Shown: in pieces, positions 1-64,000 of the stretch | Layout: each line of letters starts with the position of its first letter | How positions within the stretch are numbered: the first letter of the stretch is position 1 | Source of the DNA: Trichormus sp. ATA11-4-KO1 | Lineage (GTDB): Bacteria; Cyanobacteriota; Cyanobacteriia; Cyanobacteriales; Nostocaceae | DNA length: 64,000 nt | Assembly (NCBI GenBank): GCA_019358915.1 | Contig: JAHHIM010000055.1 | Span: forward strand, 64,001-128,000 | Direction: 5' to 3' | Notes under the pieces: generated by a model | Told to the model about the DNA's origin: nothing | The model's database searches: none | What the model saw: only the letters and a program-made list of their open reading frames with translations | Made by a program: the position numbers and the translations under genes

Positions 1-2
1 CA

Positions 3-1583
3 ATCCCTACACGGTTTGGGGGTAAAAATAACGGTGTGATTTGTCTGATCAAATTCCAGTCCTACGATTGGCATGAGTCAGAAAAGCAATTGCTAAAAGA
101 GATAGGGCCGTCTTGTGCGATCGCCTTTTCCCAAGTTCTACAAGCACAGTTAATTGCTACTCAAAACCAGTATCTGCAAAAAAGCCATCATTATCAAAGC
201 TTGATCAAGCAATTAACTATACTTAGTCGGAGTAACTTGGAGTTGAATCAAATGCTCCAGTTAGCGATCGCCTCGACTGCCGAATCACTACAGGCAGATC
301 GGGGTTTGCTGATATTACTCAAATATACAGATCCACTATTTAGAATTCAACCTAAAAAACAAATTCCTCACGCCAAAGCTACTGTTGTGGGCGAATGGCA
401 TCGGGAAATGCCAACCCCAACTAATAAGCCAAATTCTATAACTCAGTCGTTTTCTCTTTCAGAGTGTGCTTTGTGCCAGCGCGTATTTATAGAATCTGGC
501 AAACCAGTAATTATTAATGACTATACAGACCTACAAGATACTTGGACAGTTGCCCCTTTGTTTGCAATTGAAGTCTTACCAACAGTGCTGTTAATGCCAT
601 TAGAGAATCAAGGCAAAGTCTTAGGGTTCTTAGTGCTACAACAAGCAGTTGCCCGTACTTGGCAACTAGCAGAATTAACTCTTGTAGAAATGGTTTGCGC
701 CCAGGTGAGTAATGCCATCATTCAGTCGCAGACATTACGGCAAGTCCAGACTGTGGTAGATGAGCGGACGGCAAAATTAACCAGTAGTCTAGAACTACAA
801 GCAAAATTGCATGAAAGAACGCGGCAATATATCAAGCAGCTGCGGGAACTAAACGAACTCAAAGATGAATTTTTGAGCAACATGAGCGATCGCTTGCGCT
901 ACCCACTGACCAATATGCTGATGTCAATCAAGAATTTACGTCTACCGGGAATCACACCGGAGCGTCAGGTAAGATACCTAAATATTTTAGAGCAAGAATG
1001 TACCAAGGAAATCAACTTAATTAATGACTTGCTGACTTTACAGAAACTAGAGTCGGAGAAAGAAGCGCCACAGTTTGAGACGATTGATTTAAATAGCAAA
1101 ATTCAGGAGTTAGGTGCAGCTTTTGAGAAAAGGCTAGTAGATAAAGGATTAAGCATAACTTTAGATTTACCGCCGGAACCGTTAACATTACAAACCGAAC
1201 TAGAGAGTTTTGACCGCATCCTCCAAGAGTTATTAAATAATGCCTATACATACTCCGAGCATGACAGTGCTGTCCACTTACAAGCATTTCACCGAGTTGA
1301 AGAGCAAATTGATCAAGTTATTATTAAGGTGACCAACACAGGACGTGCCATCTCTGAAGAAGAAGCAACCTACATTTTCGACAAATTCCGTCGTGGTAAA
1401 GGACGCTGGCATCCAGGGACTGGATTGGGACTTGCCCTAGTCAAATCTCTAGTACAGCACTTGCATGGGGCGATCGCTGTTGAGAGTACACAAATCTTAG
1501 ATTCCCCACTGAGCAAAGTTTGTTTTACCCTCATTCTGCCCCAATTTTCTGATGAAAGCAAAGCATATGCCGAAAGTGACTGA
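3..1583 (+). CDS. GAF-domain sensor histidine kinase (5'-truncated by window edge)
   Basis: GAF-like segments, HisKA-like helix (ELNELKDEFLSNMSDRLRYPLT; the usual His appears as Asp), HATPase G2 box GTGLGLALVK; frame is open back to the window start. Confidence 0.85.
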   Translation: MPTRFGGKNNGVICLIKFQSYDWHESEKQLLKEIGPSCAIAFSQVLQAQLIATQNQYLQKSHHYQSLIKQLTILSRSNLELNQMLQLAIASTAESLQADRGLLILLKYTDPLFRIQPKKQIPHAKATVVGEWHREMPTPTNKPNSITQSFSLSECALCQRVFIESGKPVIINDYTDLQDTWTVAPLFAIEVLPTVLLMPLENQGKVLGFLVLQQAVARTWQLAELTLVEMVCAQVSNAIIQSQTLRQVQTVVDERTAKLTSSLELQAKLHERTRQYIKQLRELNELKDEFLSNMSDRLRYPLTNMLMSIKNLRLPGITPERQVRYLNILEQECTKEINLINDLLTLQKLESEKEAPQFETIDLNSKIQELGAAFEKRLVDKGLSITLDLPPEPLTLQTELESFDRILQELLNNAYTYSEHDSAVHLQAFHRVEEQIDQVIIKVTNTGRAISEEEATYIFDKFRRGKGRWHPGTGLGLALVKSLVQHLHGAIAVESTQILDSPLSKVCFTLILPQFSDESKAYAESD

Positions 1584-2175
1584 ACAAGACAACACCATCA
1601 ATCATCTTGACCTTCAAGCCGCTAATGATGACACACAGCTAGAAAACAACTTGGCTGCTGATGTAGTTGGTTTACCAGATGTGGCAATTCAAATTGAAAA
1701 AATAGCGGAACGAAAGCGGCAAATTACTGCTAAGATTCAAATTCCCCAGCCAGTCGAACAAATCTGGCAGGTGCTGACAAATTATGAGGCCTTGTCTGAC
1801 TTCATTCCCAGCCTGGCGAAAAGTTGTCTGCTGGAGCATCCTAACGGTGGGATTCGACTGGAACAAATAGGCTCTCAGCGCTTACTCAATTTCAACTTTT
1901 GTGCGCGTGTAGTTTTAGATTTGGAGGAATACTTTCCTAGGGAAATTAATTTCTCTATGGTAGAGGGAGATTTCAAAGGCTTTTCTGGTAGCTGGTGTTT
2001 AGAGCCTTATGCTCTAGGCGAGGATGTAGGAACTATTCTCTGCTACACAATCCAAGTCTGGCCTAAACTGACTATGCCAGTGGCAATCATTGAACGTCGC
2101 CTCAGCAATGATCTGCGGTTAAATCTTCTAGCTATTCACCAACGTGTTGAGCAGTTAGCTAATTTAAATTCCTAA
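1567..2175 (+). CDS. SRPBCC/polyketide cyclase-like protein
   Basis: IWQVLTNYEALSDFIP and FSMVEGDFKGFSGSW motifs of the cyanobacterial SRPBCC family; start could be 1552. Confidence 0.8.
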   Translation: MPKVTEQDNTINHLDLQAANDDTQLENNLAADVVGLPDVAIQIEKIAERKRQITAKIQIPQPVEQIWQVLTNYEALSDFIPSLAKSCLLEHPNGGIRLEQIGSQRLLNFNFCARVVLDLEEYFPREINFSMVEGDFKGFSGSWCLEPYALGEDVGTILCYTIQVWPKLTMPVAIIERRLSNDLRLNLLAIHQRVEQLANLNS

Positions 2176-2180
2176 AACTC

Positions 2181-2217
2181 AGCCTTTTCTTCAAAGGTAA
2201 CTATAGAAGAAAAGGCT
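2181..2217. terminator. Inverted repeat between convergent SRPBCC gene and tRNA-Glu
   Basis: AGCCTTTTCTTC ... GAAGAAAAGGCT 12-bp arms. Confidence 0.6.
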
Positions 2218-2252
2218 TAAATACAAAATAATTCGATTTTATATTTTTAAAG

Positions 2253-2325
2253 TACCCCCAGGGGAATTCGAATCCCCGTCGCCTCCGTGAAAGGGAGGTG
2301 TCCTAGGCCTCTAGACGATGGGGGC
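2253..2325 (-). tRNA. trnE: tRNA-Glu(TTC)
   Basis: Minus strand GCCCCCATCGTCTAGAGGCCTAGGACACCTCCCTTTCACGGAGGCGACGGGGATTCGAATTCCCCTGGGGGTA folds as a cloverleaf, anticodon TTC. Confidence 0.97.
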
Positions 2326-2741
2326 GTAAGACTCAAACCTTTTATAAAATAACGAATTTTATGGTTGATGTCAACAGCTTTTGCCAAAAAAAAATTGCGT
2401 CAGCTAAAATGAGCAGCAATAAGTGCGATCGCCAGTGAATAATCATACAATCACTGTTATTTAAATTTGTGCATCAGGCACACAATGCAATAGCATCAGC
2501 AGCGATTTCTTTAGCTGTTGTATTTTTTCTGGTGTTTGATACTAAAAAAGGACTCTTAATTACCACCCAAGCATCATTGGTTGTTTCTCCAAACATAGTA
2601 GAATAGAGTAATATATAGAACTAAGTATGAAAAAAACTGGGAATTTATCTAGGGACAAAGGATGTGATGTTGTACTCTGTAGAGGTAATATTTACCATTC
2701 TTTACAAAAGATTTTGAAATATATCGCTCAAAATCTACAAC

Positions 2742-4661
2742 ATGGAAGCATCTTTTGAAATCACCCTACAGGTGGTGAGCGTCGTTGTTGCAGGCATTAG
2801 TGCCCAGGTACTGGCTGCATACTTCCGCTTACCTAGCATTGTTTTGTTATTGCTATTAGGCATTGTGCTTGGCTCTGATGGGCTGGGCTTGTTGCATCCG
2901 CATTTGCTAGGTACGGGACTAGAAGTAATTGTTGCTCTAGCAACGGCAATAATTTTATTTGAAGGCGGACTCAACCTAGATTTACGAGAGTTGGGCAGAG
3001 TTTCCGTTAGCCTGCAATTGCTTGTCACCCTGGGAACTTTAATCACTCTCATTGGCGGTAGTATGGCAGCCCACTGGCTGGGCGAATTTCCTTGGAATAT
3101 CGCTTTTCTCTATGCCTCTATCGTTGTGGTCACAGGGCCAACGGTGATCAGTCCTCTGCTCAAACAAATTAATGTAGATCGACAAGTAGCAACGATCTTA
3201 GAAGGGGAAGGCGTTTTAATCGATCCTGTAGGAGCCATCCTCGCCTTCGTTGTCCTAGACACAATCATGAACGGCGATGCTGACCCCATCAATGCCATTA
3301 TTGGTTTACTTATACGTCTGGGAATTGGTGGGGCTATTGGCGCAGCCGGTGGCTACTTGATGAGCTTAATTTTCAAACGCGCCAATTTTCTCTCATCTGA
3401 GTTAAAAAATTTGGTGGTACTGGCGATTCTCTGGGGTCTGTTTTCGTTAGCGCAGACAATCCGCAGTGAATCGGGAGTTATGACAACAGTCATTGCAGGT
3501 GCGGTATTTGCCAACTCTTCGGTGCCGGAAGAGCGTCTATTGCGGAGTTTTAAAGGTCAGCTAACAATTCTCAGCGTTTCAGTGCTATTTATCCTCCTAG
3601 CAGCTGATTTATCCATTGCTAGTGTGTTTGCCTTGGGTTGGGGCAGTTTATTTACGGTTTTGGTACTAATGTTCGTCGTGCGTCCGATTAACATTCTTTG
3701 CTGTACCTGGAACAGTAACCTGAATTGGCGACAAAAACTGTTTTTAAGTTGGGTGGCGCCTAGGGGTATTGTTTCTGCCTCCGTTGCTTCTTTATTCGCT
3801 ATTTCTTTGACACAGCGCGGTATTAACGGCGGTGATGCCATTAAAGCTTTAGTATTCCTCACAATTATCACGACGGTGGTTTGCCAAGGGTTAACAGCTG
3901 GCCAAATTGCTAAGTGGTTGCGAATCACCTCCAAAGATGCAACTGGGGCAGTGATTGTGGGTTGTAATCCCTTGAGTTTGTTAATTGCCCGCTTCTTTCA
4001 AGAACGAGGAGAAACAGTGGTCATGATTGACACTGACCCGGAACGTTGTGCCAAGGCAGCAGCTCAAGATATCCGAGTGATTTCTAGCAGTGCATTGGAA
4101 GTTAGCGTTTTGGAAGAGGCAGGACTTGCTTCTATGGGAACTTTTTTGGCTATGACCAGTAATGGTGAGGTCAATTTTGTTTTAGCTCAACGGGCAGCAG
4201 AGGAATTTAATCCGCCGCGTGTTTTAGCGGTTTTTCCCCGTGACCCCCAAGCTAACTCCAGTTCCCATAATAAAGTTCACCAAGCTTTTGCTACAGATTT
4301 AGCAATTAAAACTTGGAATGAGTACATAAATGATGGCAGAGTGAAGTTAGGAACAACTACACTCAATGATGCTGAATTTCCTAAGCAACAGGATCGCATC
4401 CAAGAAAAGATTCGGTCTGGAGAATTAATCCCACTACTGGTAGAACGAGAAGACCACCTACAGGTAATGCCAGCAAGTCAAGAATGGGAAGTAGGCGATC
4501 GCATTATTTATTTATTGCATGACCCCAGACCTAATCTATTAAAACGTCTATCCGGTGGTAGCCAATCGACTCGCCTTTCTCTAGAAACCTTACCTGAGGT
4601 CGAAGAAGTACCTTTAGCGAAATTATCTCAACTTTTTACTGGCGATGCTCCTGAAAATTGA
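2742..4661 (+). CDS. CPA1/NhaP-type cation:proton antiporter with C-terminal TrkA-N domain
   Basis: Many TM helices, ILFEGG, TGPTV, LEGEGVLIDP, PRGIVSA motifs; C-terminal Rossmann-like VIVG segment. Confidence 0.9.
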   Translation: MEASFEITLQVVSVVVAGISAQVLAAYFRLPSIVLLLLLGIVLGSDGLGLLHPHLLGTGLEVIVALATAIILFEGGLNLDLRELGRVSVSLQLLVTLGTLITLIGGSMAAHWLGEFPWNIAFLYASIVVVTGPTVISPLLKQINVDRQVATILEGEGVLIDPVGAILAFVVLDTIMNGDADPINAIIGLLIRLGIGGAIGAAGGYLMSLIFKRANFLSSELKNLVVLAILWGLFSLAQTIRSESGVMTTVIAGAVFANSSVPEERLLRSFKGQLTILSVSVLFILLAADLSIASVFALGWGSLFTVLVLMFVVRPINILCCTWNSNLNWRQKLFLSWVAPRGIVSASVASLFAISLTQRGINGGDAIKALVFLTIITTVVCQGLTAGQIAKWLRITSKDATGAVIVGCNPLSLLIARFFQERGETVVMIDTDPERCAKAAAQDIRVISSSALEVSVLEEAGLASMGTFLAMTSNGEVNFVLAQRAAEEFNPPRVLAVFPRDPQANSSSHNKVHQAFATDLAIKTWNEYINDGRVKLGTTTLNDAEFPKQQDRIQEKIRSGELIPLLVEREDHLQVMPASQEWEVGDRIIYLLHDPRPNLLKRLSGGSQSTRLSLETLPEVEEVPLAKLSQLFTGDAPEN

Positions 4662-5263
4662 GCTAAATCACCTCCGCTATACATTTGCTGTTCCTGCCAA
4701 ATTAAGGCAGATAGATGTACCACAGCCAAAATAATGGCAGCAAGCGAAATAAGATAACTGTGGATGGTGTAAAGGTGTGCAACAGTGACGGTGCTAATAG
4801 CGCCACCGCCTGTCAGAATGTCTCGCAGTTGTCCACCAATGAAAGGAATAGCTTCAATTGTTCCTAGTTCGATGCTAAAACGCCAGTACCCTTCTTGAGT
4901 CCAGTCTAAAAGCATCGCTGTCCAATCTAAGGCGATCGCACTAAGTGTAAACAAAATCCCACTAATCCAAGCAGTCAGCCAACTTTTGCTAAATTGCCGA
5001 CCTAAAAACATCACCACAATTTGCACTAAGGCCACCACGATGACAGCATTACCAGCAAGATCATGCGCTCTCAGAAACAACCAGCCATATGGTACTTGTG
5101 TACTAATTGTTCTCAATGATCTATAAGCACCACCTGCTGTTGGTTCGTAATAAAAAGCCAGCAAAATTCCCGTAGTGATGTAAATCAAGCACAGGGTAAG
5201 AATCACAACCGCTAAAATCGTTGCCAGTCGTCGCCAAATTCTATCGAACTGGGTGCTTTGCAT
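4628..5263 (-). CDS. Cytochrome b/b6 N-terminal domain protein (PetB-like paralog)
   Basis: TGILLAFYYEPT, GWLFLRAH, WISG, LDWTQEGYW, IPFIG, LYTIH motifs. Confidence 0.85.
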   Translation of the reverse strand: MQSTQFDRIWRRLATILAVVILTLCLIYITTGILLAFYYEPTAGGAYRSLRTISTQVPYGWLFLRAHDLAGNAVIVVALVQIVVMFLGRQFSKSWLTAWISGILFTLSAIALDWTAMLLDWTQEGYWRFSIELGTIEAIPFIGGQLRDILTGGGAISTVTVAHLYTIHSYLISLAAIILAVVHLSALIWQEQQMYSGGDLAQFSGASPVKS

Positions 5264-5473
5264 AGCTCACCCCTCCTGTTCTTAACTAAATTATTTATTT
5301 TTATTACAATTTCAATTTTAGCTAAGAAATATTAATATATTTTACTTTTCTCAGAAAAATATAAAGTTTTTTTAAACTAAATACTGTACCCAAGTTTTTA
5401 ATGGTTCTGGTGAGCCATACCAAAGGTCTCCAAGGTAAATCCGGGAAATCCAACCTCCTGCCGAGTGACCGAT

Positions 5474-5668
5474 TCAATTGACTTGGGTAGCGTCATGTTC
5501 ATGTAACATTTGTTTGACGGTGCGATCAAGTTGCCACAAAATCAATGTTACAGGTCTCCCACCAATGGTAGGTAACCAGTCACCCAACTGTAAAAGAGAT
5601 TGTTCTAGTTGGCGGTAAGCGATCGCGCTTTCTAAATATCCAAGGACAAGAACTGTGGGTAATGGCAT
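5474..5668 (-). CDS. Small hypothetical protein
   Basis: 64-aa ATG ORF containing a HIP1 site; no recognised motif. Confidence 0.35.
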   Translation of the reverse strand: MPLPTVLVLGYLESAIAYRQLEQSLLQLGDWLPTIGGRPVTLILWQLDRTVKQMLHEHDATQVN

Positions 5669-6227
5669 GTAAAAGTGTGGGGAGTTTGTTTTGCTGAAAT
5701 TTGCCTTGGTGGACTAGTAGCAGAAGACAGTTTTGATGATCATGACATTTCTGGTTGGGAGTCCCCAGAAAAATAGCAAATTTGGCTACAGTGGGAAACT
5801 AGTTTGATGTGATAGGATTAGGCCAAACTAAATTCTGTTTTAAAAGTAAGCTTGGTGTACGTTACAGAGCGTATCTGACTAAAAAATAATTTAGTTCAGC
5901 AAACAAGCAAATAAAACAAACAGTAAGTTATGCATTCAGACTGATGCGATCTCTACCAGTAGCAACTACCCTAGGTTTCAGTCCGGATTGTACAACTCCT
6001 CATAAAAATCGCCATTCAACAGTGAGCATTAATTTCAGCGCCTCTCTCGCCAGTGCAACATTGTTTTAATGTCTAATTAACAAATTAAAAACTTGAAAAA
6101 AGCCTATCCTGCCATGTTGAGTACCAGTATAGGAAGTTATGATCTTTTAGAGGGACGCATCTCCTGTAATCAAGATAAAATTGCTTTGCTAGTCAACCGC
6201 AACCGAGCCGAGTGAACGATAACAGTT

Positions 6228-7643
6228 ATGTCTTACGTCTCCCTGCTAAAAAATATACCAGAAATCTTAAGCCAGCCAACTGGGATAGCAGCCATCGCCT
6301 CTCTTGGCATTCATGGCGCTATTGCATTGATTGTGCCACTGATGCCTGTAGAATCTGACATATCTAAAGAGGAATCAGCATCACCAAAATCGGTCGGTAT
6401 TTTGGAATTAAGCCAAGCTGACCAAAACCGTCTGCCACAAACTCCAGAGACAATGCAATCACAAGTTGCCCTGCAACCGCAGCTGCCCCTACAACCGCAA
6501 TTGCCGCTACAACCGCAACTTCTACCTCCAAATCTGGATACCCAGACGACGATATTGCCACCTTTGCCACCACCGTCTTATACCCAGCCTGTACTACCGC
6601 CAATCGCTTCAATACCTAACAATTATCGCGATCGCACTGCCTCCTTGCCCAATAGAAGGCCTGCATCGGTAGCTCCTAGGCAGAATTTCCGATTTGATAC
6701 ATCTGGTTTTAATGCCGCCGACAGCAAACTCACCGCATCAGTTCCTAATTTTAATGATAAAGACATCACGGTAGCAGTAACCAAACCACTACCTGTAAAC
6801 AAATTACCCGAGTTATCTGCGGCTAGAACACCTGATGACTTGATAAATTCCCCGTCCCCGTCTACGACAACACCAAACAAGCCCACTCCACAAATCACGC
6901 AGCCGGGGAATGGAGCACCGAGAGTTGATCGCAACCAGCCATTGGTATCTCGCATCCAACCAACCCCACAAACTGGAAATAATTTAACTCTAGGAAATGA
7001 AAGTATCCCCAAATTGCAGCAGGGATCTACACCCAAAGCACCTGAGTTGCCCTTGCAGCAAGTCAATGAGCAAGAGACATTGATTGCCCAACTAAACTCA
7101 TACGAAGAACTGAGAAAAGCAGTTCAGCAAGCATATCCTAATTCGGAAGAAAAAGCAGTAATCCGTGAGACTATTGCTACAAATAAACCGGGTATGGATA
7201 GCACTGTTTTGGGTTTCTTAGTAGTAGATACTGAGGGCGAGGTTTTAGATATTAAATTCCAAGACAAGACAGTTTCTCCTGAATTGCAATTAAGAGCAAG
7301 AGAATATTTTAAAACCAGGTCTCCTAAAGGAGATAAGCGGATCAGCCGTTATCCGTTTAGCCTGCGTTTCCAAAACAACGAAAACACTGCTGAAGCTACT
7401 TCAGAGCAGACACCCGCAGCCGTTAAACCAACATCCACCCCAGCAACTACGATTAAACCATTACCGGAACTGCGAATCAGAACTAAGCCACAGACACCCG
7501 CATCGGGAATTACTCCTAAACCATCATTTACACAGGAAGCCAACAGCAATCAGCTGTCACCTTCCAGAGAATCTGGTCAAAAACTCATCCAAAAGTTGCG
7601 TCAAGTGAGAGAACAAAGACAAGATTCTACTCCAGAATCTTGA
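6228..7643 (+). CDS. Pro/Gln-rich membrane-anchored protein (TonB-like architecture)
   Basis: N-terminal TM helix with SLGIH, long Pro-rich linker with LQPQLP repeats, C-terminal beta segment (FLVVDTEGEV). Confidence 0.6.
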   Translation: MSYVSLLKNIPEILSQPTGIAAIASLGIHGAIALIVPLMPVESDISKEESASPKSVGILELSQADQNRLPQTPETMQSQVALQPQLPLQPQLPLQPQLLPPNLDTQTTILPPLPPPSYTQPVLPPIASIPNNYRDRTASLPNRRPASVAPRQNFRFDTSGFNAADSKLTASVPNFNDKDITVAVTKPLPVNKLPELSAARTPDDLINSPSPSTTTPNKPTPQITQPGNGAPRVDRNQPLVSRIQPTPQTGNNLTLGNESIPKLQQGSTPKAPELPLQQVNEQETLIAQLNSYEELRKAVQQAYPNSEEKAVIRETIATNKPGMDSTVLGFLVVDTEGEVLDIKFQDKTVSPELQLRAREYFKTRSPKGDKRISRYPFSLRFQNNENTAEATSEQTPAAVKPTSTPATTIKPLPELRIRTKPQTPASGITPKPSFTQEANSNQLSPSRESGQKLIQKLRQVREQRQDSTPES

Positions 7644-7907
7644 AACGGGGAGATGGGGAGATGGGGGGAAGAACTTAATATTAGTAATCTCCCCTTGTCC
7701 CCAGGGCTGTTTCATTCGCTTGTGTTGGAGATTTGTCAAGAGGATAATCTCACGCAAAGGCGCAAAGACGCAAAGAAAAATCAGGTATTTCGGACTGAAG
7801 ATGCCAAAATTTCCGGTCTTAATTGTGGATTTGCCCTTGCAATTTTAACCCTTTTAGGGAACGAATCAGCCCTGCCCTTGTCCCCATACCCGGCAATCGC
7901 AGCTGAT

Positions 7908-9302
7908 TTATATTTCCCCTCCAACTACTACATCCCGAATTCGCAGACTAGGGCCACCACAACCCACAGGTAAGCCGTTTTGTCCGCCTTTACCACAACC
8001 ACCAGATTCGTCCCAGTAAAAGTCATCAGCAACGGCTTCAATGTCTGCCAGGGTTTGGAAAACATTACCTGAAAGTGTGACATCCTTCACAGGTTCAGCG
8101 ATTTTACCGTTTCTAATCATCCATGCTTCCCCGGCACTAAAGGTGAACATTTCTCCATTGGTCATGCCGCCTAGCCAATTACGGGCATATACTCCTTCTT
8201 TGATCCCGGTGAATAAGTCAGCAACTGGCGTTTTACCACGTTCAATCCAGGTATTTGTCATGCGGACAATCGGGTTAAAGTGATAATTGAGACAACGGGC
8301 ATTGCCTGTTGGTGCTTCCTCTAATTTGCCTGCGGTTTCACGAGAATGCAAGCGTCCTACCAAAATCCCATCTTTAATTAGTTGGGTAGTAGTAGCAGGT
8401 GTCCCTTCATCATCATAAAAATAGCTACCACGATGTCCTTCTGGGGCAGCACCATCAAAAATTTGTAGTTCTTCTGGCCCAAATCGCCGGCCGATGGTCA
8501 TGACTTCCAGTAAATCCGGATTTTCGTAAGCCATATCAGCTTCGGAAAGATGTCCAAAGGCTTCATGGACGAACAAACCAGTGAGAATTGGGTCAATGAC
8601 CACAGTGTAGGTGTTACCTTTTACTGATGGTAGAGATAAGGCCGCAACAGCTCTTTGGGCGGCACTTTTCACTTGTTTATCTAAAGCATTTAAATCTTCA
8701 TAAGCTTTGCGAGAGCCAGTAGTTTCCCTACCAGTTTGCACTGTTTCTCCATTTCTGGCGGTGGCGGCAAAGCGCATTTCCATATCCACCCAAGATTGCT
8801 CGATCAAAGTTCCTTCTGAGGTGGCGATAATAACTTTTTGAGCGCTGTCACCATAACGGACTGAAGTTGTGGTGATGCGGTGGTCAACACTTTTCAGTGA
8901 ATCAGTATAGCGATCGCATAATTCTTTTTTTTGCCAAAGAGGAATTTTTCGGGGGTCAGTACCTGTCAGAGGTAGTTGGCATATTGCTTGCACTGGGTCA
9001 ACGGGAGCTAGTAAAGTCTCTTCATCACCCACCATTCGGGCGGCGGCGATCGCTTCTTCAATGCGTTCTTTAATAGTTGCCAATTGGTTAAAGCTGCTTA
9101 ATCCCCACCCACCTTTATAACAAGCACGAATATGTCCGCCAATGGAGATGCCTTCACTCAGGGTTTCTACCTTGTCACCGCGCAACAAGATATCAGTCCC
9201 TTCTGCTTCTTCTAGGCGAATCATCAAATAATCTACACGGGATGAGTAGCGGGTGATGAGGTCAGAAAGTAAATTTTGTGCGTCAGCAAGTGTACTCGGC
9301 AT
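7908..9302 (-). CDS. tldD: TldD/PmbA family metalloprotease
   Basis: HEAFGH zinc motif, DDEG, RMTNT, CGKGGQ..PVG.GGP. Confidence 0.92.
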   Translation of the reverse strand: MPSTLADAQNLLSDLITRYSSRVDYLMIRLEEAEGTDILLRGDKVETLSEGISIGGHIRACYKGGWGLSSFNQLATIKERIEEAIAAARMVGDEETLLAPVDPVQAICQLPLTGTDPRKIPLWQKKELCDRYTDSLKSVDHRITTTSVRYGDSAQKVIIATSEGTLIEQSWVDMEMRFAATARNGETVQTGRETTGSRKAYEDLNALDKQVKSAAQRAVAALSLPSVKGNTYTVVIDPILTGLFVHEAFGHLSEADMAYENPDLLEVMTIGRRFGPEELQIFDGAAPEGHRGSYFYDDEGTPATTTQLIKDGILVGRLHSRETAGKLEEAPTGNARCLNYHFNPIVRMTNTWIERGKTPVADLFTGIKEGVYARNWLGGMTNGEMFTFSAGEAWMIRNGKIAEPVKDVTLSGNVFQTLADIEAVADDFYWDESGGCGKGGQNGLPVGCGGPSLRIRDVVVGGEI

Positions 9303-9435
9303 TTTTATTGAATAACTATGACGAACTCCATTTATTTTGCAATTATTCGGGTCCCACGTGCTACTTCATGGCTTCTGATATCATTTGTAGCGGGTGGTAC
9401 GCCGTCTGTGGGGCACTCTGAAGTTGCACATTCAA

Positions 9436-10410
9436 CTAAACACTCATCTCTAGCATCCGTTGAATTGGACGCAGTGCAGCAATGCGGATCTCTTCTGACA
9501 TGGTAATTTCAGGAGTACGATTCTCCATAGCCCAATAAAGCTTTTCTAAAGTATTTAACCGCATAAATGGGCATTCATTACAATTGCAGTTATTCAATGG
9601 TGGCGCAGGAATAAAACGCTTATTGGGAGCTAGTTTTTGCATTTGGTGAATGATTCCAGGCTCTGTAGCCACGATAAATTCATTTGTTGGACTATTTTGA
9701 CAATATTTGAGTAAGGCGGCTGTGGAACCGATAAAACTGGCGTGGCGCAATACACTACTTTCACATTCTGGGTGGGCGATCGCCTCGGCTTCTGGGTGGG
9801 CAATTTTTAACTGCACAATTTTCTTTTCCGAAAAGGTTTCATGAACAATACAGCTACCTTGCCACAGCACCAAATCTCGTCCAGTTTGTTCCATAACATA
9901 TCGTCCTAAATTCCGGTCTGGGGCAAAAATAATCGGCTGTGACTGTGGTATCTGCTGCACAATCTTGACGGCGTTGGAACTGGTACAGATAATATCGCTC
10001 ATCGCCTTAATATCGGCAGAACAGTTAATGTAGGACACTACCAGATGATCCGGATGTGCTGCTTTAAAGGCGGCAAAAGCCTCTGGTGGACAACTGTCTG
10101 CTAAAGAGCAACCAGCAGCCAAATCTGGTAACAGCACCAATTTATCAGGATTAAGTATCTTTGCTGTTTCTGCCATAAAGTGAACACCAGCAAAAACAAT
10201 CACATCTGCATTGGTCTTTTCTGCGGCTTTAGCTAATTGTAATGAATCCCCAATAAAGTCGGCGATATCTTGAATATCTGGCTCTTGATAGTAATGCGCC
10301 AAAATCACTGCATTGAGTTCTTGCTTGAGACTCTCAATGGCAGCAAATAAATCTAGTGGTAGTCCACCCAGTTGGGTTTTATTTCGTTGAGGTAGTGCAG
10401 TGGTAAACAC
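9436..10410 (-). CDS. nadA: Quinolinate synthase A
   Basis: ILAHYYQ, GDSL, GVHFMAE, GCSLA, C.VH, HPEC, GST, CPFM motifs. Confidence 0.96.
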
Positions 10411-10560
10411 AGTTAGGGGTTGCTTTAAGTTGCAAGTTTTGATCCTGTGGATTCAATTATAGTAGTTTTTACCAAAAATGGGAGACGGTTGATGTCCCCT
10501 CAGTTGTGTCCAAATCCGTCGGAGTTTCATATGCTGGAGATAGACGGCAAGGAAAGTGGC

Positions 10561-11481
10561 ATGACCAGTCAGAAAACTCAATCAATAACCCTAAAAATTG
10601 CTGTAGTTGGAGATGTTCACGACCAATGGGAAGTAGAAGATGGCATTGCACTCAAGCATCTGGGTGTTGAATTAGTGCTGTTTGTCGGTGATTTTGGCAA
10701 TGAGTCGGTGGAAGTAGTCAGAGCGATCGCCTCCCTCGATATTCCCAAAACAGCAGTAATGGGAAACCATGATGCCTGGTACACTGCCACAGAATGGGGT
10801 CGGAGGAAGTGTCCTTACGACCGTTCTCAGGAAGATTGGGTACAGGAACAACTTGACTTATTGGGACCGGCCCATGTTGGTTACGGTAAGCTGGATTTTC
10901 CCGAGTGGAATTTAACTGTCGTGGGAGGTCGTCCTTTTAGCTGGGGTGGCCCGGAGTGGAAATTTGCGGAAATCGTTCAAGAACGGTATGGTGTGACAAG
11001 TCTGGAAGCATCTGCTGATCGCATTGTCAAAGCAGTAAAAAGCGCCGCTTATGAGACGATTATTTTTCTGGGTCACAATGGCCCTAGTGGATTAGGCGAT
11101 CGCCCCGAAGATCCCTGCGGTAAAGACTGGCATCCTATAGGCGGTGACTTTGGTGATCCAGACTTGGGTGAGGCGATTTCTCAGAGTCTCACTGCTGGTA
11201 AGACCATTCCTCTGGTGACATTCGGTCACATGCACCGCACCCTCAGACATACCAAGAAAATACAGCGCAAGGCTGTTTTTAGAAGTCCAGAGGGGACAAT
11301 TTACTTGAATGCGGCAACTGTGCCCAGAATTGTGGAAAATGAGGGTGAGAAACTGCGTAATTTTTCGATTGTTTCCCTAGAGGCGGGTGAGGTTTCCCAA
11401 GTCTCCCTAGTTTGGGTAGGCAAAGATTTCCAGGTGACCTCAGAAGAAATTTTGTACGAGCGTTCACGTAGTGTGTCGTAG
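10561..11481 (+). CDS. Calcineurin-like metallophosphoesterase (TIGR04168/DevT-like)
   Basis: GDVH, VGD, GNHD, HNGP, GHMH metal-binding motifs. Confidence 0.85.
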   Translation: MTSQKTQSITLKIAVVGDVHDQWEVEDGIALKHLGVELVLFVGDFGNESVEVVRAIASLDIPKTAVMGNHDAWYTATEWGRRKCPYDRSQEDWVQEQLDLLGPAHVGYGKLDFPEWNLTVVGGRPFSWGGPEWKFAEIVQERYGVTSLEASADRIVKAVKSAAYETIIFLGHNGPSGLGDRPEDPCGKDWHPIGGDFGDPDLGEAISQSLTAGKTIPLVTFGHMHRTLRHTKKIQRKAVFRSPEGTIYLNAATVPRIVENEGEKLRNFSIVSLEAGEVSQVSLVWVGKDFQVTSEEILYERSRSVS

Positions 11482-11591
11482 ACATTCGCCTTCGGTAGTG
11501 CAATCTGCGTAGATGATGAGATATAGTATTATCTGTCAGCTTTAGTGCTAGCCCACAAATGTAGGGTAGTTAGTGGCTAGACAGATTTACT

Positions 11592-11676
11592 GGAGAGGTG
11601 GCAGAGTGGTCGATTGCGTCCGACTTGAAATCGGATGAGGCTAAAACCTCCGGGAGTTCGAATCTCCCCCTCTCCG
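11592..11676 (+). tRNA. trnS: tRNA-Ser(TGA)
   Basis: GGAGAGG/CCTCTCC acceptor, anticodon loop CTTGAAA, long variable arm, GTTCGAATC T-loop. Confidence 0.96.
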
Positions 11677-11711
11677 TTTTTGGGAACTAGTAAATAAATT
11701 GGTTGGATAAA

Positions 11712-12560
11712 TCAGCTCTGATTACTGAGCTTGACTAATTGGTCTAACTCTTGCTGCATCTGAGTTACAACTAATTCATAGCATTCATTGACATAGTGGC
11801 GATCGCTAGCCGCTTCCCGACCGTAGCGTTCAAATACAATCGGTGGACAAACCCGCGTTTGAATGGGTACAGGTAATGGAATATTGGGAAGTGGCCCAAT
11901 TCCTAACCCCCAAGGTAACCCTAGATAAATAGGAAAAACTACCGGATCAATCCCAAACAGCCAGGGCATTCCCCACTTGTGAAGTTGCTGCAACATTTGA
12001 TAGATGTCAGCCAGCACAATCAGCGTATCGTGAGCACCACAAGAAATCACAGGGACAATCGGCACATTTTCCCGTAGGGCTAGTTTAATAAATCCTTGTC
12101 GTCCCGCAAAATAAATTTTATTACGCAAATTATGCGGTCGGAAGATATCTTCTGCTCCACCAGGATAAACCAGTACACTCGCTCCAGCACGCAAAGCAGC
12201 ATAAGCCATTTTTGGATGAGCCATAATTGCTCCCATTTTGGCAGCCATTTGGGCAATTTGAGGAGTTAGTTCCCAAACCTTGGGATGCATCAAACCATAG
12301 ACAGGCCGCTCAACACCAAATCTGCAGAACCAGTCATACATCATCATCAGCATATCGGGAGCCGCAAGTCCCCCATTATGAGAACCGACAAATAGGACTT
12401 TCTCCTGGGGGGGAATATGCTGCCAACCATCGGTTTTTACTCGAAAGTAGTAACTATATAAAAAGCTCAATAGGGGCATTATAGATTCAATGAACTTTGG
12501 ATCTCGCTCATCTAAAGTCCAACCGAGTTTTGTATTGTTTTTAAGCGGCTTTTGTAACAT
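11712..12560 (-). CDS. Lysophospholipid/diacylglycerol acyltransferase family protein
   Basis: HNGGLAAPD, YPGGAED, GFIKLAL..VPIVPV motifs. Confidence 0.88.
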   Translation of the reverse strand: MLQKPLKNNTKLGWTLDERDPKFIESIMPLLSFLYSYYFRVKTDGWQHIPPQEKVLFVGSHNGGLAAPDMLMMMYDWFCRFGVERPVYGLMHPKVWELTPQIAQMAAKMGAIMAHPKMAYAALRAGASVLVYPGGAEDIFRPHNLRNKIYFAGRQGFIKLALRENVPIVPVISCGAHDTLIVLADIYQMLQQLHKWGMPWLFGIDPVVFPIYLGLPWGLGIGPLPNIPLPVPIQTRVCPPIVFERYGREAASDRHYVNECYELVVTQMQQELDQLVKLSNQS

Positions 12561-13009
12561 CCAGGCATCTGAACAGGATTACTGAAAGTCTGACTATTGC
12601 TCTTGTTGCGGGTTTAAGCACACGGCATTTACATAGAGATGTTACTTTATAAAGCTACATCTTTAAATTAGCATTTGCTGAAACCATCAAGATTTTTTCC
12701 AACTCTCTTGCTGTAGGAGGTGAAAGAGCAGAACCCCAAAATACGCCAGTCAATATTTTTAGCCGGAATATTGTTTTTGGTGGAACTGCGAATTGTATCA
12801 GTGTTTCATAGTTAAATTATAACTTTTTTTAGTTATTTTTCATACATGTGTTTCTGACTTTCATTGAATCATAACCACGTAATTTTTTTGTATTAATTTT
12901 AACTAATAGCTAAATAAAGCATCTGCAATAAAAGATTTTATTAAATGCCGAAATTATTTATAGATTTTTACTAGTTATACATGAGAGCAGGATTCAACCC
13001 GTCTTTTTT

Positions 13010-13048
13010 ATTTTTAATGAGTTGCCATTTTGGCAACTCATTAAAAAT
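13010..13048. repeat. Perfect inverted repeat (18-bp arms, 3-nt loop) in AT-rich intergenic region
   Basis: ATTTTTAATGAGTTGCCA-TTT-TGGCAACTCATTAAAAAT. Confidence 0.8.
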
Positions 13049-13707
13049 CTTGTGTGATATATTTATAGATATTGCCATAATTAATTATAATTAAAACACT
13101 GAGTAGAAAATAAATTCTTGTTCTTTTTGTTTAGATAAATTGAACTTTTGTAATTATTCTAAATTCCCAATTTTATTGCTACTTCAAGCTGTATCGACGA
13201 GATAATACCCGTTTTTTGTTTTATAAATTTCCTAATGTATTAGGGTATACCGGGATAAATCAATATCAGCTTTTATGCGATTTGGACACATCCCATAGGA
13301 AGATGACTAACCACAAAAATAATAGGTAAATTAATCCGGGATGTTGTTATGCACTGGATTTATAGTGAGGTTTGGTGATGAGCCAAACCTCTTTTATTAT
13401 TCCTATATAAAAAATATTTGGATAAATTCAAGAAAATACAGGAGAGAGAGGGCAAACCCCATACAGAAATGTAGAGTCTTGATATCAGGGTAAGCGGATC
13501 TAATTTTGTAGTGCAACATTTCATTTGATTTAAGAATTTCTCAAGAAATGCTGGTAAGGAACATAGAATTTTTCTGTAAATTGACTTAAAAAAATCTAGT
13601 TAGGGAAGCTTATCTTAAAATCTTCTAGGCAATATCATCAAAGCGGGAGTATAAAAGAAACAATAACAAGCAAAACATACTCTCTGGCTTAACTGAGAAC
13701 TACAATA

Positions 13708-16017
13708 ATGGCAAATCGCTGGCGAAAATCTGCTAAACGAAATCCTCATGCAGATGCGAACAAACGCGTCTCCCCAAAACTTCGGCAAAATTCTCCAAAA
13801 AAGGGTTGGCTATTGTCAACGCTAGCGATCGCTCTTTTGTTGAGCAGTGCTGGATTAATTACGGCTTTTGCCTGGATGAGCATTCTTTTTATATTCAATC
13901 CCGAACAAGTGGGCTGGGTAAATAAATTTTTACCAGAATGGGTGCAAATTCCTCTAAATAATAGCGATCGCCCCCAAAGCCTCAAACAAATTCAAGAAAG
14001 TTTGAGTAAACCACAAATAGCTGGGGAAACCCTACCTCTAGATAATGGGGAACACTCGTTTTTACTACCAGTTTTTCAGCAGCGTCCTAATTGCCAGTCT
14101 GACTGTCAAGAAATTGTGGAACTGAGAGTTTACCAGCGCTCAGAAGATTTAAAATTTTCATCGCAACCAGAAAAGTACTATTATCTGGCAACTCAACTAC
14201 CCATAACTGGGACAGAAGAATCTTTAAGCGATGCAACCTCAGAAGAGTATTTACCATTAACTGAAATCAAACGCTTTGAAAGTGGCGCACCATCACCAGG
14301 GGTGTGGTTTTATTTGCATGGTCAGCGTCAACAAGCAACTAGTGCGATCGCTTACGGTAGAATTATCTACTACAATCCCCAACGTACTAACCTCCAACAG
14401 TTGTTATCCTGGAAAAATCCCAACGGACAATTACCCAAATGGCAACAGGTAACTGGTGGCGGTGCGAATGAGCTAGTTATTGATCAAACAGTAAGTTTAG
14501 AACCCCAGTTAAGTGTTTACCAAGTCCAATCGACTAAGTTTTATCTCAACCCCATTCAACTAGAAGCAATTTCCCTCAAATCACCAGCAATTCAGGATGC
14601 TAATTACCAAAATGCCTTGTTGATTGCTCGTAATGGATTGTGGACACCAGCCTGGGAGTGGTTGCAATTTATTCAGAAACAGCGAAAAGGAGTTTTACCA
14701 GCAACAGCCCAAGCACAAATTGATCTGATCCATTTGCACTCCCAACTGACTAAAGCTCAAGCAGAGAAAAATTGGGCGAGTCCCAGTCAACAAGTATTGG
14801 CAGAGTTGATTGATGGTCGCTGGGCAAAAGCTTTACAAGTGTTTACAGCATCGCCCCAAAATGCTCAAGAAATCGCTACTCTCCTGAAAGCAGATACCGG
14901 ACGGTTATGGAATCGCACAGTGGCAGCATTGCAAGTTAACCCAAATCGACAAGACGTACAAGCTTGGGCAGCTTTGATTTTAGCCGTTCAGCAAGGTGAA
15001 GGACGTGCCAATTCCTGGCTAAATTCCCAACCGCAAGTTACACAAGCCTCTCTTGCCTACATTCAAGGTTTATTAGCACAACTCCAGGGTGAAGTAGCAA
15101 AGTCGCAAATCTCGGCTAATCATCCTAGTCAGATAGTGGGTGCAGTGCAACCCATCTCGCAAATTCAGCCCACCGAGTGGTTGCAACCAGATATCAACGC
15201 AGATTTCACAATCCCAGACAACTACATTTGGTATCGGGTAGAAGTGAGTGCCTTTCATGACGGCAAACGCTGGCTGAGTTTTCCCTTTAAGAATTTGCAA
15301 CCTCCCAAAAATTTCCCAGCCGAGTTTTTTTGGGCAACTTTGGGAATTAATTTCGATCCTGTGATGCAAATAATTGTCTGGCTACCAAATGGAGAACAGC
15401 AAATCACCTCTGCCACTATTAAACGGGTACAGTGGCGAAATGGAGTTTTGCAACTATTGGCATCTGGACAAAAAATCTCTGGACATCAAAATCATACTCT
15501 CCAACCTAGACCTCTAGCCCTGACAAATGCAGCGTTGGAATGGGTGCAGCCATCTCCTATTACCCTGACAGAACTCTATGAAAAAAATCCCCAAGATGTA
15601 GAGGCTATGTTAGAGATTGTATGGCGTTCTTTACAAGAAGCTGGACAAATTCCTATTGGTGATGTGCCTAGCTTTTTGCAGATTCAAGCACAACTCAGTG
15701 ACTGGCCAGTGCAGATGATTGATTTAACAAATAATACTCGGCCGGAAACAGTACTAACTATTTCAGCAGATGCCATTGCTGCTTTGAGGAATATCAACTT
15801 AGGAACTGATGAACCAAAAAAAAATCCGTACCGTCCTCGTACCCTAATCTTGTCTGATAGTGGTAAGGTTATATATACGGATTTTCAAAAAAGTTCCCGA
15901 CAAGCATTAGTAGCGATCGCCAAACTTTCAAACAGTCAATCTCTAGCTTTATTGGTAGAGAATGCTAATAACTACAGCTTACAGCGTTGGTCAGATCAGC
16001 ATCAACGCTTTGAATAG
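13708..16017 (+). CDS. Hypothetical membrane-anchored protein
   Basis: 769-aa ORF, basic N-terminus plus TM helix, several HIP1 sites. Confidence 0.75.
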   Translation: MANRWRKSAKRNPHADANKRVSPKLRQNSPKKGWLLSTLAIALLLSSAGLITAFAWMSILFIFNPEQVGWVNKFLPEWVQIPLNNSDRPQSLKQIQESLSKPQIAGETLPLDNGEHSFLLPVFQQRPNCQSDCQEIVELRVYQRSEDLKFSSQPEKYYYLATQLPITGTEESLSDATSEEYLPLTEIKRFESGAPSPGVWFYLHGQRQQATSAIAYGRIIYYNPQRTNLQQLLSWKNPNGQLPKWQQVTGGGANELVIDQTVSLEPQLSVYQVQSTKFYLNPIQLEAISLKSPAIQDANYQNALLIARNGLWTPAWEWLQFIQKQRKGVLPATAQAQIDLIHLHSQLTKAQAEKNWASPSQQVLAELIDGRWAKALQVFTASPQNAQEIATLLKADTGRLWNRTVAALQVNPNRQDVQAWAALILAVQQGEGRANSWLNSQPQVTQASLAYIQGLLAQLQGEVAKSQISANHPSQIVGAVQPISQIQPTEWLQPDINADFTIPDNYIWYRVEVSAFHDGKRWLSFPFKNLQPPKNFPAEFFWATLGINFDPVMQIIVWLPNGEQQITSATIKRVQWRNGVLQLLASGQKISGHQNHTLQPRPLALTNAALEWVQPSPITLTELYEKNPQDVEAMLEIVWRSLQEAGQIPIGDVPSFLQIQAQLSDWPVQMIDLTNNTRPETVLTISADAIAALRNINLGTDEPKKNPYRPRTLILSDSGKVIYTDFQKSSRQALVAIAKLSNSQSLALLVENANNYSLQRWSDQHQRFE

Positions 16018-16060
16018 CACAACTATAGAACTACTGGCGATCGCTATCATGACAAGTATT

Positions 16061-16252
16061 TTATTCTTCTTGGTTATGATCTGCTAGCCGTTGCTCCTTC
16101 AGGTTTTGTAATTGTTGTAACAGAGAATCTATCTCTGCTTGCAGGTGTTGAAACTTCGCTTGTTGATCATCTTGATAATAAGACTTTGTTAAATCGCTAA
16201 CCCAGAGAGTCTGGGAGTGGCGTTCAGAAACACTAGATGAATAGGTAGGCAT
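16061..16252 (-). CDS. Small coiled-coil hypothetical protein
   Basis: 63-aa ORF with heptad pattern LQAEIDSLLQQLQNL. Confidence 0.6.
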   Translation of the reverse strand: MPTYSSSVSERHSQTLWVSDLTKSYYQDDQQAKFQHLQAEIDSLLQQLQNLKEQRLADHNQEE

Positions 16253-16417
16253 TGTTAACTAAAATCCACAACTCAACTCACACCATTAGTAAATATTATA
16301 ATAATGTAAGTTTAAGGTTTGTTAAACGATTGTATACTTTCAATCATTTACTCTAATAGGTTACTGGTGTTTTCATAAGTGACTGCGATTGTGAAGGCTG
16401 TGTTCCATACTTAAAAA

Positions 16418-16479
16418 AGTGCTGAGTGCTGAGTGCTGAGTGCGCTTGCCCTGAGCGAAGTCGAAGGGGAGTGCTGAGT
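16418..16479. repeat. STRR heptamer (AGTGCTG)n interrupted by an SDR-type element
   Basis: Tandem AGTGCTG copies, then GCTTGCCCTGAGCGAAGTCGAAGGG, then the heptamer resumes. Confidence 0.75.
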
Positions 16480-16749
16480 CAAAGAAGAGGTAGATGAGGA
16501 AGCTCTTACTTCTTCTGCACATCTGCTCGCCTGCACCCCTGCCCATCTGCCCCTATTGGCAGTTATGATAAACTGACGTTCCACATAAAATAAAAATCAT
16601 CAGTTAAGACACTGGCACCACAGGAGATAATATTCTTCTAGAATGAAAAATCTGGAAAATAGGAACTGAAAAGGAGAAATTAACTTTCTTTGTCTTCGTT
16701 ATCCTGGTCTTTCTCATCGCCAATCCTTAGTTAAAAAGTTTTAAAACCC

Positions 16750-17841
16750 GTGACTGTGAGTTTGTCTGTTGCTAAATCTCATCGCCAATCCTGGCCTGGA
16801 CTGATAGAAGCCTATCGTGAGTACTTGCCTGTGAGCGATCAAACGCCTGTTGTTACCTTACTAGAGGGCAATACTCCCTTGATTCCGGTGCCGGCGATCG
16901 CAGAACGCATTGGCAGACAAGTACGTGTGTTTGTAAAATACGATGGTCTTAACCCCACTGGTAGCTTCAAAGACCGGGGGATGACGATGGCTATTTCCAA
17001 GGCGAAGGAAGCAGGGGCTAAGGCAGTGATTTGTGCTAGTACAGGCAATACTTCCGCCGCCGCCGCCGCTTATGCTAGACGTGGCGGGATGAATGCCTTT
17101 GTACTCATCCCCGATGGTTATGTGGCTTTAGGCAAATTGGCACAGGCTTTGCTATATGGTGCAGAAGTTCTGGCAATTAAAGGTAATTTTGACCGCGCCC
17201 TAGAAATTGTGCGCGAGATGGCAGAAAGCTATCCTATCACTTTAGTCAATTCCGTGAATCCCTACCGTCTAGAAGGACAAAAAACAGGAGCATTTGAAGT
17301 GGTAGATGCCCTAGGTAATGCCCCAGACTGGTTGTGCATCCCAGTAGGTAATGCGGGAAATATCACAGCATATTGGATGGGATTTTGTCAATATCATCAA
17401 GCAGGCAAATGCGATCGCCTGCCCCGGATGATGGGATTCCAAGCAGCAGGTGCAGCCCCCTTAGTAAATGGTCAACCAGTAACCCATCCCGAAACCATAG
17501 CTACAGCAATTCGTATTGGTAACCCTGCTAGCTGGGATAAAGCGATCGCTGCCCAATCTGCCAGTCAAGGAAGTTTCAAAGCCGTTACCGACGCAGAGAT
17601 ATTGGATGCGTATAGACTTTTGGCAGCATCTGAAGGCATTTTCTGCGAACCTGCCAGTGCTGCATCTGTTGCTGGGTTATTACAAGTCAAAGATCAAATT
17701 CCTACCGGGGCGACAGTAGTTTGTGTTCTCACTGGTAATGGTCTTAAAGATCCAGATACAGCCATTAAACACAGCCACAGCCAATTTAAACAAGGCATTG
17801 ATGCAGAACTACATGCTGTAGCTAAAGCAATGGGATTTTAG
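16750..17841 (+). CDS. thrC: Threonine synthase
   Basis: [13 protein letters not shown]-lysine motif, [27 protein letters not shown]. Confidence 0.96.
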
Positions 17842-17851
17842 CTCAACCTTA

Positions 17852-17885
17852 CTGAGTGCTGAGTGCTGAGTGCTGAGTGCTGAGT
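17852..17885. repeat. STRR heptamer tandem repeat (CTGAGTG)n
   Basis: About 5 tandem copies downstream of thrC. Confidence 0.8.
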
Positions 17886-18223
17886 AAATTAAAAAGGTAG
17901 GAAGTACTGAAGTAATTAGTACATACTACGCCAATTGTGGGTTGTCTTTTAACGAGCGCATTCCTGATGTAATTATTTTTTTATCGCCTGTTTAAAAAAT
18001 AAAAAAGTGGGCATTGCCCATTTAAAGAAGGAAGTGCTGTTGGAGTCAGAAGGCTTGTACTGAGCGTAGCCGAAGTGAAGAAGGAAAATTGGTGGGGGAT
18101 TGAAATCCACCACCAATTGCAGACCACCAAATCATAGATTTTGTGGGGGATTTAAACCCGTTTGGCAAGCAGAAATAAGACTTCTTCCTTCTTTCTTCTT
18201 ACCTCTTCCTTCGTTAAATTAAT

Positions 18224-19405
18224 TTAACCTTTAACACAAATAACTTGCTTGAGTGTGGCAACAACTTCAACTAGATCCGCTTGATTTTTCATCACTTGAT
18301 CTATCGGTTTATAAGCACCAGGAATTTCATCTAAAACACCTGTATCTTTGCGGCATTCTACACCTTGAGTTTGGGTAATCAAATCATCAAGTGTGTAGAC
18401 ATTTTTGGCTTTATTTCTAGACAACAAACGCCCCGCACCATGACTACAAGAACAGAAACTATGGGCATTACCTTTACCCTTAACAATGAAAGATTTTGCT
18501 CCCATTGAACCAGGAATAATACCATAGTCTTCAGTTTGTGCGCGTACTGCACCCTTGCGAGTAACATATACATCTTCGTCAAAATGCACTTCTTTTTCGG
18601 CGTAATTGTGATGACAATTTACCTGTAATAAGGGTTTAGTGGCCTTTCCACCCGCTAGGTGCTTCTCGATGATGTGCTGGAAACGCGCCATCATCACATC
18701 ACGGTTGAAACGTGCGTAATCTTGCGCCCACTGCAAATCATTCCAGTATGCTTGGAATTCTCGCGTACCAGCCACAAAATAAGACAAATCGGGATCAGGC
18801 AATTTATTACCTGCCATTTTGGCTAATTCTTTAGCTGTGTGAATATGGCATTGAGCTAACTTGTTTCCAATGTTGCGCGAACCAGAATGCAACATTAGCC
18901 AAACTTGGTTTTCTGTATCGAGGCAGACTTCAATAAAATGATTTCCGCCACCAAGAGAACCCATTTGTTTCATTGCTTTGCGTTGCAAATCTTGCACACC
19001 CGGATGTAAATCAGAAAAATCACGCCAGCGTTGCCAATTGGTGGCAGATTTTTCCACATCTTTATTTTCGTTAAAACCAGTAGGAATTGCTGCTTCAATA
19101 TCCAAACGAATTTTCTTTAACTTGCCTTCCAGTTGTTCAGCAGTAAATGGAGTTTTGATAGCACACATACCGCAACCAATATCCACCCCCACAGCAGCCG
19201 GGATGATTGCTTCTTTGGTGGCAATTACAGAACCTACCAAAGCGCCTTTACCTAAGTGAACATCTGGCATTAAGGCTACATGCTTAAATACAAATGGTAG
19301 GGATGCTACATTTTTTGCCATCTTGGTTTCTTCCGATCCTAAAGGATGATTTGCCCAAGATAAAACAGGCGCTGGTGTAGTAATTTCTAACTTTTCGTAA
19401 GGCAT
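18224..19405 (-). CDS. rtcB: RtcB family RNA ligase
   Basis: MPDVHLG, VGVDIGCG, GSLGGGNHF, HSGSR, HHN, RKGA, PGSMG, HGAGR, DEIPGAYK, terminal VKG. Confidence 0.95.
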   Translation of the reverse strand: MPYEKLEITTPAPVLSWANHPLGSEETKMAKNVASLPFVFKHVALMPDVHLGKGALVGSVIATKEAIIPAAVGVDIGCGMCAIKTPFTAEQLEGKLKKIRLDIEAAIPTGFNENKDVEKSATNWQRWRDFSDLHPGVQDLQRKAMKQMGSLGGGNHFIEVCLDTENQVWLMLHSGSRNIGNKLAQCHIHTAKELAKMAGNKLPDPDLSYFVAGTREFQAYWNDLQWAQDYARFNRDVMMARFQHIIEKHLAGGKATKPLLQVNCHHNYAEKEVHFDEDVYVTRKGAVRAQTEDYGIIPGSMGAKSFIVKGKGNAHSFCSCSHGAGRLLSRNKAKNVYTLDDLITQTQGVECRKDTGVLDEIPGAYKPIDQVMKNQADLVEVVATLKQVICVKG

Positions 19406-19505
19406 AATTTTCTCTACTTTAAATTTTTTATCCTAAATTTAGGCGCAGGTGCCAAATTTTATACTTTAATTTGTGAATAACATTACAGTTTTGAGATAGT
19501 AGTAT

Positions 19506-19527
19506 TTGTATTACAATTGTAATACAA
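19506..19527. promoter_or_regulatory. Perfect 22-bp palindrome overlapping the putative rtcB -10 box
   Basis: TTGTATTACAATTGTAATACAA; minus-strand TTGACA (19545-19540) lies 18 bp upstream of TACAAT inside the palindrome. Confidence 0.55.
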
Positions 19528-19628
19528 GAGTATTTCTAATGTCAACGCGATCGCTTGACAGAGAAAAGCAGATCGTCTCAGATAAGATGAATTAAAATTT
19601 GTAAAGAAAATGACTCTGGTTCCATCCT

Positions 19629-20525
19629 ATGGCAGTACGTCAAGATACTATTTGGGAAAATTTTCTATCTCCTGTAGTGCGTCTGTTGATTGATGAGGAG
19701 AAGTTGCGGCGTTACGCTGATAGTATTGACTGGGAGCAAGAGAGCGATCGCTTGCGAATATCTGATATCATTATTCCCTCATATTACAGTAGCCAAAACT
19801 TTCATGGTATTGAGGGCGGTTATCTCAACCCCCGTGCTGCGGTTTCCTACGATCCCATTACCCAATACGTTCTATTCCCTAACGAAACAGTAGTGCGTCA
19901 AACTTTGATTGATGCTATCAAAGTGCAACCACGACGCATACTAGATTTAGGCTGTGGTACAGGTTCCACTAGCTTGATGTTAAAACAGGCATTCCCCCAA
20001 GCAGAAGTTATCGGCTTGGATTTATCACCGTACATGCTAGTAAGAGCAGAAGACAAAGCTAGAAGTGTTGGTGTAGATATACTCTGGCAACACGGCAATG
20101 CTGAACAAACCAGTTTCAGTGATGCTACTTTTGACTTAATAACTGCTTCTTTACTATTTCATGAAACACCAAATGTAGTATGCCAAACAATTCTGCGGGA
20201 AAGCTTCCGATTGCTGGTAACTGGTGGACAGGTATTGATTCTCGATGGTAATCAAAATACCCTACGTCAGCTAGATTGGCTCAATGATGTATTTGAAGAG
20301 CCGTATATTCGTGAGTATGCTGCTGGTAGTTTAGATGCCAATATGGGTGCAGCTGGGTTTGAAGCAGTGCGAACTCAAGATGTATGGTGGATAAATCAGG
20401 TAACTAGCGGAGTGAAACCGATTTCCCATCATGCAAGGCAGTACATACCCACACCGACAGATACCACAATAGATAATAATGATTTGGAGGACTTCGGATC
20501 TCCCGTGTTTGGCATAATAGCATGA
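19629..20525 (+). CDS. Class I SAM-dependent methyltransferase
   Basis: ILDLGCGTG motif I, GLDLS, FDLI, LFHE. Confidence 0.9.
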   Translation: MAVRQDTIWENFLSPVVRLLIDEEKLRRYADSIDWEQESDRLRISDIIIPSYYSSQNFHGIEGGYLNPRAAVSYDPITQYVLFPNETVVRQTLIDAIKVQPRRILDLGCGTGSTSLMLKQAFPQAEVIGLDLSPYMLVRAEDKARSVGVDILWQHGNAEQTSFSDATFDLITASLLFHETPNVVCQTILRESFRLLVTGGQVLILDGNQNTLRQLDWLNDVFEEPYIREYAAGSLDANMGAAGFEAVRTQDVWWINQVTSGVKPISHHARQYIPTPTDTTIDNNDLEDFGSPVFGIIA

Positions 20526-21250
20526 GTTTAAAGGCAGTTTTATTTGATTTTAATGGTGTCATTATTAACGATGAGCGCATCCACCTACAATTGATAGATG
20601 AAATTCTCATTCAAGAAAATCTCCAACCACAAAAGGTGAGTGAGCGTCAAGCTTCTTTAGGACGCAGCGATCACGCTTGTTTTCAAGAACTGCTCACTAG
20701 CCGTGGTAGAGTTGCTAGCGAAGACTATTTAACGCAGTTGTTGCACCGCAAAGCACAAGCTTATGTGCGGGAAATAGAGAAATTAGAAAAACTGCCTTTA
20801 TATCCAGGTATAGAAGACTTAATATATCAGGTGCGATTGTGTAGTCTTAGACTAGGCTTAGTCAGTGGCGCTATTCGTCAAGAAATAGAAATGGTACTTA
20901 AACGCGCCAATCTAGCTGATTATTTTACAGTGATTGTAGCGGGTGATGATATTACCACCAGTAAACCCCAACCCGATGGTTATTTGCTAGCAATGGAAAG
21001 ATTTAATCAAATATATCCCGATTTGCATCTAAAACCACAAGAGTGTCTAGCAATTGAAGATACACTACCAGGAATTCAAGCGGCAAAACAAGCGCAAATG
21101 CAAGTAGTTGGTGTAGCGAATACCTACCCATTTCATATGCTTCAGCGTTGCTGTAACTGGACTGTAGATTATCTCATTGATTTAGAATTGGCACGGGTGC
21201 AGGAAGTTTATTCACAAAAAGAGCTTCAGCCTACTGTCGGGGAGTGTTAA
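20522..21250 (+). CDS. HAD-superfamily hydrolase
   Basis: FDFNGVI motif I variant, KPQPD, IEDT..GI.AA. Confidence 0.88.
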   Translation: MSLKAVLFDFNGVIINDERIHLQLIDEILIQENLQPQKVSERQASLGRSDHACFQELLTSRGRVASEDYLTQLLHRKAQAYVREIEKLEKLPLYPGIEDLIYQVRLCSLRLGLVSGAIRQEIEMVLKRANLADYFTVIVAGDDITTSKPQPDGYLLAMERFNQIYPDLHLKPQECLAIEDTLPGIQAAKQAQMQVVGVANTYPFHMLQRCCNWTVDYLIDLELARVQEVYSQKELQPTVGEC

Positions 21251-21300
21251 AATATTCTTTGGTAGTTAAATGTCGATTTTAGGGCACATAGCTCAATCAA

Positions 21301-21373
21301 GGGGAATTAGCTCAGCTGGTAGAGCGCTGCGATCGCACCGCAGAGGTCAGGGATTCGAGTTCCCTATTCTCCA
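21301..21373 (+). tRNA. trnA: tRNA-Ala(CGC), probable prophage integration site
   Basis: GGGGAAT/ATTCTCC acceptor with G3-U70, anticodon loop ATCGCAC; phage genes start 64 bp downstream. Confidence 0.93.
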
Positions 21374-21436
21374 TTTTGACATTAAATGTTAGCTTTATTA
21401 ACCCCGCTTGCTGTCCTAATGTTGTCTTAAAGAATA

Positions 21437-21778
21437 TCACAGTATTACTTGTATTTCTCCGTCCTGTTCATCAACCTGATAAAAACAAGTAATAGGGATT
21501 TCCCCGTCTTCCCCTAAGTACCCTACAAGCCTAAATGTTACGCCAGGGTATTGAGATAGCCCTAGTGTTAGGCTTTGCTCTAGTGACCTCAAGAGCCTGG
21601 GCAGGTCAGATACCACAGTAAACTCAACCCCACCTATACCAAAGTCGGGGGTCATCACCCTTTCTTCATATGTAGTCTGTAATATGTGCGCTATGACCTC
21701 AGGTATGGTTCTATCATACTCAGAGGTTAACTGTACTGTACCGTTTAGTATAGTTATAGGGTATTTAAAAGTAGTCAT
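21437..21778 (-). CDS. Baseplate wedge subunit, gp25/GPW-like
   Basis: IAHILQT..EERVMTPDFG motif (cf. GER.MRP.FG of gp25 family); 113 aa. Confidence 0.75.
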   Translation of the reverse strand: MTTFKYPITILNGTVQLTSEYDRTIPEVIAHILQTTYEERVMTPDFGIGGVEFTVVSDLPRLLRSLEQSLTLGLSQYPGVTFRLVGYLGEDGEIPITCFYQVDEQDGEIQVIL

Positions 21779-21833
21779 AGTTTACCTATATTTAGTCAGG
21801 TTGACTAAGTACCAATAACCATTGAGGTAACTT

Positions 21834-22004
21834 ATGATTGTTAGTCCTGATAGACTTTATCGCGTACTTGAACACTTGGATTCAGCCCTAGCCGAGTTAC
21901 AGGAAGCATCTGTAGAATCGCCGACTGACCGTACACTTCGCAGGGTTATTACTATTGTCATTACAGCCTTAGCTGTACTACGGTTTTACGTGGCTACTAA
22001 CTAG
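21834..22004 (+). CDS. 56-aa phage protein (not in ORF track), paralog of 29255-29488
   Basis: GAGG RBS, ATG 21834, MIVSPDRLYRVLEHLDSALAELQEASVESPTDRTLRRVITIVITALAVLRFYVATN. Confidence 0.55.
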   Translation: MIVSPDRLYRVLEHLDSALAELQEASVESPTDRTLRRVITIVITALAVLRFYVATN

Positions 22005-22035
22005 GGTTGACAGTTAAGGTTAACCTGGTTATAAT
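22004..22035 (+). promoter_or_regulatory. Consensus sigma70 promoter with overlapping phage operator (type example)
   Basis: TTGACA(22007)-17 bp-TATAAT(22030); GGTTGAC-AGTTAAG-GTTAACC spans the -35 box. Confidence 0.8.
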
Positions 22036-22064
22036 ATTATTTATAATACTAGGTTAACTGATTT

Positions 22065-22301
22065 ATGGAACTCGTTAGAGATAATAAACCCGCGCCTGTT
22101 TACCCGTTGGAAGTGGCGAGAGAGTTGCCAGCAGGGGTTATCAGAGCATTTTGGCACCCTGAATATGGTAGACTATACCTATGGGATGACGTTAAGTATG
22201 CGTTTGATTATGAGGGTAAAACGGGTAACTCAGTAGTAAGATACATGAAAGGTAACTTACAAAATCCCGCTCTGGGTCTCCTCTGGCTAGAGAGAGAGTG
22301 A
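22065..22301 (+). CDS. Phage hypothetical protein (early)
   Basis: ORF directly behind the promoter at 22007. Confidence 0.6.
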   Translation: MELVRDNKPAPVYPLEVARELPAGVIRAFWHPEYGRLYLWDDVKYAFDYEGKTGNSVVRYMKGNLQNPALGLLWLERE

Positions 22302-22588
22302 GTGTCAGATTTAAGTTAACCGAGTTTCAAAAATGTAAATCCCATATTTGGCTCACCGCAAGGGGTTTTGTTTTAACACTAGAACATTCTAAATCACCTA
22401 ATATAGTAAAACTTAAGCAAGCTATAGAAGCTCAAGTAGACTGGGAGTTGTTCAAGGTAACTTTTATGAGTCATGGGTTCTCTCAGCTATCCCCACAATC
22501 TAACACTAGATTAGCTATGGAAGTTGAACTAGAGAAAAAGATTTTACCATATTCACAACGCACCATTTTAAGCCTAAAATCTGCTTAA
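22298..22588 (+). CDS. Phage hypothetical protein
   Basis: 4-bp overlap with upstream ORF. Confidence 0.55.
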   Translation: MSVRFKLTEFQKCKSHIWLTARGFVLTLEHSKSPNIVKLKQAIEAQVDWELFKVTFMSHGFSQLSPQSNTRLAMEVELEKKILPYSQRTILSLKSA

Positions 22589-23106
22589 ACCCACCCCTTG
22601 GTAACTAAAGTATCATTACGGCTGTCCATGGCTCCCACAGTGCAAACTTGGGAGCCATTTATGGTTACAGATGTTGCCTGAGTAAACTCCACAGACTCAG
22701 CCGCCATAGTTAACCCTGTAACCCCTGTAATCTCCATATTACCCTCAGGCTTTACTGTAACTATCACCGATCCTACTTTGATTACTAGGTCATCTCCTGA
22801 GTTAATCACAGGATTACGTAGGTTCTGCATAGACCCAAAATATACCCCTTGATGCGGGTCTCCATCAATGAAGCCCATTAAGACGGTTTCACCCGCTAAG
22901 GGTAATGGGGGGCTAAATGAACTAAATGGTAATGAGCGGTATAGCCAGTTAGTGTTAGACCTGCCCCCCTTAGAAGCGTCTAAGCACTGGATACGTCCTA
23001 AGCCTAAGGGGTCGTCAGTTACACTAACTATCCCGTAGGCTAACCCTTGCACTCGACCTTGTAGTCCTTGGTTAGCTTTGACCAAATCTGCGAAAATGTC
23101 CATCAC
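22585..23106 (-). CDS. Baseplate spike, gpV/gp5 OB-fold
   Basis: DDPLGLGRIQ, P..GETVLMGFIDGDP..GVYFG motifs and beta-strand repeats at the C-terminus. Confidence 0.85.
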   Translation of the reverse strand: MMDIFADLVKANQGLQGRVQGLAYGIVSVTDDPLGLGRIQCLDASKGGRSNTNWLYRSLPFSSFSPPLPLAGETVLMGFIDGDPHQGVYFGSMQNLRNPVINSGDDLVIKVGSVIVTVKPEGNMEITGVTGLTMAAESVEFTQATSVTINGSQVCTVGAMDSRNDTLVTKGWV

Positions 23107-23771
23107 TTAATAATCCCTTGTACTCTTAGGTCTGCTACTCTGAAGGTACCCGCAACGCCCCCGGATTTATAAGTTACCGTGACGTTACCGACCTCATCTG
23201 TGGCTACATTAACGCTTTGGTTTCTAATATTTAACTTAGCCCTTTTACCTGAGTTTTTTAGGGCTTCCGTTACCGAGTTAGTTATATTCTGCCGTTCTCT
23301 AGGTGTGTAAGTTACCTGAGGCTTACCAATAGTGCTAGGGGTGACCGCTACGGGTTCTCTACTAATGAGTAAGTCTAAGTTAGCCTCAGCCTGTGTGACT
23401 TTACCCGATCTCCATTGCTGCTCTACGGGCGTAAACCTGAGTATATGACAACGCTCGATAGATGTAGAGCTAAAGCTAAACCTTAAACTAGCTCCTGAGA
23501 TACACCATGATGTTAGTTGCTGTATGGTATCAGTAACGTCCTTAGTCATACCTTGGGATATAAAAAGTATCCGAGGGATTACTAAGGTACTAGTAGAGCT
23601 ATTCCAGCGTGTATCTGGTTTATCAGTCCCCAATACGCTATTAGTTGCATAAGTAGCTTGGTGCGACCACTGCAACTTTTCAGGGTCTAGTAGAAAGTTA
23701 TAAGTTATCTTACCGTCAGATAGGGTAGCCCCCGTAGTCCCTAAGGGCTTATCAGGTAGTCTATCTTGCAT
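23103..23771 (-). CDS. Tail tube initiator/baseplate tube-like protein
   Basis: FLLDPE motif; position between tape measure and spike genes. Confidence 0.55.
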   Translation of the reverse strand: MQDRLPDKPLGTTGATLSDGKITYNFLLDPEKLQWSHQATYATNSVLGTDKPDTRWNSSTSTLVIPRILFISQGMTKDVTDTIQQLTSWCISGASLRFSFSSTSIERCHILRFTPVEQQWRSGKVTQAEANLDLLISREPVAVTPSTIGKPQVTYTPRERQNITNSVTEALKNSGKRAKLNIRNQSVNVATDEVGNVTVTYKSGGVAGTFRVADLRVQGIIK

Positions 23772-23785
23772 TTATTACTATTAAG

Positions 23786-25621
23786 TCAGGCTAGGCTATT
23801 CTGTTGATATTGTACATATGCTTGGTTTAGGGCTTGCAGCATAGCTTGCGCGTTCTCTTGGGGGTTACCATTTTGTACTGGTACATTTATAGTAGGCGCA
23901 AATGATTGCTTAGTCTCTTTGGCTATAGGTACACTAGGTAGCGGTAATCCAGGGGTGACTACAGGTTCTACGGGGGTAGATTTAGTATCACTAGGGTTTA
24001 GCACGTTACCTATTATTCCACCACCAGATTTCAGTGCACCTAAAAGCCCATTATCCCCTAGAGGATTTAATCTACCAACTACACCTCCTAAGGCACCTAA
24101 AGGATCAGTAGTAACACGGTTCACACCAGTCTTAACTGTTACCCCAACGTTAGGTATTATATTACCTACCCAGTTGGTAATGTAATCGAACAAGCGCTTT
24201 ATGGCTGACCCTAACTCGTCTAAGTTACCTTGGATAGCTCCTAGGATAAACCCACCAATAAAGTCACCCAACCCATACAGAGCTTTTAAGATACCTACAG
24301 TAACGGTTCCCCAATCTACGCGGGTGAATAGCATGGTAAACAGTTGACCCGTCAAGAAACCTAGCTGTTTGCCTAGTTCCCCCCAGTTTACAGCTTTAAT
24401 GGCATTACCCGTACCCTTCAGAGTGTTATTAAGCCCGTTGAACAGGTTAACAAATAAGTTACTGATGTACTTAGTAATGTCTGAAGCCTTACCTCCTTCC
24501 AAAGTGCCTGTAACGGTGTTAGTAAGGTCGGTGAACCAGTCTAGTGTGGCAATAATACCCGACATAGGGTCGAAGCCAAAGATTTCATTACCTTTCAGGA
24601 TACCTAATGAGTTAAAAAGGGTACCTAGGTTAGTCATAAACCCTTGAACAGCGTCTAACCCCGACCGCCCTCCGGCACTTCCTAACTTTCTTAGAAAACC
24701 AAATAAACCTATATCCGTATCGAACAGGTTGGTATTGGCTAAGGCAATCATAGACTCTACTGTACCATCAAACTCCGCTATAGTTTCATCTGCTACAGCT
24801 TGTCTGGCTGCTACTTTAAGTATTTTAGCTCTAGTTTCGGTGGTCAATGATTTCCAGTCTGCGTCGGACTTTCCAATGATTTTGAGTTGCTCATCTATAA
24901 ACTTACGGAGTAGCGGGTTCTTCTGAAATATATCATTAGTCCCAAAGGCTTCCCCAATACTCATACTACCTGCTAATACGCGGTTAAGCGCGCTACCGCC
25001 CATATTAGCATCTACACCACGGATGCTGGCTAGTACCCCAAAGCGTTTAGTTAGCTCCAATGAATCCTCACGGAACTTATCAATATTACCTTTAGAGTAC
25101 CCGGCTACTGTAGCGGATATCTGGCTATTTATAGCATTATATTCGGCGTTTTCCCCCGGTAGAGCCGCAGCCATCTTAGATATCTCTATACGGGTGTCTT
25201 GTACCAGTTCTTTAGCCCTGCCAAAGTTGATCCCTAACTGGCTACTTAGGTCACCCGCTTGGGCTAACCCTAAAGTCTGGGACTTGGCGGCACTCTGAAC
25301 CGTGCCTGTCATTTTCTGTATACCACTGGTGACTAGGGATACCGCAGCCATTACCCCTGCTGCTCCTAAGTTACCAAATAATATAGACCCCGCTAGCCCT
25401 CCTTGTCCTTGTTCAGCTTGTCCGCCTAAACCCTCCCTAAGTCCGCTTAGGTTAGCCTTAAGTGTGGATAGTTGCATAGGGTTTAGCCCTTGTATATCCT
25501 TCAAGCTTAGGTTAGCTCTGGTGGTAGCCCCCACCGCTTCTATATTTTTCTTTATCTTGGATAACTCAGGGGATAAAAGATCCTTAGCAGTTAGCGTAAC
25601 TTGTATTTTATTACCGACCAT
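23786..25621 (-). CDS. Tape measure protein
   Basis: 611 aa, Gly/Ala-rich helical, N-terminal LTAKD.LS, VNWG/VDWG repeats; downstream of tail chaperone. Confidence 0.75.
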   Translation of the reverse strand: MVGNKIQVTLTAKDLLSPELSKIKKNIEAVGATTRANLSLKDIQGLNPMQLSTLKANLSGLREGLGGQAEQGQGGLAGSILFGNLGAAGVMAAVSLVTSGIQKMTGTVQSAAKSQTLGLAQAGDLSSQLGINFGRAKELVQDTRIEISKMAAALPGENAEYNAINSQISATVAGYSKGNIDKFREDSLELTKRFGVLASIRGVDANMGGSALNRVLAGSMSIGEAFGTNDIFQKNPLLRKFIDEQLKIIGKSDADWKSLTTETRAKILKVAARQAVADETIAEFDGTVESMIALANTNLFDTDIGLFGFLRKLGSAGGRSGLDAVQGFMTNLGTLFNSLGILKGNEIFGFDPMSGIIATLDWFTDLTNTVTGTLEGGKASDITKYISNLFVNLFNGLNNTLKGTGNAIKAVNWGELGKQLGFLTGQLFTMLFTRVDWGTVTVGILKALYGLGDFIGGFILGAIQGNLDELGSAIKRLFDYITNWVGNIIPNVGVTVKTGVNRVTTDPLGALGGVVGRLNPLGDNGLLGALKSGGGIIGNVLNPSDTKSTPVEPVVTPGLPLPSVPIAKETKQSFAPTINVPVQNGNPQENAQAMLQALNQAYVQYQQNSLA

Positions 25622-25679
25622 GTTGACAGTTATGGTTAACCCAGTGTATAGTGATAAGTGTAGTTAAATAAAGATAGTC

Positions 25680-25970
25680 ATGGAACCGTTAACTGAAAGA
25701 TTATCAATGCAAGCTTATATCGCAGGGTATCAAAGTATAGACTCATGGTTAGCCGCACTAGAGGAGGGTGAGATACGTCAAGTTAAGGCAAAACTCTACC
25801 ATGTGGCTTTAACCGAAGACGCATGTAAGTATCTAGATATCCTAAAAATAACAGCATATCTCAGGGGTTGTACTCTCCTAGCACTAGACCCTGATGAAGC
25901 TTTTGAAACCTTTAGAGATTGTTATAACCCGCACGTTAACGAGTTTATGGTACTCATCGAGGAAATCTAA
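25680..25970 (+). CDS. Phage hypothetical protein (early)
   Basis: ORF behind operator-bearing promoter at 25623. Confidence 0.6.
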   Translation: MEPLTERLSMQAYIAGYQSIDSWLAALEEGEIRQVKAKLYHVALTEDACKYLDILKITAYLRGCTLLALDPDEAFETFRDCYNPHVNEFMVLIEEI

Positions 25971-26486
25971 ATGGTACACGAGTTATTAGGTAACCATAAA
26001 GCATCTTCAGAATGGTATACCCCTGAAGACATTTGGGGTAGAATCCGGCTTATTTTTAACGAGGATCACGTGTATGACCCTTGTCCCGCAGGGGGTTTGG
26101 CAGGTTTAGAAGCAGATTGGAGTTTATTTAACAATATTTACGTAAACCCACCTACCCCCGCAGCACCTTGGGCTTTAAAAGCACTTCAGACACATAAAGA
26201 CAATCCTGAGGTTGACATCATATTTGCTTGTTTCTCTGAAGCTGTTCTATGGCAAGTTAACGAACTTCAAGACCATTTAGTCTGCTGGGTACGTAAAAGG
26301 ATTAGCTGGATAGACGGCAACCAGACCGTTAAGGGTAAACCTAACTCTAACTATCTGAAACCTGCGAAGTCACCTAGAAACTATAATGCCTTTGTTTGCT
26401 TAACCAATAACCCTGAGATACGTCACAGGTTTCTTTTCCGTTTCCAAGACCTTGGTACTATTAGAACATCTATACCCTTAAACTAA
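25971..26486 (+). CDS. Phage Dam-like N6-adenine methyltransferase homolog, NPPY changed to NPPT
   Basis: SEWYTP, DPC, GL..DW, YVNPP(T), R.RISW motifs. Confidence 0.65.
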   Translation: MVHELLGNHKASSEWYTPEDIWGRIRLIFNEDHVYDPCPAGGLAGLEADWSLFNNIYVNPPTPAAPWALKALQTHKDNPEVDIIFACFSEAVLWQVNELQDHLVCWVRKRISWIDGNQTVKGKPNSNYLKPAKSPRNYNAFVCLTNNPEIRHRFLFRFQDLGTIRTSIPLN

Positions 26487-26654
26487 CTCCGTATCTCTGA
26501 TAATACTTCTAGGGTCTCAATAACCCTCCAGAGTTCCCAGTCTTCCCAACATACAGCTAACCCTACACTATAGCCACCTGAAGCACTCAAGGTGGCTTTT
26601 ACAATATCGTACCTGGCAAAAGCCCGCCCGGATAATGTGAATATCCAGATACCG

Positions 26655-26939
26655 TTATACTGCCTTCTGATTGAAAACTGGAAAGCTATTGGTTACAAGA
26701 CCTCCTAGCTCGTTTAGGGTTTCGGCGGGCATATCTAATACCTCATCAACGGTCAGCATATCTGTACTCAGTGCTGACAGGATAACCGCCATCACTTCCA
26801 CGGGTACGCTATCATCCTTAAGCGATCGCTGGATAGTTGCTAAGTCCCGACCCTTGGGCTGTCGAAATCCATAAGGTCTATCAAGTGTAACTGTGAGGTT
26901 ACCAGAGCTGTCAAAAACTGCTTTAGGTTTACTAGGCAT
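26655..26939 (-). CDS. Tail assembly chaperone (GpE/Mu gp41-like)
   Basis: FRQPKGRDL motif and C-terminal EVLDMP..L..L; lies between tube and tape measure genes. Confidence 0.7.
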   Translation of the reverse strand: MPSKPKAVFDSSGNLTVTLDRPYGFRQPKGRDLATIQRSLKDDSVPVEVMAVILSALSTDMLTVDEVLDMPAETLNELGGLVTNSFPVFNQKAV

Positions 26940-27036
26940 AGGTTTTAGCTTATTTAAGATTATTTAGTCAAATAGGGTTGACACTCAGTGTACACTCCGT
27001 TAATATAAGGGTATAAGTAAATAGCGAAGAAAACTT

Positions 27037-27201
27037 ATGAGTCCCCAAGAACGAGCTAGAGCTATCTCCGCCAAGTACAACCTAGAGAATCCCGCAGAAG
27101 CAGCCTTGATCAGACTTGAAAGAGAAACCCGGATGGAAAACGCCGAACTGCAAGCTGACCTCCAACTCCGACAGTACCAACTAAGAGTAACACAAGAGTA
27201 A
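27037..27201 (+). CDS. 54-aa phage protein (not in ORF track)
   Basis: MSPQERARAISAKYNLENPAEAALIRLERETRMENAELQADLQLRQYQLRVTQE behind promoter at 26978. Confidence 0.55.
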   Translation: MSPQERARAISAKYNLENPAEAALIRLERETRMENAELQADLQLRQYQLRVTQE

Positions 27202-27262
27202 TAGGGTTGACAGTTGTGGTTAACCCGGTTATAGTAGATACATAGAGAACAAAGGAGCCGAT

Positions 27263-27490
27263 ATGAGCCGCACACAGAGGGATATACAATACAGCAATGA
27301 TGCAGGAATCCGGATAGTTCGTTTCAGAAATAACCAAAGGCTCGAACAGCAGGCAATAGACGAACTTTATGATTATGGGTTACTCCCTAACCCTAGGCTC
27401 ATGGTTAGGGCTAACCGCCTAACCCATCCTAACGACGATTTAACCATATCTGCGGTATTAGAAACCTATATAAGAGAAGACGATGAGTAA
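27263..27490 (+). CDS. Phage hypothetical protein (early)
   Basis: AAGGAG RBS, promoter at 27207. Confidence 0.65.
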   Translation: MSRTQRDIQYSNDAGIRIVRFRNNQRLEQQAIDELYDYGLLPNPRLMVRANRLTHPNDDLTISAVLETYIREDDE

Positions 27491-27641
27491 AGAACCCGAT
27501 TTATTAGTTAGTGATACTACCGTGATTGTTACCGTACAGGAGTCGGCAGATACTCAGGTCATTTATGAGGCACCTGCTAATGAATATGCGGATTTCTTAG
27601 AGGCTAATAATCAAGCCGACCAAGCCCGTAACCGTAAGTGA
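27483..27641 (+). CDS. 52-aa acidic phage protein (not in ORF track)
   Basis: MSKEPDLLVSDTTVIVTVQESADTQVIYEAPANEYADFLEANNQADQARNRK, overlaps upstream stop. Confidence 0.5.
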   Translation: MSKEPDLLVSDTTVIVTVQESADTQVIYEAPANEYADFLEANNQADQARNRK

Positions 27642-27817
27642 TTTAGGTTGACAGTACCCATTAACCCTATCAGGTGTGCTATGAAGGTTTTACTCTAAAA
27701 ATGTTATTCTTTACGTAGACGTTGAAACCTGCGTACGCCGAGGTGGTCACCCATTACCTAACGGTAAATGTCTACTACTACCACTAAAATAAGATTGTAA
27801 TATTTTGTACATCATAA

Positions 27818-27846
27818 CCCCCTAACCACTTAGGGGCTTTTTATTG
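27818..27846 (+). terminator. Rho-independent terminator
   Basis: CCCCTAA-CCAC-TTAGGGG followed by CTTTTTATT. Confidence 0.65.
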
Positions 27847-27912
27847 TTTATAGGGTTGACACTGAGTGTACACTCAGTTATAATAGAGAAGTAAAGAGAC
27901 AAAGGTTAAATC

Positions 27913-28647
27913 ATGGCTTATCAATCAGGCACTCAAGTGATTAAAGGCGAGCGTGCAGTTATTGAAGTAGCTGGCAAGCCTATTGAAGTGTTCATGTTAC
28001 CGAACGGAGATTATGTTTACTCTCAAGCTTCTGCCTGTGAATCCATTGGCAAAGACAGAAATGACTGGTCTAACTATCTACGCAGTAATAAGGGTTCCAC
28101 GGGTCGTCACCCCTCGGCTGAAACCCCTATTAATACGTTAGAGGATTTTGCAGAACCCCCACGGGCTAAGGGTTCCACGGGTCGTCACCAGGGTACTCTG
28201 GTATCAATCGGGCGGACTAGAGTAAAGGCGATTAATGATGTACAAGTAGCAGCTTACTGGTCTTGGAAGTCTAAGAACGGTAGCGTAGAAGCTGAGGCAC
28301 TGTTAACCGCATTAGTATCCGAGGCATTAGCCAGACGTGCTGACGATGCTTTTGGAATCAAAAAGGCTGAGGCAACCTATGAGCAACAGACAACTACTTT
28401 GAGACTAGACCTAATAGAACACGCCAAAGCGCAATATATGGCAGGGAATAAAGATGAGGTGTATTCCACACTCAGTGAGACTGAAGAGGAAATAAGTCTA
28501 CTTATGGTTACTATAGAGCGCCTAAAGTTATCCATAGACGATCTGGATAACTGGTTGATGCGTCATAAAGACTCAGAGAAGCTAGAGATAGCAGAAAATA
28601 GACTAAAAGCACTACTAGGTGTGCCAGTTAGTAAAGTGGCACAATAG
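27913..28647 (+). CDS. Antirepressor-like DNA-binding protein (P63C-related N-terminus)
   Basis: IEVFMLPNGDYVYSQ, YW, ALL.AL..EAL.RRADDAFG pattern of cyanobacterial phage antirepressor-like proteins; strong promoter at 27856. Confidence 0.6.
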   Translation: MAYQSGTQVIKGERAVIEVAGKPIEVFMLPNGDYVYSQASACESIGKDRNDWSNYLRSNKGSTGRHPSAETPINTLEDFAEPPRAKGSTGRHQGTLVSIGRTRVKAINDVQVAAYWSWKSKNGSVEAEALLTALVSEALARRADDAFGIKKAEATYEQQTTTLRLDLIEHAKAQYMAGNKDEVYSTLSETEEEISLLMVTIERLKLSIDDLDNWLMRHKDSEKLEIAENRLKALLGVPVSKVAQ

Positions 28648-28706
28648 GGTTAACAGTTAGAGCAAACCAAGTTATAGTAGATACATAAGCAACCAAGGAG
28701 CCAACA

Positions 28707-29012
28707 ATGAGCCGTTTAACAACAACACAAGCCCGTCGTAACTTTACTTCAGTGTTAGCCAGACACAACGTTAATGACTTCCGTTCTGTGACTAACTTAG
28801 TATATAGAGAGCTATTCGGGTTAGATGCTAACGGGTTAAGAGAAGCCCACGGGTTACCTGATGGTACTAACTTACGGGAAAGCCTACCAGGGTTAGATTT
28901 AGCAGCTATTACTATGCTTGAAGCGTACGTGGCTATCAATATTGATAACTTTAACTCCATTGAAGATGCTATTAGCTACGCGGCTACGGAAGTTAAAGAC
29001 CTACTCGCATGA
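28707..29012 (+). CDS. Phage protein resembling BRO/DinD-associated C-terminal domain
   Basis: F..VTNLVY..LFG..A..LR....L....NLRE.L pattern; AAGGAG RBS; own promoter at 28650. Confidence 0.5.
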   Translation: MSRLTTTQARRNFTSVLARHNVNDFRSVTNLVYRELFGLDANGLREAHGLPDGTNLRESLPGLDLAAITMLEAYVAINIDNFNSIEDAISYAATEVKDLLA

Positions 29013-29079
29013 ATAAGTGACCCGGTGGAAGCTACCAACTGTACGCCGGGTCGTCCAATAACCTTAGGGAGTACCAGAC

Positions 29080-29223
29080 ATGACTAATGATAAACGAGAA
29101 CAAGAAAAACAACAAGTACGCGAGCAATGGGTAAAAGATGAAGCCGAGTTGCAGATATACAAAGAACAGATAAAGTTATCCAAGGAAGCGGCGGAAAAAG
29201 ATAGCCGAGGTAGTGGGAGATAG
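29080..29223 (+). CDS. 47-aa charged phage protein (not in ORF track)
   Basis: GGGAG RBS; MTNDKREQEKQQVREQWVKDEAELQIYKEQIKLSKEAAEKDSRGSGR. Confidence 0.5.
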   Translation: MTNDKREQEKQQVREQWVKDEAELQIYKEQIKLSKEAAEKDSRGSGR

Positions 29224-29254
29224 CTTATTATAGTGGTAGCCTAATACTACCACT

Positions 29255-29488
29255 ATGGATATACAAAACCAATATAAAGCATTAGAGACTAGCTTGATTG
29301 AACTCAGGGCTAGTCTTTCTACTGAGGACGCAGATTATATGATAGTCACTACCGCGCTTAGGGCACTTCGGCGATCGCAGATAGCCTATAGCCTAACCCG
29401 GTATTCAGATAGCCAGACACCTCTTGATAATAAACTACATCCATTACTAACGCCCTCTAAACTTACGCACAAGCGCACGGTGCGTTAA
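29255..29488 (+). CDS. Phage hypothetical protein, paralog of 21834-22004
   Basis: LETSLIEL...IVTTALRALR matches LDSALAEL...IVITALAVLR. Confidence 0.5.
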   Translation: MDIQNQYKALETSLIELRASLSTEDADYMIVTTALRALRRSQIAYSLTRYSDSQTPLDNKLHPLLTPSKLTHKRTVR

Positions 29489-29833
29489 TAGTTGATTACG
29501 GTCAACCCATAGTACTTGAGTATTTATACCTACCCATGAGCCATCTTGGGTGGGTTGAGCATTTAATATAAGTATCCCTTTAGCTAACTCATCCGGCGTG
29601 TAAGTCCTAGGGATTCCCTCAACCCATAGATCCTCTTGGTTAATGTCTACCTGGTTAGCCATAAAGTTTACAATGTCTTGCTTAGTCATTGTCATAACTT
29701 TAGGGCGAGGGATTAGCTCTTTAAACACACTACCTGATTTTAGGACTACTGTTTGGTATTGCGGGATTCCTAACCGGTCAGCTATGGCGGACATTCGGCT
29801 ATTAACATCAACTAGTCGGGAAACTAGACTCAC
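29447..29833 (-). CDS. Putative head-tail joining protein
   Basis: Size and position in head completion cluster. Confidence 0.5.
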   Translation of the reverse strand: MSLVSRLVDVNSRMSAIADRLGIPQYQTVVLKSGSVFKELIPRPKVMTMTKQDIVNFMANQVDINQEDLWVEGIPRTYTPDELAKGILILNAQPTQDGSWVGINTQVLWVDRNQLLTHRALVRKFRGR

Positions 29834-30342
29834 GGTCTACCTCCACGGCGTAGAAGTGGTTTAGCGGCTCCTATAATGTCTTTTTGTTTACGCGTCAACT
29901 TAGTCTTAGGGTCAAACCCTCTGCGGTTGGAGAAACCGCCGGGTACATTATCTGACACTCGGTTACCGTAGGTGGGCTGGTCAGGGGTACCCACCATCTC
30001 AGCTATTACTGAGGCTCCTAATGTCCGTCCTAACTCTTTAGCTAACTCTTGCTCAAACACTAGGCTAATATCAATCAAGCTAGACGTTAGCATTTGCCTA
30101 GGTGCCATTTTACGGGTACCTAGTTCTACAAAACCAGCATAAGGTGTATCATTTAACCATCGGATGCCGTTACCCTCTAACTTAGCCTTCCAGTTACTTT
30201 TTAGCTCTCCAGTGTCCACCGGGGTTCTAGCGGATACTAAGGCTAACCCAAAGGTTTTAGCCACATTAGCGGCTTTAGTGATTGCCGGGGTGACTTTATT
30301 ACCTGTAAAAAGTTCCCCAAAGTAGCTTATTTCTGCGCTCAT
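29830..30342 (-). CDS. HK97 gp10-like tail-component protein
   Basis: TPVDTGELKSNW, PYAGFVELGTRKMAPR motifs. Confidence 0.88.
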   Translation of the reverse strand: MSAEISYFGELFTGNKVTPAITKAANVAKTFGLALVSARTPVDTGELKSNWKAKLEGNGIRWLNDTPYAGFVELGTRKMAPRQMLTSSLIDISLVFEQELAKELGRTLGASVIAEMVGTPDQPTYGNRVSDNVPGGFSNRRGFDPKTKLTRKQKDIIGAAKPLLRRGGRP

Positions 30343-30716
30343 GCGTAGTTCCTAACGACTAAGGGGGTGACTGATAAACCCTGAGGGCTTCTACCTAGGT
30401 ACTTATCAAACTTTAGGGTAACTCCTGATATTTGTTCTAGCTCTTTAAGCAGCCTAGTACCCTCGGCTTTAGTTATTAGGATGTTACGGTTAAAGTCTAC
30501 CTTAACGCCCCCCACATCTATAGCCATCGAGTCTTTACGGTTCTGTTCTAACTCAGCATCTATCAGTAGCAACTTAGACAGTATTGTCTGCATGTACTCG
30601 ATGTCATCAGATGTGTAGTCAGGGATCTGTATAGGGTTACTCGTGTACCTAGGGTCAAACTGGCGCGCCGAATAACCTAATACATAACATAAGTTTTGAT
30701 TAAACGACAGAGCCAT
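30339..30716 (-). CDS. Putative head-tail adaptor
   Basis: Position after capsid/tube genes; helical bundle plus DVGGVKVDF hairpin. Confidence 0.5.
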   Translation of the reverse strand: MALSFNQNLCYVLGYSARQFDPRYTSNPIQIPDYTSDDIEYMQTILSKLLLIDAELEQNRKDSMAIDVGGVKVDFNRNILITKAEGTRLLKELEQISGVTLKFDKYLGRSPQGLSVTPLVVRNYA

Positions 30717-30721
30717 AAGTA

Positions 30722-31159
30722 TTACTGATATGTGGGTAATGAGTTGAATATTAGTACTAACTCAAACACTGCTAAACCTGAAGACTCACGATCCCAGGTG
30801 GGATACTTATAATCAGCTAACTGACAGTTAGAATATAGGATCTGCTTAGCACCGTCGAAGGGTGAACCAACCAAATCGGACTTAACGGGTTGAATGGCTA
30901 CGTTAAAGGGCGTAGGGTTAGCCACTTGTTGCTCTACCCAGTTAATAACTACCCCATCCTCTTTAGGATCGAAGTTTTTCATTACCGTTAGGTCTTCGAG
31001 GCTAAGAAAACCTACGAAAGTCTGTTCTATACCTTGTTTACCGTCGTTATATTTGATTTTCTCACGGGCTACTTTACCGCCGTTTAATGCCTTCCAATAT
31101 ACCCCTGAGATGTCAGAGATGGTAATGATGGCTTGCTTTTGAGATATGGGATTTAGCAT
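30722..31159 (-). CDS. Tail tube protein (gp19-like)
   Basis: 145 aa, beta-rich, INW, YSNC, C-terminal ESSGLAVFELVL as in contractile-tail tubes. Confidence 0.65.
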   Translation of the reverse strand: MLNPISQKQAIITISDISGVYWKALNGGKVAREKIKYNDGKQGIEQTFVGFLSLEDLTVMKNFDPKEDGVVINWVEQQVANPTPFNVAIQPVKSDLVGSPFDGAKQILYSNCQLADYKYPTWDRESSGLAVFELVLIFNSLPTYQ

Positions 31160-31196
31160 AGTTAAACGTGGTTTAAATATAAATAGTCAAATATTA

Positions 31197-31224
31197 AAGC
31201 CTCTTAGGTGATTCTAAGAGGCTT
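31197..31224 (-). terminator. Hairpin terminator after major capsid gene
   Basis: AAGCCTCTTAG-N6-CTAAGAGGCTT, followed by a T-rich run on the minus strand. Confidence 0.65.
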
Positions 31225-31244
31225 ATTAGGCTATAAGCTAATAC

Positions 31245-32270
31245 TTAAAGTAGCGCACGGATAGCCTGAACCATTCGGCGATTTTCTACTTTCATCTGAG
31301 GTATCGTGAACATCTGGAAGGTTAAGGTACCTGGGTTAGTTTGAGGTAATAACGCCACGTTAATCCGCAAACCCCCTACTTCTGCGGAAGCGATGGTATT
31401 AAAGTTATCCTTTAGTCCGAAGCTAGCTAACTGACCCGCGTCTGCATCAGCTAAGTCAAAAGACATTAACTCGACACATGAGCTATCAAAGGTAACGATT
31501 TGTCCTACGGGGCAGTCTTTATCTGTTTTGATAGGTACGCCGTCATAATGGCGTTCACCAGGAGCTAAGTCTACAGCCGAGCGAGTTGTTACCCCTGAGA
31601 TTTGATAGTTACCCGCAATAGTATCAAATAGCTCATTATATACTTGGCTAGTTAATGGGGACGTTACGATGGTATTATACATCACCTCCTCTAACTGGAG
31701 TACCCGATGGAAATCATACAGGATTTTACGGGTTAGCGCTCGGTTAGCGCCGGAGGTGTCCAGGATAGGTACCCAGTTAGGGTAAGCCACAGGGTCTATG
31801 TTGGCATAAGGTACAGCAGGGTCTAAGACGACTGGGAAGCCTACAAAGCCACCGTCTGCCGCAATACCTGTACCCGTCCAGATTAGGTTATTAATCTTTT
31901 TCCGGATGGTTAGTAAACCTGCCTTGATGTGGTGACTAAACAGTCGCTTGATGTTGTTCGTCCCGCGTCTGCGAGCATCCACTAGCTCTACACGGTTAAG
32001 CGAGAACTGATGATATACTTTGTAGCTACCAATACCTAAGTTAGCCTGGATAGTATCACCCGTATTTTGGTCAACGCCTGCTACAGACATAGCTGCTACT
32101 GCTACAGCGCTATCGGTAGCAATAACATTCCAGTTCATGTCAGTATGGTCAGCAGTCCTGACTCTTCCCTGTGCAGAAAGTAGGTCTAGAGTTACGGCAT
32201 CCCGTAACCGTAAGTCCACTTCTTGTTCTTCGATTATTTTCGCTAATACTTGAGCAGGCGCGTAAGGCAT
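31245..32270 (-). CDS. Major capsid protein
   Basis: 341 aa after scaffold; LIWTGTG, YDGVPI..D..CP motifs consistent with HK97-fold capsids. Confidence 0.75.
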   Translation of the reverse strand: MPYAPAQVLAKIIEEQEVDLRLRDAVTLDLLSAQGRVRTADHTDMNWNVIATDSAVAVAAMSVAGVDQNTGDTIQANLGIGSYKVYHQFSLNRVELVDARRRGTNNIKRLFSHHIKAGLLTIRKKINNLIWTGTGIAADGGFVGFPVVLDPAVPYANIDPVAYPNWVPILDTSGANRALTRKILYDFHRVLQLEEVMYNTIVTSPLTSQVYNELFDTIAGNYQISGVTTRSAVDLAPGERHYDGVPIKTDKDCPVGQIVTFDSSCVELMSFDLADADAGQLASFGLKDNFNTIASAEVGGLRINVALLPQTNPGTLTFQMFTIPQMKVENRRMVQAIRALL

Positions 32271-32347
32271 ATTTCTTTAAGTTAGTGGTTTGAATATGTA
32301 GGGCTAACTAGGATCGTTAACCCAAGCAATAATACTACTTAGTCAAC

Positions 32348-32959
32348 TTACAAGCCCATATCAGATATCATGTCATCTACACTGACATCTTTAGGGTTGA
32401 CTGGTTGGTTACCTGGTGGTTGTTTTAACCCTGGCGTTCCCGTACCGTTTTGGTGTTGACTCGGTAAGAAGTGTAGACCTTCAGGAGTACCAAAAAACCG
32501 GTCTACGGCTTCCGATAACTTAGAGCCATCCTTTGTATACCATTGACCGTCTTTTTGCACAGCGCCATTACGTAGCTCTCGGCTCAGTATTTCACTTACT
32601 AACCCTTGGTGTAACACATTACCTTTAGTTGCTAAGGCATCCTTAAGGTTATTACTAAAATGTAAATCTTCAGCCTCTTTAACCCTCTGCTGCTCTCTGG
32701 CTTCTGACTCAGCTAACTTAGCCTCTAGCATTTTCAAGCGATTAGCCACAGGGTCGGAGTTATCAGGTTCAGGTTCTGATGCAACCTCAAACTGATTTAG
32801 TCGATCATTGATGGGTTTAAGTTGCTCATTAAAATATGACTCAAACTCTGAAAAAGCACCCTTAAGCGCTACTGGTAAGCTAGCGTTAAAAGTGCTTTGG
32901 ATTAGTTCTTTGATTTCTTCAGGGGTCATAGTACCTTTTCTTTTATGGTACTTTGTCAA
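32348..32959 (-). CDS. Capsid scaffolding protein
   Basis: Charged coiled coil, GTGT/P-rich tail, directly upstream of capsid gene. Confidence 0.65.
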   Translation of the reverse strand: MTKYHKRKGTMTPEEIKELIQSTFNASLPVALKGAFSEFESYFNEQLKPINDRLNQFEVASEPEPDNSDPVANRLKMLEAKLAESEAREQQRVKEAEDLHFSNNLKDALATKGNVLHQGLVSEILSRELRNGAVQKDGQWYTKDGSKLSEAVDRFFGTPEGLHFLPSQHQNGTGTPGLKQPPGNQPVNPKDVSVDDMISDMGL

Positions 32960-32961
32960 GT

Positions 32962-33168
32962 TTACATAGGGTCTATGAACTGGTTAATGGCGTTTTCAGT
33001 CTCTATGGGTTGGTCTTCCATGAATAAGTTAAAGCTACCTGCGCGGGTATTTAGGGTAATATATGTCTCCTGCTCAGTAACGCCTATAATATCAAACTGG
33101 TCTATGATTATGCTGGTGGTGTCAGTGGAATCTAGGGATTCAGCCACTTCTAAGGTTATTTGTCTCAT
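32962..33168 (-). CDS. Small acidic protein, candidate immunity partner of upstream nuclease
   Basis: 68 aa, 13 D/E vs 2 R; 4-bp overlap with the upstream ORF. Confidence 0.5.
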   Translation of the reverse strand: MRQITLEVAESLDSTDTTSIIIDQFDIIGVTEQETYITLNTRAGSFNLFMEDQPIETENAINQFIDPM

Positions 33169-34571
33169 GGTTTACTAGGGCTGTTAACCTGGTCTTTATT
33201 TCTTAAGTCTAGCATTGTTTTATAGGTCTTGTCCACTTTCTCTAGTGATTTTTCCCAAAGACTCTTAACCTCTAGCTCTGTTATATCCCCATTACTCAGC
33301 CTACGGTTTAGTTCGTTAGTTAACACATTAGACTCTTTACGGTAGACCTCCCGCCAAAAACTATTACGGAAGTTACTAAACCATGGCTCCCTTCCCCCTT
33401 CACCGGTTTTAGGGATGCCAAACTCGGTTAGTTTACCAGTATCCGGATGAATACCTAAAGGGTGATTAGCTTCATATAACTTACGGTTGGTGAAGTCGTG
33501 AGTACCTCCGGCTAGAACCACTAACTGTCTTTCGGATTGTGCTTGTATCTTAATCTCATAGCCCTTAATAGTTTCTCCTTTACGGTTAGTTTTCTCTATG
33601 GGGTTTAGTAGCTCCCTCATTTGACTCTTAGCTTCATCGAGGGTTATTAGACCTCCCTCGTAATCCTTAGTAACATCACTAAACTGCTTATTAGACCACT
33701 GGTCTACGTGATGTATTTGCATCTGACCATAGGGGATTTTTTTACCTTGGTCTGTGGTCATTAAAGATTTATCTATAGACCCGTGTAACGTAGGTTTCCA
33801 TTCAGGGGCAGGGGGGTTAACTGATTTAGCCTCTACGTAGCTAGCGTACTTGGCTAGATCATCCATCACTCGTTCGTTACTCATCTCTCTAAGCTTAGGG
33901 GATAATGACGGTACTCCTCGTACTAACTCTCCTTGGAACTCATAGGTCTTATCTTGGCGGTTTAAGACAACCCTTTTACCGTCTACTATTACGGCATATT
34001 CCCTATTACGTTCTTTTTTCTCCTTAAAGGTCTTATCTCTATCCTTAAGCCGTGGTTGGTTAACCCATAGTTCTACCTTACCGTTTTTTATGGTTATGGT
34101 GTCCTGGCTAGCGGGTGGTCTAGCGGTGGGTAGACGTTTTGCTCTAACCTTGGGTTGTCCAGTGTCCCTTGTGCTGGCTTTAGTCTTCCTAGGTTTCTTA
34201 GTGGTACTTTTAGAGAGAACGGGGGGTTTAGCTTTAGCTTTAGCTTCCGTTCTATCCTTAAGTGCCGACTGCAACCTTTTTCGCTGGTCAATATTTAGTC
34301 TTTGATATAGCTCAAGCCGTGCTTGGTATACCGTAGCTGCTTTTTTAGCAGCATTAAGGGTCATCGATTGCTTTATAATATCGGCGCGGGTGAGCTTACG
34401 CGCCGGGGGTGTCCGGTCAAAGCTAAGTCCCTTTAATCTTGCTTGCTTATTTCTAACGCTACTACGGCGACCTGTAGCGGTATTAGGTAAATCTAGTGTT
34501 TCTGCAAACCGCCCGTTACGGCTTCTAGCGTAGTATGTGCGTACTCTTCCGCCACGGATTACTTTAGCCAT
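33165..34571 (-). CDS. Basic N-terminal region fused to LHH-type HNH/EndoVII nuclease domain
   Basis: QIHHVDQ...LVVL....H.......H...R..F..FR..FWR pattern; K/R-rich N-terminal half; directly after portal. Confidence 0.6.
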   Translation of the reverse strand: MAKVIRGGRVRTYYARSRNGRFAETLDLPNTATGRRSSVRNKQARLKGLSFDRTPPARKLTRADIIKQSMTLNAAKKAATVYQARLELYQRLNIDQRKRLQSALKDRTEAKAKAKPPVLSKSTTKKPRKTKASTRDTGQPKVRAKRLPTARPPASQDTITIKNGKVELWVNQPRLKDRDKTFKEKKERNREYAVIVDGKRVVLNRQDKTYEFQGELVRGVPSLSPKLREMSNERVMDDLAKYASYVEAKSVNPPAPEWKPTLHGSIDKSLMTTDQGKKIPYGQMQIHHVDQWSNKQFSDVTKDYEGGLITLDEAKSQMRELLNPIEKTNRKGETIKGYEIKIQAQSERQLVVLAGGTHDFTNRKLYEANHPLGIHPDTGKLTEFGIPKTGEGGREPWFSNFRNSFWREVYRKESNVLTNELNRRLSNGDITELEVKSLWEKSLEKVDKTYKTMLDLRNKDQVNSPSKP

Positions 34572-36189
34572 TCAAACCCCCTAGAATCCCTAAGGCTTCC
34601 TCTTCAGTAAACCCGTACGCTTCAGCCAAGTCTTTAGTAGTTACCTCTTTAGTTACTTTGTCAGCATCAGGACTTTCTAAGGTTTCTAAAGGTTCATCCG
34701 CGTTACTAATGTCTGCAAAGAGTTCATCTAGCTCTTTCTTAATCTTTTCTTCATCTTCTGGGCTAGCAGTGCCTACCATAAGTTGGGCTAGTTTCCCGTA
34801 GGTAATCTTTTTAGCTGTAGGTGGGACATAGGGTAACTCTTCAATAACCGAAAGCTGGTTGATTAAATCTTCCATCTTATCCACGGAGTAGCTACTTAAC
34901 CCGGTGGCTGTTACCTCAGGTAGCCCTAACATCTTAGATACTATACGGAGTATTGAGTTATACAAAGATATTACCTGTTGACCGTAGTCCTTCATAGAGT
35001 CTTCTAAGAGGCTCATATCCATAGCCTTGGAAGCCCCCGACTGGTCTAGTACACTTGTATTAGCACTAGCAAAATGTAGGGACACTAACTCCTTAATCTG
35101 CTGTTCAATCTTGTCTAGTTGCCCCTGGAGGTTAGCTAGCGCCGACCCAGTAGACTCTACGAACTGATAACCATTACCTACTAAAATATGTGCGTTACCT
35201 GCTAGCCTTAGTTCATTTGCGTAATCTGGCTGCTCATAAGTAATCCTAGGGTCATCGCTGGGGGGGACATCGGGGGGGGTGAATAATCGCTGAACTACCC
35301 CTGATAAATATCCCGCATCCGTCCAAGCATTTTCGATACGCAGGTGCTGTACCTGCTTATTGTAAACTTGTTTACATACCCACTTCTCACTTGGTAGTGT
35401 GAGAGTGGTTATCATTCTCTCATTTAGATTATGTTGCCAGACTTTAGTAGGCTCTAGGTACAGGTTGTCATCATCCCAGGGTAACCATTCTTTTTTCTTA
35501 GCGTCCCATACAGACTTTAGTGTGTCGTAGTAGTTACCCTCGCTATCCTTAGCCACCTTGAGTTTTACCTCAGCTTCATAAATAATATTCTCGTTTAATC
35601 CCCAATAAGTCCATCGACAAATAGTCTTAGGTTGCTGGAATGGCGCTACTTCTGGGTAGTAGTGCTTAGAAATAGCCCAGTCATCACCCCAGTAAGGGAT
35701 ATCTAAAGGGTCATATAAAACTACATAGGGGTTATTAGGTAACCCCTGGGATTCATAGGCAGTTCTAGGAGTGACACCCAAGTCTGGACGGTCTACTGCT
35801 GCCCAAATCCTTGAGTAGTAAAGTAAACCATTAAATATTTCGTGTAGTAGGTTAGCCTCTTTACGCTTGGCAACTTTAGGGCTAGCATTATTGGCTCTAA
35901 AATCAGACCAGAAATCATTATCAGCACCACTAAGGTGTACAGGGCTACCTGCAAGCTTGGCTGAGTACTTGTTGACCGCATCAGACATCACGGGCGTGTA
36001 TGAGAACTTCTGAAGACGCATATGATAGAGTTCGCTGTCTTCGTCAGGTCTCTTAGGTAGATAAAGTTGCACATTACGCTTGATGGCACATACACCCTCC
36101 TTGAGATCCTTGATAGTACGCCAAATAGAGCTGTGTGCCACATAATCCGGATGTTGTATTTCTAAGTCTCTAAGCCTTCTGGTTGACAT
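34564..36189 (-). CDS. Portal protein
   Basis: HPDY, YLPK..DE....Y..RL, QSGASK..D motifs; follows terminase. Confidence 0.85.
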   Translation of the reverse strand: MSTRRLRDLEIQHPDYVAHSSIWRTIKDLKEGVCAIKRNVQLYLPKRPDEDSELYHMRLQKFSYTPVMSDAVNKYSAKLAGSPVHLSGADNDFWSDFRANNASPKVAKRKEANLLHEIFNGLLYYSRIWAAVDRPDLGVTPRTAYESQGLPNNPYVVLYDPLDIPYWGDDWAISKHYYPEVAPFQQPKTICRWTYWGLNENIIYEAEVKLKVAKDSEGNYYDTLKSVWDAKKKEWLPWDDDNLYLEPTKVWQHNLNERMITTLTLPSEKWVCKQVYNKQVQHLRIENAWTDAGYLSGVVQRLFTPPDVPPSDDPRITYEQPDYANELRLAGNAHILVGNGYQFVESTGSALANLQGQLDKIEQQIKELVSLHFASANTSVLDQSGASKAMDMSLLEDSMKDYGQQVISLYNSILRIVSKMLGLPEVTATGLSSYSVDKMEDLINQLSVIEELPYVPPTAKKITYGKLAQLMVGTASPEDEEKIKKELDELFADISNADEPLETLESPDADKVTKEVTTKDLAEAYGFTEEEALGILGGLNG

Positions 36190-36237
36190 AAGGTGTTAAC
36201 CCTGTTAATATAGTAATATATTTAACTAGAAATAGTC

Positions 36238-36453
36238 ATGAAAGTAAATATAGGTGACACTTTAATACATAAGGGTGAGGCAAACCAGAATATTAAAAAG
36301 GTAGCGGTGATCAAAGTCGGGCGAAAGTATGCCTACGTATCTGACGGCTACTCTTCGATTAAGCTGTTAGATATAGGTAATGGCGTATTCTTCGACAGAT
36401 ACCGTGATTACTACTATACTCCTAGTGCTTTTGAGCGTTTCAAAAGTAAATGA
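36238..36453 (+). CDS. Small beta-barrel phage protein (early)
   Basis: VIKVGRKYAYV motif; promoter TTGACA(36183)-17-TAATAT. Confidence 0.65.
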   Translation: MKVNIGDTLIHKGEANQNIKKVAVIKVGRKYAYVSDGYSSIKLLDIGNGVFFDRYRDYYYTPSAFERFKSK

Positions 36454-36464
36454 AATCATGTCCG

Positions 36465-37739
36465 TCAGCCCACCTTAGTAGCTAGAGCATATCGGGTGGC
36501 ATCACATGTGTGACTAAAGTAACCATCTGCTACGTTATCTGTAAACTGCCCATTTTTATCAGTTAGCCTATGGTAGGCTTCATGCAAATCATAGGCTTCC
36601 ATCCCATCTAAAGAATCAGTAACACTATCGTTAAGACCGGCTGTAAAAAGTAGGTCTTTTTGTTTTATTAACCCGTGTACTTGCCCAATACCTTCCCAGA
36701 TGGGATTATAGCCAGCGATGGCGTTACGATACCCCGGTTCACTACCTAGCGATCGCATGGCTAGAATACTTGATGGTCTACTAGGGTCACAATATGTGTA
36801 ACCTATAGACCATTTTTTAACCAACCTCTTAAAGTTACCATGTAGCACTGGGTCTGTTATAGGCTGGGCATTCCTAGGATCTGCGTTGGGAGACCAGCCC
36901 TCCAAATAGTACCACCGTCTATCTATACCTCTTCCTAGTACGCTAATGTTAGGGTGTAGGTCGCCCCAATCTACCCCGGCTACCACCAGGCTTAACTTAG
37001 GTATATCCCCAAAATATTTATTATCGATACCTAACTCGCTATAGATTTTACCAGGGAAGTCTACGAAGTTAGCCTCGTATTCTTGTCTGAATAACCTAGC
37101 TGGATAAGTCAGCCTGGCTCTCTCTATCTCTTCTCTAGGGATGGTAGGGTTAGCTGATGTCGGGTAAGTAAAGAAAGCCCAGTCTGGGTCATGCTCTGCA
37201 TTCTGGGATAAAACATATAGGTTATTTTGTTTACCTTTAGGGGTACCGGTGAACAAAGCCCGACTACCAGGCGTATCAGACATAGCCGGACGGATAACTT
37301 CGTCAAATGCAATCGGGTGAATATCTTGAGCCTCGTCTAACCACACAAAGTAGAGTTTAAGCCCTCTTAAACGGTCACCGCCTGAGTCATTGGCACCTAC
37401 TATCTTAATCTGCACATCATTAATCAACTTAGCGTACATAGATGTACGGTTGATTTCCTTGACCAGTTTATCTATCCCTGGGCTAGTCAGTATGTTGTAC
37501 AAAGGTTTCCAGATAACTTCCCTAGCCTGGTTAGCCGTAGGTAACACCCCAAGGACGGTTACAGGGAACTTAGGGTCTACTTTACCTTTAAAAGATAAAC
37601 CCCGGATGATTAACTCGGTGATACCTAGGGCAGTTTTGCCGAACCTTCGCCCGTTACAGGTGACCCTAAACCTTTTAGGGTTACTAAAGATTTCCCTTTG
37701 GGCTTCATGTAGCTTAAATGGTACAACTATCTGGCTCAT
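36465..37739 (-). CDS. terL: Terminase large subunit
   Basis: GRRFGKT Walker A, LRG...WLDEA Walker B, TGTPKG, GVDWG nuclease motif, H.CDA.RYA. Confidence 0.95.
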   Translation of the reverse strand: MSQIVVPFKLHEAQREIFSNPKRFRVTCNGRRFGKTALGITELIIRGLSFKGKVDPKFPVTVLGVLPTANQAREVIWKPLYNILTSPGIDKLVKEINRTSMYAKLINDVQIKIVGANDSGGDRLRGLKLYFVWLDEAQDIHPIAFDEVIRPAMSDTPGSRALFTGTPKGKQNNLYVLSQNAEHDPDWAFFTYPTSANPTIPREEIERARLTYPARLFRQEYEANFVDFPGKIYSELGIDNKYFGDIPKLSLVVAGVDWGDLHPNISVLGRGIDRRWYYLEGWSPNADPRNAQPITDPVLHGNFKRLVKKWSIGYTYCDPSRPSSILAMRSLGSEPGYRNAIAGYNPIWEGIGQVHGLIKQKDLLFTAGLNDSVTDSLDGMEAYDLHEAYHRLTDKNGQFTDNVADGYFSHTCDATRYALATKVG

Positions 37740-38050
37740 AAAGTATCCTCTAACGCCATAAGTTGGATACTAACGGTAACTTCAGGGTCTACTGATTCCA
37801 GTTCTGCGAGCCTACTGATTTCTTTATAAACAGCTAGTTTCCCCATGACGGCTTGTAGGGCTACCTGGGGAAACTTCTCTATAACTATTAGTACACCGTC
37901 TTTGACAGACACTTTCTCTTGGGATATACCATCCATACACTGTTGTCGGATGTCCTCAAGTTGCCTGAGGATATCTGGTAGGTCTGCCGCATGTTCCCCT
38001 ACCGAGTCTATGAGCTTCTTAGCTCTAGCTTTGTAGTCCGATTGAGACAT
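37736..38050 (-). CDS. Putative terminase small subunit
   Basis: 104-aa helical ORF overlapping the terL start by 4 bp. Confidence 0.55.
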   Translation of the reverse strand: MSQSDYKARAKKLIDSVGEHAADLPDILRQLEDIRQQCMDGISQEKVSVKDGVLIVIEKFPQVALQAVMGKLAVYKEISRLAELESVDPEVTVSIQLMALEDTL

Positions 38051-38488
38051 TTATAAATAAATAGTCAAAATATCTGTTAGCGCTTGGCAGAATAGGAGGA
38101 ATAGTGGTAACTTTAAGCCTTCGGTACGCTCTTCTACCTCTAAATACTTCTCACATACTGTACGGTACGATTCTTTTAGCTCTGTACCTTGGAACGTAGT
38201 AAGGTTCTGTTCTTTGCGTCTCGTCAGGTAACGACCTGATATGTTTCTAGTGGCTTCTACAGTATTCTGGTACGCTCTACCGTACTCCTGGGCTATTACC
38301 CGGCTCAGTCCTTGCATCTTGGGGTTACATGCCTCATTACCATATCTAGCTCTAATAGCCGTCCATATAGTAGTTCTAGACCGTCCATATATCCGCCCAA
38401 TCTTTCGTAAAGATAAGCCCTCGTAGACCCAGTGTTGATAAAGTACTTCTGCGTCTGGTAAAGTGGGTAGCTTTTTAGTGGTTGACAT
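38051..38488 (-). CDS. HTH DNA-binding protein
   Basis: EGLSLRKIGRIYGRSRTTIW helix-turn-helix. Confidence 0.65.
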   Translation of the reverse strand: MSTTKKLPTLPDAEVLYQHWVYEGLSLRKIGRIYGRSRTTIWTAIRARYGNEACNPKMQGLSRVIAQEYGRAYQNTVEATRNISGRYLTRRKEQNLTTFQGTELKESYRTVCEKYLEVEERTEGLKLPLFLLFCQALTDILTIYL

Positions 38489-38522
38489 GGTATAATAAAT
38501 ACATTATGATAGAGGGTTAACA

Positions 38523-38759
38523 ATGTTTACTGGAAGTATCAACAATATTCGCCAATGGTTTTTAGTGGACTCGGTAAAGGCTATGTTCATCGGCACTTTC
38601 GCACGAGTTCACATTTTTAGGACTGACGGGGTTGACAGTGACGGTCAACCAAAGCTTATTCAAGTGCCTTTAGAGACACTAGCGGATTACCAGATTAACC
38701 CGGTACCGCTTGTGACCTCTAAAGTTAAAGCTGAGGTAGAAGAGCGTACTGCCCGTTAA
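38523..38759 (+). CDS. Phage hypothetical protein
   Basis: GAGG RBS; promoter TTGACA(38482)-17-TATGAT. Confidence 0.5.
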   Translation: MFTGSINNIRQWFLVDSVKAMFIGTFARVHIFRTDGVDSDGQPKLIQVPLETLADYQINPVPLVTSKVKAEVEERTAR

Positions 38760-39585
38760 CTAGAACTGGGAACACCCCACCGCTCCAACGTCTTAATACT
38801 TCCTTAAAGTAAGGAAGTAAAGAACGTTCATGGGCGTGTTTAACCGCATCAGCGCCTACTAGTATTTCTTGCCAGCCGTCAAAATGTCTACCTAAAACTA
38901 CATAGTATATGGATAGACTCACAGATCCCTTAATATCGGGGGGATTAGGGGGGTTATCCCAAATGACGACGTAAGGCTCATTCTGGTGGCTTAGCTTATC
39001 TTTGATACGCCTATAATGTAGCTCACTATTGAATGCTTCTATGATGCCTAGGTAATCTGTGCTAACCGTATAGTTTTGTAGCTCGTTGATAGTACAAACG
39101 TTATACTGAGTAGATGGTACAATAGTTTGACTCACCTTAACATCTCCAGGGCTATCCGTGATGTACACGGATGTCCCCGGTGTCTTCCAGGCTAACCATT
39201 CTGCGATCTTCAGGGACTCTTGACGGTCGCCTATAACACAAGTTGGTAGCCCCAGGGTTGCTAAGGTTTCCCAGTTATACTCCTCAATGGTTATGGAAGG
39301 CTCTTGTAACTGCTTGAACTCTACGTTAGTACGTGTTTGAGCGCTTATATCCTCATAGTCGTTTAGGATGTACTTAGTCTGATCTGCAACTTTTACGCTA
39401 CTACGGGCGGCTATGGTAGCCCCAACCCCTATCCCTGTCAGTAACCAGCCCAAGTCTTTTTGTCCAAGCTTCCCAGATACCAGCCCACCTAAGCACGCTA
39501 AGGCTATTGATGTGGCTACAATAGCGGATAGTTTAGAACTATCCAAAGCTTGCTTATAAAAAGCGTAATCAAAAGGTTTAGTCAT
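38725..39585 (-). CDS. Two-TM protein with degenerate P-loop (FtsK/HerA-like) domain
   Basis: Two N-terminal TM helices; TCVIGDRQES at Walker A position, VVIWD at Walker B position. Confidence 0.45.
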   Translation of the reverse strand: MTKPFDYAFYKQALDSSKLSAIVATSIALACLGGLVSGKLGQKDLGWLLTGIGVGATIAARSSVKVADQTKYILNDYEDISAQTRTNVEFKQLQEPSITIEEYNWETLATLGLPTCVIGDRQESLKIAEWLAWKTPGTSVYITDSPGDVKVSQTIVPSTQYNVCTINELQNYTVSTDYLGIIEAFNSELHYRRIKDKLSHQNEPYVVIWDNPPNPPDIKGSVSLSIYYVVLGRHFDGWQEILVGADAVKHAHERSLLPYFKEVLRRWSGGVFPVLVNGQYALLPQL

Positions 39586-39763
39586 CTATCTGTGTCCATA
39601 ACTCAGGGTTGTCTATTTTACAAAGCCATTCACCTTCATCCTTGACTGCGTACCAGGTGCCTCCTACGAGAACTGCTACCTGAGGTATGCTGCTAATAAC
39701 GGTACGGGTAAGTACAAAGGTGCCTGGGCTTGGCTCAACTTCTCTTACTTCTAACCAGTTCAT
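39578..39763 (-). CDS. Small phage protein (DUF551-like pattern)
   Basis: MNWLEV....P..G..VL N-terminus. Confidence 0.5.
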   Translation of the reverse strand: MNWLEVREVEPSPGTFVLTRTVISSIPQVAVLVGGTWYAVKDEGEWLCKIDNPELWTQIDD

Positions 39764-40119
39764 AAGATGGCTAGTATAAATCCCAATAGCGCGCTAGTAG
39801 TGGTAAACAGGCAATCTCTAACCATTGCGGTATCTTTATTAGCAGCTATTACCATAAATACAGCCATGAGTAACCAGAAAGCCCCGAAAGCTACTTGAAT
39901 AGCCACAGGGGTAATGAGCGCTATTTCTGCGGACGCTTTAGCCATAAATAACCACTGAAGACTCACAACGATCGCGTCTATAGGATTGGTAGGTACTGAA
40001 AATAGATTTATCCACTGACTTAGGTTAGGTCGGGTTTCCCTGTTACCTACTACGGTTGCAGTAGGTCTAAACTGAGAGGTCTGAGATACCAGGGGGTTAC
40101 TGTTAGGATTATCTGACAT
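39760..40119 (-). CDS. Membrane protein with about 3 TM helices
   Basis: Hydrophobic segments in the C-terminal 70 aa. Confidence 0.6.
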   Translation of the reverse strand: MSDNPNSNPLVSQTSQFRPTATVVGNRETRPNLSQWINLFSVPTNPIDAIVVSLQWLFMAKASAEIALITPVAIQVAFGAFWLLMAVFMVIAANKDTAMVRDCLFTTTSALLGFILAIL

Positions 40120-40285
40120 TAAAACCCCTAAGTTTATCTATAACTTCATCTGTACGTTCTTCACGTTGCTGATATACTTTTAGTTTCTCTTCCGTAACCT
40201 TTAATACTTCTGAAGTAGACCATAGTTGCCATGCCAGGAAGCCTGCGCAAGCTATAAAAACTAAAGGATAACTTTTTTCTTCCAT
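40109..40285 (-). CDS. 58-aa single-TM plus coiled-coil protein (not in ORF track)
   Basis: MEEKSYPLVFIACAGFLAWQLWSTSEVLKVTEEKLKVYQQREERTDEVIDKLRGFNVR behind promoter at 40345. Confidence 0.55.
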   Translation of the reverse strand: MEEKSYPLVFIACAGFLAWQLWSTSEVLKVTEEKLKVYQQREERTDEVIDKLRGFNVR

Positions 40286-40341
40286 ACGACCTTAGAGGAA
40301 GTGCTTACTTCCTCTATTATAGCTTAGGTTAACCTGGACTG

Positions 40342-41112
40342 TCAACCCAAGGAATGAGATATTATGTACTTAATCACAGGTAGTGTAAGACAGTTAGCCA
40401 GTGCTAATCTTCGTTTACATTTACGTATACTATCTGTGTAACCCGGTGGTAGCCCTTGGGCATTTTCAAAGTCAACCCATGTCATGGGGGTATACTCGAA
40501 GTCTTGGAAGTAGTCATAGGGTAGTGGGTATTTTTGCCAAGCGTTAGTTTTTATGCTCCTGGTAAGTGTAGGAATATAACTGGAGAACCTATGAGACCCG
40601 GAAGCGGTAACCCTGTAGCCCCAGTGGTGATCTACTCTCTCAATATACCCAGCGTTATTAGGATGCACCACGGGAATGTTAGTCCAGTAGCATCTTAGTT
40701 TGTTTTGTAAAGTCCAGTAGCGGGAGTTAATGATTATATGAGGCACCTCTAAGGCTTCAGAGATCGTGTCTAATATCTTCTTATCTTCCACTATACTCTC
40801 AAATACCCACCATGTAGGGTCGGTCTTGTTCTTAATCCTTAAAGCTTCCCAGAATAGGCTAGAGCGGTACCCATTTAAACCTTTACGTTTACCTACTATG
40901 CTAATGTCTTGGTAGGGGCTACCACATATTAAGTAGTCTATCGGGTCTAAGTTTTTTACATCCCTTATATCCCTAATACCTGGAAACTTTTCACGGGTAA
41001 AGTTAGTCAGCATAGGGTCTACCCCTACTGTGTAATACTCAAAGTCTCCTAAAGTTTCCTGCATAGCTAGCCCAACCACACCTACGTCATCAAACAGGCT
41101 TAATAGCTTCAT
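40342..41112 (-). CDS. C5-cytosine methyltransferase homolog lacking catalytic residues
   Basis: LSLFD, GSP(Y)QD, RSSLF, E(SI), INS...QN..R.YWTNIP; PC to PY, ENV to ESI. Confidence 0.8.
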   Translation of the reverse strand: MKLLSLFDDVGVVGLAMQETLGDFEYYTVGVDPMLTNFTREKFPGIRDIRDVKNLDPIDYLICGSPYQDISIVGKRKGLNGYRSSLFWEALRIKNKTDPTWWVFESIVEDKKILDTISEALEVPHIIINSRYWTLQNKLRCYWTNIPVVHPNNAGYIERVDHHWGYRVTASGSHRFSSYIPTLTRSIKTNAWQKYPLPYDYFQDFEYTPMTWVDFENAQGLPPGYTDSIRKCKRRLALANCLTLPVIKYIISHSLG

Positions 41113-41173
41113 CTTCTGGCTCCATTTATATAACTACTATAGTTTGGTTAACTAGGACTGTCAACGCTATTAC

Positions 41174-41563
41174 TTACGGTTTTTTAATATAATCTGCTAG
41201 TCTTTTTATACGCCATGGGTCATCCTTAAGCATACCCAGCGCTACGTTACACTGGGTACATAAAATACCTCTAACTACCCCCGTGGTGTGGCAATGATCT
41301 ATAACAGTATTCTTAGCTTTCCCTGGTGCAGGTATATCATCTTTACACACGTCACACTTACACCCTTGGGCTTCCCATAACTTAACTGCTGTGTATAAAG
41401 TTATACCATACCTAGCTCGTCTCGCTCGGCACTTAGCCCGTTCCGAGTCACAGAGTTTACAAGTATATCTATGCCCTGATAACCTATTAACGTCAGTCGA
41501 GAAGTCTTCTAGAGGTTTAATAACCTGACATTTGGCGCACTTTCGGATTGACTGAATACTCAT
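41174..41563 (-). CDS. Endonuclease VII-type HNH endonuclease
   Basis: CxxC pairs, IDHCHTTG.VRGILC..CN..LG. Confidence 0.9.
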   Translation of the reverse strand: MSIQSIRKCAKCQVIKPLEDFSTDVNRLSGHRYTCKLCDSERAKCRARRARYGITLYTAVKLWEAQGCKCDVCKDDIPAPGKAKNTVIDHCHTTGVVRGILCTQCNVALGMLKDDPWRIKRLADYIKKP

Positions 41564-41581
41564 AGATTATTAGGTGATTTT

Positions 41582-41992
41582 ATGTTTGGTTTAGGTATTG
41601 CTAAGACGGCTTCAGGTATCGCTAAGACGGTAACAGGTAAGGTAAAGGATTTTAGGGGTGTGCTTGCTACTAACCCAGGGGCTTTAGGGTTAGCGCTACC
41701 ACCGCAAGTGCAACTTGGCATTAATGTAGCAAACTCCCTGGGACTTAAAATACCTTCGGCAGACGTGCTGAGTAAGCAAGTGATGTCGGAGTTAGACAAA
41801 GCAGTATTCGGGTTGTATCGTCCTAGCACTAAAGACCTTCTCAATGGTCTTAAAGGTAGAGTTAGCACTACCCCTGGATTAGACCAGTACTTGGAACAGT
41901 TAAGAAAGTCGGGTAACAGTACCCTAGATAAGATAGAAGAGGCTACCAATACCGCAGAAGACCTCCTATCATCTATTAACTGGTTACTTTAA
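41582..41992 (+). CDS. Phage hypothetical protein (probably late/virion)
   Basis: 136 aa; preceded by TGACTGAATA motif at 41549. Confidence 0.55.
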   Translation: MFGLGIAKTASGIAKTVTGKVKDFRGVLATNPGALGLALPPQVQLGINVANSLGLKIPSADVLSKQVMSELDKAVFGLYRPSTKDLLNGLKGRVSTTPGLDQYLEQLRKSGNSTLDKIEEATNTAEDLLSSINWLL

Positions 41993-42559
41993 CATCCACT
42001 GGGTATCCTTAAACTCAAACATCCTAGGCTTGTTACCCCACTGTGATACGTAAGCCATCCATACCTCACCGTGTATATTTAAATACCCGCAGTGAGGTGT
42101 ATTAGACTTACTATCGGGGTATATTTTTTTACACAACTCCTGGATATGGTGCCGTACTTTAGCTAAGTTATGTAGCTTTTCGGTGATGTGAAAGCTCACA
42201 TACTCGGATAAACCAGGTTTAAGTTTACCGTTTTCATAACCACCATACCTTACAAGGGTTGCTTGTCTAGTTATCTCCCGTGTTTCTGTTTGGTAGAACT
42301 TACTGGCAGCAGCTAACCTGTGACATGCAGGTACTACTACCTCTATGTAGTGTTTTATCCACCATAGGCACTGCTTATAAAATCGTACTTTTTTAGTGTT
42401 ACCCCGATTCTCGTTTAGTGTGGTTAGATCGGCGTACTTATCCCATATTTGGTGAAGTTTGGCTACTTTATTTTTATCCTTCTTAGCCGCTTGTACAGCC
42501 CCCCGGATGTCTAAGGGTAGCTGACCCCAGTTAGTATCATTCTCATTGTTACGAGTCAT
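41984..42559 (-). CDS. Basic hypothetical protein downstream of the ncRNA unit
   Basis: 191-aa ORF starting 23 nt after the tRNA-like RNA on the same strand. Confidence 0.65.
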   Translation of the reverse strand: MTRNNENDTNWGQLPLDIRGAVQAAKKDKNKVAKLHQIWDKYADLTTLNENRGNTKKVRFYKQCLWWIKHYIEVVVPACHRLAAASKFYQTETREITRQATLVRYGGYENGKLKPGLSEYVSFHITEKLHNLAKVRHHIQELCKKIYPDSKSNTPHCGYLNIHGEVWMAYVSQWGNKPRMFEFKDTQWMLK

Positions 42560-42581
42560 TTGTTAACCCAATAAATATTAA

Positions 42582-42657
42582 TGGAGCTAAAGGGAATCGA
42601 ACCCTTGTGCTAATGGTTTCACTTTGGCTTTACCACTAGACGACACCTACTAGCCCC
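42582..42657 (-). ncRNA. tmRNA tRNA-like-domain-only RNA (alanine acceptor, no D-stem, no tag ORF)
   Basis: GGGGCTA-GTAGGTGTCGTC-TAGTGGT-(14-nt loop)-ACCATTA-GCAC-AAGGG-TTCGATT-CCCTT-TAGCTCC-A; G3-U70, A73, canonical T-arm. Confidence 0.7.
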
Positions 42658-42665
42658 TTAGTGCT

Positions 42666-42702
42666 TAGTGATTTAAAGTAGCCCGAATACTTTAAACCAC
42701 TA
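42666..42702 (-). other. 15-bp hairpin separating the large RNA from the tRNA-like RNA
   Basis: TAGTGGTTTAAAGTA-TTCGGGC-TACTTTAAATCACTA; its one non-WC pair is G-U only on the minus strand. Confidence 0.7.
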
Positions 42703-42704
42703 GG

Positions 42705-43287
42705 CTATACCTTGACCCAGCCTCACCTCTAGCTTGGCTTTCAAGTCTCGGTATATTCACCTTTGGTTTTCCTTGGCTTTACTCAGGCTAGAGGACACTG
42801 AATAAAGACTTACTTGGTAGACCTTAGGTACTTTGTAAATGTAGATGATTTTTTAGGTCGAAGTCTACAGCTCCTTGACTTATGCGGCAAAGCGTCAACC
42901 ACTTTTACGTCCCCCGCTAACGGCTACTTACGTAAGCAGCTACCGCCCATGTATGAAAGTTCTGAGTACTTTGCCCTTATCGTGGGCTACTCTGAGAGTA
43001 CCTTATTTTACTAGCATTAATACTCCCAACGCGCTAGTGTCCCCTGAGTTATTTAATGACCGACAGGTTAGGTCTAATAGCGCTACCTGTAGTTGAGAGT
43101 ACAGGCTTTACGGTTAGCTGAGGCTCTGTCTTTGTCTTAGATTTGGTAGTCTAACCAGCCCTACTAATCCCCAACCGTAAATATTTGCTTTATTCACATC
43201 CAGACTCTGTAGCTCTCGCCGTTCTTTGATGTGGAGGGGTCACCAAACCCTCGCGCGCTATATGAGTTAGATTTCTCTCCCTCACCC
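42705..43287 (-). ncRNA. Large (~580 nt) highly structured non-coding RNA, ROOL/GOLLD-like
   Basis: Own promoter, no credible same-strand ORF, many local and long-range helices (43171-81/43107-17, 43228-33/43195-200, 42997-43003/42826-32, 42864-69/42840-45, 42787-94/42726-33, 42750-55/42706-11). Confidence 0.65.
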
Positions 43288-43291
43288 TTTT

Positions 43292-43320
43292 ATAATAACA
43301 AGGTTTTCTAAGACTGTCAA
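43292..43320 (-). promoter_or_regulatory. Sigma70-type promoter for the ncRNA unit
   Basis: Minus strand TTGACA(43320-43315)-17 bp-TATTAT(43297-43292). Confidence 0.7.
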
Positions 43321-43338
43321 CCCTATAATGAAAAATAT

Positions 43339-45504
43339 TTATTCCACTGGTGCGCCACCTATAACCGAGTTTAATCGTGTGCCCAACTTCTTGAAAATAT
43401 TAGCCGGGTTCTGAGCTACCCCGTTCTTTAGAGTCTCGAAGTGGCAATGGTCACCGCTACCTATTCCAGTACTACCCATTGTGGCAATCTGTTGCCCTTT
43501 CTTTACTTGCTCTCCTAACTTGACCAATAGTGTCGTGTTATGTAAATATCTGGTAGCCCAGCCGTTATCATGTCGGATTTTAAGCATATTCCCGGCTCCT
43601 CCTTGGAAGCCTATAGGTGCTACTACTACCCCGTCTCTAGCCGCATAGATTGGGGTACCTTTTTTATTAGCAATATCTATCCCCTTGTGGTTTCTACTAG
43701 CCCCAGGGATACCTGTGTTTCTCAGTCCGAACCCTGACGTTACCGTACCCGTACAAGGATATACCCAAACACCTGGGGTATCCGGTACGTTATTCTGCGG
43801 CATGGGCGCGTTAGGGGTATCGGCGGGCGTGTTATCCAGTACCTCTACCGGGCTGTACACATCTAAGGTAGAGGTATCAGAGGCTAACTTATGCGTTACT
43901 TTGTCGACTAACCAAATACGATCTAAGGGGCTAGGGAAACCTAGAGTACGCACTCCGTCCAATGGCTTCAATGGCATTGAAGCCGGGCTTAAGTTAACTG
44001 TAAACCTACTAGGTAGTCCCTTAACCCTCTTAAACCTAGACCTACTCTGATTTAATAATGCGTCCTGACCTGGACTAGGAGTCCCTGATATAACTTTAGT
44101 CTGGTTACCCGTAGCTGATATGTCTCGTGCTGGGTCTACGTCGATGTTCTTAGTTAGCATTTCCCCGGTTAGCGGTTCTACAGTTGCCTTAGGCTCCTCT
44201 TGAAGTAAACTAGACTCTTCCTGGTTTTTATCTAACGCCTTATCTACTACCTCATACTTGATAAGGTTACCTTCACGGGTTATCGTAAACCCTGTATCAT
44301 TTATTTTGTCCCTGGATTTAATAGTTAACGCCCCGTTATTCTCCGACACCCATAGTCCCGCATAGTTAGCCTCACGGATGAGTAACTGGTAATCGCTAAT
44401 ACCAGATTGGTCTATGTGTTGGTACAACGGGTCTAGAGTAGACTGCCAGTCTAACTTTATCTTATGGGCTTCTGCGATCGCTTGAGCTAGCTGTCTTAGG
44501 CTGGTATCCTTAACCGTCTTATTACGTTTCCGGCGGTTAAGTACCCACCGGATACCTTGCCCCATGACTTGAGTTTTACCTGTTTCATCCCACTTAGTAC
44601 CTTGATGGAAGAACTCGAAACTCACCCCGCACCAGTCGATGATTATTTTATTACCCTTGATAACCTCTTGTACGGTTTCAGGGATACTAGGGCGTAACGC
44701 GGATATGTCAGGTTCTACCTTAGTAGCTACAGGGGTTACTGTAGAACCTTTGTTATAAAATGCTAATCGTTCGTTATAGTATGCTATTGCTGCATCCACT
44801 GTCCAACCCGTCTGCTGTTCAGCAGCACCTGGAAGGCTAGTCCATTCATTCCTGCCTCTTCTTATTGCTTCTCGGATATCCCCAGCCAGTAAAGGCGCTA
44901 TCATCTTACGCTGACCCATTAACCAGAATGCGGCTCTATCCTGGGACGTGGGTAGGAAGTCCTTGAACTTACCAGGGTTCCTAGACTGTATATAACGCCA
45001 GGTCTTAGGTATAATCTGATACCTCCCGGATGCCCTTGTCCATTGAGTGATGGAAGTGGGATAACCTTTGGCGGCTTCTGCTTCTGTAAACCTAGTGTTA
45101 TTTATTCCTGTAAAGTACCATTCACGGGTTATTTGGAAGCTAAAGTAACCCCCAACCTCCCTAACAGCTATCATGTCCAGAAAAGCTTTAACCTGCGGGG
45201 TAAACGGTTCCCCGGTAGACTCTACGCCCACGTTACCATTACCGGGGGTTACTTTAGATGATTCAGGTGCCTGGTTACTGATTACGGGGCTATTATTAGG
45301 GTTAGGGGTTAACTGTCGGATACCCCCGGAGTTTATAGTATGGCTAATCAAAGCTGATGCTATTAAGCCTAGGGGGTCGGATAAAGTAATCATACAGTTA
45401 CTAGATTTATCATTTTGCCCAAGCGTTACTTCCAGGTCTATGAGTTCGTTCTTAGGCTTCCAGACCTGCCCAAAACCCTCTAAGCTAACCTCTACATCCC
45501 TCAT
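43339..45504 (-). CDS. Baseplate hub (late control D/gp27-like) with inserted lysozyme domain and C-terminal M23 peptidase
   Basis: FLDMIA..E, ASGRYQI..TW, SQDRAA, EWTSLPG (lambda-type muramidase); IDQSGISDYQLL (GPD-like); HKGIDI, YLH, HCHFE (M23). Confidence 0.82.
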   Translation of the reverse strand: MRDVEVSLEGFGQVWKPKNELIDLEVTLGQNDKSSNCMITLSDPLGLIASALISHTINSGGIRQLTPNPNNSPVISNQAPESSKVTPGNGNVGVESTGEPFTPQVKAFLDMIAVREVGGYFSFQITREWYFTGINNTRFTEAEAAKGYPTSITQWTRASGRYQIIPKTWRYIQSRNPGKFKDFLPTSQDRAAFWLMGQRKMIAPLLAGDIREAIRRGRNEWTSLPGAAEQQTGWTVDAAIAYYNERLAFYNKGSTVTPVATKVEPDISALRPSIPETVQEVIKGNKIIIDWCGVSFEFFHQGTKWDETGKTQVMGQGIRWVLNRRKRNKTVKDTSLRQLAQAIAEAHKIKLDWQSTLDPLYQHIDQSGISDYQLLIREANYAGLWVSENNGALTIKSRDKINDTGFTITREGNLIKYEVVDKALDKNQEESSLLQEEPKATVEPLTGEMLTKNIDVDPARDISATGNQTKVISGTPSPGQDALLNQSRSRFKRVKGLPSRFTVNLSPASMPLKPLDGVRTLGFPSPLDRIWLVDKVTHKLASDTSTLDVYSPVEVLDNTPADTPNAPMPQNNVPDTPGVWVYPCTGTVTSGFGLRNTGIPGASRNHKGIDIANKKGTPIYAARDGVVVAPIGFQGGAGNMLKIRHDNGWATRYLHNTTLLVKLGEQVKKGQQIATMGSTGIGSGDHCHFETLKNGVAQNPANIFKKLGTRLNSVIGGAPVE

Positions 45505-45524
45505 GGTTTATAGATAATAAGTCA

Positions 45525-45551
45525 AACGCCCTAGGGGTTAGCTAGGGCGTT
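45525..45551 (-). terminator. Hairpin ending the early operon upstream of the hub gene
   Basis: AACGCCCTAG-N7-CTAGGGCGTT. Confidence 0.55.
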
Positions 45552-45580
45552 ATATTAAGGGTTATACCTCACTGTTAACC

Positions 45581-45955
45581 TTAATAAACCTCAAAAATAC
45601 TAAAAGTCAATAACTCTGGGCGGTTCTTAGGATGGCTGATTATCCATAGTGCTGAGCGGGCGGGTTCATTGAATATATGTGTCTCAGCCCCAGCCATCCA
45701 CGTATTTAAGTCATATACTTCATTGTAATATTTTGTAGTTAAAAACCATGCTTTACGTCCGTCTAGCTCCGAAGAGTTTAGTAAGTACCTATCCTCTCTG
45801 TTTAGCTGGTCATCCCAGATAGATAAACCTATCTGCTTAAGTTCGGAAAACTGAAGTATACCTTTGAGCTTGGTTAACTTCATCTGGTTATCTTCTTCCC
45901 ATAGTTCAGGTAGAAATATTTCCCGAATGTCTAACAAGTACTCAGTAGGTGTCAT
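45581..45955 (-). CDS. Phage hypothetical protein
   Basis: 124-aa ORF coupled to the kinase gene. Confidence 0.6.
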   Translation of the reverse strand: MTPTEYLLDIREIFLPELWEEDNQMKLTKLKGILQFSELKQIGLSIWDDQLNREDRYLLNSSELDGRKAWFLTTKYYNEVYDLNTWMAGAETHIFNEPARSALWIISHPKNRPELLTFSIFEVY

Positions 45956-46500
45956 GAGGCTAACTCCTCTGCCGCTACTTTCAGGTCTTCAGTAGTATGA
46001 TTAGATACGAAAAAACCACGATTAGAACGTACCCACAAACTATCAAATATTTCTCTCTGGTATTCATCCGACTTCATAGCAGTTATACCTGGTCTATTTA
46101 TCCATACGGGTATAACCTCTATTCCTTCATCTAAAAACTTAAGTATAACATACATCTCTGTAAAGTTACGGGTATCGGTTAAGATAACCGTGCGAGACAT
46201 AAGCATCTGTTTTATTAGCTTTGTTACCTTTCTGGTCATCATGTGAGGGTCGATCTGAGGAAAAAACTCAAAAGCTTTTACCATTACGTCTAGGTAACTA
46301 ATATCCGTACCTGGTAGCTTTTCTAACCGCTTCTCTGGGTCATCTAAGAAACCTGCGGGTAAATCATAGACCATTTCAAACATATCTTTCATCGGTCTAG
46401 ACCACTTTACATTAGCTGCTCTTATCAGCTTTTGCATTTCCCGGCACAGCGTATCTTTACCTGCGCCTGAATAACCCATTAGTACATAAATACTACTCAT
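45952..46500 (-). CDS. Deoxynucleoside monophosphate kinase-like P-loop protein
   Basis: GYSGAGKDT Walker A, PMK, ILTDTR..E motifs. Confidence 0.8.
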   Translation of the reverse strand: MSSIYVLMGYSGAGKDTLCREMQKLIRAANVKWSRPMKDMFEMVYDLPAGFLDDPEKRLEKLPGTDISYLDVMVKAFEFFPQIDPHMMTRKVTKLIKQMLMSRTVILTDTRNFTEMYVILKFLDEGIEVIPVWINRPGITAMKSDEYQREIFDSLWVRSNRGFFVSNHTTEDLKVAAEELAS

Positions 46501-46614
46501 CTATTATCTCCTCCTGCTAAGTCAAACTTTGCTATCCCACCAGTAGGGACTACGTCCTGTCATGTTATTCTCTGTAAGAATAAAGGTTGACTATCACTGT
46601 CAACCTAGTAGCGT

Positions 46615-46794
46615 TTACCAAATAACTATAGAATCTTCATCCTGATCTATATCCGGTGAATATTCCCAAAGAGCGTTCCAGAAAGGGTTATTTTCTAACT
46701 CATTCCGGAATCCTTCAGGGACTTCTAGCTCTAGTTCCGCTTCTAACTCGGCTTCTATCTGACTTTGGCTAACTTCTGACCCGTATCCTAGCAT
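46615..46794 (-). CDS. 59-aa highly acidic early protein (not in ORF track)
   Basis: MLGYGSEVSQSQIEAELEAELELEVPEGFRNELENNPFWNALWEYSPDIDQDEDSIVIW; GGGAG RBS; own promoter at 46853. Confidence 0.6.
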   Translation of the reverse strand: MLGYGSEVSQSQIEAELEAELELEVPEGFRNELENNPFWNALWEYSPDIDQDEDSIVIW

Positions 46795-46884
46795 CTGTTT
46801 AGCTCCCTTTTGCTTATGTATCTATAATAGCTTGGGTTGACCTTAACTGTCAACCCTAAACTATATCTAGGATTGTGTGCTATT

Positions 46885-49800
46885 TTATACTAACATACTT
46901 AGTAACTGGCTAGGGGTTACTGTGTAACCTATGGGTAACCCTTGGGGCTGGCTAGGTGTTATTTGGGGGTCTTTAGGGTCTTTACGGAGGCAAAAAGGGT
47001 CTACGTCTACCGCAGAAAACCAAGCTACACCCGCCGGGATACAGTCTAACGACAAGGCGTCAATAAATGCGGCTCTAACGTATAAGTGGGCTAGTTGTAA
47101 TGCCCAAATAGCATTTCTGATGTTATTGGGGTCATCTCCCACCATCGTCCTAATCTCATCGTGGATGGTTATCAGAAGTTTCCCGTCTACTCCTAGTTTC
47201 TTATAGAAGTGTCTAGTTAGTAGGATTAACATATCTCTGAAGTCTACACCGGAACTCTGAATAGTCCAGTTTACTCTAGATGGTTTGAAGTCTTTAAACC
47301 CTGCTAGTGACCTACTCATTACATTTTTGAGTAAAGGTGTCTTGGGTACCTTGGAGTCCGCTATGGATTCCATAACGTTAAACGAATCCGATGCTAACCC
47401 CCCTGTGTACCTCTTGAAGCTTCCTAACGCCCCTTCTTCCCTTACGGTTTGACCCTTGAACTTATTGATAAATACTTTACTGTTAGCCTGTGCCTCAGCT
47501 AATGTCATTGTGGGGATGTTCTTTAGAAGCGCGTTAGTATCCCCGGTTAGCCCCTGTCCATAAATGCAGTTACCTGTGATAGTTATTGTGTCACCTTGAC
47601 GCATAACCCAAGTACCTAAAGCTGTAGTAGGACACCATACGGATGTGTTCTCAATGCGAGTTTTAACTAACCTCTGAGCAGTTATGTGCGGCTTGGTTAA
47701 GTTCATTTTTTGGACTTTATTACCGTATCTTGTACCAACAGAAACTCTGTAACCAATCAAATAAGCCGCTAGTTTAAAAGCTTCTGCATGATGCCCCATT
47801 TTCTGAGTTATGCACCAAGTGCCAGTGGCTCGATCTTGATGTCCATCACTAAGTAAAACCCCTAATACAAAAGATTGTAGCTCCCTGTAAGACATTTTCA
47901 GGATCTCCGGTATGTAGTCTGTGCCGTATTTAACCCCAAAAGACTTAAGACCATAACCTGAGCCGCCATTATAAGGGGCTGACACGGTTATATTATTTTC
48001 TTGTTTTATGTTATCTGTGGTGAATATCTGAAATATTGTGTATCCTTCCTTAACTCCTAGCTTCCTTACACGCTTAGACCCATACCATCTGTGATCACCT
48101 GTGCAAACTACAGACCACCCATGACTCATTTCTAACTTATACACCTCAGCGTCTTCGTGATATGTCATATGGGTTATAGGAGACCATTCATTAACCCCTG
48201 TTTCTGCGTTGTAGGCTAATATTTCTGTCCCATGAGATAACTCTGAGTAAACCCTCCAACCTTCTCTAGTCAGCGCTTGAGTATCCATTGGAACACAACC
48301 ATACACCCTGGTCTTAGTATTGTCTCTACTGATACCAGTCTCTTTCGCCATTAAGCTATGAATGTCTGTGGACGCTTCTAAGGTCTCAGCCTTAGCCCCC
48401 GCCACACAAATAAAGCCCATAGGAGTACTTGCATTAATACCTAACACTGAATCACCCATAATGCCCGCTAACCACGCTTCTTCACTGTCAATGTCCGCAC
48501 CTACAAGCACATAACCTTTAGGTGGGGCTACCATAGATTTAAGCTCGGTACCTAAGCGAGACTTTTTAGGGTTAGCCGCTACCTGCCAAAGGTTGTCGGC
48601 ACATCTCCCTGTTATGGTGCCGTTAACAAGTAACGAGGGTAGGGTGACAGGGAAACCTTCAGGCGATTCAGTATGGATGGCGGCTACTCGTTTACGTAAA
48701 CTTACCCAGTTTATTGTAGACACCTTTTCAGCTAACATCTGCTTTACTGAGTCATTAGCCGCACTAAGTACACCCTGTTCAAACGCTGCAACAAAGCCCT
48801 TAGCGAACACGGAGGTAACGTTTTTACCTCTAACTTCTGGATGTGGTAACCACCCGTGTACTTCTGTGTACCATGTTTTATTTTCATCATCCCAGAGCAA
48901 AGGCTCACCCCGCCAAGTTATCCCCATTACTATGGGCACAAAGCGCTTAGATAAGGTTAGGTCACCTTTGGCATAGTCAGATAGCACTTTACGGTACCAA
49001 GCGGGTAACCCTTTATTCTTCCCTGACTTCGCCGGATTCCAGTCTAACGCCAATGCTGGCTTAGGTAGGTTATCAGGGTCACACTGGGATAGGTATTCCT
49101 CCGCTAAAATCATCAAGTCTTTGTTAGTCTTTACGGCTAACTCTTGATACATATTCTCTGCGGTCTCGTAATACTTAGGAAACCTATCAGCATCTAAAGG
49201 TAACCAGCACGACCCTAATAAAATAGACCCGGACTGCGCGACTAAGCTAGGTCTATGGTTAAGGTACTCAGGGTAGAGTCTCTTGAATAGCTGTGCTGTA
49301 TGTAGCACATCTTCACAGCAATACCTGATAACCTCCAGCATGTTATCCCTAACCCAGGGTAGCCCGTCATTAACTATGTTATCTCTAACCCCTTTGTCTA
49401 GTGGTTTGTTAAAGAAGAACTCGTATACCGCAGATAAGCTGTTAGTTGCTGTCTCGCCCATCCAGTCTAGGTTAGTATCTTCGTCTAGATACAAGGGTCT
49501 TTGCTGGTTACTTAAACCACGGCATATTATCCACGCAGACATTAGGTCGAAGAATCGGTTACCCGTATCCTCCATCTGGTACTCAGATGATAAATAAGCT
49601 CTGTCATACTGAGTGTTGTAGTTTACCATTAGGTTATTAAAACCGTAGGGGATAATAGAGGGCATCTGGTCGAAGTCGGTAACCCAAAGTAGCCAACCCC
49701 TAGCAGACATAGCCACAGCGCAAGTAGGTAACCACCTATCCCCCACTTGCACCGTTTCAGTATCTTGGAAGAACACCTTCCCAGATATTGGCTTTTCAAG

Positions 49801-50163
49801 GAGTTTCCATCGCTCACCTTTAGGGCACCAGTATTGCCATTTCCCTTTAATGGTATTGAAGTTAGTGGGTAGTTCTGGGAACTCCCAAGACATAATAGAA
49901 CCTAACGCGTCAAGAGTACTCTTAGTATGTTCTGCGATCGCTTGCTCCAGTTCTTGTTCCAGCGTACCAAAGTTATCAGGGATAGGTAGTTCTGCAACTT
50001 CGTTATTGTCATTGGCTTGATGAAGCCCGAACGGCTTTAGTTTATTTTCTATTTTCTGTTTATCTAGAATACTTAAGGGATTTGAAGGGTAACCCAATAC
50101 CCTTACTTGAAGATCATCGGAAAGCTTTTTAATGTGCATTGGTAATCCTGGTTTATACAACAT
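46885..50163 (-). CDS. Family A DNA polymerase, mitochondrial Pol gamma-like, with intein
   Basis: DTET, NTQYDRA exo motifs; GTITGR, LGTELKSMVAPPKGYVLVGADIDSEE (motif A), SRVNWTIQSSGVD, TIHDEIR (motif C), FSAVDVD..LRK parallel Pol gamma. Confidence 0.92.
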   Translation of the reverse strand: MLYKPGLPMHIKKLSDDLQVRVLGYPSNPLSILDKQKIENKLKPFGLHQANDNNEVAELPIPDNFGTLEQELEQAIAEHTKSTLDALGSIMSWEFPELPTNFNTIKGKWQYWCPKGERWKLLEKPISGKVFFQDTETVQVGDRWLPTCAVAMSARGWLLWVTDFDQMPSIIPYGFNNLMVNYNTQYDRAYLSSEYQMEDTGNRFFDLMSAWIICRGLSNQQRPLYLDEDTNLDWMGETATNSLSAVYEFFFNKPLDKGVRDNIVNDGLPWVRDNMLEVIRYCCEDVLHTAQLFKRLYPEYLNHRPSLVAQSGSILLGSCWLPLDADRFPKYYETAENMYQELAVKTNKDLMILAEEYLSQCDPDNLPKPALALDWNPAKSGKNKGLPAWYRKVLSDYAKGDLTLSKRFVPIVMGITWRGEPLLWDDENKTWYTEVHGWLPHPEVRGKNVTSVFAKGFVAAFEQGVLSAANDSVKQMLAEKVSTINWVSLRKRVAAIHTESPEGFPVTLPSLLVNGTITGRCADNLWQVAANPKKSRLGTELKSMVAPPKGYVLVGADIDSEEAWLAGIMGDSVLGINASTPMGFICVAGAKAETLEASTDIHSLMAKETGISRDNTKTRVYGCVPMDTQALTREGWRVYSELSHGTEILAYNAETGVNEWSPITHMTYHEDAEVYKLEMSHGWSVVCTGDHRWYGSKRVRKLGVKEGYTIFQIFTTDNIKQENNITVSAPYNGGSGYGLKSFGVKYGTDYIPEILKMSYRELQSFVLGVLLSDGHQDRATGTWCITQKMGHHAEAFKLAAYLIGYRVSVGTRYGNKVQKMNLTKPHITAQRLVKTRIENTSVWCPTTALGTWVMRQGDTITITGNCIYGQGLTGDTNALLKNIPTMTLAEAQANSKVFINKFKGQTVREEGALGSFKRYTGGLASDSFNVMESIADSKVPKTPLLKNVMSRSLAGFKDFKPSRVNWTIQSSGVDFRDMLILLTRHFYKKLGVDGKLLITIHDEIRTMVGDDPNNIRNAIWALQLAHLYVRAAFIDALSLDCIPAGVAWFSAVDVDPFCLRKDPKDPQITPSQPQGLPIGYTVTPSQLLSMLV
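47569..48297 (-). mobile_element. Intein (243 aa) in polymerase motif B
   Basis: YG|CVPMDTQALTREGW ... TGDHRW (block B) ... VWCPTTALGTWV ... TITGN|CIYG; LAGLIDADG-like FVLGVLLSDG. Confidence 0.9.
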
Positions 50164-50210
50164 GTAAACCCTATAAGGGGGTTGCTGTCAACCACCCTTT
50201 AAGAAAACCT

Positions 50211-50969
50211 CTAGAACAGTCCTTCTAGCTTTCTAAATAACCTCTTGGTATACTCGGCTAACCTTAGCTCATTTATAAATCTACCCCCCTTTGCTATAAC
50301 CCATACCACTAAAGGCTTCATCAAGCAACTAACCGCACTCCAAAGTATAACTAACGAAGTGATTAAAAGCACTAGCACGGTACTATGAGATTTCCAAGGA
50401 GTTTCAGGGGTACCACTATCATCATATGAGGTTACCTTAGCAGCTTCCGAGATATCTTGAGCTACTTCGGGGGTGACAGGGTAGGAGCTAGCAGAGTTAA
50501 GCGCACAGATGAGAGCGTTAGCTCGGTCGTCTTGGGCCTTTCTAGACTTAATAAAGTCGTCTTTAGCCTCCTGCCAAACATCTTGTATATTGGCACCTTC
50601 CGGTACTTCTAGTGTGCGTTCATACCAACTAGTGAGTCTGCCGTCTTCATTGGCTACATAGCTATACACGGCAAGCCCTTCTAGTTCTAGCCTTTGGTAT
50701 ATTGTACACACATTATAGCAGCTATCTAAATACCTAAACGTAGGTGTTACTAAGTTTTCAGGCGACAAAGGGGACTCAGCGACAGCACAGGTGTCACCAG
50801 TACACTCCTGACCACTGAACTCACAGTCAGGGGGTGTTATAGTTTCTTCATGTCTTTTGGTTGATATTAGCTTTAATAAGCTAACACGGTCACTATTACG
50901 TCGTAAATCAAACCCTTTAATATCTATACCTAGTTGTAATGCAGATGCTTTTATTTGAGACGCGTACAT
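50211..50969 (-). CDS. Phage hypothetical protein with C-terminal TM segment (early)
   Basis: AAGGAG RBS, own promoter at 51025. Confidence 0.65.
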   Translation of the reverse strand: MYASQIKASALQLGIDIKGFDLRRNSDRVSLLKLISTKRHEETITPPDCEFSGQECTGDTCAVAESPLSPENLVTPTFRYLDSCYNVCTIYQRLELEGLAVYSYVANEDGRLTSWYERTLEVPEGANIQDVWQEAKDDFIKSRKAQDDRANALICALNSASSYPVTPEVAQDISEAAKVTSYDDSGTPETPWKSHSTVLVLLITSLVILWSAVSCLMKPLVVWVIAKGGRFINELRLAEYTKRLFRKLEGLF

Positions 50970-51033
50970 TATGAGGCTCCTTTGCTTATGTATCTACTAT
51001 ACTTTAGGTTAACACTAACTGTCAACCCAAGTC

Positions 51034-51591
51034 TTATATATTCCAAAGCCTATGGGGTATAACATTCCAATGCAAGTAACCACATATAGTATTACAGTAA
51101 CGGTATCTACCCCCCAAGTAGCTTTTACACGCATCGCTCAACTGTCTAACCCTTAGAAAACCCTTACTATTTACATAGTTCTCAATAGACTTTTTGGTGT
51201 ACAAGCGCAACTCATGCTCTTGGTAGAATAGATAGTTGGTTGCTTTACCTGTTGCATACCAGCCGGGTTCCCATGAACCTGTATCGATTAAAGTATCTAC
51301 ATCTAATAATGAAATACTTAACTTCCCTAAGATGTACTCAGTGTCTCGGCAGGCTACTCTGGAGGTTAGCTGATTAGCCAACTCAAGCCCTATGTTTTTG
51401 AACTTGGCTCCCTTATGTGAGGATTTGATACTTACAGGCTTCCCATTTACCCAGCAATCAATGTCTTCCTTCTTGTTTTCCTGGCTACTTGCTGGCTTGA
51501 CGTTATACCCCTGCCCCCTGAGGAAATCCATTACTTTTCTCTCGTCTGATAAACCCTTCTCATAGCACAAATCTAGCTCTGTGGTATACAT
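51034..51591 (-). CDS. PD-(D/E)XK-like nuclease
   Basis: G..DE, DID.W, ISIK..., N..LE pattern. Confidence 0.5.
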   Translation of the reverse strand: MYTTELDLCYEKGLSDERKVMDFLRGQGYNVKPASSQENKKEDIDCWVNGKPVSIKSSHKGAKFKNIGLELANQLTSRVACRDTEYILGKLSISLLDVDTLIDTGSWEPGWYATGKATNYLFYQEHELRLYTKKSIENYVNSKGFLRVRQLSDACKSYLGGRYRYCNTICGYLHWNVIPHRLWNI

Positions 51592-51642
51592 TAGCTTACC
51601 TCTTATAATAAGGGGGCTAGTAACCCCCGTTAACCAGCACTG

Positions 51643-53454
51643 TCAACCCAAGTCTGTAAATAGCTTATGGACTTCTGCAATAGCTACTTGGACACCCTTA
51701 GGGGGGTCTATAGTGCTAATGACTTCCTCATACTTCTTCACCCATTTAGGTATTAGGCGTTTCACGGCTTGCCATTCTGGCATATAATGGCTTGACCTTA
51801 AGGGATAGCCAAAGCCTTTGTTAGACTTCATTTCCTTCATGAGAACTCCGAAAGAGTCTTCGGAAGTCTTCACAGTGCCTAATCTATCGAAGTCGGCTAA
51901 CTTCTTACTTATGTACTCTTTAGCGTCCCAAGAAGCGTTAGGGAGGTCTAATGCAGCGTATTCACTAGGTAGTCGTGTGGATTGTTTGATAACTGAGAAC
52001 ATCCTCATAACTGCCAAGACTAACCCCGGTGAAAAATCTAGATACTGTAGCAACTCCTCATAAGCTCTCCGTCTAGAGTTAGACGAGTCTGCTATAGATA
52101 GTGCTACTAAGTGCCCGACCGCGCTAACCAACTCCTCAGCATGTTTTAAGCTGGTGTCTATCCTAAAGTCTTTACGATTAGCCTTAGTCACCTCTTCTAA
52201 TCGATCTTCATCATCCTTAAACAGTCTGCCATCGTCCCATACGTACCCGCAGACCTCCAGAAAATAGTCTGCGCTTCTGCGTAATAGATAAGCCGCTAGA
52301 CACTCAGTAGAACACTTAAACTTCTTGGCTAAAGTTTCCCAGTGTGGCTTTACTCGTGGGTCAGGGATTTCTGGGTATCTTTCCTCCATCTCAGCCCTTG
52401 TGTATGTGTCTAACTGGTTTACCCGGCTGATGCTACCTGAATCCATCCCAATGTAGTGGGCGTAACTGTGCATATTAGTACAACCCAGAATCGTTGTGGT
52501 AGCTCTAACGTCACAGGCTGGTTGCCCTTTTTCCTCTACTTTTAATGTATTATTTGATACAATGGACTTGATACGCACATCAGATAAAAGTCTTTTCTGT
52601 ACATCGTCGGTCAAGTCATCGATGAAAGCTAAGTCGCTTTGGGCTATGGTACCCCAACCAAACTTAGTTTCATTTATATGTGCGTTAGACACGCTGTAAC
52701 CTAAGTTACTTAGGGCTTTATTTATGTAGTTAGATTGAGTACTCTTACCTAACCCCGCTTGTTGTCCTACAATAATGGCATAAGACCGGGCTGTATGCTC
52801 TATGTCACCTTCCGCACATCTGGTCTCAGTTGCTCCTACAACTGTTCGTCCCAGGATTAGCATTAGTTGTCTAGCCTCAGCATCTGGAAATAATGTTAGT
52901 AGTCCCCTAGCATTAAACTCTTGTAGAGCCTCAGGGAACCAAGAAACTAAAGGGACTACCTTAAAGTGCCCATTACTACCGTTGAGCGTAACTGTCCTAC
53001 CTAAACCTAGCCGTGCCTGATTACCATAACTAGTCTGGGCTATTTTAGCCACCGCAGACTTAGGGTCTACTGAGTTATCTAGGAAACATAGGGCTATGTT
53101 TTTATATACTTGTATGTGGTCTGATGCACAAGACCCCATTAAATCCTCACAAATCTCTTTAATCGCGGCATAGAACCCCGTAGCCTCATTAGGCTTAATG
53201 GTTCGCCAGTACCAAAAGGTATCGGGGGCTTTGATACCAGGAATCGGTATCTTATTTTCCCGCTTATACACAGTGTGCCCGCAAAACGCCCCCCCGATCT
53301 CTGGTCGTAGTAAGTACCCATAGGTTAGTTCTAGTTCTATTTTTACTTTATTCAACGTTTCGCTAACGCTAACTAACCCTGAGTTAGTACCCTCAGTGCA
53401 CTTATCCGACTCACCCGTGGCTGGCTTGTCGGCTTGTTGCCCTTTTTTACCCAT
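51643..53454 (-). CDS. SF3/D5-like replicative helicase
   Basis: IIVGQQAGLGKS (Walker A), AFIDD (Walker B), KSIVS...VEEK, ILGCTN (motif C). Confidence 0.75.
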   Translation of the reverse strand: MGKKGQQADKPATGESDKCTEGTNSGLVSVSETLNKVKIELELTYGYLLRPEIGGAFCGHTVYKRENKIPIPGIKAPDTFWYWRTIKPNEATGFYAAIKEICEDLMGSCASDHIQVYKNIALCFLDNSVDPKSAVAKIAQTSYGNQARLGLGRTVTLNGSNGHFKVVPLVSWFPEALQEFNARGLLTLFPDAEARQLMLILGRTVVGATETRCAEGDIEHTARSYAIIVGQQAGLGKSTQSNYINKALSNLGYSVSNAHINETKFGWGTIAQSDLAFIDDLTDDVQKRLLSDVRIKSIVSNNTLKVEEKGQPACDVRATTTILGCTNMHSYAHYIGMDSGSISRVNQLDTYTRAEMEERYPEIPDPRVKPHWETLAKKFKCSTECLAAYLLRRSADYFLEVCGYVWDDGRLFKDDEDRLEEVTKANRKDFRIDTSLKHAEELVSAVGHLVALSIADSSNSRRRAYEELLQYLDFSPGLVLAVMRMFSVIKQSTRLPSEYAALDLPNASWDAKEYISKKLADFDRLGTVKTSEDSFGVLMKEMKSNKGFGYPLRSSHYMPEWQAVKRLIPKWVKKYEEVISTIDPPKGVQVAIAEVHKLFTDLG

Positions 53455-53619
53455 ATAAACTCCTGTTAGCGGGGTGAGTGGTTAGGGAGGACTTGCACCT
53501 CCTAAATATCTATTATTCTAACCAGGGTTAACAGTTTTAGTTAACCTTATAGGTAGGAGCCTCCTATATACCACCTAATGGGCTTAGGCTCCGTTTACCG
53601 TGGATACGACCTATAAACT

Positions 53620-54495
53620 TTAATAAGATACGTCCTCATACTCGGCACGGTCAAAGTCTACGTTATCATTAACGTTATCCTCCAAGCCGGCTCCAAAGTC
53701 GAACACAGGTAGCTCTAAATCTGCCTGTGTAGTCAATATCACAGGAAATATAGGGTAACCCGTTGTAGTTCTACCTGATTCATAACCCACTTCAAGTGTG
53801 GCTGGTTTGTCAGGAGTAATCTCAGGGGTATGTGATAACTTTTTAACGAGTGCGGTGTTAGCTAATACTTTACCTTCAGAGGTTATTAGCTCAAACTTAC
53901 CCCATAGGTTTAACTCGTACCCTGTTACGGTTAGTGTCTTACCTGCGAACTCCGCTAACTTCTTAGCCCGCTCAAAAGCCTGAGAGAGATATAAGTGTAA
54001 CTTACCTGCCCGTAAAGCCTTGCGTAATATGTTTTTCTTGTCTTCCTCCGGTGCGCTAAATAGCTCTTTATGATACCTTGTAGCGTTGTCTGAGTCCCCT
54101 TTGGCTAACATTAAGGTTATGTTTAGCGTGTCTTCTAGTTCAAAAATGAAAGCCTCAATACAGGGTCTCTTAGCCCCCCCTAAGACCATTTCTACCAACT
54201 CCTTGTTAGCAGCTTTAAGTGGTTGTTGTACTTTTCCCCACACTAGTACAGCTTCAGTTCCATTAGAACCGATGTAAGGAGTGTAGATGACGTTCTCACC
54301 ATTCTTAACCACTACTCTTAGTGTGTGTCCGGTTTCATTCCAGTCAATACCGAAAGCTTTAGCTATAGTTACCCAGATAGCTTTTTGCTCTTCGTTAAAA
54401 CACTGATGGTCATTAGGGATATTGTTAGACTCTTGGGGTAATCGGGCACGACTTAAAATAGACTCGGTACGCTCTGTGTAAAATGATAATGTCAT
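53620..54495 (-). CDS. Replication-cluster protein, possible SSB
   Basis: Between exonuclease and helicase; acidic C-terminal tail (EDNVNDNVDFDRAEYEDVSY). Confidence 0.45.
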   Translation of the reverse strand: MTLSFYTERTESILSRARLPQESNNIPNDHQCFNEEQKAIWVTIAKAFGIDWNETGHTLRVVVKNGENVIYTPYIGSNGTEAVLVWGKVQQPLKAANKELVEMVLGGAKRPCIEAFIFELEDTLNITLMLAKGDSDNATRYHKELFSAPEEDKKNILRKALRAGKLHLYLSQAFERAKKLAEFAGKTLTVTGYELNLWGKFELITSEGKVLANTALVKKLSHTPEITPDKPATLEVGYESGRTTTGYPIFPVILTTQADLELPVFDFGAGLEDNVNDNVDFDRAEYEDVSY

Positions 54496-54561
54496 CGGGC
54501 GGCTCCTTAACTTGCTCTGTTTGTTTCTTTATCATAACCTGGTTGACCCTAACTGTCAACC

Positions 54562-55554
54562 CTAAACTGCAAAATCTTTTTGGATGTTTAGAGCGCGTAC
54601 ACAAGGGGCAACCCCGCAAGCTTGGATATACTGCATTGCAGCGCTACCATCATATCTTCGATTACGTGGGTGCTCTAGGACATCTCTAATATCATCAGCC
54701 ATTGGCGTATTCCATAGTTTGTGCTCGTCTGGTGGGTTTAATAAGTCTATAACTGGTAATAAAACCCCATCGGACGCGGGTAGGTTGTCCGACTTATCCC
54801 CCTTTACTCCTTTAATATCCCATATATCTGTATATGCATCTAACGTACTACCTAGCCGACGTAGTGCCCACTGATCACAGCTAAACCTATCCGACCTCAT
54901 CCTAGGAGTCCAACCGTGCATACAAAACCAGGCAGTATCATCATTTACTAGCCCCATCCAGTCCGAATCTATGGTAAGTAAAACCAGGCGGTTAGGGTTA
55001 TCTAACCCCTGGTTAACCTTAACGACGCAAGCGGCTACATCATCAGCCTCATATCCTACTTTACCTATCTGTGTGTAACCCTGATCTGTAAGGTACTTAA
55101 ATAGTAGCCTTTTAACTTTAGTAAACTCGTAAGTAGGAAACTTTCGCCCGGCTTTGTAATGTATAGCTAAATCTTCGGTTAGCTTAAGTACTTCTTCTGA
55201 ATCCCTATCATCTTTAGCTAACAGCTCTAGTAGACGCACTCTCTTATATTCTTCTGCTTTCTTCTTCCTAGGTACCTTTGATACTACATCACTGGATAGT
55301 AAATACTCGGTACGCCAATAAGGTTTACTATCAGTAACAAAAATAAACTGCAACTTATTAGGCTTTAGATCATCTAACCAATCACCAGACACTAACCATT
55401 GTAGCTGTGCCTTAATCAATGCCGTCCAATGAGGATTTTTGTGATTCAGTATAACGTGCTTCTCTTCCAGGCTGTGTAGGAATACAGAAGTGTCTACAAT
55501 CACAGTCATCTGTGCATCCGTAGGGACACGGGGTTTTACTAGACTGTTGACCAT
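54562..55554 (-). CDS. 5'-3' exonuclease/flap endonuclease (T4 RNase H-like)
   Basis: IVD, DSKPYWR, YKAGR, GYEADD, DSD, GDKSDN motifs. Confidence 0.88.
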   Translation of the reverse strand: MVNSLVKPRVPTDAQMTVIVDTSVFLHSLEEKHVILNHKNPHWTALIKAQLQWLVSGDWLDDLKPNKLQFIFVTDSKPYWRTEYLLSSDVVSKVPRKKKAEEYKRVRLLELLAKDDRDSEEVLKLTEDLAIHYKAGRKFPTYEFTKVKRLLFKYLTDQGYTQIGKVGYEADDVAACVVKVNQGLDNPNRLVLLTIDSDWMGLVNDDTAWFCMHGWTPRMRSDRFSCDQWALRRLGSTLDAYTDIWDIKGVKGDKSDNLPASDGVLLPVIDLLNPPDEHKLWNTPMADDIRDVLEHPRNRRYDGSAAMQYIQACGVAPCVRALNIQKDFAV

Positions 55555-55695
55555 AATCAGGGTATAATATCTCGAATATATCCACGATCATAGCATCTAT
55601 TATATCTCTTGTCAAGGGACTTACTGGGTTTATAGGTCTCATAATGTTATCCAAAGCACTTTTACTTATTATACCTATAAATACCCAGCAGTCAA

Positions 55696-56127
55696 CTAAT
55701 GAGGATGTCTAGAGTGATTTACCGATAATAAACATTCCTCAATCAGTGGGAAGTCGGAGTCATCATAAGCATAACTTTTATTATTCCACTTACCCTCAGC
55801 ATTCATACGAGACACCCTGCGTGGATTGATACCATAAGTTTCTCGGTATTTGTCAGCCACGATAGTAGCTAACTTATGATACTCCGACTCATCCAATATA
55901 ATCTTATTATCATCCAAATACTGTCCTAGTGTCTTTAGGTCTTTAGCCGGAATGTCTTCCGATAGCTTTTTAACCGACTCAGCTTTGGTTACTACAAATC
56001 TGTCGGGATAGGTTAAGCTTTGCTCCCATTGCTTAAGTATCTGGGCTTTGGTTAAGGTAGTTAAATATACCACGTTAACCTGCTCCTCAGGATGGTGTTT
56101 AGGGGGTAGAACATTCAAGACTAACAC
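55696..56127 (-). CDS. Phage hypothetical protein, antirepressor C-terminal-like segment
   Basis: A..YRE.YG..P......SYAY...D..LIE pattern. Confidence 0.45.
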   Translation of the reverse strand: MLVLNVLPPKHHPEEQVNVVYLTTLTKAQILKQWEQSLTYPDRFVVTKAESVKKLSEDIPAKDLKTLGQYLDDNKIILDESEYHKLATIVADKYRETYGINPRRVSRMNAEGKWNNKSYAYDDSDFPLIEECLLSVNHSRHPH

Positions 56128-56247
56128 GATTTATAGCGCTCATTGGTTTACTATGATTTAACGTTAGCATAGCGAACTTACTAGGTCAACATGATTGGTT
56201 GACCCGGCTTGACTTGACTTAGTTAAGGTAATACTATTGATTACCTT

Positions 56248-57735
56248 ATGCCGATTTCCTACAACACCCCTGGGGTATATGTAAACGAAGCCACTTACGG
56301 CTCAATCCCGGCTATCCTGAATAGCCATGATGCTGTATATGTGTTAGGCTCTAGCACAAAGTCGGGGGCACCTGTAGCAACCCCAACATACATTAGTAAC
56401 TTAGATGATTTTACTAACGTTTTTGGTGCATCCCCTAGCGCTGCGGCTATCCAACTATTTTTTGACCAGCGTAGTGGTTATGGACTATATTTTGTAAATG
56501 TGCTGATGAGGGTAGAACGATCCTTAACGGTCAACACATTCACCCCTGGTACTATTCTAACACTAACTATCGATGGTTACGCTATAAGTTACACTACGGT
56601 AACTGGTGACACTGACATTACCGCTAGAGATGCCTTAGGTAACCTGGTTAACACTCAGCTACCTTTAACCGCTAGTTACTACCCTGATGGTACATTAAGG
56701 TACGCTGACGGGGTAACAGTTACCGCGTCTGTAGAGCTAACTCTAGGGGTCGCTAGCACTTTGACTAGCCCTAAGGTTAAAGATGTCTCGGATACTATTA
56801 AGGTAGCCTTTGAGCCAGAAATGCGTCAAGGTTACTTATGTGCCCCTGAGTTCTTCCAAGCTTTCACCGACCAATCCGACCGGACAGCTCTAGCACTAGC
56901 TATGGAATCCCTAGCGGCTGACCCTGATTACTACTGGGTGGCAGTTATTGACTGTGGGTTGACTCAGGCAACACAGATTACCGGTGGCGGTGCTATCAAT
57001 GCCGTGATAGCTGAACGTAATACTTTAGCTAGTCCTAGGGGTAACAGTTGGTTCTATTTCCCTTATCTGGTAAACCTAACTGGTACTTTAGTGCCTCCGA
57101 GTCTAGCAGCCATCGGAGTAGCCTTACGACGTACACGCGCCGAGGGTTTCTCTAGACCTCCGGCGGGTGTTGGTTATCCTATTTATGGTGTGTCAGATAT
57201 TTCCTTTAAAGTTACCAAGCTTCTACAAGGTCAACTAAACCCATTAGGTATCAACTGTATCCGGAGGCTACCCGCCGGACGGGGGATAGTGGTCTACGGA
57301 GCTAGGACTTTAAGTACCTCATCTTTTTACCGATTTGGTAACACCAGAGTTATCCTAAATGTGCTAGCTGGTAGTCTTAAAGTAGCTTTCGATGCCCTTA
57401 TTTTTTCATTAGCCGACGGTCAAGGTATCTTATTTTCCCGCGTAAAACAAACTGCCTCAGCATTTTGTGAAATACTAAGGTTACCCGGTGCCCTATTCGG
57501 TTCTAGTCCTTCTGAAGCTTACTTAGTTGTCTGCGACCTGACCAATAACACACTTGACGGGTTAGAAGCTGGACAGGTAAATGTAGATGTAGTCGTAAAA
57601 CCTAGCCCCACTGTGGAAGCTCTTGTGGTTACACTGTCTAGGGCTTCATTAGGAACTGTATTAGCTGAGGTTTCCAGCTCTGGCTCCACGGCTCCAATCT
57701 CTAGACCCTCTACATCTCAAACTCCGTTAGCCTAA
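56248..57735 (+). CDS. Tail sheath protein
   Basis: TPGVYVNE, YFPYL, VPPS, PPAG, LNPLGINCIR, GIVVYGARTL, AYLVVCD..NNT motifs. Confidence 0.95.
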   Translation: MPISYNTPGVYVNEATYGSIPAILNSHDAVYVLGSSTKSGAPVATPTYISNLDDFTNVFGASPSAAAIQLFFDQRSGYGLYFVNVLMRVERSLTVNTFTPGTILTLTIDGYAISYTTVTGDTDITARDALGNLVNTQLPLTASYYPDGTLRYADGVTVTASVELTLGVASTLTSPKVKDVSDTIKVAFEPEMRQGYLCAPEFFQAFTDQSDRTALALAMESLAADPDYYWVAVIDCGLTQATQITGGGAINAVIAERNTLASPRGNSWFYFPYLVNLTGTLVPPSLAAIGVALRRTRAEGFSRPPAGVGYPIYGVSDISFKVTKLLQGQLNPLGINCIRRLPAGRGIVVYGARTLSTSSFYRFGNTRVILNVLAGSLKVAFDALIFSLADGQGILFSRVKQTASAFCEILRLPGALFGSSPSEAYLVVCDLTNNTLDGLEAGQVNVDVVVKPSPTVEALVVTLSRASLGTVLAEVSSSGSTAPISRPSTSQTPLA

Positions 57736-57871
57736 GTCTCTTGGTGCTTGTTGGGTAGTTTCGGGCTACTCCCAGGCACTAAGCTACCTAAGGCAACTCA
57801 GAGCGTTATCAGTTTACTCCTTCATGTTCGGGCTATCCAGAGTATTCCTCTAACAATATAATCATAACAAA

Positions 57872-57911
57872 TAACCCCAGGAATGTCAAGGCATCCTGGG
57901 GTTTTTTTTTT
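57872..57911. terminator. Hairpin with poly-T between convergent genes
   Basis: AACCCCAGGA-N11-TCCTGGGGTT followed by a long T run. Confidence 0.65.
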
Positions 57912-57927
57912 GGTTATTTATTCAATC

Positions 57928-58530
57928 TTACATGTCATAAATAGCTTGGTTAACCCTCTGGACGCTTAAGGGTAACAATGACTCACGACGTGCCCTGGCT
58001 TCGCCCCAGATACGCTCTACCTCATCCATGTACTCTTTTACGCCCTGGGGATCTAACGAGTCAACTAAGGCATTCTTGCGGTCGATTACGGGTTGTAGTT
58101 CTTCACAGGTTAACTCGGAGAACTCGATCTCACGCGCTAGGTCTAAAGCCTGCCTTAGGTTAGCTCTGGTGCCCTCATGTTGCGCTGCGGTAACTTGAGT
58201 ACCATTAGTTTCCTTAATGGTACGCTCTAAGTCGGCTCTAAAGGTAGCTGAGTAAAGGTTAGTTACCCGCTTATCCCCTAGGCTAACCCGATAGTCTAGG
58301 AAGTCACCAATGACGGATACAGGGTAAGCAGTAGCAGGTACTTGACGTTTACCAACCCTAACAGAGTGCCCCGCAGTTCTGCAGTGGTTATTATACCAGT
58401 TTTTGGCACTCTGACGTGAGATACCTAACCCATTGGCAAAGCCCGTTAGGGTTGTATAAGCCTCACCGTCAATAATGAAACCGTCTACGGGAATACCAGC
58501 GAACTCGAAAGATGAATGTAAATAAGCCAT
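57928..58530 (-). CDS. Antirepressor-like DNA-binding protein, probable distant paralog of 27913-28647
   Basis: MAY start, FAGIPVDGFIIDGEAY.T..G.A..LG HTH-like segment; own promoter at 58588. Confidence 0.55.
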   Translation of the reverse strand: MAYLHSSFEFAGIPVDGFIIDGEAYTTLTGFANGLGISRQSAKNWYNNHCRTAGHSVRVGKRQVPATAYPVSVIGDFLDYRVSLGDKRVTNLYSATFRADLERTIKETNGTQVTAAQHEGTRANLRQALDLAREIEFSELTCEELQPVIDRKNALVDSLDPQGVKEYMDEVERIWGEARARRESLLPLSVQRVNQAIYDM

Positions 58531-58574
58531 TGTTAGAACCTTTTCTTTTGACTCCTTTAGTCTAACTTAGGTTT

Positions 58575-59044
58575 ACCATAAGTGTCAACCCTATGTTGGT
58601 TTTTAACGTATTATGGTCATTCCAAAGTGGTTAAATGTTAAGCGTAAATAAGCCTTTAACCTTTGACTGGTAAGCATCCCAAAGTGGTTAAATGTTAAGC
58701 GTATAACTTAAGTTAACCTAACCTGTCAACCCTATGTTATTTCTTTGACGTATTTTAGGCATTCCAACGTTACTCACTTGAACGTGTAAAACCTAGGTTA
58801 ACCCTTGAGTAGTGGGCATTCCAACGTTACTCACTTGAACGTGTAAACCATATCACTCGTCGGCTGGCTGACGCTTAGGTTAAGCTAGTCAATAGTTTTG
58901 ACCATAAGTGTCAACCCTATGTTGGTTTTTAACGTATTATGGTCATTCCAAAGTGGCGCTGGGTATGCTTAAGGTTGACCCAAATAACGTCTCAAAACTC
59001 TTGAGAGTCCCTTCTGGCAACGTTTTCAGGTTGACCCAAATAAC
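58575..59044. repeat. Cluster of direct repeats in the main non-coding region (iteron-like)
   Basis: 56 bp x2 (58575, 58901); 25 bp x2 (58622, 58679); 33 bp x2 (58758, 58815); 16 bp x2 (58973, 59029). Confidence 0.85.
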
Positions 59045-59353
59045 TGGAAGCACTTTGACGCTTAAGTTTACTCTAACTGTAAATCTTAAGAAAACATAAA
59101 ACTGTTCAGTTATTGTCAGTTGATTTTCATAGTTCGACATTATCGAACAATGTGGCTAAACCTAGGTACAGTAGGGGACACAACGAGTCAAACGAATGCG
59201 TCAAGATAGATTTCAGAGAGCTACAGGTACTAGACTACCTGAGGCTTTTTCTAAAATCTACTATCTCAGCATAGGTATTTATACTCACCGGATTTAGCAC
59301 TGAGTGTACACTTTGACTAATATTAGTCAAAGGGAATGACTAAGTAGCTATAA

Positions 59354-59977
59354 ATGAGACTATCAACTTGGAGGCAATCAATAGTAGACTGGGTAGCCCA
59401 GAAAGTACAGATTGACACCTATGAACTTAGGAACCCAGAGGTAGTTGGGGAAACGGCGGGGTTTTTCCCGCCACTAAGAAACATTAAACACTATGATGGC
59501 GGGGAAGAGTCGGAAGGGCAGCCGACAGCCCAAGCTACCCAAGAGATATACATAACTACTAGATACCCTAGGGACACCCCATATGCAGAACTACCATTAG
59601 CGACTACAGAGGGTGTCTACTCGTCACTGTGCCAGGGTTTACTCAAAGATGCTCAAGGGATAGCCGACCTCATAGACCTTTGGATTAACCCTAGTGACCA
59701 ACCTATACAAGTTTCTGAAGTAGGGGACGATTATGGGGATTGGTTGGTAACGATGGTCATCTATGTAGTCATTAAGTGGTTACCAGAACCTGAACCGGGC
59801 TTCGGCTTCTCAGGTTACACGATTAATAAAATAGCATTCAACCTGTACCGGGCTAAGCTAGATAACTTTAATGACAATACCCTAGTAGCTACCTTTGGCG
59901 GAGACCGTGAACTACTAACCGCAGAAGATGACTATGTATTTACAGAACCACCCCCTGACGACTTTTTAGTAGAATGA
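59354..59977 (+). CDS. Putative tail completion/terminator protein
   Basis: Acidic 207-aa ORF, first of a late cluster, preceded by TGACT motifs. Confidence 0.45.
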   Translation: MRLSTWRQSIVDWVAQKVQIDTYELRNPEVVGETAGFFPPLRNIKHYDGGEESEGQPTAQATQEIYITTRYPRDTPYAELPLATTEGVYSSLCQGLLKDAQGIADLIDLWINPSDQPIQVSEVGDDYGDWLVTMVIYVVIKWLPEPEPGFGFSGYTINKIAFNLYRAKLDNFNDNTLVATFGGDRELLTAEDDYVFTEPPPDDFLVE

Positions 59978-61362
59978 CTACCCGCAGACTAGCTAACGTC
60001 AATACAGTACCCCAAAGCCTAACAGGTGATTATGTATACATAAATAGGGGGGCTTATACTTACAGGCTATCCTTGGAATCGTTAACGTCCGCAGGGTTAG
60101 ACTTGAGTGATTACGTGACCTATACGGTACTTAATGATACCTTATTAGATTACGTAACTAATAATACGCTGACAACGACGTTGGGGGGTTACGTAACCTC
60201 TGACGCGTTTAATCTAGCTTTAGACACTAAGGCAGACGTTACAGCACTTGCCGACTATACGTTAACCACCGATATACGGTTATCAGATGCTAGAGTGCCT
60301 ACAGGAGTGGCGGGAGGGAGCCTAAGTGGTATTTATCCTAACCCAGCGATCGCTAACTCAGGGGTAACCCCTGGGACTTATAACTTCGCCACAGTTACCA
60401 TAGGTGAAGATGGGCGGGTCACGGATGCCCAGACTGGAGTCATCCCTGGGGTACCTGTAGCCTCACCGACTACCTCCGGAACCGTTAAGGTGGACAGTGC
60501 AGTAGCCGACCCTTTGGTGTATTTATCGTCTACCGTAGACTCTTTGTTAGGTGGTTATGTTACATCCGGGGGATTAACTACCATCCTAAACGATTATGTG
60601 ACTAATAGTAGTCTAACTATTACATTAGCGGGGTATGTGCTAGATGCGGATACTCGGCTATCAGATGCTAGGATACCCACAGGCACGGCGGGCGGTAGCT
60701 TGAGTGGTACTTATCCGAACCCAGGATTAAGCGAAGTGCTAATCACTCCAGGGTCATATACTAACGCGGATATTACCGTAAATACCGAAGGAAGGGTTAC
60801 CGCCGTTGCTAATGGTGCAAGCGGGGGCATAACAGAACGTAAGTTTTTTCAGGCTAGGAATCGTTGGTTTACCCCAGCCACCAAAATCACGATAACTAGT
60901 AGCACGGGGGCTATATCCGCTACATACGTTAGGTTATGTCCTATTTATGTCCCGGCTATCGGTATACAATCGTTAGCTGTATCCACTGCATCGTCGGTAA
61001 CAGGGGCTACTGGTAAGTTAGCAATATATTCTGTAGTTGATGGAATGCCTGGAGTGCTTCTAGAGTCATTAGCAGAAGTAGCTATGGATGTACAGGCATT
61101 TTTTGAGTTTGTCATATCCTCTGATTTAGCACAGGGGGAATATTTCATAGGACTGACCACAACTGGTACTGCACCAAGCATGAGGATACATAACTCAACA
61201 ACTAATAATGATTCATACATATCTGCCGGGTCTTTAAGCACAACTTCAGTAATATCTTATGTTAGCCCTACAACGTCAGGGGTATTTCCTGGGGACTTAA
61301 CAGGAGCTACGTTTACTGACTCTAGCTTATCCCCTGTAGTCTGGGTAAAAACTAAAGCATAG
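59974..61362 (+). CDS. Tail fibre-like protein
   Basis: T/G/S-rich; duplicated D.RLSDAR.PTG.AGGSLSG.YPNP..TPG.Y....TV...GRVT repeat. Confidence 0.75.
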   Translation: MTTRRLANVNTVPQSLTGDYVYINRGAYTYRLSLESLTSAGLDLSDYVTYTVLNDTLLDYVTNNTLTTTLGGYVTSDAFNLALDTKADVTALADYTLTTDIRLSDARVPTGVAGGSLSGIYPNPAIANSGVTPGTYNFATVTIGEDGRVTDAQTGVIPGVPVASPTTSGTVKVDSAVADPLVYLSSTVDSLLGGYVTSGGLTTILNDYVTNSSLTITLAGYVLDADTRLSDARIPTGTAGGSLSGTYPNPGLSEVLITPGSYTNADITVNTEGRVTAVANGASGGITERKFFQARNRWFTPATKITITSSTGAISATYVRLCPIYVPAIGIQSLAVSTASSVTGATGKLAIYSVVDGMPGVLLESLAEVAMDVQAFFEFVISSDLAQGEYFIGLTTTGTAPSMRIHNSTTNNDSYISAGSLSTTSVISYVSPTTSGVFPGDLTGATFTDSSLSPVVWVKTKA

Positions 61363-61371
61363 GAGACTAAA

Positions 61372-61734
61372 ATGGCACGAGTGATTACCTATAAGGACGG
61401 GGTATTAATGGCAGACTATGAAGACCCTAACATAAAAACACCCCCGGACTATCTTACATTTAGGGTTGACATGTTAAGTAATAACACATATAACCAATGT
61501 GTATTACAAGCCACACCTATTGGTAGATTATCCGCTCAGAGATTAGAAATCAATATATCCCAAGATTCCAGAGATTGGGGGTTAGTCTGTAGATTCTGGA
61601 ACAGGTTAATAAGTAACACCTCGTATGTATTAACACCTGGTGATATTAATGAACTACAAGATATTATCCATAGAAATAATATTCCTATGGAGATGGATAG
61701 TTTAGGGCGGTGCCAACCTAAAGTACATGAATAA
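61372..61734 (+). CDS. Putative fibre assembly chaperone
   Basis: AGGAG RBS; small ORF right after fibre gene. Confidence 0.5.
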   Translation: MARVITYKDGVLMADYEDPNIKTPPDYLTFRVDMLSNNTYNQCVLQATPIGRLSAQRLEINISQDSRDWGLVCRFWNRLISNTSYVLTPGDINELQDIIHRNNIPMEMDSLGRCQPKVHE

Positions 61735-62308
61735 TCAGTGGCATGAGGGTCGCCCAGTATTTAACAGACTACCTCAGACGGGCTACCAAGATAACTTAGC
61801 CGTAGACTGGCTAACCCTTTGGGTAGACCAAAAGTTATCCGATAAAGCCGACCAACTCCAGACGCTATGGACTAAACTTGACCCCCTGACCACTACCGAA
61901 GACTGGTTAGATTATCTGGCTTTCCTATGTGGGTTATCCGGTGTATATTATGATACTAAGTGGGCTGTAAATATAAAGAGGCAAATGATTAGCCAAGCCC
62001 ATAGCCTTTGGAGTAGTAGGGGTACACTGGCTAGTATCAGAACGGTGTTAGATATACATGAAATCCCGTATACCATATGGAATAGTGGGAGCCTGAGGTT
62101 ACCCTTCGTATTATCTGCGACCTTTGGGCGTGATGATCTTAGGTTGTATGTAAGGTTACCGTTAGACTACCAAAGGACTTCTAGGGAGTTCAAGGAAGCC
62201 CAAAGGACACTTAGGAACTACGCACCAGTAATAGTAGATGCTGAAGTAGTGTTTGAAAGATTTTATCTAGGTTTTAGCCGTATAGGAGAACCTCTATTTA
62301 GTAACTGA
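61727..62308 (+). CDS. Baseplate protein, P2 gpI-like
   Basis: LDP......WLDYLA..G, W....KR.MI..A..LW..RGT motifs. Confidence 0.85.
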   Translation: MNNQWHEGRPVFNRLPQTGYQDNLAVDWLTLWVDQKLSDKADQLQTLWTKLDPLTTTEDWLDYLAFLCGLSGVYYDTKWAVNIKRQMISQAHSLWSSRGTLASIRTVLDIHEIPYTIWNSGSLRLPFVLSATFGRDDLRLYVRLPLDYQRTSREFKEAQRTLRNYAPVIVDAEVVFERFYLGFSRIGEPLFSN

Positions 62309-62330
62309 TTGACTGAATATAAGTAAACCT

Positions 62331-63428
62331 ATGACTACTATTATTTGTAATATAAAGGTAGCGGGCACTACTGAGAACTTAGTGGGTTATGTGAGAGTAA
62401 ACATACCTTCTACCTTCTCAGATGAAGACACTCTATATGTCCCTGTTTTCCATGACTATGACTTAGTTGACGGCTCGGTCACGTTTGAGCTAGAACCTAG
62501 CGACTTGGCACGAGTAGCCTATAAGTTTGAGATATGGCAACTAATCCCAGACGAAGAAACCATAGATGACCTTGGGAACCCAGTAACCATAGTTAACGCG
62601 GATATATTAGTCAAGTCATTCAGTGCCGTAGTTCCCTTCAGCTCTACCCCAATAAATATTAAAGACTTGGCAGAGCAGTCAGGGGTTAGGTATGATGCCC
62701 AAGATGCTAGCCTACTAACCCTAAGTAGGTATTTATACTCCAACGATACATTTTGGGAAGCACTGGTTAACCAAGTCTTCCAGAATAAGGGGGCTTGGTC
62801 ACCCTCGGTATTCTATAAGCGGGGGGACGTGGTGTCCTATGATGGCTCCGGTTACCAGTACGTGGCAACCGTGGCGAGTCAAGGTAACTTAACCACTGAC
62901 GAAACGTTTTGGCGATTGTTGGTGTCTAGGGGTGAGACTGGTACAGGCACAGCCGGTAACGACACTATCTATGGGGCATCATGGGATGGGGCTACTGACG
63001 CTCCCACCCGTAATGCTTTGTATGATATTATACAAACACTAGCTACGAAGAATGAGCTAGATACTAAAGTAGCCGCAGAAGACGCTGTGCTAACTGGTAA
63101 TCCTACAGCCACTACTCAAGCAACAGGGAACCGTAGTACGAGGATAGCCACTACTGACTTTGTTGGTAACGAGCTAGACGGCATTGGTAGGGTATCTATA
63201 GGTGACATTTTGATACACCCGACCACTGCAGCACCAAATAAATACAGGGTATTAACTAACCCAGGGGAAGTAGTGAGTCAGACCACCTACGCTGAGTTGT
63301 TTGCACAAATCGGTACCACTTATAACACGGGGTCAGAAGGAGCGGGTAACTTTAGGTTGCCATCTAATGGGGGTGGGGTACCTTTTGGGGATACTCGTAT
63401 GAGATGGGTTATCTATACAGGCGTGTGA
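62331..63428 (+). CDS. Tail fibre protein with collar domain
   Basis: LTGNPTA.T...G.....IATT.FV; VSQTTYAELFA.IGT.Y.......FRLP collar motif; YKRGDVVSYDG repeat. Confidence 0.82.
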   Translation: MTTIICNIKVAGTTENLVGYVRVNIPSTFSDEDTLYVPVFHDYDLVDGSVTFELEPSDLARVAYKFEIWQLIPDEETIDDLGNPVTIVNADILVKSFSAVVPFSSTPINIKDLAEQSGVRYDAQDASLLTLSRYLYSNDTFWEALVNQVFQNKGAWSPSVFYKRGDVVSYDGSGYQYVATVASQGNLTTDETFWRLLVSRGETGTGTAGNDTIYGASWDGATDAPTRNALYDIIQTLATKNELDTKVAAEDAVLTGNPTATTQATGNRSTRIATTDFVGNELDGIGRVSIGDILIHPTTAAPNKYRVLTNPGEVVSQTTYAELFAQIGTTYNTGSEGAGNFRLPSNGGGVPFGDTRMRWVIYTGV

Positions 63429-63466
63429 TTGACTAAATAACGATAAATATATATATATTCATCACT

Positions 63467-64000
63467 ATGGCTGGATTATACCCTAATACTCCTTTTTCGG
63501 AAGGTTCCGTATTTACGCCCGAACTTGCAGACTTAGCTTTTGAGGCTCCCATTTTTGACGGTCAAAATCAGTACAAAGGGCATCGGGAGAAGATCAGGGA
63601 TGACGAGTTATCCGATTTAGCTGGGGCAACTAAGGATAGATTGAGGATAGTTACGGATGGTTTAAAGCCTTCGGTAAGTTCGGGGTTAACTGTAGCGTAC
63701 CAGTCAGGTACAGTTGTGTTACCTAGTGGTGAGCTATTAGCCATAGTTAGTGGGTTAATCGTAGTACCTGATAATGCTACTAGCCTCATTTGGGTGGATT
63801 CTTTAGGGGTTATTGCATCCGGCACGATAGCACCTGCTATTAGGATATTAATAGCTAAAGTCACTACAGTATCAGGTACCATTACCGCGTTACAAGACCT
63901 TAGATTTAATGGGTTACATCCGGTAAGCCCTATTAGCGCGTCTATTAAGGTATTTGGAGGTTCTAATACTCAAGATAAGGTATGCACTAACGGTGAAGTA
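63467..64000 (+). CDS. Probable virion/tail protein, truncated by window end (not in ORF track)
   Basis: ATG 63467, MAGLYPNTPFSEGSVFTPE... open to window end; TGACTAAATA motif at 63430. Confidence 0.65.
   Translation, partial: MAGLYPNTPFSEGSVFTPELADLAFEAPIFDGQNQYKGHREKIRDDELSDLAGATKDRLRIVTDGLKPSVSSGLTVAYQSGTVVLPSGELLAIVSGLIVVPDNATSLIWVDSLGVIASGTIAPAIRILIAKVTTVSGTITALQDLRFNGLHPVSPISASIKVFGGSNTQDKVCTNGEV

Follow-up and report, generated by a model that had tools for sequence, protein, structure and literature searches.

All bacteria carry out trans-translation, by which incomplete proteins are tagged and then destroyed, and there are phages that require this process as well as phages that suffer from it. 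A tmRNA that consists of the tRNA-like domain only (TLD-only) is in print for mycobacteriophage DS6A, in passages of two papers that both cite Mao et al. 2009 (PMC4131195; PMC11915505). According to the sections of these papers that treat inhibition, tmRNA is strongly inhibited by a TLD-like molecule, which may act by titration of SmpB (Hudson, Lau and Williams 2014, PMC4131195), and the endogenous tmRNA of E. coli is inhibited by the DS6A form (PMC11915505); the experiments printed there were done in E. coli with molecules other than the RNA described here. CDS-less tmRNAs are described in a part of the same literature for organelles, namely jakobid mitochondria and, as forms of ~65 bp, the plastids of Mallomonadaceae (PMC11915505). 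As far as the literature was searched, the TLD-only form is described for DS6A only, and it is mentioned neither for cyanobacteria nor for tRNA arrays.

The locus considered here lies in a prophage within a 64-kb window, which is the whole stretch of DNA that was analysed. The original prediction for this locus was of an RNA-only transcription unit whose precursor would yield a large structured RNA of the GOLLD or ROOL type and an alanyl tRNA-like ribosome-rescue mimic, with the protein encoded downstream as a possible partner, a combination for which no description in a cyanobacterial prophage was known. The comparisons presented below lead to a different placement: by its sequence the window adds a cyanobacterial prophage member to an RNA type that is already described, and a new combined RNA-RNA-protein system is not supported.

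Host genome, prophage and the intergenic gap

The source genome of the window is assigned by sequence to the Nostocaceae, an assignment with which both a heterocyst sRNA match (Rfam, 13338-13393) and the relatives of the genome are concordant. A tailed-phage genome occupies roughly 21.4-58 kb of the window, and family searches detect in it baseplate, tail tube, major head, portal and large terminase proteins together with an endonuclease VII, two DNA methylases, a family A polymerase and an M23 peptidase of tail or lysis function. The genes that surround 42560-43338 are carried on the minus strand, and the gap between them contains the following features:

42560-43338: gap, flanked by the 721-aa M23 peptidase gene (stop at 43339) and the 191-aa ORF (ATG at 42559)
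43292..43320, minus strand: predicted sigma-70-type promoter, TTGACA-17-TATTAT, with TG before the -10 box and 11/12 matches
42706..43291, minus strand: untranslated stretch of ~580 nt between promoter and hairpin, with no ORF over 31 aa
42663..42705, minus strand: hairpin of 15 contiguous pairs with a 7-nt loop
42582..42657, minus strand: putative TLD-only mini-tmRNA, 76 nt (Rfam RF00023 and model R2)
41984..42559, minus strand: 191-aa ORF, 22 nt downstream of the mini-tmRNA

The gap, which takes in the ~740 bp noted originally, is as predicted without a credible ORF: the minus strand is stop-dense, its longest ORF with a start codon has 31 aa and the longest stop-to-stop frame inside the gap has 41 aa. 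The plus strand has one frame of 66 aa and one of 73 aa, both opening with TTG, and the short gap frames tested on both strands hit neither Pfam nor PHROG families at E up to 1. An intron in the M23 gene was considered as a source of the gap and rejected, the protein being full length relative to a homolog of 42% identity.

The promoter that had been proposed for the minus strand is likewise recognizable, with 11 of 12 consensus positions and an extended -10 TG. Near-consensus promoters (at least 11/12 matches) number 16 in the window, against a mean of 2.45 in 20 shuffles of it; 14 of the 16 lie in the prophage part, and nine are on the prophage minus strand ahead of genes. Several of the phage promoters stand 15-30 nt ahead of a start codon, and one example precedes a 59-aa ORF in the gap at 46500-46885. 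Since 14 of the sites fall in the prophage when only 2.45 are expected in the entire window, such promoters are a real feature of this phage, and near-consensus host-type promoters are its hallmark. It follows that the promoter at 43320-43292 is probably real, and transcription would be expected to start near 43285. This promoter is the sole one of the series that is followed by ~630 nt and no ORF; for nothing more than a leader this distance is unusual, and it would accommodate an undetected function. An RNA-only unit as first proposed is not supported, no terminator having been found between the tRNA-like RNA and the 191-aa ORF, which is probably carried on the same transcript as the mini-tmRNA.

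The 76-nt tRNA-like RNA

The tRNA-like RNA that had been noticed at 42582-42657 is matched over its 76 nt by the Rfam tmRNA model RF00023 with 41.3 bits (E 7.6e-15), which falls short of the gathering threshold (47); the match covers the two ends of the model, and 10 nt of the RNA stand where the model has 304 positions. Its acceptor stem consists of 7 bp (GGGGCUA/UAGCUCC) with G3:U70 and a discriminator A, and the D-loop is of the tmRNA type (GGUGUCGUC), with no D stem and with one conserved A replaced by U. Helix P2 has 8 bp and is closed by a 14-nt loop in the place that a full tmRNA gives to its tag template, the T arm is canonical with a 5-bp stem (AAGGG-UUCGAUU-CCCUU), and CCA is not encoded in the gene. 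All 20 of the 20 pairs of the three helices are intact, as are the T loop, G3:U70 and the discriminator A. Judged by these sequence features the RNA is a cut-down tmRNA of which only the tRNA-like domain is left. The original prediction was right in that the RNA is of the alanine type and related to ribosome rescue; the tag template that a complete rescue RNA carries is missing. An ordinary tRNA-Ala, with a D stem and an anticodon arm bearing an alanine anticodon, was rejected as the identity of the RNA: ARAGORN makes no call on it at default settings and only a spurious 'tRNA-Phe(aaa)' at 80%, and the tmRNA model outscores the tRNA model in Rfam clan competition.

Model R2, built from the 24 other members of the family described below with the mini-tmRNA left out, scores the RNA at 76.2 bits (E 2.6e-17), and the tRNA-Ala of the window, as a control, at 27 bits. 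Because R2 was built without the RNA that it scores so highly, the assignment to the family is not circular. The mini-tmRNA does depart from the family consensus, with GUC for GAC, GCAC for GGAC and a weaker apical mini-hairpin, and as an off-consensus copy it could bind SmpB poorly or be decaying.

The host's own tmRNA is encoded elsewhere; it is 391 nt long, scores 133 bits and likewise lacks an encoded CCA. Since its acceptor and T arm are different, the phage RNA was not copied from the host gene, nor is it a fragment left at an attachment site. A relic of an attachment site was rejected on the grounds that both acceptor strands are present, that the RNA has a mid-prophage position and that it differs from the host tmRNA. 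Genuine attP-type 3' fragments adjoining integrases, e.g. in Validus and BetterKatz, look different from the mini-tmRNA.

A family of TLD-only RNAs

A first DNA pattern mostly matched ordinary tRNA-Ala genes and was replaced by a pattern of D-loop plus T arm, which detected five other viral contigs with the same architecture, all above the Rfam tmRNA cut-off (51.6-64.6 bits). Model R1, constructed from the window's RNA and the RNAs of these five contigs, finds, in a viral contig, a seventh member whose acceptor sequence is the same; this RNA extends over the stop codon of a 535-aa ORF, and behind it stand a terminator-like hairpin and a run of U. A looser pattern applied to 185,579 species genomes yielded 12 loci, 11 of them matched by R1 and nine at 50 bits or more, in assemblies of Spirochaetaceae, Actinomycetota, Acidimicrobiia, Saccharibacteria, Ilumatobacteraceae, Gemmatimonadetes, Pseudonocardia and Bacteroidales (two contigs of one bin). 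R1 also recovers the TLD-only RNA of DS6A (JN698994 28478-28557, between gp33 and gp34) at 61 bits and with the same loop motif, unannotated copies within the tRNA clusters of the Streptomyces phages LuckySocke (77.8 bits) and Shaeky (74.9 bits), and 81-nt copies in 18 of 150 other Nostocaceae genomes. In all, 24 members besides the window's were collected; their sources are contigs of viruses, genomes assembled from metagenomes, phages of Streptomyces and the genomes of other Nostocaceae. The family is largely unannotated because tRNA and tmRNA finders skip the TLD-only form.

The helices of the family covary. Among the 24 members taken without the window, 93.5% of cells are paired versus 66.9% in shuffled alignments (0 of 500 as high), both sides change in 14 of the 20 pairs, and controls in which the pairing is slid fall to 42-53%; a 15-sequence set that includes the window gives 92.2% versus 66.5%. 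Helix P2 covaries in 7 of its 8 pairs, and G3:U70 is invariant (24/24 members without the window, 15/15 in the set with it). The family alignments were fitted to the model and therefore lean towards structure; the three helices are nevertheless safe, given the size of the effect and the slid controls. The loop of P2 carries a conserved motif, AAA-N-CC...GG-A, often AAAGCCGCAYGCGGA, which can form a mini-hairpin. On this evidence of sequence and pairing the TLD-only form is assigned to a covarying family that extends across phages and mobile DNA of several phyla.

The members other than the window's form part of tRNA clusters, follow immediately on an ORF, or stand by themselves. Of the 6 other viral loci, 4 have tRNA genes no more than 2.5 kb away, and the Nostocaceae members sit in arrays of 12-20 tRNAs; the TLD-only form is thus also seen in the tRNA arrays of other Nostocaceae. 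No SmpB match was found among the 91 ORFs that adjoin 14 of the other members. The families that are found adjacent to members include ERF, SSB, PD-(D/E)XK nucleases, WhiB, sigma-70 region 4, ParA, thioredoxin and kinases, and by their family assignments these neighbours indicate a phage early or replication setting.

The upstream stretch, the hairpin and the downstream ORF

The ~580 nt between promoter and hairpin had been described as rich in complementary segments, a description that folding does not sustain: the 576 nt at 43285-42710 have a folding z of -0.82 (40 shuffles), inside the range of -1.93 to +1.06 given by ten equally long coding segments of this phage, and ten sliding 150-nt windows across 43340-42741 give z of -0.80 to +0.45. 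Sliding values of -2.0 to -2.9 occur only in the three windows that cover the tRNA-like RNA and the hairpin before it. For all 716 nt together z is -3.39 (20 shuffles), a value that comes from the 3' end, since the upstream windows fold like shuffles. No repeats or iterons of note are present in the gap region.

Searches for relatives of the stretch were equally negative. Across 42400-43500 a comparison with 4227 Rfam families at E up to 10 gave no match in the ~580 nt, and GOLLD and ROOL were matched neither there at that E value nor anywhere in the window at gathering scores. Apart from itself, the stretch has no blastn homolog among 50,697 phage records; none was found in 100 relatives, nor a second copy in its own genome, and 388 other Nostocaceae genomes gave only chance or tRNA-Ala-like matches of 26-46 nt. 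Five loci that contain homologs of the upstream M23 gene (28-51% identity) have no homolog of it, nor have 139 fetched loci searched by blastn and nhmmer, and a search of IMG/VR and a metagenome collection by way of the flanking proteins returned only a contig of 100% identity and the genome itself; the IMG/VR contig, of 46.4 kb, is identical to the window across the flanking genes and the aligned stretch. With no Rfam match, no excess folding energy and no homolog, the large structured RNA of GOLLD or ROOL type finds no support, and the simplest reading of the stretch, as far as its sequence indicates, is a leader or spacer that has no structure of its own. A lineage-specific function of the ~580 nt is possible.

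The predicted 15-bp hairpin is well founded. The segment 42663-42705 folds with -19.1 kcal/mol (z -5.26), a stability equalled by 0 of 200 shuffles; its 18-nt arms are 89% complementary, and 5 nt separate it from the tRNA-like RNA. No U tract follows, so that an intrinsic terminator is excluded, and a terminator search gives none there. The arms weakly resemble helix P2 of the adjacent RNA (15 of 500 shuffles score as high), a resemblance that may mark an old partial duplication.

The ORF that was expected shortly after the tRNA-like RNA begins 22 nt on. SmpB has a beta-barrel fold; the single-sequence AlphaFold2 model of the 191-aa protein is mostly helical (pLDDT 64.6), and on this model the protein appears unlike SmpB. 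Its only relative among 5.8 billion proteins is itself, it belongs to no Pfam or PHROG family, and Atlas gave no usable match. The proposal that this protein acts as a partner of the RNA is not supported, the ORF being an orphan without a family match and with a mostly helical model of low confidence.

Proposed working of the locus and alternative explanations

The gap is best explained, and in our judgment quite probably, as a single RNA gene, in which a TLD-only tmRNA of the DS6A type ends an untranslated stretch that begins at a host-type promoter and would compete with the host tmRNA for SmpB. Host RNA polymerase would start near 43285 and read ~630 nt, the hairpin and the mini-tmRNA, and, there being no terminator, transcription would run on into the 191-aa ORF. 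RNase P would cut at the 5' G of the mini-tmRNA (42657), as what is established for tRNA and tmRNA maturation leads one to expect. The 3' end would be completed by an endonuclease and by the CCA-adding enzyme, as the host tmRNA gene requires; the CCA-adding enzyme is needed for the host tmRNA because the host gene too is without CCA. AlaRS would then charge the RNA with alanine through G3:U70 and A73, and the charged RNA would bind host SmpB by way of the elbow formed by D-loop and T-loop. Without a tag template it would compete with the full host tmRNA, so that trans-translation would be damped or diverted during phage growth. The sequence data show the anatomy, the membership of the RNA in the family and the covariation across it; that the RNA is transcribed, processed, charged and bound by SmpB, and that the host is affected, is deduced. 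A decoy that damps host tmRNA tagging during phage growth is the favoured role, since in print both the DS6A form and a TLD-like molecule act as inhibitors of the cell's own tmRNA in E. coli; tag-free rescue, as proposed for the CDS-less organelle tmRNAs, would be the main alternative for the mini-tmRNA, which may also act as a processing signal that frees the downstream mRNA.

Three other explanations of the gap carry much lower probability. In one, the mini-tmRNA is a decaying relic and the gap is junk left by a lost tRNA cluster or by a partial tandem duplication, with the RNA serving perhaps only to mark a processing site for the downstream mRNA. Such decay could account for a score under the Rfam cut-off, for the three conserved positions that are off consensus and for a hairpin that looks like a degenerate copy of P2, as could the loss of a cluster for the fact that tRNA clusters, typical of other members, are absent from this part of the phage. 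However, a relic is unlikely in view of the complete set of pairs, T loop, G3:U70 and discriminator A that the RNA retains and of the 76 bits given by R2, which are more than needed and above the R1 score of DS6A; moreover no tRNA remnant is detected upstream at E up to 10. Still less probable is the system of three parts that was first suggested, with one precursor giving an ornate GOLLD- or ROOL-like RNA and a rescue mimic and with the 191-aa protein as partner. It draws on the strong promoter and the ~630 ORF-free nt behind it, on the z of -3.39 for the whole 716 nt, and on a stable hairpin placed before the RNase P site, where it could protect the 3' end of an upstream product. Against it, the upstream 576 nt and the sliding windows fold like shuffles and within the coding controls, the Rfam, phage, Nostocaceae, M23-locus, metagenome and fetched-locus searches are uniformly empty, and the 191-aa ORF is an orphan. 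The synteny of the three parts is not upheld either, as none of the 24 other family members has a comparable upstream RNA beside it.

The least probable explanation is that of a split tmRNA, in which the upstream RNA would be the tag-template half, separated by RNase P from the tRNA-like half, and the two would jointly rescue ribosomes with a phage tag; in the same very improbable form, a co-transcribed and hairpin-protected tag-template or regulatory RNA would allow the host degradation tag to be replaced by that of the phage or by none. The sequence GCC-GCA-UAA at 42888-42880 could encode an Ala-Ala tag, and tags of these two residues exist, as noted in a passage of PMC11915505. A GCN-GCN-stop is, however, expected ~0.13 times by chance per 700 nt, and the hairpin around this one is not stable (z 0.33). 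At a threshold of 60% ARAGORN proposes a resume site and a 15-residue tag at 43067-43020, but tmRNA calls are absent at default and at 80%, and at 60% a tmRNA is called on the opposite strand as well, both tags being 'not identified'; the low-threshold calls were put down to noise. Conservation is lacking everywhere for both candidate tags, and no tmRNA-family match extends beyond the tRNA-like domain at E up to 10.

The single gene for a TLD-only tmRNA, to return to the preferred explanation, would give a phage a compact means of tampering with trans-translation, i.e. a mimic of the tRNA-like end only. The members found elsewhere make the function of the family testable in tractable hosts such as Streptomyces, Mycobacterium and Anabaena.

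Comparison with known systems

The expectation that the combination had no precedent is not supported, the RNA type itself being in print, in the passages cited above, for DS6A (PMC4131195, PMC11915505). The DS6A RNA and the window's RNA are both phage-encoded and ~76-80 nt long, with a G3:U70 acceptor, a tmRNA-type D-loop, a T arm, a P2 closed by a short loop of the AAA..CC..GG type and no tag reading frame. They differ in their hosts, an actinobacterium for DS6A and a cyanobacterium for the window's RNA; in sequence, since the window's copy has GUC/GCAC in place of GAC/GGAC, and a weaker apical mini-hairpin; and in placement, the DS6A RNA occupying the short intergenic gap between gp33 and gp34 whereas the window's lies ~630 nt behind a promoter.

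With GOLLD and ROOL only the setting is shared, i.e. a phage and the vicinity of tRNA-type genes, and the 580 nt differ from both in having no model match, no excess structure and no conservation. Canonical tmRNA (SsrA, RF00023) shares with the window's RNA the design of the tRNA-like domain and the alanine identity, and presumably also the partners AlaRS, SmpB and EF-Tu and processing by RNase P; unlike it, the window's RNA has no pseudoknots, resume codon or tag ORF, ~300 positions of the model being deleted. The CDS-less organelle tmRNAs, as a part of the literature presents them, likewise retain little beyond the tRNA-like domain and are still conserved (PMC11915505). In the same account these are the only tmRNA of the organelle and are thought to rescue ribosomes, whereas the window's RNA is an extra, phage-borne copy beside a complete host tmRNA, and for this reason interference is as likely a role for it as rescue.

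Features of the mini-tmRNA and its neighbor hairpin

The mini-tmRNA of the prophage is a tRNA-like domain (TLD)-only tmRNA, and the loop of its helix P2 lies where the tag template would be:

window 42614-42627, minus strand: P2 loop, in place of the tag template

In TLD-only members this loop carries a conserved motif, AAA-N-CC...GG-A, often found as AAAGCCGCAYGCGGA, with the potential to form a mini-hairpin of 2-3 bp whose closing pairs are CC/GG or GC/GC depending on the member. The hairpin region just before the mini-tmRNA (42658-42760, minus strand) shows similarity to the mini-tmRNA itself (42582-42657) in the latter's 5' half, the shared pattern being AGGU..CUAGUGGU...A.CA.UAAGCAC. Local alignment of the two gives a score of 27, as compared to 17.9 +/- 3.6 for shuffled sequences, of which 15 in 500 reach this level; this likeness suggests that an old, partial tandem duplication may be its source.

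Other features of the prophage and its surroundings

Near-consensus sigma-70 promoters (at least 11 of 12 positions) number 16 in the window (expected, 2.45), with 14 falling inside the prophage between 22007 and 57889, and the majority of the prophage promoters precede genes and are oriented as the gene is. Their abundance, placement and orientation suggest that the phage would lean heavily on unmodified host RNA polymerase. The phage DNA polymerase (46885-50163, minus strand) has an exonuclease domain of the mitochondrial type (PF18136, E 5.1e-33), and a putative intein-like insert within the polymerase domain was spotted by eye in its translation. Locus L091 (G264:C66), from a related prophage, has at 11139-11441, minus strand, a weak match to a group I intron (30.6 bits, E 0.00068; gathering score 50), which sits between the two pieces of a split homolog of the M23 peptidase tail/lysis gene. 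Within the window's host portion, 13338-13393 (plus strand) matches the cyanobacterial heterocyst sRNA family RF02596 over its full length (87.1 bits).

TLD-only RNAs of Nostocaceae and of Streptomyces phages

Of 150 other Nostocaceae genomes, 18 contain 81-nt TLD-only tmRNA-like RNAs that score 46-58 bits with model R1, a covariance model built from the mini-tmRNA and five viral-contig members; no mention of these was found in the literature searched. Nine loci, L140-L148, are from genomes G011, G490, G060, G518, G039, G468, G524, G005 and G017:

L140-L145, L147 and L148, 1501-1581: TLD-only tmRNA-like RNA, 81 nt
L146, 1226-1306: TLD-only tmRNA-like RNA, 81 nt

In one subtype the RNA is enclosed by an array of 12-20 tRNA genes (3/3 loci scanned for tRNAs). 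The second subtype is solitary and is followed in three of five loci by a conserved 69-aa ORF and by an ORF of ~240 aa that matches no Pfam family.

On another contig (L094) two sub-threshold matches to YrlA, a Y RNA-like RNA, are found at 2042-2169 (37.9 and 40.5 bits; gathering score 69) in a tRNA cluster, immediately upstream of that contig's TLD-only tmRNA.

Isolated phages of Streptomyces also carry unannotated TLD-only tmRNAs:

LuckySocke, L133 1501-1578: TLD-only tmRNA, 77.8 bits
Shaeky, L134 1491-1569: TLD-only tmRNA, 74.9 bits

In both phages the RNA is placed in the middle of a tRNA cluster, and comparable matches, by blastn alone, are found in phages GiJojo and Alone3.

Follow-up and report, generated by a model that had tools for sequence, protein, structure and literature searches.

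Forms of tmRNA that lack the message and retain only the tRNA-like domain (TLD) are already published, in phage DS6A and in two plastids (accessible text of PMC4131195 and PMC11915505). The same texts cite Mao 2009 for the inhibition of tmRNA by a DS6A-like RNA, and PMC4131195 states that this inhibition was seen whether the RNA was chargeable or not. CDS-less tmRNAs have furthermore been described in organelles, namely in jakobid and oomycete mitochondria and as genes of about 65 bp in Mallomonadaceae plastids (PMC11915505, accessible text). SmpB contacts the TLD at U17, C18, G19 and A334 (PMC8363625) and, in vitro, a TLD fragment supplemented with SmpB makes polyalanine independently of any template (Shimizu and Ueda 2006, cited in PMC3929946). 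In the part of the literature searched, no paper dealt with cyanobacterial copies of the TLD or with a phage family of wide distribution.

The gene described here lies in a prophage of the cyanobacterium Trichormus sp. ATA11-4-KO1 (genome G000). The window, i.e. the whole stretch of 64,000 nucleotides analysed, corresponds to G000:C55:64001-128000, and the prophage spans 46.6 kb (C55:85326-131981). Its left end is marked by an att core of 61 bp (21326..21386, plus strand) within a tRNA-Ala(CGC) gene, the integration target, at window positions 21301-21373; the partner repeat (G000:C55:131921-131981) lies beyond the window and adjoins an integrase-like frame. Terminase, DNA polymerase A and an M23 tail protein are encoded inside the prophage. 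The DNA polymerase A (window 46885-50163) has a mitochondrial-type exonuclease domain and, by eye, an intein-like insertion, and the host part of the window contains a match to the Rfam family cyano_het_sRNA (13338-13393).

The TLD-only gene is located on the minus strand at 42582..42657 and measures 76 nt up to the discriminator, CCA being unencoded. Its acceptor stem consists of 7 bp, the 5' strand with G3 (42651..42657) pairing with 42583-42589, which provides U70, and position 42582 is the discriminator A. The next 11 nt (42640..42650), delimited by alignment to the Rfam consensus, form a D-loop-like strand with equivalents of the tmRNA residues U17, C18 and G19 and with a U, not an A, at position 20. 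It is followed by a P2a-like arm (42610..42639) whose 8 bp join 42639-42632 to 42617-42610 and whose 14-nt tip, the only sequence between the two P2a strands, replaces the message domain. A linker of 3 nt (42607..42609), matching that of DS6A, carries the A334 equivalent and a C at position 333. A T-arm of 5 bp with a 7-nt loop (42590..42606) completes the structure. All pairs are intact (acceptor 7/7, arm 8/8, T-stem 5/5); there is no D-stem, nor does the 76-mer contain an anticodon-type 5-bp stem closing a 7-nt loop. Mapped via the Rfam consensus, the SmpB-contact bases U17, C18, G19 and A334 are all kept, and the consensus A20.G333 elbow pair is replaced by U.C. The gene folds with a z of -3.29, and 1 of 200 shuffles was equally stable. 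A point against the TLD is that the 76-mer, folded by itself, has a minimum-energy structure devoid of the T-arm; compared with this minimum, TLD-like folds cost 0.4 kcal/mol and the strict tmRNA topology 2.2 kcal/mol more.

This description refines that of the first-pass annotation, made from the letters alone. G3-U70, the discriminator A, the T-arm and the missing D-stem are all present in the sequence, as it had stated, although it had not mentioned that the gene is on the minus strand. It had also proposed an inner helix of 7 bp closed by a 14-nt loop, a single strand of 12 nt and a linker of 4 nt: the helix and its loop stand, but the helix has 8 bp and the strand 11 nt, since the first G of the supposed linker pairs with the last C of the strand and leaves 3 nt.

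Among Rfam families, the best match is tmRNA (RF00023), with 41.3 bits and an E-value of 7.6e-15 over model positions 1-374, of which 304 are deleted. In five relatives, the same model gives ordinary tRNA-sized matches about 20-30 bits. Since the score of the prophage TLD is below the RF00023 gathering score of 47, default scans miss it. A covariance model, R1, was trained on 22 viral-contig sequences with the prophage TLD excluded: the prophage TLD obtains 65.2 bits, DS6A 62.1 and the host tRNA-Ala(GGC) 27.7, within a range of 26.6-28 bits for tRNA-Ala. By R1 score, the prophage TLD ranks 23 of 56 among long-form members. ARAGORN made no call on the TLD, as tRNA or as tmRNA, at its default or at a 90% threshold; at 80% or less, it forces a 69-nt tRNA-Phe (42582-42650) that leaves out the true 5' acceptor strand. 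The check by ARAGORN and Rfam proposed beforehand thus came out silent for the former at the default and 90% thresholds, and with a tmRNA match below the gathering score for the latter.

Three other classes were considered and rejected. A canonical tRNA does not fit, as there is neither cloverleaf nor anticodon arm and ARAGORN calls one only at a relaxed threshold. Nor does a standard tmRNA (ssrA), the pseudoknots, resume codon and tag frame being all absent. In a permuted two-piece tmRNA (RF04321) the order would differ, whereas here the 5' acceptor strand precedes the T-arm in the standard order; the match to that model is limited to positions 36-99, through the T-arm, with 27.8 bits. The gene is in one piece of less than 100 nt, has both tmRNA termini with G3.U70 and the discriminator A, combines a P2a arm, a short linker and a T-arm, and scores on R1 near DS6A and apart from tRNAs. 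We conclude that the prophage element almost certainly belongs, as a phage representative, to the family of message-less tmRNAs reduced to the TLD. The first reading as a tmRNA TLD deprived of pseudoknots and tag is borne out by RF00023, by R1 and by the folds of the homologues.

TLD-only genes are common in viral contigs and phages. A pattern scan of viral contigs yielded at least 120 loci and, once the tRNA-Ala matches (L041, L042) and duplicates were removed, at least 100 distinct TLD-only sequences of 59-92 nt. In the 100 listed, the T-stem has 5/5 pairs in every case, three of these pairs being free in the pattern; the acceptor has 7/7 pairs in 97, the linker A is found in 97 and CCA is encoded in 27. 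The 20.333 elbow is A.G in 75 of the listed sequences, A.C in 14 and U.C in 1. This pair is variable across the family, hence the U.C of the prophage TLD is not taken as disqualifying. Covariation was examined in 56 hand-picked long-form sequences outside the R1 training set, in an alignment fitted by R1 and hence leaning towards it: paired cells amount to 95.3%, vs 65.9% after shuffling and 40-54% when the alignment is slid as a control. Double changes occur at each of the 7 P2a pairs in this model-fitted alignment of 56 sequences. When 20 sequences sharing the tip of the prophage TLD are aligned without fitting, the arm and the T-stem are predicted de novo and no D-stem, with double changes in 10 of 17 pairs; the inner acceptor pairs are not recovered because the rows from outside the window lack one base at their 5' end. 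Homologues folding as standard cloverleafs had been named beforehand as grounds for abandoning the TLD reading; they do not fold so.

The 14-nt tip is itself a subfamily motif, present at 70 loci (11 viral, 59 metagenome) that represent 51 distinct sequences. One of the 51 is identical to the prophage TLD, and the tip of the latter is identical in 4 other distinct sequences. In the 50 other subfamily sequences, G3.U70 occurs in 49 with G3 free in the pattern, and the A334 equivalent in all 50. To judge from these sequences, alanine identity is under selection in the tip subfamily. TLD-like genes also came to light in bacterial genomes. Eremiobacterota (Vulcanimicrobiota) have a uniform family of 72 nt, sometimes in tandem and with a different linker (L153, L154, L161, L163, L172, L178 and others), and Poribacteria a TLD-only form of 82-83 nt (L148, L151, L160, L209).

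We examined whether the prophage element could be a decayed tRNA-Ala or an att remnant resembling a TLD by chance. Both of its acceptor strands are those of the host tRNA-Ala(GGC). Furthermore, a DNA search with the 761-nt locus in 388-389 genomes of the family matched only 3' ends of tRNA-Ala(GGC), a gene used by two related prophages (G377 and G647, with a different gene order; L135, L145), and relaxed ARAGORN, as mentioned before, forces a tRNA call. Against these points, the R1 score of 65.2 bits is far from the 27.7 bits of the host tRNA, both ends of the TLD are present and the tip motif is common to 50 other sequences with covarying stems. The TLD is not an att scar because it is set about 21 kb into the prophage, and the att core is in tRNA-Ala(CGC), not in tRNA-Ala(GGC). 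A decayed tRNA or att remnant is thus barely credible, and the R1 score and the covariation largely refute it. The acceptor strands of the TLD differ from those of the host tmRNA, so that a deletion derivative of the host ssrA is not the origin either.

Closer kin of the locus are scarce. A DNA search of the TLD locus against annotated phages returned T-arm matches only, and a protein-anchored search of viral contigs a single contig, identical to the prophage and hence not independent. No TLD was found in three related cyanobacterial prophages (G377, G071 and G647); the G647 genome has one on another contig, not in its prophage. The absence from these three prophages indicates that the TLD is dispensable for this phage group.

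Upstream of the TLD, a sigma-70-type promoter candidate matching 11 of 12 positions (43292..43320, minus strand) belongs to a prophage-wide family: an 11-mer typical of it recurs 20 times with no more than 1 mismatch (window 22004-58917). Most copies of this family have an inverted-repeat operator overlapping the -35 box; in the copy upstream of the TLD, the right half-site is degenerate. By its sequence, the candidate is likely to be the start of the TLD transcript. Between both elements extends a leader of about 630 nt without long reading frame (42658..43290, minus strand), for which no homologue was found among the fetched loci and no Rfam family. Folding that clearly surpasses shuffles is confined to its last 150 nt (z of -5.6 for 42661-42780), and most 120-nt segments of the leader do no better than shuffles. 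A large conserved ncRNA in the leader, also considered, is unsupported given the lack of Rfam family and homologue and the mostly shuffle-like folding. Downstream, an orphan frame of 191 aa (41984..42559, minus strand) starts 22 nt after the TLD, is probably on the same transcript and gave no Pfam, PHROG, homologue or usable structural (Atlas) match.

Traces of repetition precede the TLD. An 18-bp hairpin (42663..42705, minus strand) ending 5 nt before it may possibly be a decayed copy of its 5' half, a weak suggestion given that, out of 1000 shuffles, about 3-8% attain its alignment score of 33. The arm-tip core recurs in three further copies, one of them within a partial copy of the arm (42733..42798, minus strand), which are perhaps decayed duplicates, again weakly: the partial arm copy scores 39, and of 1000 shuffles 13 reach 36 and 5 reach 40. 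No extra tip-core copies were found upstream of the 50 other subfamily sequences, and no second complete TLD upstream of this one in a search with filters off.

These traces bear on the idea of a drifting passenger, i.e. a family member acquired by the prophage, now decaying and without present function. The weakly supported decayed copies speak for it, together with the U.C elbow shared with 1 of the 100 other sequences listed, the three related prophages devoid of TLD and the orphan nature of its neighbours. However, every acceptor, arm and T-stem pair is intact, the R1 score of 65.2 bits ranks 23 of 56 among long-form members, the tip is identical in 4 other distinct sequences and the promoter match is intact, so that we consider a mere passenger distinctly unlikely. 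The position of the TLD between a 630-nt leader and a reading frame on one likely transcript would alternatively suit another tRNA-like use, either as an RNase P/CCA processing signal between leader and orphan gene or as a decoy for tRNA nucleases. The tRNA genes found within 1.5 kb of 16 of 78 viral loci are compatible with both. But acceptor and T arms would suffice for processing, whereas conservation across the family extends to the D-loop bases specific to tmRNA, to the linker A and to the P2a arm, and anticodon nucleases would find no anticodon loop, which leaves the decoy idea of the first-pass annotation unsupported. Such uses are very unlikely, a little more so than a drifting passenger.

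The host genome contains genes for a full tmRNA (G000:C54:17673-18061) and SmpB and an RqcH-type gene; two RF-1-domain genes only were found, and no ArfB with that query.

Relatives of the prophage TLD are found in cells of the same host family. Using R1, with 31 candidates scored per genome, a TLD-only version of 81 nt, with scores of 46-57 bits, was detected in at least 17 of 150 other Nostocaceae genomes; in a phylum-wide sample of 150 genomes, one carried it. The full tmRNA is kept in 5 of 5 carriers tested. We examined 20 loci: the gene opens a small operon with a TrcR-type box at 14 of them and stands in long tRNA arrays after tRNA-Glu at the other 6. The box is the motif described at the trcR promoter in PMC10272220, matched at these loci with 2-4 mismatches within 200 nt; 1 of 1000 random host windows contains it, and the 14 loci are kin, not independent events. 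In the small operons (L180, L274, L277-L288), the box is followed by the TLD-only gene and further genes, which at most loci comprise degenerate tRNA-like genes, a frame of 66-69 aa and one of 240 aa. In G000 and G005 comes then a vWA-domain protein of about 480-500 aa, for which Pfam recognises vWA only and which, we presume, may be Ro60/TROVE-like.

One of the six tRNA arrays is the trn operon of Nostoc PCC 7120, in which the 81-nt gene (NC_003273.1 51739-51819, L290:3102-3182, minus strand; 53.2 bits) is unannotated and sits between tRNA-Glu(TTC) and tRNA-Tyr. According to published accounts, ribosome antibiotics switch this operon on and TrcR acts as its repressor; the words 'tmRNA', 'ssrA' and 'tRNA-like' are absent from the main texts of PMC8421152 and PMC10272220. 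The small operon of our host (C64, L301:7250-7600) has lost its TLD through a clean deletion of 171-213 nt. The coincidence of this loss with the prophage copy may be due to chance. The prophage TLD is not an orthologue of the 81-nt genes because it lacks a TrcR-type box (the best match in the 843 nt before it has 7 mismatches) and has a different tip.

These observations lead us to tentatively favour, at somewhat less than an even chance, a mechanism in which alanylated, SmpB-bound TLD RNA replaces tmRNA on non-stop ribosomes and adds alanine without tag. The RNA would be transcribed from the phage promoter at 43320. Maturation of tmRNA involves RNase P and CCA addition, and here an RNase P cut and 3' trimming would free the TLD RNA, CCA being then added. 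Alanine would be charged by virtue of G3.U70 and A73, host SmpB would bind the elbow and, with EF-Tu, the TLD would occupy the vacant A site of non-stop ribosomes where tmRNA would otherwise enter. The nascent chain would be transferred onto the alanine of the TLD; there being no message, neither tag nor stop codon would follow, and the chain would be released with one or few alanines after subunit splitting or by another rescue route. While the phage is expressed, SsrA tagging and free SmpB would both decrease. That the RNA might sequester SmpB or provide alanine without a tag had been suggested at the outset, and both ideas agree with the conserved SmpB-contact and alanine-identity bases and, by analogy, with the published statements on the DS6A-like RNA and TLD fragments. 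The tmRNA, SmpB and RqcH-type gene of the host also speak for this mechanism. The rare U.C elbow, the absence from three related prophages and the lack of ArfB by our query count against it.

The same RNA could also act as a pure SmpB sponge, in which case titration of SmpB would destabilise the host tmRNA and switch off trans-translation, ribosome entry being unneeded. The inhibition of tmRNA by the DS6A-like RNA regardless of charging favours such simple titration and goes against ribosome entry, and the conserved SmpB-contact bases and the strong candidate promoter match suit a sponge as well. A sponge has no obvious need for alanine identity, however, and G3.U70 is kept in 49 of 50 sequences with G3 free. 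It is moreover hard to see why cells would keep a pure inhibitor in stress operons beside an intact tmRNA, and the presence of the same family in this translation-stress setting weakens any purely anti-host reading. A pure sponge thus appears unlikely, and a charged RNA that enters the ribosome is preferred because alanine identity seems selected and because of the stress-operon setting.

A broader proposal, which we regard as doubtful, is that message-less tmRNAs are a regular tool of translation stress and not just a means of phage sabotage, adding, when bound to SmpB, template-free alanine or short poly-alanine on non-stop 70S ribosomes as a third route between trans-translation and ribosome-associated quality control (RQC). 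If so, Nostocaceae would keep TLDs under TrcR and in the antibiotic-induced trn operon of PCC 7120, and the prophage would supply a TLD to a host that has lost one from its chromosomal operon. Should the mechanism proposed above be true, an RNA of 76 nt would let phages tune both ribosome rescue and protein tagging of their host. The added value of the present work is the cyanobacterial link, with Nostocaceae carriers in settings tied to translational stress. Its most valuable lead lies outside the window, in the unannotated TLD of the well-studied PCC 7120 stress operon. As PCC 7120 is a laboratory strain with published trn and trcR mutants, whether the TLD is an inhibitor or a helper is directly testable. 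Current annotation overlooks TLD-only genes because ARAGORN does not see them and their Rfam scores stay under the cut-off.

Compared with known systems, the inferred template-independent addition of alanine to stalled chains recalls RqcH/RqcP quality control (PMC11633108, accessible text). In RQC as described there, a protein works with tRNA-Ala on 50S subunits after splitting, whereas the targets of the TLD and SmpB would be non-stop ribosomes in the 70S state. CDS-less organellar tmRNAs share the lack of a tag frame, and their presumed role is to deal with incomplete mRNAs together with SmpB (PMC11915505); they are, however, the sole tmRNA of their organelle, while a full tmRNA coexists here. 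With standard tmRNA (RF00023), the prophage TLD has in common the acceptor with G3.U70 and A73, the stemless D-loop, P2a, the linker and the T-arm, but it lacks about 300 nt that comprise the pseudoknots, the resume codon and the tag frame. The 81-nt Nostocaceae genes belong to the same TLD family and the same host family, yet they are cellular or plasmid-borne, associated with a TrcR-type box or tRNA arrays, and have a different tip. The closest counterpart is the TLD of the Mycobacterium phage DS6A (JN698994, 28478-28557; accessible text of PMC4131195, Table 2, and PMC11915505), of 80 vs 76 nt and the same architecture, with G3.U70, a P2a arm with an A-rich tip, the same linker and CCA unencoded. 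Both score alike, with 62.1 bits for DS6A vs 65.2 for the prophage TLD on R1 and 43.2 vs 41.3 on RF00023. DS6A differs by belonging to another tip subfamily and by its A20, giving an A.C elbow where the present TLD has a U, and the latter follows a long leader and belongs to a prophage integrated into a cyanobacterial genome.

Follow-up and report, generated by a model that had tools for sequence, protein, structure and literature searches.

Two families of large RNA and one phage RNA multimer are the described systems closest to the RNA that we report here. ROOL, as presented in the available part of PMC5737381, is ∼580 nt long (581), contains several pseudoknots and occurs in a prophage/tRNA context; a long helix pairs its 5′ and 3′ ends, and it assembles into a hexameric or octameric nanocage. 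The accessible portions of PMC12286853 and PMC12990946 describe GOLLD as a large RNA that prophages carry next to genes for tRNAs or tRNA-like RNAs, with a variable 5′ domain, a conserved 3′ domain and kissing loops; GOLLD forms a 10- to 14-mer cage and is induced during lysis. The same portion of PMC12990946 names the phi29 prohead RNA as a natural RNA multimer. In the part of PMC10690425 available to us, a virus-wide RNA screen reported candidates of no more than 151 bases. No description of an RNA such as the one below was found for cyanophages in the literature as far as it was accessible; large table 5 of PMC12286853 may list cyanobacterial hits.

We have identified a large structured non-coding RNA of ∼625 nt on the minus strand (43287–42663) of a 64,000-nt stretch of a Trichormus contig, JAHHIM010000055.1 (hereafter the window). 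It represents a rare, undescribed kind of large phage RNA, akin to GOLLD and ROOL in context and design but a member of neither family. A match to the Rfam cyano_het_sRNA model marks the host as a heterocyst-forming cyanobacterium. Genes for terminase, portal, capsid, sheath, DNA polymerase and primase surround the RNA, and the phage genes are flanked by two identical 61-bp copies of the 3′ end of tRNA-Ala(CGC), spaced 46.6 kb apart, which identify an integrated prophage. The left copy, attL, lies at 21326–21386 (+) and the right one, attR, outside the window at C55:131921–131981. The 46.6-kb prophage appears complete, with the tRNA-Ala(CGC) gene as its attachment site. Its DNA polymerase gene (46885–50163, −) carries a ∼230-aa insert (query residues 625–853) that is unmatched in three other loci (L279, L280 and L255); the insert begins with CVP and ends with GNC, and it resembles an intein.

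Immediately upstream of the RNA are a 721-aa tail-associated lysozyme/M23 peptidase gene (43339–45504, −) and a sigma-70 promoter (43292–43320, −) of the form TTGACA-17-TATTAT with an extended −10 TG, matching the consensus at 11 of 12 positions. Since the promoter ends at 43292, transcription is predicted to start at about 43287–43285. The prophage contains 10 copies of this promoter type. The sequence-only reading, which had proposed a ROOL/GOLLD-like RNA at 42705–43287, stopped ∼45 nt short of the 3′ end at ∼42663; it had also passed over the terminal hairpin, the promoter and an adjacent mini-tmRNA. No intrinsic terminator was found behind the large RNA. Neither strand has a start-to-stop ORF longer than 73 aa over the RNA, the longest overlapping frames (66 and 73 codons) both lying on the opposite strand.

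A search of 42663–43287 with 4227 Rfam families, group I and II introns, RNase P and HEARO included, gave nothing better than E 5. The folding check proposed by the sequence-only reading was modest at its own coordinates (583 nt; z −1.86, with 4 of 100 shuffles as stable, and z −0.77 for the other strand) and clearer for the 626 nt that include the terminal hairpin (z −2.9, 0/20 shuffles; on repetition z −2.7, 0/40). The RNAs of three relatives described below are likewise more stable than their shuffles, at z −2.2 (L279), −2.0 (L280) and −5.1 (L254). Antisense strands fold well too, at z −2.1 for the window and −4.3 for L254.

Relatives were located through the tail gene that lies upstream of the RNA, and the two closest non-self loci proved to be syntenic phages. 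Among 42 loci, L279 (tail identity 59%) contains a homolog of the RNA detectable by nhmmer (E 3e-12), in a phage whose proteins are 47–74% identical to those of the window. The order of promoter, RNA and mini-tmRNA is shared with the window; in L279 a promoter is followed by an RNA of ∼710 nt, a degenerate tRNA, a further hairpin-containing stretch and a mini-tmRNA of its own (42.6 bits with the Rfam tmRNA model). The segment between its large RNA and mini-tmRNA (L279:14274–14430) comprises the degenerate tRNA, which scores 28.5 bits and whose anticodon loop is shortened, together with a second element that forms a hairpin. Indels of 1, 2, 4, 5, 13 and 31 nt separate the two RNAs, so that no reading frame is common to both.

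The predicted structure was compared with L279; pairs were counted on a sequence-only (MAFFT) alignment unless a hand-set register is stated. As many as 344 helices of at least 5 bp are possible in the window RNA, and a list of helices read from the window is therefore weak evidence; just three of the 344 are fully kept in the alignment. Two of these three had been predicted from the window alone: the loop–loop helix of the sequence-only reading and the minimum free energy (MFE) helix AAAGUG/CGCUUU. Under a simple model the chance of their conservation is 0.007 and 0.013. Both are aligned without any shift of register, and it is on these two that we put the weight, because other registers were set by hand. 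A joint chance of 9e-9 involves hand registers in two of its four helices, and a count of 44 double changes comes from hand-picked registers. In two raw MAFFT alignments the pair counts are modest, the paired fraction being reached by 22 and 33 of 500 shuffles, and the number of double changes by 127 and 61 of 500. The apparent covariation comes mostly from two sequences, with one relative, L279, alignable by sequence.

The RNA begins with a variable 5′ domain (43077–43287), a leader stem with a GNRA hairpin followed by more hairpins, which is unalignable with L279 except that both start with a similar stem and GNRA hairpin. Next comes predicted pseudoknot 1 (43043–43074), in which the CCUG loop of a GACC/GGUC hairpin is paired to CAGG. 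It is identical in L279 in 8/8 pairs, within 35 of 41 identical nucleotides, and being invariant it gives no covariation. The following hairpin, ACUAGC/GCUAGU (43010–43038), reads ACGUCC/GGACGU in L279, with three double changes after one gap is moved; 4/6 pairs hold at the MAFFT register. Predicted pseudoknot 2 (42875–42917) combines GCGG/CCGC, invariant in L279, with AAAGUG/CGCUUU, which keeps 6/6 pairs with two double changes in unshifted register, and with a loop UUGA that pairs UCAA. This last pairing is found in L279 (4/4, with three double changes) by hand register only and scores 0/4 at the MAFFT register; the corresponding TTGAC/GTCAA helix of the sequence-only reading has 1/5 pairs as aligned by MAFFT, and 4/4 with three double changes once the 3′ strand is hand-placed.

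The 3′ domain is predicted to consist of hairpin A (42777–42807), a small hairpin, hairpin B (42706–42755) and terminal hairpin C (42666–42702). The loop of hairpin A contains a kissing strand, CCUCUAGC (42794–42787), complementary to the 8-nt loop GCUAGAGG (42733–42726) of hairpin B. This is the 8-bp helix that had been put forward as a pseudoknot, CCTCTAGC/GCTAGAGG. It keeps 8/8 pairs in L279 with two double changes in unshifted register; elsewhere, eight pairs are found in L280 and six in L254. Hairpin C has a 15-bp stem and a UUCGGGC loop and lacks a U tract; compared with L279, the loop is identical and the stem rewritten. The sole palindromic loop of the window RNA, UUACGUAA, is not kept in L279. 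The sequence GUAAAGCC occurs three times on the minus strand, at 43112 and 42782 in the large RNA and at 42634 in the tip of the mini-tmRNA; L279 keeps only the last copy.

Against this structure the earlier helix assignments can be judged. All 12 listed strand pairs do occur on the minus strand in the order given, and the GGC-GAGA-GCT hairpin is part of the MFE fold. AGGTACT/AGTACCT and TGTAGA/TCTACA survive in part in L279 (4/7 and 4/6 pairs). TATACC/GGTATA keeps 3/6 pairs as aligned and is present there as a helix in shifted register, and GCTGCTT/AAGTAGC, at 2/7, retains its CTT/AAG core (3/3). TATTCA/TGAATA (3/6), GAGTA/TACTC (2/5) and GCCC/GGGC (0/4) are not kept. TTTACGGTTGG, CACATC and CCTGTA belong to helices of the 5′ third, a part of the RNA unalignable with L279. 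About half of the proposed helices are, as judged from the alignment, not conserved; the wider interpretation, that a cyanobacterial prophage contains a large non-coding RNA with a conserved pseudoknotted fold, is supported.

Two further phages carry RNAs that appear to belong to the family. At the corresponding site L280 (tail identity 54%) has ∼400 nt behind a promoter, in which the 3′ part is laid out alike and the kissing pair is nearly identical, a likeness recognised by eye and by synteny only; the covariance model of the 3′ domain misses it. This model was built from the window alone, with the kiss left out. In L254 (tail identity 44%) it matches positions 9797–9979 with 23.7 bits (E 1.7e-4 in 588 kb, 2e-5 with filters off), the best unrelated score being 14.7. 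The match is the 3′ end of a ∼510-nt gene-free stretch led by a promoter, and two of its loops are complementary over 6 bp, though the model contained no kiss (0.006 for random loops). The L254 and L280 RNAs have a 12-nt motif in common. A ∼95-nt module is duplicated in tandem inside the L254 RNA (L254:9625–9790), and part of it recurs in L280.

The 3′ domain model scores 13.3 bits, at noise level, on the 3′ domain of L279 itself, and leave-one-out sequence profiles of the 3′ domain recovered none of the three relatives (L279, L280 and L254). In the genome search the same model matched 0/10 records, the record with L254 included, which marks the route as insensitive; run with filters off on 22 more loci, it found no further member. 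A structure-descriptor search ranked the window first, missed L279, L280 and L254, and was dropped. BLAST searches of the region against phages and plasmids, and of the L279 and L254 RNAs against phages, returned only tRNA/tmRNA-end or chance matches. Whole-genome DNA searches gave matches in 9 of 401 genomes of the order and 6 of 389 of the family, which besides the own genome were only short chance, promoter or tmRNA-end matches. The kissing pattern was found in 1 of 401 genomes, the own one. IMG/VR scans with the core pseudoknot and kissing-loop patterns returned only the prophage's own copy.

Related cyanophages contain other stretches of similar appearance. Promoter-led, gene-free, hairpin-rich stretches of 200–500 nt start at L283:1527 (−), L281:6572 (−) and L293:7584 (−) and occupy L280:12732–12940 (+); by nhmmer they are unrelated. 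In two Floridaenema prophages (L263/L264:9883–9254, −) a ∼630-nt promoter-led gene-free stretch lies upstream of the tail gene. Its two copies have 13 differences, eight of them in predicted stems, of which six keep the pair (A-U/G-U, G-C/U changes aside). The stretches in L263/L264, L281, L283 and L293 do not match the window RNA family, and that in L263/L264 has no Rfam match either; the L263/L264 stretch is a candidate for another large RNA.

The sequence-only reading had suggested a ROOL host-range extension or a sister family, and had compared the 3′ segment with these families. Neither the ROOL model (RF03087, cut-off 99.1 bits) nor the GOLLD model (RF02032, a 3′-domain model, cut-off 150 bits) has a match at E≤10 in the window (searched with local models), the genome or the relatives. 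As controls, the ROOL model scored 130.4 bits on its carrier plasmid pMP118 and the GOLLD model 70.3 bits (E 4e-17) on a divergent phage copy. This divergent GOLLD (L337:1501–1957, record of L132; 70 bits, below the cut-off) has a tRNA inside its linker, and the phage tRNA array around it opens with a mini-tmRNA. The supposed ROOL/GOLLD-like 3′ segment (GTGAATATACC..GAAAG) is not conserved in L279, and an IMG/VR scan with this motif gave no homolog in 120 of ∼180 matches. An extension of the ROOL host range is not supported; the sister-family option is.

Could the RNA still be a very divergent ROOL or GOLLD? Its length (625 nt), three predicted pseudoknots and prophage and tRNA-like context fit ROOL as described in the available part of PMC5737381. 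Both cryo-EM RNAs contain AAGGTGAAT, a 9-nt look-alike of the 3′-segment motif, and the ROOL consensus contains AGUAGCC. However, these short look-alikes are absent from L279, and real ROOL and GOLLD copies have no nhmmer or 3′ model link to the four RNAs. In place of the ROOL end-to-end helix, the window and L279 folds have separate 5′ leader and 3′ terminal hairpins; the host is a cyanobacterium; and the GOLLD motifs UCAAAAG, GCAAAA and CUCAGC end are missing from the window RNA and L279. The 3′ domain spans ∼150–190 nt (three or four hairpins), against ∼400 in GOLLD. We therefore regard divergent membership as very unlikely. With the phi29 prohead RNA the window RNA shares two complementary loops able to pair between molecules; it differs in having no Rfam match, in being four times longer and in belonging to a tailed phage with an ordinary large terminase.

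The other conspicuous element of the locus is a mini-tmRNA of 76 nt (42582–42657, −), which consists of the tRNA-like domain only and starts 5 nt after the terminal hairpin of the large RNA. It scores 41.3 bits with the Rfam tmRNA model (E 7.6e-15; cut-off 47). The RF00023 alignment covers both ends and replaces 304 model positions by 10 nt. The molecule has a 7-bp acceptor stem with G3.U70, discriminator A, a tmRNA-type D loop without a stem and a T arm, and has no tag reading frame. The host genome encodes its own full tmRNA and SmpB. The design is that of the TLD-only tmRNA of mycobacteriophage DS6A as given in the accessible parts of PMC4131195 and PMC11915505, with the difference that here a large RNA precedes it; according to the same parts, which cite Mao 2009, a TLD-only tmRNA-like molecule inhibits tmRNA, perhaps by titrating SmpB.

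TLD-only tmRNAs are widespread in IMG/VR, where the pattern search listed at least 120 matches, 97 of them distinct and 62–92 nt long, out of an estimated ∼410 (L132–L251 and L272–L277). G3.U70 is present in all 97 and is no evidence, being forced by the search pattern. An A-rich-CC motif and a small hairpin at the helix-2 tip, as in the window, are seen in 45 of the 97, and tRNAs lie nearby in 14 of 66 longer loci. The 2025 tmRNA database contains only nine ‘standard, no CDS’ sequences; this number greatly understates how common the TLD-only form is in phages. In the majority of mini-tmRNA loci there is no large gene-free stretch next to the mini-tmRNA, and nhmmer found no match to the large RNA over 120 of them. 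No mini-tmRNA lies beside the RNA in L280 and L254, so that the pairing of the two RNAs is not obligatory.

Directly downstream of the mini-tmRNA is a gene for a 191-aa basic protein of no known family (41984–42559, −). It has no PHROG or Pfam match above cut-off, and a search of 1.84 billion representatives returned a single relative (35% identity). A conserved 136-aa ORF (41582–41992, +; 64% in L280) without a PHROG match is convergent with this orphan gene.

How might such an RNA work? We infer that host RNA polymerase would transcribe the large RNA and the mini-tmRNA together and that the transcript would be processed, since there is no terminator, the gap is 5 nt and the mini-tmRNA has a tRNA-like acceptor and T arm; co-transcription and processing we consider rather probable. 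RNase P matures the 5′ ends of tmRNAs, and a cut ahead of the mini-tmRNA would free the 3′ end of the large RNA behind hairpin C. Once freed, the RNA may serve in trans as a scaffold without protein, held together by the 8-bp loop–loop kiss in the way of GOLLD and ROOL, during the phage takeover of translation, in which the mini-tmRNA, by analogy, would bind SmpB and damp host trans-translation; this action and any multimer we likewise infer. As a whole, a conserved phage RNA made together with the mini-tmRNA, released by RNase P and acting as such a kissing-loop scaffold is our best explanation, for and against which we hold the balance to be even. An RNA-only scaffold is favoured because the context and the variable-5′/conserved-3′ plan of GOLLD are shared; the GOLLD/ROOL-like role itself, resting on this analogy, is tentative. 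The boldest version would add to GOLLD and ROOL a third family of phage RNA nanocages, independent of both and the first from cyanophages, with an intermolecular 8-bp kiss closing the ring and one transcript with the mini-tmRNA as a two-RNA module that would take over stalled-ribosome rescue of the host; it is speculative and unlikely.

The main rival of the scaffold reading makes the RNA a partner of the downstream basic protein, either in an RNP or as an antitoxin-like RNA restraining the protein, because that protein has one 35% relative and a weak likeness to an ORF in L280. In the window as in L280, the ORF that follows the RNA encodes an orphan protein rich in lysine and arginine, and comparison of the two proteins shows a weak likeness (27.7 bits, 0/200 shuffles as good) among neighbours that are 45–70% identical; the duplicated ∼95-nt module of the L254 RNA is reminiscent of antitoxin repeats. 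Yet in L254 the tail gene follows the RNA, the ORF downstream in L279 is cut short at 49 aa and has no significant match, a search of the phage loci outside L280 gave no relative of the protein, and no nuclease or toxin family matches. Such a partnership seems unlikely, if worth keeping in mind. A long cis-acting leader, or a processing or stability element of the downstream transcript, would account for promoter, RNA, mini-tmRNA and ORF lying on one strand with no terminator between, but a processable tRNA-like RNA precedes the ORF, with two more tRNA-like pieces in L279, the gene downstream differs in L254, and no Rfam riboswitch or leader matches; we judge it improbable.

A split tmRNA, in which the pseudoknots and tag frame missing from the mini-tmRNA would come from the large RNA, is barely credible, even though the two RNAs are adjacent and co-oriented, the large one is pseudoknot-rich, and its GUAAA is followed by a short frame with a GCC start, just as in the tip of the mini-tmRNA. 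That frame is not conserved in L279, no stretch of 7 nt or longer in the window's large RNA is complementary to its mini-tmRNA, the 76-nt piece is all that tmRNA models match, and most mini-tmRNA loci are without a large gene-free neighbour. Intergenic DNA with chance hairpins would agree with the modest z-score at the first coordinates and the 344 possible helices; conservation in L279, where compensatory changes are seen and proteins are 47–74% identical, makes it highly improbable. We hold with considerable confidence that the structured RNA is real and that its family is new.

Very few bacterial RNAs as large and complex as this are known, the phage-borne GOLLD and ROOL among them. With an unrelated family in their niche, one can ask whether phages in general rely on cages and on partners resembling tRNAs. 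The compact 46.6-kb cyanobacterial prophage offers a setting for deleting the large RNA, mini-tmRNA and orphan protein singly, and, with TLD-only tmRNAs common in phages, phage interference with trans-translation becomes testable.
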